DNA from: Phyllosticta citribraziliensis
Lineage: Eukaryota
Length of the DNA stretch: 20,000 nt
Assembly: GCF_038025025.1 (NCBI RefSeq)
Contig: NW_027117338.1
Span: forward strand, 3,396,145-3,416,144
Reading direction: 5' to 3'
Each line of letters opens with the position of its first letter. The first letter of the stretch is position 1. The position numbers and the translations under genes are program-made. The notes below the pieces were generated by a model. The model searched no databases. It worked only from the letters and a program-made list of their open reading frames with translations, and had not been told where the DNA came from. Below, piece after piece: positions 1 to 20,000 of the stretch.

Positions 1-1388
1 TCTCCAACGAATGGCAAAGACCACGTAAACACGTCCATGAAGTTCGGGAGCCAGTACGGGTGTGGCGTGCAGTTGAACTGCCGAATGTTCATAACGTTGT
101 TCTCGTACTTGAGTACCGCTGCCTTGTTGTTGTAAACGTCGAGGTAGTTGGGGGCGCTGAAGATGGTCATGACACTGGGGAAGCCAGTGGTCCTCGTCTT
201 GCGGTACATGCGGTATCCGGCATCTTGTGCTTCGTGTGCGCGAATGATGGAGAGCAGATTGTTCTTCTCGAGGAACGCGCAGGCTGCCGGGTAGGAGAAG
301 AAGTATGAGCAGCCGCGGACGTGGTTGTGCACGAAGAATTCCGACGTCTTTTCTTGTCCAAACTCCTCGAGAGGGTCCGCCCAGAGGATATCACACATCA
401 GACCGTGGGTTGGGGGCTCCCGGAAGCGATCAATCTAAGCCAGTCAGAAATGTTCGCCTACTCGATCCAATCCCACTTACGCTCTTCAAATCTTCCAGAG
501 TGTGGAGCTCGGGGCTCAGCCCGCCGTGAATGCAAAGGAATTGCTTGTTCATGACTGCCGCCAGCGGCAGCGCGCAAAACGACTCCATGCACGCCTCGTA
601 GACGGCCTCGCTGTACTTGTGCTTGCATTCGAGCTTGAAGGTAAAGTAGTCTGTCAAATGCCGACATTCGTGGTTACCGCGCAGCAACCAGAGCGTGTTG
701 GGATACCAGATCTTCAAACACCAAAGGTAGAGAACACACTGCGGCGGTCAGCAAAAGCGTGTATGCAAATTCTGGGAGACAAACCTCGATGCTGAAATAG
801 CCTCGATCGACGTAGTCGCCAAGGAACAGGTACCGAGTCTCTGCAGGGTCACCGCCGACCTCGAACAGCTTCATCAAGTCGTAATATTGGCCGTGAACAT
901 CACCGCAGACGGTAATGGGCGCATCCATCTCCAAGAGGTTGGGCTCCGACTTGAGAATCTCTGTACCCTTGCGGATGATCCATAGTGCCTGCTCCTCGGT
1001 CAAACGGCCTTCGCGGTAGAAATGTTGCTTGAGGAAGTTGATGTTGGGTTTGCTGGAGTCGTTGGGAGCCCAGAACTGCTCGGCGGTGGGCGTGTGGACG
1101 GCGGGAGCTTGAACGTCTGATTGCGCACAGTGTCAGCCGACTGCCTGCTGCGATACAAATGTGGCAAACGGAGAGACGAGTAGGTCTTGGTTGCACAGCG
1201 ATCGCGTGCCTCGGGGAGACACAGAGGAAATTCGTACCTTTGCAGACGCGGTCCATCGTGTTCACCTGGGAACCGTCTTCCATTGTGTGGAGTGTAAAGT
1301 CGATCTCAGGGACCGGCTTCTTTTGGTGGACGGCGCGCACAGCATTCTGGATGTACTCTTCGGTGTTCATGGGTTCGTCGGCAGACAT
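1..1388 (-). CDS. cnaA: Calcineurin catalytic subunit A (PP2B), 3'-partial. Exons 1388-1238, 1116-785, 738-481, 434-<1
   Basis: Spliced translation has the PPP motifs GDVHGQ, GDYVDRG and LRGNHE, plus [21 protein letters not shown] and the fungal N-terminus [16 protein letters not shown]. Introns 1117-1237, 739-784 and 435-480 are GT..AG with CTGAC branch sites and keep the frame. Confidence 0.97.
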
Positions 1389-2077
1389 GATGGCGGCGAC
1401 GGGCTCGAACAGCGGAGGAGAGGGTTGTTGGAGAAAAGAGGGGAGCGGTCCCCGTTGGAAGGCAAATCAAGGACTGCTGCTGGAGCTGATGGGCGCCAAT
1501 AATACGAGGGGCTCAGTCAGGAGGAAGCGAAGGAGGGGCAAGGCACAAGCAGCGGAGTCCGAGTGGCAGCGTGCGAGGTCCAGTGGCGACTTGGATATGT
1601 ATGGTCGCGCGCAAATGGTCCTAGGGCGGCGAGGGGGTTGCGGAGGGGGATTGACGAGGAGAGCGAGACGTGTTGGGAAATGAGCGACGGCCAAAGTCCG
1701 AGGGCGTGGTGAGGCTCGGGAAGTGTGTCGATCGTGACAGGGTCCAGGTGTGGCGGTGAAGTCGGGGCAGCCGTTCAGGACAATTGATTATCGTCGGGTG
1801 CTTCAGGTTGGCCCATGGGAAGATGTGTGGTGGGTGTTGGGTGTTGACGGGAGTGACAGGTGTGAGTTGTGGCCCTGCGGCTCTTCCACGACCTCCAGGC
1901 TGTCCTGTCCGGGTGCCTCTGCCCTGCTCTCACCCCTCAGGCTGCCAGCAACCAGCTCCCTTGGCTCCAAGCCACCGCAGCCCAACCCAACCAATCAATC
2001 TGTCCACTGCCCTGTTTCGTCATTGCTTAGCATTCTATTCTCTCTGTTGTCTCTACTCTATTTCTCTACGACTACGT

Positions 2078-3667
2078 CTACAAAAGACTCTGCGCCTCCA
2101 CCACCTTCTCCTGCTTCCACTTATCAAACGAAAACCCCAACTCCTCAATCGTCCTGACCTGCTCTCTAGCCTTGCCCCGCTCTGCAAACGCCTTCTTGAT
2201 GTCTGGAAACCTCTCGCGACACCAATAATGCCACTCGCCCCATCTGGGCGGCGTCTTGCCCCCGGTCCCCTGCGCCGTCATGGCCCAATCGTGCATCGCG
2301 TTAATGTAATCAGCATCGCGCGGAAAAGCGAGCGTGTGAAAGTCGTTGCCATCGCCGTTGACCGCCAGCGTGTGCTCCTCCCACGCCCGCATCTGTGCGT
2401 GCGGTGGCAGCTCGAGGCGGCCGGCATAGGCGCGCGCAATCACGGCGCTCTGGACCTCTGATGTTGGGAAGGGGATGATGCGCTGGTTGAGCACGATGAA
2501 AGACAGCGTCGGGTGTGGCGCGTAAAACGAGTGCTGGTACGTGTTGTGCACCCGCGTCCCGTCCGTCACCAGCGGCGGCGACACGGACGAGAGGAACGGG
2601 AGCGAGTAAAAGTAGCCAGTGCAAAAGATGATGGAGTCGATCGAAGACTCGGAGCTTCCGTCCTCAAAGATTGCAGTCCTCGTGATCGGGTCCAGCTGCT
2701 TGATGGCCGGCACTTCCTTTTTGAAGCTGGGCACTGGGCCTGGCGAGAGATACGACGCTGATTTGATCGAGTTGATCAGAGGCAGCTTGCACTGAGTTGA
2801 AACCTGCGTCCCGATGTCGATGCCGGAGGCGCTGTTTCCGACCACAATCACTTTCTGCCAAGGGTCAGCTTCCTGTCCCTCAGTCGGCGATAGAAACCAT
2901 GCTCACCTTGTCCTTGAACGCTTCGGGGTTCCTATAAAACTTGGAGTGAGTGATGCTTCCGGGGTGTTTTTCGTGCCACTCCTTGATGCCTGGAGCATCA
3001 GGAATAAACGGCACGAAAAAGTGACCGTTTGCAACAACGACGGCGTCGAAGACCTCCTCCTTTTCCTCGCCCGACACGACGCCCTTCGTCTTGACGCTCC
3101 ACTGCTCCTTCAACGCACCTTGGTCCACCTTGGAATCAAGTAGCCGAACATCGAGCACCTGAGTCTCAAACTGGACCAGATGATTTACGTCCTCTGCATA
3201 ACGAGCGAGGTAGTCCTTGATGGTGGGGTGCTTGGGAAACAGCTGGCTCTCCTCGGGCATCTCAAGATCCGAGAAACGCATCAGCTGCTTCGGGATGTTG
3301 GTCTCGAGCAAGTCATAGACGGGCGAGAGGAACTGGGGATTTTTCCCCTGGCCGTCACGCCATATGGGCTTCTCGAGGTCATCTCTGGTCGGGCGCGTCT
3401 TGGGCACGGCGAAGCTTCCATCGTCCGTGTCTTCGGGCGTGTAGTTCCAGAGGCCGCCAGGAGCGCTGCGCTGCTCAAAGGCGACGATGCGCTTGAACTT
3501 GTTCTCGGCGCTCAGGTACCTGGAGAGGCGTGAGCAGGGAGCGTCGCAAGTCGCACCAGCTGGTCGAGAGTAGGTACCTACTTAAGAGCCGCGAGTCCGC
3601 TCGGACCAGCTCCGATGACGGCAATGTTTTGGACGTTGAAGTTGATGTTTGACGAAGTGGTGGCCAT
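2078..3667 (-). CDS. Flavin-containing (thiol-specific, Fmo1-like) monooxygenase, ~491 aa. Exons 3667-3582, 3519-2907, 2854-2078
   Basis: FAD-binding IAVIGAGPSG, FEQR..PGGLWNY, FMO signature-like HPGSITHSKFYR, NADPH-binding VIVVGNSASG and IIFCTGY. Introns 3520-3581 and 2855-2906 restore one 1476-nt frame. Confidence 0.93.
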
Positions 3668-4146
3668 GGTGCGAACGGCGCGTGCTGTTTTCGACAGTAG
3701 CATATGCAGAATGCAATGATTGTGTAACAAAGCCCCAGTCTAGGGTATTCAACGCCCGCCAAATGCTGGAGGGTCACGACTGAAGAGAGAGAAGAGAGGG
3801 AGTCAGCAGAAGAAGAGGAACACCGCACCGAGCAATCAGACGATGCAGAGATATATGGGTCAAGCAGGCCACGCTCGCCCGAGTCAGACTATCACGACAT
3901 CGGCTTCAGGTCGGCTGCCCTCGGCCGACTTCTTCACTTCCTCACTTATCGATAGCGGCTGGCGTCATGAATTATAGCAGGCAGTCGACTGGAGCTGGGG
4001 AGCAGAGCATTCTCCATCCGACGCGCGGGTCTTCTCCAGGATGTCCCCATCTCTAGCTCCTCAAGCTTCCGCCCCGCGGCCCGCCAGTGCCCTCTCCGCA
4101 GGCTATCGGATACCGCCAGTTTAAAAGCTTCCCTTGTCCCTCCACC

Positions 4147-5278
4147 ATGTTGTCTGCTCTACGCTTCTTCACTCCTCTTGCAGCTCGTCGGACTTTTTCC
4201 ACCACAACTGCCACCATGGCCAACAAACTGCGCATCGGCTTCGTGCCCGGTAAGCCTGACAGTATCTTGCATCGCGCTGCGCCTGCTAACTTTTTCTCAG
4301 AACACTTCTCCACACCGCTCCATTTTGCCCACAAGCACTTTGGACTCAAGGCCGACCTTGTGCCTTTTCCTTCGGGAACCGGCCACATGATACAGTCGCT
4401 ACAGGCAAATGAGATTGACGTGGGAATTGGCTTGACCGAGGGCTGGGTGAATGGCATCGGCGACGCCATTGCAAACAAAGGCAGTGCCGACGCTGCTGGC
4501 TACAAGTTGGTTGGTACCTACGTCGAGACGCCTCTGTGCTGGGCCATCAGCACTGGCAAGGACCGCGAGCTCAAGGGCGTCGAGGAGCTGCGAGGAAAGA
4601 AGATTGGCGTCAGTCGCATTGGAAGGTACATCACAGCGGCAGTCAGACCATGTTGGAGAATTAAATTGATTGATTGGCAGTGGCTCCTATGTCATGGGCT
4701 TCGTCCTCGCCGACAAGCACGGCTGGCTTGCAGACTCCAAGCCCGGAGAGGCTCCGTTCGACGTCGTCCCTCTCAACACCTTTGCCAAGCTGCGGGAGGC
4801 GGTCAACGATGGCACTGCTGGTGGGTTGAGCTAATTATGCCCCACCGCGCTTGAACTAACTCATTCCTTAGACTTCTTCATGTGGGAACACTTCACCTCC
4901 AAGCGCTACTACGACAACGGCGAGATCAAGCGCATTGGGGAGATCTACACGCCATGGCCGAGCTGGCACATTGTTGCGCGCGATCCCGAGGACGAGAGGA
5001 TGCAGGGCATGAGCGATGCCATTAACAAGGGTATCGAGTACTATGGTGAACACCGGCAGGAGGCGATTGAGTACATCTCAACGCACCTCGACTACTCCGC
5101 CGAGGACGCAAAGGAGTGGACCAAGACCGTCAGGTTTGCCGAGGACGTCAGGGGCGTCGATCCCGCTGTCATTGAAAAGACGATTGACATTCTGGCCAAG
5201 GCCGGAAGGCTGGACGCTTCCAAGAGCGGCGTGGAGCACATGGTGGCCATCAAGCGGGCCGAGAGAGCCAGCAAGTAA
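4147..5278 (+). CDS. Periplasmic-binding-protein-like II (SsuA/NMT1/THI5-like, Ca3427-type) protein, ~324 aa. Exons 4147-4249, 4301-4625, 4681-4820, 4872-5278
   Basis: Spliced protein has LRIGFVPEHFSTP, FPSGTGHMI, GLTEGW, IGVSRIGSGSYVM and ADFFMWEHFTSK..IYTPWPSW. Three GT..AG introns give a 975-nt frame. A second in-frame ATG lies at 4216. Confidence 0.85.
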
Positions 5279-5346
5279 ATCAAAAGGGCAGTGTTGAATA
5301 AAAGTCGTCTTTCTCCCGGTAATCGTGTGCCTGACCCAAAGCTGCA

Positions 5347-6261
5347 TTATGCCTCAGCTGGAGCTGCCGTCTTTTTTCCGCCGCCTGCGATCAAGTCGAG
5401 GAAACCCTTTTTGCTCATCTCCGTGACCTTCTCCTCTCGTTTGTCAATGCCGACCACGCCAGTCTTCTTGGCCTCTCGTGCTGCCTGTTCTCCCTTGACC
5501 TGCGCGGCACGGACTGCATTGAACAGCTTGACAACACCCCTCTGTGCCGTCTTCTTCAGCCTCTTCTCTTCCTCTTGAATCCGCTGCGTCGAAACATCCG
5601 TTGTCTGCAGTCCCATCACATCCTTGACGCGACCCTTTTCCAACTGCGCCTTCTTTTCATCCCGCATCTTTCCCTTTGCTTTGGCCTCGAGTTTGGCATC
5701 GGCCATACCCCTGCCTGCATCATGCGCAATCTTGCTGCGCGAGAGAATCGGGTCCGCGCGTTTCGTAGTCGTAAGTTTTGAGCCCAAAATCTTTTGCATC
5801 GAAGTCGCAAACGCGTCCGGGTCGTTCCGCTTCTTCTTGTTCCGATTGGCTGCATTGCTAGAGCCCCCATCCGACAAGGAGCCCTCTGAGCCATCCTCTG
5901 ACGCCTCCTCGTCCGAGTCCATCTCCACGTCGCCCTCTAGCTCCTCTTCTGAAAATTCATCGTTGGCGGCAGCGTCGTCTGACTCGTCGTCGGCGCTTTG
6001 CGGCTCCGGTGCGGCAACCTCGACCTTTTTGGTGTGGTTTGGGACGGGCTGCGCCTCTGATTTCGACTCGGACTCTGGGGCTGGCTGTTGTCTTGTTGTT
6101 GTTGCTTTGGGCGCTTCTTCTGCCGCACTTTCTTCGTCGCCGGAGCTGTGGTAGAAGGTCGGATTCTTGATCCTCCTGACGCGTTTGGTGGAGCTGTTGC
6201 GGTTCTGCTCCGTCCTTCTCCTCTTCAACGCGACTGGCGTCCTGGAAGGATGTGCGGGCAT
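5347..6261 (-). CDS. RRP15: 60S ribosome biogenesis protein Rrp15, ~304 aa (start uncertain; alternative ATGs at 6297 and 6417)
   Basis: Acidic N-terminal half followed by DPILSRS, EKRLKKTAQRGVVKLFNAVRAAQ and EMSKKGFLDLI, typical of the Rrp15 domain. Confidence 0.9.
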   Translation of the reverse strand: MPAHPSRTPVALKRRRTEQNRNSSTKRVRRIKNPTFYHSSGDEESAAEEAPKATTTRQQPAPESESKSEAQPVPNHTKKVEVAAPEPQSADDESDDAAANDEFSEEELEGDVEMDSDEEASEDGSEGSLSDGGSSNAANRNKKKRNDPDAFATSMQKILGSKLTTTKRADPILSRSKIAHDAGRGMADAKLEAKAKGKMRDEKKAQLEKGRVKDVMGLQTTDVSTQRIQEEEKRLKKTAQRGVVKLFNAVRAAQVKGEQAAREAKKTGVVGIDKREEKVTEMSKKGFLDLIAGGGKKTAAPAEA

Positions 6262-6495
6262 TGTGACGATTTTGCGTTGTGAGGTGGTGGTGTTCATGCT
6301 GGAGCAGTCGGGGTCGTGGACCGAAATTTTGGGCACGTCCTCGGCAGAATGCCAACCCCGGAAAGGCGGTGAGTGGTCCAGCTCCGCACCGCTCCCCGCG
6401 TCAGCCAGCCAGTGCATTTCCAGTCGACGTTGAGATTCCTCCCCCACGACTTCGATACCTCTACTTCTACTTTACCCTCCGCCCACCTCTCCACC

Positions 6496-8214
<1,719 letters not shown>

Positions 8215-8720
8215 GACTAGTGAGCGTTCGACCTACAACCCCCTTACCCCTCCGCCATCCTTCTCTTCCTGGCATCTCTGTCTTTTTATCTCTTTTTTTC
8301 TATCACGACCACGAAGTTTCGGTCAGCGGCAGGCATCAAAGACCTTGTTGTCTCCATGTACCATTTTGTGCATAATCTACCAGCAGATTCGGCGTTGAGG
8401 CAGGCGGGACAAATCGAGGGTGTTTTGGGGCCAGGCCCGAAGGAAATGCGATTTGGATTGCTTCGACTCTAGCGTCCTTCTGCGTATAGGAAGAAATGGG
8501 AAGTCACAGCACTGTGGCCGAGTATGAGGAGGCTTCGTTCACACACAGCTTCGTCGAGGGAGTTTCTATCCATCACCAAGACTACATCCACAGAGCTTTC
8601 CTTTCTTCAGGACTACCGTTCGTTGCTCGCTATGAGAAGGGATCTTTTTTACAGAGTGGAGAGCTACAGACACATTGTTTTGCTCCTTATCATTTGCCTC
8701 TTTCCCCGACTTCTCGATCT

Positions 8721-10183
8721 TTACGCAGAGGATGACGGCACATCATCCCACCACGGATCCGCCAAAATCTCAGCAGCAGAAGCCCTCTCAGACGGCTCCA
8801 ACCGCATCAGCCTTTCGATAAGCTTGCTCACTCGATTGATGTCCTTCATCGAAAAAACGTCCGCCTCGTCCTCGTCGTAATGCTCGTCGAAGTAACTCTT
8901 CCGCAACTCATGCGCGACTGTGTTTTCATAGATGCGATGATATTCCTTGACATAGTCTTCCTCTCTGAACATGCGCCTCTGCTTCTTGAACGCCTGCCAC
9001 TCCTCTTGCCAGCTCTCCGGGATCTCTCTAGAGATTCTGTCGAGGGTCTCCATGAGCTGCCACCGGTCTGTTGCATTTGAGCTGGAACATTCGCTGCCCG
9101 GTGATGAGCTCGTAGAGCAACGCACCCATGCTCCACAAATCCATTCGGTGGTCGAGCAGGTCGCCAAATGTGACTTCGGGCGCTTGCACGATGGCTTGCC
9201 CCCTGGATATCCGTTCGACGTTGATATTTTTTGGAGGCTTCTCGTTGCTCGGGAATGCTTCGCCGAAGTTGACGATCTTGATAGGTTGCGACGGCATGTC
9301 GAGACTTTGTGGAAACCGAGCTGGCTCCATGATGTACTTGGGAATTCCTGGATCGAGCGGTTTGCCGTCTCGTCTCAATACTTCAGACGTGTTGATCCCT
9401 CCGAGCGCCTCGCAGAACTCTTCTTCGCCCAAGTGATCCATCGCGGGGAGAGTGAAGGCCATAGTTCCTGTGCGGACGTCTGTTCCAGGTCAGAAAAATG
9501 TCTTGTCGAGTAAGAAGTGGTTTTCGACATACCTCCGTGCACAATACCTCTTTTGTGCAGATAGTCAAGAGCTTGAAGAGCTCCCTTCGCAATCCTTTTC
9601 GCAACTGAGGCTGGAAGTCTCGAAAATCGCCGCTCGAAGTACTCTTCTAAATCTTGGCCATGGAGTTCAAAAACGAAGCAGTCGTGCTGACCGTTTGGTC
9701 CTGCGATTTTGAACAGATCGAGCATTTGAATCACATGCTGACTTCTGGGATGCTCTCGATGGGATTTTGCCAGCGCACGCATGACTTCGGCTTCTCGTCG
9801 CTGCCCCTTTCGAATCGCACAAATTTTCAAGGCAACGTATTTGTTTTCTCTGAAAACCTGTCAGCTTATGGGTAGACAGAAAAGAGCTATCAAACCAACC
9901 TCCGGTCCCTCGCAGCCCAGGCAGTATAATGAGGTCCAACTCCAAGCTTGTGCAGTATCTTGTATCGTCCATCCTGAATGGTATCACCGAGTAGGACGGG
10001 ATAGAGACTGCACTGCCCCAAGTATCGCTCAGGTCTCTCAGCATTTTTGAAAGCGGCATTGAAAGTATTGTGATAAAAGCCAGTCTTTGAATACTGGAGA
10101 TGTCTCGTGAGATTTTGTAGGACGCTTATTTCCCTCCATACGAGCCACAGCCGTTTGTGGGCTGCGAATTCTTCGTTCACCAT
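8721..10183 (-). pseudogene. SRPK/CMGC-like protein kinase (fungal expanded family), frameshifted and catalytically degenerate. Introns 9850-9899 and 9480-9532; frameshift near 9060-9090
   Basis: RYKILHKLG, ARDRRENKYVALKI, HGD, APE and DLWSMG are present. The C-lobe end (LMRLEPSERASAAEILADPW) is in a different frame from GQRMF. DFG reads NFG and the catalytic-loop Asn reads Thr. Confidence 0.78.
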
Positions 10184-12001
10184 GCATCCAACGCTCTTGT
10201 GTACTTGCTTTACTTCTTATGGCGCGTTCCAACCGAGATACTGGACAAAACGACGCAATGGAGTGACGAGCGGAGAGAATATATTTTCGGCGAGCAGGTA
10301 ATGCGAAGAGAAAGAAGGGTAGACAGCATCTTATAAGGCACACTTTGGCCTTTGGTACGTGTACAGTACCTCAAGCATGTGTTGAGTCACAAGCCTTGTC
10401 GTCCGCGGCCAAGTCTCCCCTCCCCTGAGTTCCGCCGCGAACACTCCCCCCTCTGCTCACCAGCAGCTTCTTACGCCAAAACTTCGGACCACCACATCAA
10501 CGAACCATAGGTGAGTCGACCAGAATCCACTGGTAGGCGGCGTTCTCAAGGAATCCTAGTGCAGCGTCTTTTGAACCAAGTTGCTCATTTTCGCAGCGGC
10601 CGCTTGAGACCCACACAAGTCGTCTACGGAGCATTCCTTCCGCCACACAGTAAACTCTTCATCGAGGTTTGAATCTTCTCGTGACGCTGGTGTCTGTTGA
10701 TGGCAGGTTGATCGATTTCTTGGTTTCCTTGCCATGGCGATGTTGGCCCGCACAATCAAGGAATCGTGCCGGCGGATGTCTCAGCCGAGTGCTGTTTGAG
10801 GTATGGGTCGGTAATACGCTGGGAGCACTTGAGACCCTCAAAACATGGCTAAAGACACACTCCCACAGCCATTAGACTAGCGTCGCGTTGAACTTTGGTG
10901 CTGGACATCCGCAGGTGATGCCACGACTGTGGGTTATGTCGCCATCCTACTCTCCACGCCATCCCTGAATGCTCCCTTTCGCCGTACAGGCTTTTCTGCC
11001 CCATCTGCGTGCTTCCCAAGTTCGCTGGCGCCCGAAGCAACATCTCCTTTTCGCATGTCTTCCCCAGCATCGCCCGCGTACCGCCGATACTCGAACCACG
11101 CGTCCAAGACCTCGAAATCGGCATCTGACGCGCTCAAGCTGTCCCGCTCGCTGATGAGCCGCGCTTTGGCTTCCCGGTAGACATTTTCGGCGACGTTGGA
11201 GAAGATTTTGCCGCTGCGGTGCGTCAGAAGGTGTTCAGTGAAGGTGGTAGAGGGAGGGCCGCTTACTTCCAAAAGCTGCGCGCTTTCTTCTCCTGCGCAA
11301 GTTGGTGTTCGAAGAGCTGCGCCGTTATGGGAGACATGTCGCGGCGATTTGGTGCGTTTGTTCTCGGACTCGCAAGCGGGTAGAAAGTTGTGTCGCGCCT
11401 CGGAGGACCAGACTTCTGTTCCAAATGGCCGGTGGTGAGCTCTGTCGGCAGGACCTGATCCAGCGAGCAGTATGTTTTTCAGTTTGGTTTGGAGGACAGT
11501 GGACAACGTAGTCATGGAATAGCGTGGGGAGACCTGCAAGTCGTGCTCTGGTGATACGCGCCCTCGGTGGTGTTTGGTGGTACGCGTCTCAACAGAGGGA
11601 ACACGAGACAACGCGGACACGGCTGAGACAAGACCAACAATTCTAGTAAAGAGTCGCGCTGTACCTGCCTTTGCAATTGAGAGAACAAGACATCAAGTGG
11701 CGGGTGGGCATCGAAGAAAGGTTGGACGAATGCAAACGCCAGAAAGTCGAACTCTTCGACTTGGTCATGCGCGATGCTGCTGTAACGTTCATAAGCGGGT
11801 CCCTGCAGGCTACGACCAGCCACTTGTGACACAAACTCTGCTGAATAGTATTGGCCGGCTTCGAAACTGTCATTCGACAGGACAATCAATGATCGATCAT
11901 GTGAAGGAGTAGAGTTTTTTGGACCCATAACCTCATCAGTCCATTCTCGTGCTGCTCTGCCTAAGCCGTATGAATTCGGGGCCACCTGACCATCAAGAAA
12001 C

Positions 12002-13381
12002 TCAATTGCGCATCCTGTTGGCAACCCATCTCTTCAAGACAAACTCCCGGACCTTGAACCTTTTCAAAAGCGCCCCAATGTCGGCTTCACTTCCGGCGCC
12101 GTTTTCGAGCGGAGGCGGGACATCAACGTAGACCATGACCAAAGTCTTGAGCACGTTGCTCTGGACGCGGCTGGCACAGTACAGCCACCACCAAGGGTTT
12201 TGCTCGGGCTTCTCCTTGTCATCCCAGTAAGAATGCGAGTAGGAGGGGACGATTTGAACGGCGAATTCGGCGTGCGAAAAGACCGGACCGCGGTTGTAGA
12301 TCATAAAGTCGACCGAGAACTTGACACCGTCGCGAACTACCCAGCCACGCGACCTGAAGTGGTGGTAGACGACGTATTTGAGCAGGAAAGAGTCGTCCGG
12401 GCGGAGGGCGGCTGTCTCAGCGGGAGGGAAATAGGAGAGAGAACGACAGAGACGGAAAAAATGCTGCACGTCGATACTCTCGTGTGTCTTTGGGTCGACG
12501 ATGTCGAGCACGCCAAGACCGTAGGTAAGGAAGAAGGCCTCCTCGAGGGCCAGTTGGAGATGCTCTTCGTTTTGCAGAGGGTCCTCAGAGGCAGTTTGGG
12601 TTGCCTCTTGCTGACCAATTGGGACCGTGGGCGGGTTTGCAGAGACAGTCGAAGACGGTGCTCCGAGTTGAGCCTCATTTCCGTTCATCGAAGCAGCGCC
12701 AGGAGCAGTCGTGCTTGGCGAAGTCGAGATGTCTTGACGGGCGGCAACAGCAGCGACAGTCGGCTCGTCGACAAGTTTGCCCTCCTTGCGCAGCTGTTCT
12801 TCGATTGCCTCCCGTTCCTTTCGAGCTCTCTCATTCTTGAAATCCCTCCTCTCCTGCCGCCTTTTCTGGGTATAGTCCTCGGCAAGAAGCTGCCCCGACG
12901 TTCCTCGTCGATTCTTCTCGCGGTCCAGCCAGGTAGGCTCGCTGCGACTCAGGCTGCCTTTTCCGAAAAAGCCTTGTTCCCAGAGAGCGCGGACACTTTC
13001 CCAGTCTGTGACGTGAACTGATTGAGTCTCGTATGAGAGGTAGGCGATATGGCGTTTTGGTGGGTGGGAGGGCGGCGGAAAGAAGTATTGGGACACCATC
13101 AGGTAGGCGACATGCAGTAGGGAGAGCGGATTGTGTGGCACGAAAGCTGGTAGTGGATAGGTCACAATGGGCAGTGGTCGCTCATGAATCTGGGCATAGT
13201 TCGGCCTCTTTGGACGTCTGGGAGCTGCCGGATTCGGAGCTGACTTGGAACTTGTGGTTTGAGAATCTTGTCCATTGGAATTTCCAGCTACATGGCCATT
13301 TCCCTCTTCCTGGGCTTTGTGACTCGACGATCCGTTGGCCGGCGTCATCTCGCCAGCCAGCGCTGTTGTAGCGTCGCCCAT
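12002..13381 (-). CDS. SEN2: tRNA-splicing endonuclease catalytic subunit Sen2, ~459 aa
   Basis: LWEQGFFGKGSLSRSEPTW, EHLQLALEEAFFL and YVVYHHFRSRGWVVRDGVKFSVDFMIYNRGPVFSHAEF..VLKTL with the Tyr/His/Lys catalytic residues. Confidence 0.95.
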   Translation of the reverse strand: MGDATTALAGEMTPANGSSSHKAQEEGNGHVAGNSNGQDSQTTSSKSAPNPAAPRRPKRPNYAQIHERPLPIVTYPLPAFVPHNPLSLLHVAYLMVSQYFFPPPSHPPKRHIAYLSYETQSVHVTDWESVRALWEQGFFGKGSLSRSEPTWLDREKNRRGTSGQLLAEDYTQKRRQERRDFKNERARKEREAIEEQLRKEGKLVDEPTVAAVAARQDISTSPSTTAPGAASMNGNEAQLGAPSSTVSANPPTVPIGQQEATQTASEDPLQNEEHLQLALEEAFFLTYGLGVLDIVDPKTHESIDVQHFFRLCRSLSYFPPAETAALRPDDSFLLKYVVYHHFRSRGWVVRDGVKFSVDFMIYNRGPVFSHAEFAVQIVPSYSHSYWDDKEKPEQNPWWWLYCASRVQSNVLKTLVMVYVDVPPPLENGAGSEADIGALLKRFKVREFVLKRWVANRMRN

Positions 13382-13416
13382 GGCTAAGGTTGCAGCGGAG
13401 ATGCAAAAATCGAAGC

Positions 13417-13624
13417 CTGTCTTGATTGCCAAAGTCAGCAAGGCTCTTGCGAAGAGATGCGCGTGTTGAGAAGATGATAGTTGATCAGATACCGTTGTAG
13501 TCTAATACAAAGAGACCATCATCGGAGGCAGCAAAAGTCAGTGCGCCTCCTTTGTGGAAACAAAGGTTGTCATCATGCAGTGAGGTGTATGGTTTCGGGC
13601 AGAGGGAAGTTACGTTTGACTCAC
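13417..13624 (-). other. 5'-UTR intron of SEN2 (208 nt) hosting a snoRNA
   Basis: Donor GTGAGT at 13624-13619, branch GCTGAC at 13439-13434, acceptor CAG ending at 13417, 35 nt upstream of the SEN2 ATG. About four times longer than the typical intron in this window. Confidence 0.75.
13482..13580 (-). ncRNA. snR79: Box C/D snoRNA, snR79-like (predicted guide for 18S rRNA 2'-O-methylation, yeast Cm1007 equivalent)
   Basis: C box ATGATGA (13576-13570), D' CTGA (13541-13538), C'-like GATGATG (13523-13517), D box CTGA (13488-13485). The guide AGACTACAACGGTAT next to D is complementary, with one mismatch, to the conserved 18S segment AUACCGUCGUAGUCU as recalled. The D+5 rule points to the second C. 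Confidence 0.88.
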
Positions 13625-14040
13625 CGGCTTCAGGGTATGAGCGGATCTGACGACTGGAGCTGTGGGTTGATCGAGTGAGCGTGTGAGTGGGTGTCAATTG
13701 GGCGTCGCGCAGGACGAGCAAGAGGGTAGAATCATCACATGGTGGGATGGTGTTGGAGGGTCGAGGTCGGGGTTGAAAAGTGCGGGCGGAGAAAAATGGC
13801 AGCCGCTGGGTGTGGCCTCCGGGGTTCTGCCGCCCGCCTAGCTGACGTCGGCGGTGGCCCCCGCCGTGGACCGGGAGCATTCCATTGGTTCCTCACCATC
13901 TACACACCATCAACCATCCACAAACTCACGTCACGTCCTCTTTCTTTTTGCTTCATTGGTGTTGTGCGTCTTGGGAGCATCTGTCATTCGGATTCATGAT
14001 TTTGTTCTCTTGCTGTCAACTCAATCCTTCAACGCGACTT

Positions 14041-14238
14041 CGGACGAGAACACCACGACAGGCGTATCTACGCTGTACGAGAACTCGGGCACTGCGGCGG
14101 CACACACTAGGAAGCATTCAGTCACCACTACGAATAAGGCCAGGGAGCTGTTATTCGTCATCGCCGTCGCGCTCAAGGAGCTTTCGTTCCCCAACACAGC
14201 CGCGTCCTGGGAGCTTTCATTCGCTATTAGGCATAGAC
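14041..14238 (+). repeat. Degenerate tandem array of six 33-nt units
   Basis: GGAGCT at 14144, 14177 and 14210, GAAGCA at 14111, and CGAGAAC at 14045 and 14078, all on an exact 33-nt spacing. The 33-mers starting at 14144 and 14177 match at 20/33 positions by hand count. Confidence 0.65.
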
Positions 14239-14372
14239 CGTAGTCCCTTGCTTTTTTTCTGCAGGACGCTGTCGCACAATATCCTCACAGAACCCTCAAA
14301 ATCCATCCAGTCCAAAAACGACTCTTTCATCTCTTCCTTTGGAATACCGCCTTGTTTCACGCGCGTCTCGAC

Positions 14373-15797
14373 ATGGCTGCTCCCTGTACGCTTGCCCGGG
14401 CCGTGCCCCAGATCTCGAGGCCGAATAGAGCGAGAGCTTTCAGCATTTCCTCGTCCACACAAGCCAGGAAGTCTCAGGCTCAAGCTACACCCAGGGCTTC
14501 ACCACCCAGGATCCCCCCAAAAGCCCTGGAGTACCGAAATGCCTCCCGCCAAAGGATCATCGCAAAGAAGGACCCAAAGCAACGTTCTCCAATGGACGCC
14601 GCCTCTGCACTAATCCGCAAAAGAGCTGCACGCCCAGATGTCAATCTTCTCGCCCCAGTCCATACTCCAGAGGATCCTCATGGTCTCCTAAAGCCCAACC
14701 ACCCGGCAGCCTCAATTCTGCAAAACTCATCTATCATTGTGCAGCGCCAGATGGAGATTATGAACGTCTTGATCGGATTCGAACAAGCCAACCGATACGT
14801 CATATTGGACCCCCAAGGAAAGCACATTGGGTATCTGGTCGAGCATGATGGCGGCATCGGGGAGCAATTCTCAAGACAAACTTTTAGGACTCATCGCGCC
14901 TTTACAACTCATGTCTTCGACGCGCGGGAGCGGGAAGTCCTCCGCTTTCATCGCCCATTCAGCTGGTTGAACTCCACTATTGGCGTTTACGACCCCTTCG
15001 ATGCCGCGAAACCACAACCTACTCCGGAGGAACTGAGCAAAGGATTGTCTGACGCCTCCACGATGCCATTGGTTGGAGCCACCCAGCAGCAGTGGGCGCC
15101 ACTCCGCCGCAAGTACCAAATGTTCACAACGATTCCTCGACATCTCACCGAGTCAAAGACCATGTCACCATTGTCACCAGCGCTCGACCTGCCCGATGAC
15201 CTGAAGTTCCGGGAACGCAAATCGCATTCACTTTCGCGGTTCGCCTACGTCAACGAGGGGGCATTTTCTTGGGACTTTACACTACGAGACAACGATGACA
15301 ACACCGTTGGCTCAGTCAATCGCGCTTGGCGCGGCGCGGCACGAGAAATCTTGACCGACACGGGTGTATATGCGCTCCGCATGGACTCTGTCGCCGAACA
15401 CCAACAGCCTCAAGAGGAACCCGTGGGTATGACCCTCGACGAACGCGCCGTCATGCTTGCCACGGCCGTGAGTATAGACTTTGACTACTTCAGCCGCCAC
15501 AGCAGCACGTTCGGATTCATTCCAATTCCCATCTGGATACCTGGAATCGGAGGAGAAGCCGTCGCAGGCGGAGCGGGTGTTGGTCTGGGCGGCCTTGAAG
15601 CTACTGAGGGCGCCATCGGAGCCGCGGGAGCTGCGGGTGCAATGTCTGCTTTCCGTCGCCAACATCCACAGCCTGGGGATGGCGAGGATTGGGGAAAGGA
15701 AGACCCTTGGGACAAGGGTAGTGGTGGCGGCGACGGCGGAGTCAGCGGTGGTGATGGCGGTGGTGATGGAGGCTTCGACATTGGAGATTTCTTCTGA
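14373..15797 (+). CDS. AIM25: Phospholipid scramblase family protein (Aim25-like), ~474 aa, probable mitochondrial presequence
   Basis: IVQRQMEIMNVLIGFEQANRY, RTHRAFTTHVFD, QQQWAPLRRKY, REILTDTGVYALRMD and LDERAVMLATAVSIDFDYFSRHS. Arg/Ser-rich N-terminus lacking acidic residues (RARAFSISSS). Confidence 0.9.
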   Translation: MAAPCTLARAVPQISRPNRARAFSISSSTQARKSQAQATPRASPPRIPPKALEYRNASRQRIIAKKDPKQRSPMDAASALIRKRAARPDVNLLAPVHTPEDPHGLLKPNHPAASILQNSSIIVQRQMEIMNVLIGFEQANRYVILDPQGKHIGYLVEHDGGIGEQFSRQTFRTHRAFTTHVFDAREREVLRFHRPFSWLNSTIGVYDPFDAAKPQPTPEELSKGLSDASTMPLVGATQQQWAPLRRKYQMFTTIPRHLTESKTMSPLSPALDLPDDLKFRERKSHSLSRFAYVNEGAFSWDFTLRDNDDNTVGSVNRAWRGAAREILTDTGVYALRMDSVAEHQQPQEEPVGMTLDERAVMLATAVSIDFDYFSRHSSTFGFIPIPIWIPGIGGEAVAGGAGVGLGGLEATEGAIGAAGAAGAMSAFRRQHPQPGDGEDWGKEDPWDKGSGGGDGGVSGGDGGGDGGFDIGDFF

Positions 15798-16518
15798 ACT
15801 GGATCTGGCCTTTTGCTCCCACGGACCGTGTCGATGTCCGGGTCTATTACTCGCACAAAATGAGGATCATGTACGCGTAGCACAGAAGTCCTGTGGAAAT
15901 CATGGCCGCTGCAATTATGTTCACGTCATCATCCTTTGTGCATCTTGGACTACCGTGCCGGCTCGACACCGTCCGTCCTCGTCCCTCTTCAATCGCTATT
16001 GTCTCTGGCTTTCAACACCAAGGTCAAACTTGGAAGCGGAATGGAGGCTTTTCGGAGGACCCATGATATCCGATCCCACTCGGTTTTGGATGCGTCTAAT
16101 TCAGGCCCTCGCGCTTATACCCTCGCGTCCCAAAGCCCTGAATGCCAAACCGGAGGGCGAATGATCGCCTGGCAGTCGCGCGCTTGACACCACCGCTGCA
16201 CTGCGGCTGCACCAAGGGAGCTTCACCACTCCTTTCCACGCTCGGTATTCTAGGAGAGCTTTGTCTTGAAATCAAGCAGGGGGCAAGGCAAGATCACTCG
16301 TGACGAGATTGCTGGACCGGCTTTTCATGCATGTAAGAGCAGGGATAACGCAAGGCTCTGCGTCAGCAGAACCTCAGCCTCATGAGAGGCAACAAGTGAG
16401 ATAAGTTTATCCTGAAGCCTATTCTCTTTGACGACCGTCATCCAAATCGAGGAGCAAGTTTCTGCGGCTTTCCCAGCGCCAGAATTTGTCGATCGTCGTT
16501 TGCTCAAAACCTCGCAAA

Positions 16519-19500
16519 ATGTCGGATCCTTCCACCTATACCGTCGGCTGGATTTGCGCCATCACGACGGAAAGCATCGCAGCACGCCAATTCCTCGATG
16601 AAGAGCATGATCCCCCTGGTCATGTTTCTCACCACGACAACAATACATACACGCTTGGTCGCATTGGCAGACACCGAGTCGTCATCGCCGTGCTGCCGCA
16701 TGGCGAGTACGGCATCACCAATGCCGCCGGCGTTGCCAGAGACATGCTGCACAGCTTTCCAAACGTGAGAATCGGCCTCATGGTTGGGATTGGAGGCGGT
16801 GCTCCCAGCAGCAAAAATGACATCAGGCTGGGCGACGTGGCAGTCAGCTCCCCCGGCGGTGGGCAGGGCGGAATTTTGCAATACGACTATGGCAGAGCAA
16901 TACAGGGGCTTGACTTCCAACACTCTGGTTTTCTTAACCAACCACAAATGCTCTTGCTTACGGCTGTCGCTGATCTCCGAGGCCGTCACCTCTCTGATGG
17001 GAACCAAATTCATGAACATATCGAAGCCATTCTTGCCAACAAGAAAAGACTGAAGCGACTGGGGTTTCAAAGACCGGACTTGAGCTCTGATCGACTGTTC
17101 TTATCTGATTATACACATAAGGATTCCGACAAGAGTTGCGATGAATGTTGTCTTACGGACGGCGACAAGGTGCAGGAGAACGATTCGCCCCAAACGCTGG
17201 TGAAGCGAAGCGAACGGACCGAAGACGACGACAACCCAGAAGTCCATTATGGGCTTATCGCGTCGGCCAATACGCTCATGAAAAACGCAGAAGTCCGTGA
17301 CTCCTTTGCGACTGTTCACGGCGTTCTCTGCTTCGAGATGGAAGCGGCAGGATTGATGAATCACTTCCCTTGTTTGATCATCCGAGGAATCTGCGATTAC
17401 TCTGACACCCACAAGAACAAAGCCTGGCAAGGTTACGCTGCCATGGCCGCAGCGGCGTACGCAAAGGATCTCCTTGGTCGAATCGCGCCTCAACGAGTTG
17501 AGGCAGAGCCAAAACTGAGCGAGGCACTTTCTTCTAGTTAGTTTTGGACCCATTTGCTGTTCAGACAACCTAGGCTGATATTTGTCAAGTACAAGAGGAG
17601 ATCAACACCGTCGGAAACATTACTCGAGACATGAGTGTTTCGATCCAGAAAACTCACGCAGAAATTCATCATGATAAAATTCTTTCGTGGCTATCTGCAC
17701 CAGACCCTTCGACTAACTACCGTAAAGCTTTGAAACAGCGACATCCGGGTTCCGGCCAATGGTTCATCCAGAGTCCCACTTACTCGGAATGGAAGACAGC
17801 GCCGAAGTCTTTTTTGTGGCTACATGGCATTCCCGGGTGTGGAAAGACGATCCTCAGCTCGACTATCATTGAAGACTTGCAAGTAACAAACACTTTGGGA
17901 AAGCCCTTATACTTTTTCTTCGACTTCACCGAGAACCAGAAGCAGGGACTTGAGAACACGGTCCGCTCGCTCATTTATCAACTATACAGAGAATCGAAGG
18001 ATGTTCGGGAGCATTTGGATCACCTGCACCCTGATTGCAATGGAGGGAAACAACCCTCCACCGACTCGCTTTCTGTGGCACTTCTGAACATGGTCTGTGC
18101 AATAGGCGAAGTATGGATCGTACTTGACGCGCTCGACGAATGTGGCACGAGAGCGCAACGTCCGAATGGAGGTTTATGTGCGTGGATTGCGGCGCTCCAG
18201 AGCGCTCCCCAGGCGAACGTTCACCTTCTCGTCACAAGCCGGCCGGAGCATGACATCCAAACGTTTATCGAAAGGCATGCTCAACAGCAGGTCGTCATCC
18301 GCATTCAGAGCGAATTGATCACCGACGACATTCGCGCTTACGTCCGCGGGAGAGTCAGACAACACGATGGCCTTCGCAGGTGGTGGTCGCGGCCAAGAAT
18401 TCAGGACGAGATCGAGACCGCTCTCCTCCAAAAGGCGGATGGGATGTTTCGTTGGGTCTCATGTCAACTTGATGCCATCGAAGAATGCCGTGATCCCCTT
18501 ACGCTCCGCGAAGCGCTCAAATCACTCCCAGCGACGTTGGACGACACGTACGCGCGCATTTTAAAAACGATCCCTGCCGAAATCAAGAGACCCGCTATCA
18601 GGATCTTGCAGTTTTTGACTTTCTCCAACCGCCCTTTACGAATCGAGGAAGTTGTTGATGCGATTGCTGTTGAAGTCAACCAAAAGCCTCGGTTTGACAC
18701 AGAGAACAGAATGCCAGTTCCGGAAGAGGTTGCCGGATACTGCTCCAGCTTAGTCGCTGTAGTGAAAAAACATTATGGCCGTGACGAGAGAATTCGGACT
18801 GAGGTCCAGCTCGCACATTTCTCTGTGAAAGAGTACCTCACTTCTCCCCGTCTCGACAAGGACATCGCGCCCGACTTGAATGAGCACGTCTCCAGAGCTA
18901 CCATAGCGGAGGTTTGTCTTGCGTACTGGCTGGGAATGGCTGAGGACCTTTCGGAAGAACAAATCGGCCAGTTCCTTCGAAGAGCACACCAAAACGACCG
19001 TCACTGGGCAGCGAGAATTCGTCAAGTTGCTGAGATGGAGGACGTTCCAAAACAATTTCAGCGAGAACAGATAAGCGGACTCCGACAACAAGCTGTCAAT
19101 GCTCTTGTAGCAGACCAGAAGAACATCGAAGAGTGTTTCCCATTGGCACGGTATGCTGCTCGGCATTGGGCAAGTCACGCACTAGTGGCAGAAACCTCAA
19201 GCGAAGAAGTTCGGAGACTTGCCACAGATTTCTTTTCATCGGAGCATTGCTATGAAACATGCTATCGGCAATTCGCCCCAGACGACCCTTGGAGTCACAG
19301 AGAAGACCACTACCAAGAGCCTGGACCAGCCTTGTACCATGCATCACTGAGTGGGCTGGTCAGTGCGGTTGAAGTCTTGATCGACAAGGGCGCAGAGGTT
19401 AATGGCCACGGAGGATATTTTGGGAATGCTCTCCAGGCTGCTTCGTGGGCAGGGCACACGCGGGTGATTCGCACTTTGTTGGAAAATGGCGCGAGAATCA

Positions 19501-19787
19501 ATGCCTTGGGCGGAAAATATGGAACTGCTCTTCAGGCTGCTTCGTTTGCTGGCCGCGATCAAGTCGTCAGAATGTTGCTCGACGAAGGAGCTGACATCAG
19601 AGCTCTCGGTGGAGCATGCAACGGCTTCGATGTGATTTCGGGTGTCGAAAGAGCACAAGGTGCAGCTTCTGTGCGTGACAGAATAGCAAGAGGTTTCCAG
19701 TCAGTCGGAAAGCCGCACCTGACCTCTGCTCAAAGGAAATCTTTGGAGCGGCTTAGATCCAAAAAAGCGGACCATAAAAACTGCTAA
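16519..19787 (+). CDS. Fungal NLR-like protein, PNP_UDP (nucleoside phosphorylase) - NACHT - ankyrin, ~1071 aa. Exons 16519-17536, 17590-19787
   Basis: YTVGWICA, GLMVGIGGG, LCFEMEAAG and IRGICDYSDTHKNKAWQGYAA (PNP_UDP); Walker A GIPGCGKT (17826-17849), Walker B WIVLDALDE, LLVTSR, ADGMFRWV, LAHFSVKEYL; three ankyrin repeats. The 53-nt intron 17537-17589 (GTTAGT..GCTGAT..AAG) fuses the two ORFs in frame. Confidence 0.92.
19323..19619 (+). repeat. Three 99-nt (33-aa) ankyrin repeats
   Basis: GPALYHAS..KGAEVN, GNALQAAS..NGARIN, GTALQAAS..EGADIR. Confidence 0.9.
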
Positions 19788-19891
19788 GACGCATGGTGTG
19801 GCTATCTTTAAATCCCGATGTGTATGAACGGCGCCCAAGCCAGGATATCCTCGCTCTTTTTCCGCCTTCGGACGAACTTCTGCGCCCTCAG

Positions 19892-20000
19892 CTAGGGTTA
19901 GGGTTAGGGTTAGGGTTAGGGTTAGGGTTAGGGTTAGGGTTAGGGTTAGGGTTAGGGTTAGGGTTAGGGTTAGGGTTAGGGTTAGGGTTAGGGTTAGGGT
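19892..20000 (+). repeat. Telomeric repeat (TTAGGG)n, right chromosome end
   Basis: One CTAGGG variant (19892-19897), then 17 perfect TTAGGG units running to the end of the window with the G-rich strand pointing outward. Confidence 0.97.

Follow-up and report, generated by a model that had tools for sequence, protein, structure and literature searches.

Within the window, by which we mean the whole 20,000-nt stretch of DNA that was analysed, an open reading frame on the minus strand (13381–12002) matches the Pfam families PF01974 (tRNA_int_endo C, 8e-18) and PF02778 (tRNA_int_endo N, 1.5e-6). In the PDB its top five matches are without exception Sen2 subunits (E 5.1e-28 to 1.2e-24); archaeal EndA comes next, and no chain among the matches bears the name Sen34. 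We identify the product from its sequence as Sen2, a subunit of the tRNA-splicing endonuclease, which is the host gene that an earlier note on this DNA had proposed. A scramblase gene (14373–15797, plus strand) is divergent from SEN2. Cover by the RNA contigs described below is near zero in the bin 13780–13893, which lies between the SEN2 and scramblase transcripts (gap 13781–14372 of the window).

Upstream of the SEN2 start codon and on the same strand lies a predicted box C/D snoRNA of the snR79 (Nc CD18) type (13483–13580, ∼ 98 nt, ends predicted). The earlier note had described an snR79-like snoRNA here, and every motif that it named is found on the minus strand in the place assigned to it. 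The C box reads ATGATGA (13570–13576), a C′-like box GATGATGG occupies 13516–13523, and a 15-nt antisense guide (13489–13503) is followed by the D box CTGA (13485–13488), which is identified by the sequence, by the Rfam match and by alignment. A permissive Rfam scan of 13380–13700 returned a single family with E < 1, namely snR79 (RF01184), with a score of 33.4 bits (E 8.6e-4) and cover of all model positions (1–89). The match to the Rfam family thus stood, but its score falls below the gathering cut-off of 55 bits, and the whole 20-kb window gave no matches at gathering stringency. All 15 bases of the guide agree with the Rfam snR79 consensus, and the identity runs over 21 consecutive bases when the D box and one further base are included.

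The boxes taken alone are no evidence for a snoRNA, since the pattern TGATGA-N60-90-CTGA is no commoner in the window than in shuffled sequence (one seen versus 2.33 expected). This count is what speaks for the possibility that an ordinary 5′-UTR intron happens to contain a box C/D look-alike. Against it, the guide 15-mer, with up to two mismatches allowed, occurs once in the window where 0.01 occurrences are expected, and at least 50 homologous loci (see below) share both the architecture and the neighbouring gene. With the guide statistic, the conserved alignment and the linkage to Sen2, we regard the look-alike as effectively refuted. The fold of the snoRNA (102 nt) is weakly unusual (z = −1.83; 12 of 200 shuffles were as good). 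No clear terminal stem is present beside the C and D boxes, where two of four flanking positions can pair; TGC...GCA terminal stems are found in many of the aligned homologues. Such a stem is usual in independently transcribed C/D snoRNAs and not obligatory for intronic ones. The guide and the family match support the prediction of an snR79-type box C/D snoRNA gene at 13580–13483, with a guide equal to that of the snR79 consensus.

Four of ten available sequencing runs were aligned over 11500–14900. Two of them (X1 and X2) come from the same organism and from two different studies; they consist of assembled contigs and so give no true ends or levels. We infer that they represent RNA from a precise GT..AG joint and from their adapter-flanked ends. 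One contig in each run joins 13420 directly to 13625 and thereby skips 13421–13624; the boundaries, CT..AC on the plus strand, are GT..AG on the strand of the gene. The skipped segment is a 204-nt 5′-UTR intron of SEN2. Its 5′ splice site GTGAGT (13619–13624) is seen both in the sequence and in the contig joint, and its branch-point motif CTGAC (13434–13438, within GCTGAC at 13439–13434) is read from the sequence, with the branch A at 13435. The 3′ splice site in use, AAG (13421–13423), is the first AG after the branch motif. The earlier note had placed the acceptor at the CAG 13419–13417, 4 nt away, which is unused in the assembled RNA; of the junction 13625/13416 that it predicted, the donor side is correct and the acceptor side has to be moved to 13420.

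The non-coding leader exon 1 is covered from 13625 to 13780 by the spliced contig of X1 and to 13758 by that of X2, beyond which both run into adapter letters. Exon 2 (12002–13420) comprises a further 39 nt of leader (13420–13382) and the 459-codon ORF with its stop, all of which the same contigs span. The start of the spliced transcript therefore precedes the donor by at least 134–156 nt and lies well before the snoRNA, the contig ends giving no more than a hint of where the 5′ end is. A SEN2 start downstream of 13480 had been named in the earlier note as an observation that would make the snoRNA independent; the spliced contigs reach 13758 and 13780 instead, and the proposal of a 5′-UTR intron of SEN2 holds. 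The snoRNA (13580–13483) lies wholly inside the removed intron, and this intron contains one snoRNA. The donor is 48 nt before the C box; counted from the D box, the branch motif begins at +45, its branch A falls at +50 and the last base of the intron at +64.

These data bear on whether the snoRNA could be a separate gene with its own promoter in the SEN2 leader region, overlapped by the intron only incidentally. Contigs cannot tell which precursor yields the snoRNA, and an Rfam-positive metagenomic homologue without donor or branch motif (L011, below) points to an independent arrangement in some fungi. However, transcripts that start upstream of the donor splice the snoRNA out in a GT..AG intron, the spacings to donor and branch A are conserved, and the terminal stem usual in independently transcribed C/D snoRNAs is missing from the window's copy; we consider a separate gene very unlikely. 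X1 and X2 cover none of the bin 13438–13551, which holds most of the snoRNA, and are uninformative on its level. A third run, X6, is a true RNA library from a relative (119 differing letters in ∼ 1,750 aligned), and one of its contigs keeps 13493–13639 unspliced; contigs of the fourth, X10, also carry the snoRNA region. The region is kept in both relatives at a divergence of ∼ 5–8%.

The X6 contig also jumps from 13493, inside the guide, to 13390, in the leader immediately ahead of the ATG; 19 other letters separate the two, and the skipped part opens with GT at 13492–13491. This could reflect a cryptic donor, a deletion in the relative or an assembly artefact. Exon 1 of SEN2 contains, on the minus strand, a minimal start-stop upstream ORF (ATG-TGA, 13740–13735) and an overlapping upstream ORF of 13 codons (ATG ATT ... 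TGA, 13735–13694); both are within the stretch covered by the spliced contigs. The 39-nt second leader segment of the window contains no upstream ATG. In 13 of the metagenomic homologues described below (L049, L088, L096, L109, L095, L004, L055, L064, L066, L099, L032, L067 and L039) an upstream ATG closely follows the predicted 3′ splice site, and in several of these it opens a 4-codon ORF, for example ATG ACN CCA CCN stop or ATG AAG CCN CGN TAG.

The internal anatomy of the snoRNA was compared in a MAFFT alignment of the window with 44 distinct metagenomic homologues (45 sequences). No variation is seen in the C box (as GATGA, 45/45), the guide or the D box, which for the last two follows from the design of the search. 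The C′-like box of the window aligns with a conserved block in which a T is invariant and the next G is kept in at least 90% of the 45 sequences. RNAalifold, run on the alignment, found nothing beyond a trivial helix within the invariant guide. Because the internal region is too unevenly aligned, the sequences were folded one by one, and by this count, which is approximate since it rests on single-sequence MFE folds, 43 of the 45 form a hairpin of at least 5 bp ending at most 8 nt before the conserved TG. In the window this conserved internal hairpin spans 13524–13550 (minus strand; GGAGGC(GCA) / (TGC)T GCCTCC, loop CTGACTTT) and abuts the C′ box. Its arms differ by group: GGAGGC/GCCUCC in the window, GACAGAUGGC/GCCGUCUGUC in L083 and GGGGAGCGAC/GUCGCUCCUC in L097.

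Two elements of the earlier description fare less well in this comparison. The CTGA that it had taken as the D′ box (13541–13538) lies in the apical loop of the conserved hairpin and is replaced by TTGA in the nearest relatives (L002, L069, L046 and L033), which makes its assignment as D′ box doubtful. The 7-bp stem that it had described (CCTTTGT, 13566–13560, with ACAAAGG, 13555–13549) is present in the sequence and overlaps the hairpin by 2 nt, but it is not conserved: relatives have unrelated sequence at the site, with no counterpart. For yeast snR79 the available text of van Nues et al. (PMC3116282) describes an atypical yet conserved C′/D′ motif and an inactive second guide. A CTGA in a hairpin loop and an unconserved stem fit this published atypical C′/D′ region, as far as that text goes.

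The guide pairs with positions 1012–1026 of the Rfam eukaryotic SSU model, with a single A.C opposition at guide position 8 (consensus C1019). By the D+5 rule, G13493, five bases before the D box, faces the second C of the AUACC in 18S helix 24. The pairing was read from the Rfam SSU alignment via an 18S-bearing metagenomic locus (L016), so that the 18S rRNA used is foreign and not that of this fungus. With the L016 sequence the guide pairs perfectly, a U being opposite guide position 8; the partner strand of helix 24 in L016 carries a G-to-A change that compensates for this C-to-U. The same U instead of the consensus C is found in 58 metagenomic 18S genes among the loci listed. No match to the 18S target site turned up in viral contigs when these were scanned. 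That snR79 guides Cm1007 of 18S rRNA, which had been stated in the earlier note, is borne out by the available parts of two papers: the modification lies in helix 24 and adjoins the E-site tRNA (PMC2794176), and it is nearly complete in yeast, its dependence on snR79 being validated by deletion of snr79 (PMC5199042).

A further explanation is that the element is a decayed relic that no longer directs methylation here and is kept within an intron that matters for SEN2 expression. The sub-threshold Rfam score would fit a relic, as would the possible A.C mismatch with consensus 18S, which would sit 3 nt from the target, and the missing extra complementarity to 18S described below. Yet no damage is seen in the C box, D box, C′-like box, internal hairpin or any of the 15 guide bases, and the diverged relatives in X6 and X10 keep the region. 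The same A is at guide position 8 of the Rfam snR79 consensus, and the available text on yeast reports nearly full, snR79-dependent methylation of Cm1007 (PMC5199042). A relic seems to us improbable, to much the same degree as a separate gene.

The extra complementarity consists of 9–11 nt of exact match to 18S rRNA. It is located in the hairpin loop in L002, L069 and L046 and between the C′ box and the guide in L011, L035 and L050, and is also counted in L033 and L004. On 18S the site is 81–93 nt downstream, counted from the first base of the GATACC target motif (the GAGAAATCAAAGT region of L016). Scored by a count of the longest exact complement, these matches are rarely equalled by shuffles (0–14 of 200); the longest in the window's snoRNA, against the foreign 18S rRNA, is 6 nt, which is the chance level. 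When RNAduplex was used to pair the entire internal regions with 250 nt of 18S, shuffles did as well, and the result was uninformative. The putative extra pairing fits the accessory pairing that the available text of PMC3116282 reports for snR79. One further locus, L027, contains two inverted copies of the 18S target region 430 nt apart (2001–2019, plus strand, and 2430–2448, minus strand), and is probably a chimeric or palindromic assembly.

The metagenomic homologues were found by scanning a metagenome collection with a 19-mer made of the guide and the D box, which gave at least 109 loci. Flanking sequence extends to up to 2 kb in 80 of the 109 loci listed and to ∼ 300 nt or less in the rest. 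Among these 109, 58 are 18S rDNA in antisense (the U variant), one is a chance match in a tandem repeat (L044) and 50 are of snoRNA type, comprising 48 recognized by a C-box regular expression, L050 with the C box CTGATGA and the partial locus L102. Linkage was called when tblastn with the window's Sen2 gave a match on the same strand downstream at E ≤ 0.01. Such a match follows the snoRNA in 44 of the 50 snoRNA-type loci among the matches listed (40 distinct snoRNA sequences). Where at least 600 nt of downstream flank is available among the loci listed, Sen2 is found in 29 of 31 (E ≤ 1e-21, 23–55% identity). Four of the six loci without Sen2 (L076, L085, L092 and L098) have downstream flanks of 127–300 nt.

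The other two, L005 and L014, are near-identical. Here the snoRNA (∼ 1994–2102, minus strand) is in a coding-region intron (GTATGT...CTAAT...TAG) of a lysine-rich protein, and no Sen2 is found within 2 kb; it looks like a snoRNA that was relocated to a new host. Two exons of the L005 host protein matched no Pfam family; our impression is that it resembles LOC1.

Splice motifs around the homologous snoRNAs were scanned for, which amounts to a prediction only. In 41 of the 49 loci listed a donor-like GT[AG][AT]G precedes the C box by no more than 130 nt, where chance would give about a quarter by a rough estimate, and a CTRAY branch motif followed by AG is found downstream of the D box in 47 of the 49. 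In 35 of the 49 the branch motif starts 45–62 nt after the D box. Rfam at gathering stringency was run on 20 of the 109 loci and accepted three as snR79 (L050, 85.5 bits; L011, 83.9; L035, 70.0), all linked to Sen2 and all yeast-like. With all passing loci yeast-like, the RF01184 model seems to be tuned to budding yeasts. L050 and L035 have the yeast-type signals GTATGT and ACTAAC around the snoRNA. L011 has no such signals: neither a donor nor a branch motif surrounds its snoRNA (1936–2021), which is separated by 185 nt from the Sen2 ATG downstream and looks like the state left after loss of the intron. Three states thus exist: a snoRNA in an intron of the SEN2 leader (the majority of loci and the window), a snoRNA adjacent to SEN2 without splice signals, and a snoRNA relocated to another gene. 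Synteny points to orthology, since the Rfam-passing L050, L011 and L035 and the window all have Sen2 downstream. These counts support the earlier suggestion that the linkage of snR79 and SEN2 is old, and indicate, on the strength of sequence comparison, that the order snoRNA-then-SEN2 is widespread in the fungal DNA sampled.

We conclude that the element at 13580–13483 (minus strand) is very probably the local orthologue of snR79 (CD18 of Neurospora crassa), housed in a single 204-nt leader intron of SEN2 (13624–13421). By analogy with other intronic C/D snoRNAs, RNA polymerase II would make one SEN2 precursor, and Snu13, Nop58, Nop56 and Nop1 would assemble on the C/D motif within the intron, ∼ 50 nt before its branch point. 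Once spliced out, the lariat would be debranched and trimmed by exonucleases to a snoRNA of ∼ 95–100 nt. Its 3′ guide would then pair with helix 24 of 18S rRNA and direct 2′-O-methylation of the C1007-equivalent next to the E-site tRNA and, as in the published account of yeast snR79, the 5′ (D′) guide probably has no activity. We further speculate that snR79 in the SEN2 leader intron is an ancient module under selection across distant fungal lineages rather than a frozen accident, in which snoRNP assembly and splicing set the output of SEN2, possibly together with the upstream ORFs, and in which the guide A opposite the consensus C of helix 24 is retained because it serves a function. This larger proposal we hold to be unlikely; if true, it would tie tRNA-splicing capacity to ribosome production.

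The genome gains a snoRNA gene that was not listed, and the gene model of SEN2 is corrected by a non-coding first exon and a 204-nt leader intron. Seen from the side of the snoRNA, the survey places snR79 and SEN2 together in most of the fungal DNA sampled, and the three states make this pair well suited to a study of how snoRNAs become detached from their hosts. A study of snoRNA introns in yeasts by Mitrovich and co-workers (Science, 2010) is reportedly relevant here. In the open-access papers searched we found no text that names snR79 together with SEN2, none that combines snoRNA, SEN2, intron and 5′ UTR, none that combines snR79 and YLR105C, and none for orf19.2735. The main text of ‘The fungal snoRNAome’ (PMC5824354) mentions neither snR79 nor SEN2, and neither a host gene nor synteny; snR79 and SEN2 are likewise absent from PMC4138321; and one supplementary file of PMC8476143 contains no sen2, snR79 or tRNA-splicing endonuclease. 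The arrangement itself is already published, as far as the available texts go, for Candida (as a 5′-UTR intron) and for Neurospora (as an ‘intron’), and we regard the breadth of the SEN2 linkage as a modest addition to what is published.

SNR79 of Saccharomyces cerevisiae is, we assume, an independent gene that adjoins SEN2. The adjacency, which the earlier note had put forward, has its match in the three Rfam-positive loci L050, L011 and L035 on yeast-like contigs. The window's snoRNA shares with S. cerevisiae snR79 (RF01184) the 21-nt guide and D box, a match over the full length of the model and an unusual but conserved C′/D′ region; it differs in being ∼ 10 nt longer and intronic and in its diverged internal region. 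We take orf19.2735 to be the SEN2 gene of Candida albicans. Donovan et al. (2016, PMC5033589) place snR79 of the Candida clade in a ‘5′ UTR intron, orf19.2735’, with synteny across four species; the available part of that paper gives the host under this designation and without the name SEN2. The Candida arrangement resembles that of the window in its 5′-UTR intron and differs in subphylum and in its yeast-type splice signals. Nc CD18 of N. crassa is an experimentally found snR79 homologue with a D-box guide for 18S-Cm1004, listed as ‘Intron’ in the available part of Liu et al. (2009, PMC2780460). Compared by its table description, it is, like the window's snoRNA, an intron-encoded snR79 of a filamentous fungus, with 88 nt versus the ∼ 98 nt predicted here. 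In Schizosaccharomyces pombe most C/D snoRNAs are in UTR or non-coding introns, according to the available text of PMC4138321. The pairs RPL7/snR59 and NOG2/snR191, as described in the part of PMC8476143 available to us, offer a parallel in which a snoRNA is kept in the same host intron across most fungi. In both of those pairs the host serves ribosome biogenesis and the intron interrupts coding sequence, whereas the window combines a tRNA-splicing enzyme as host with an intron in the leader.
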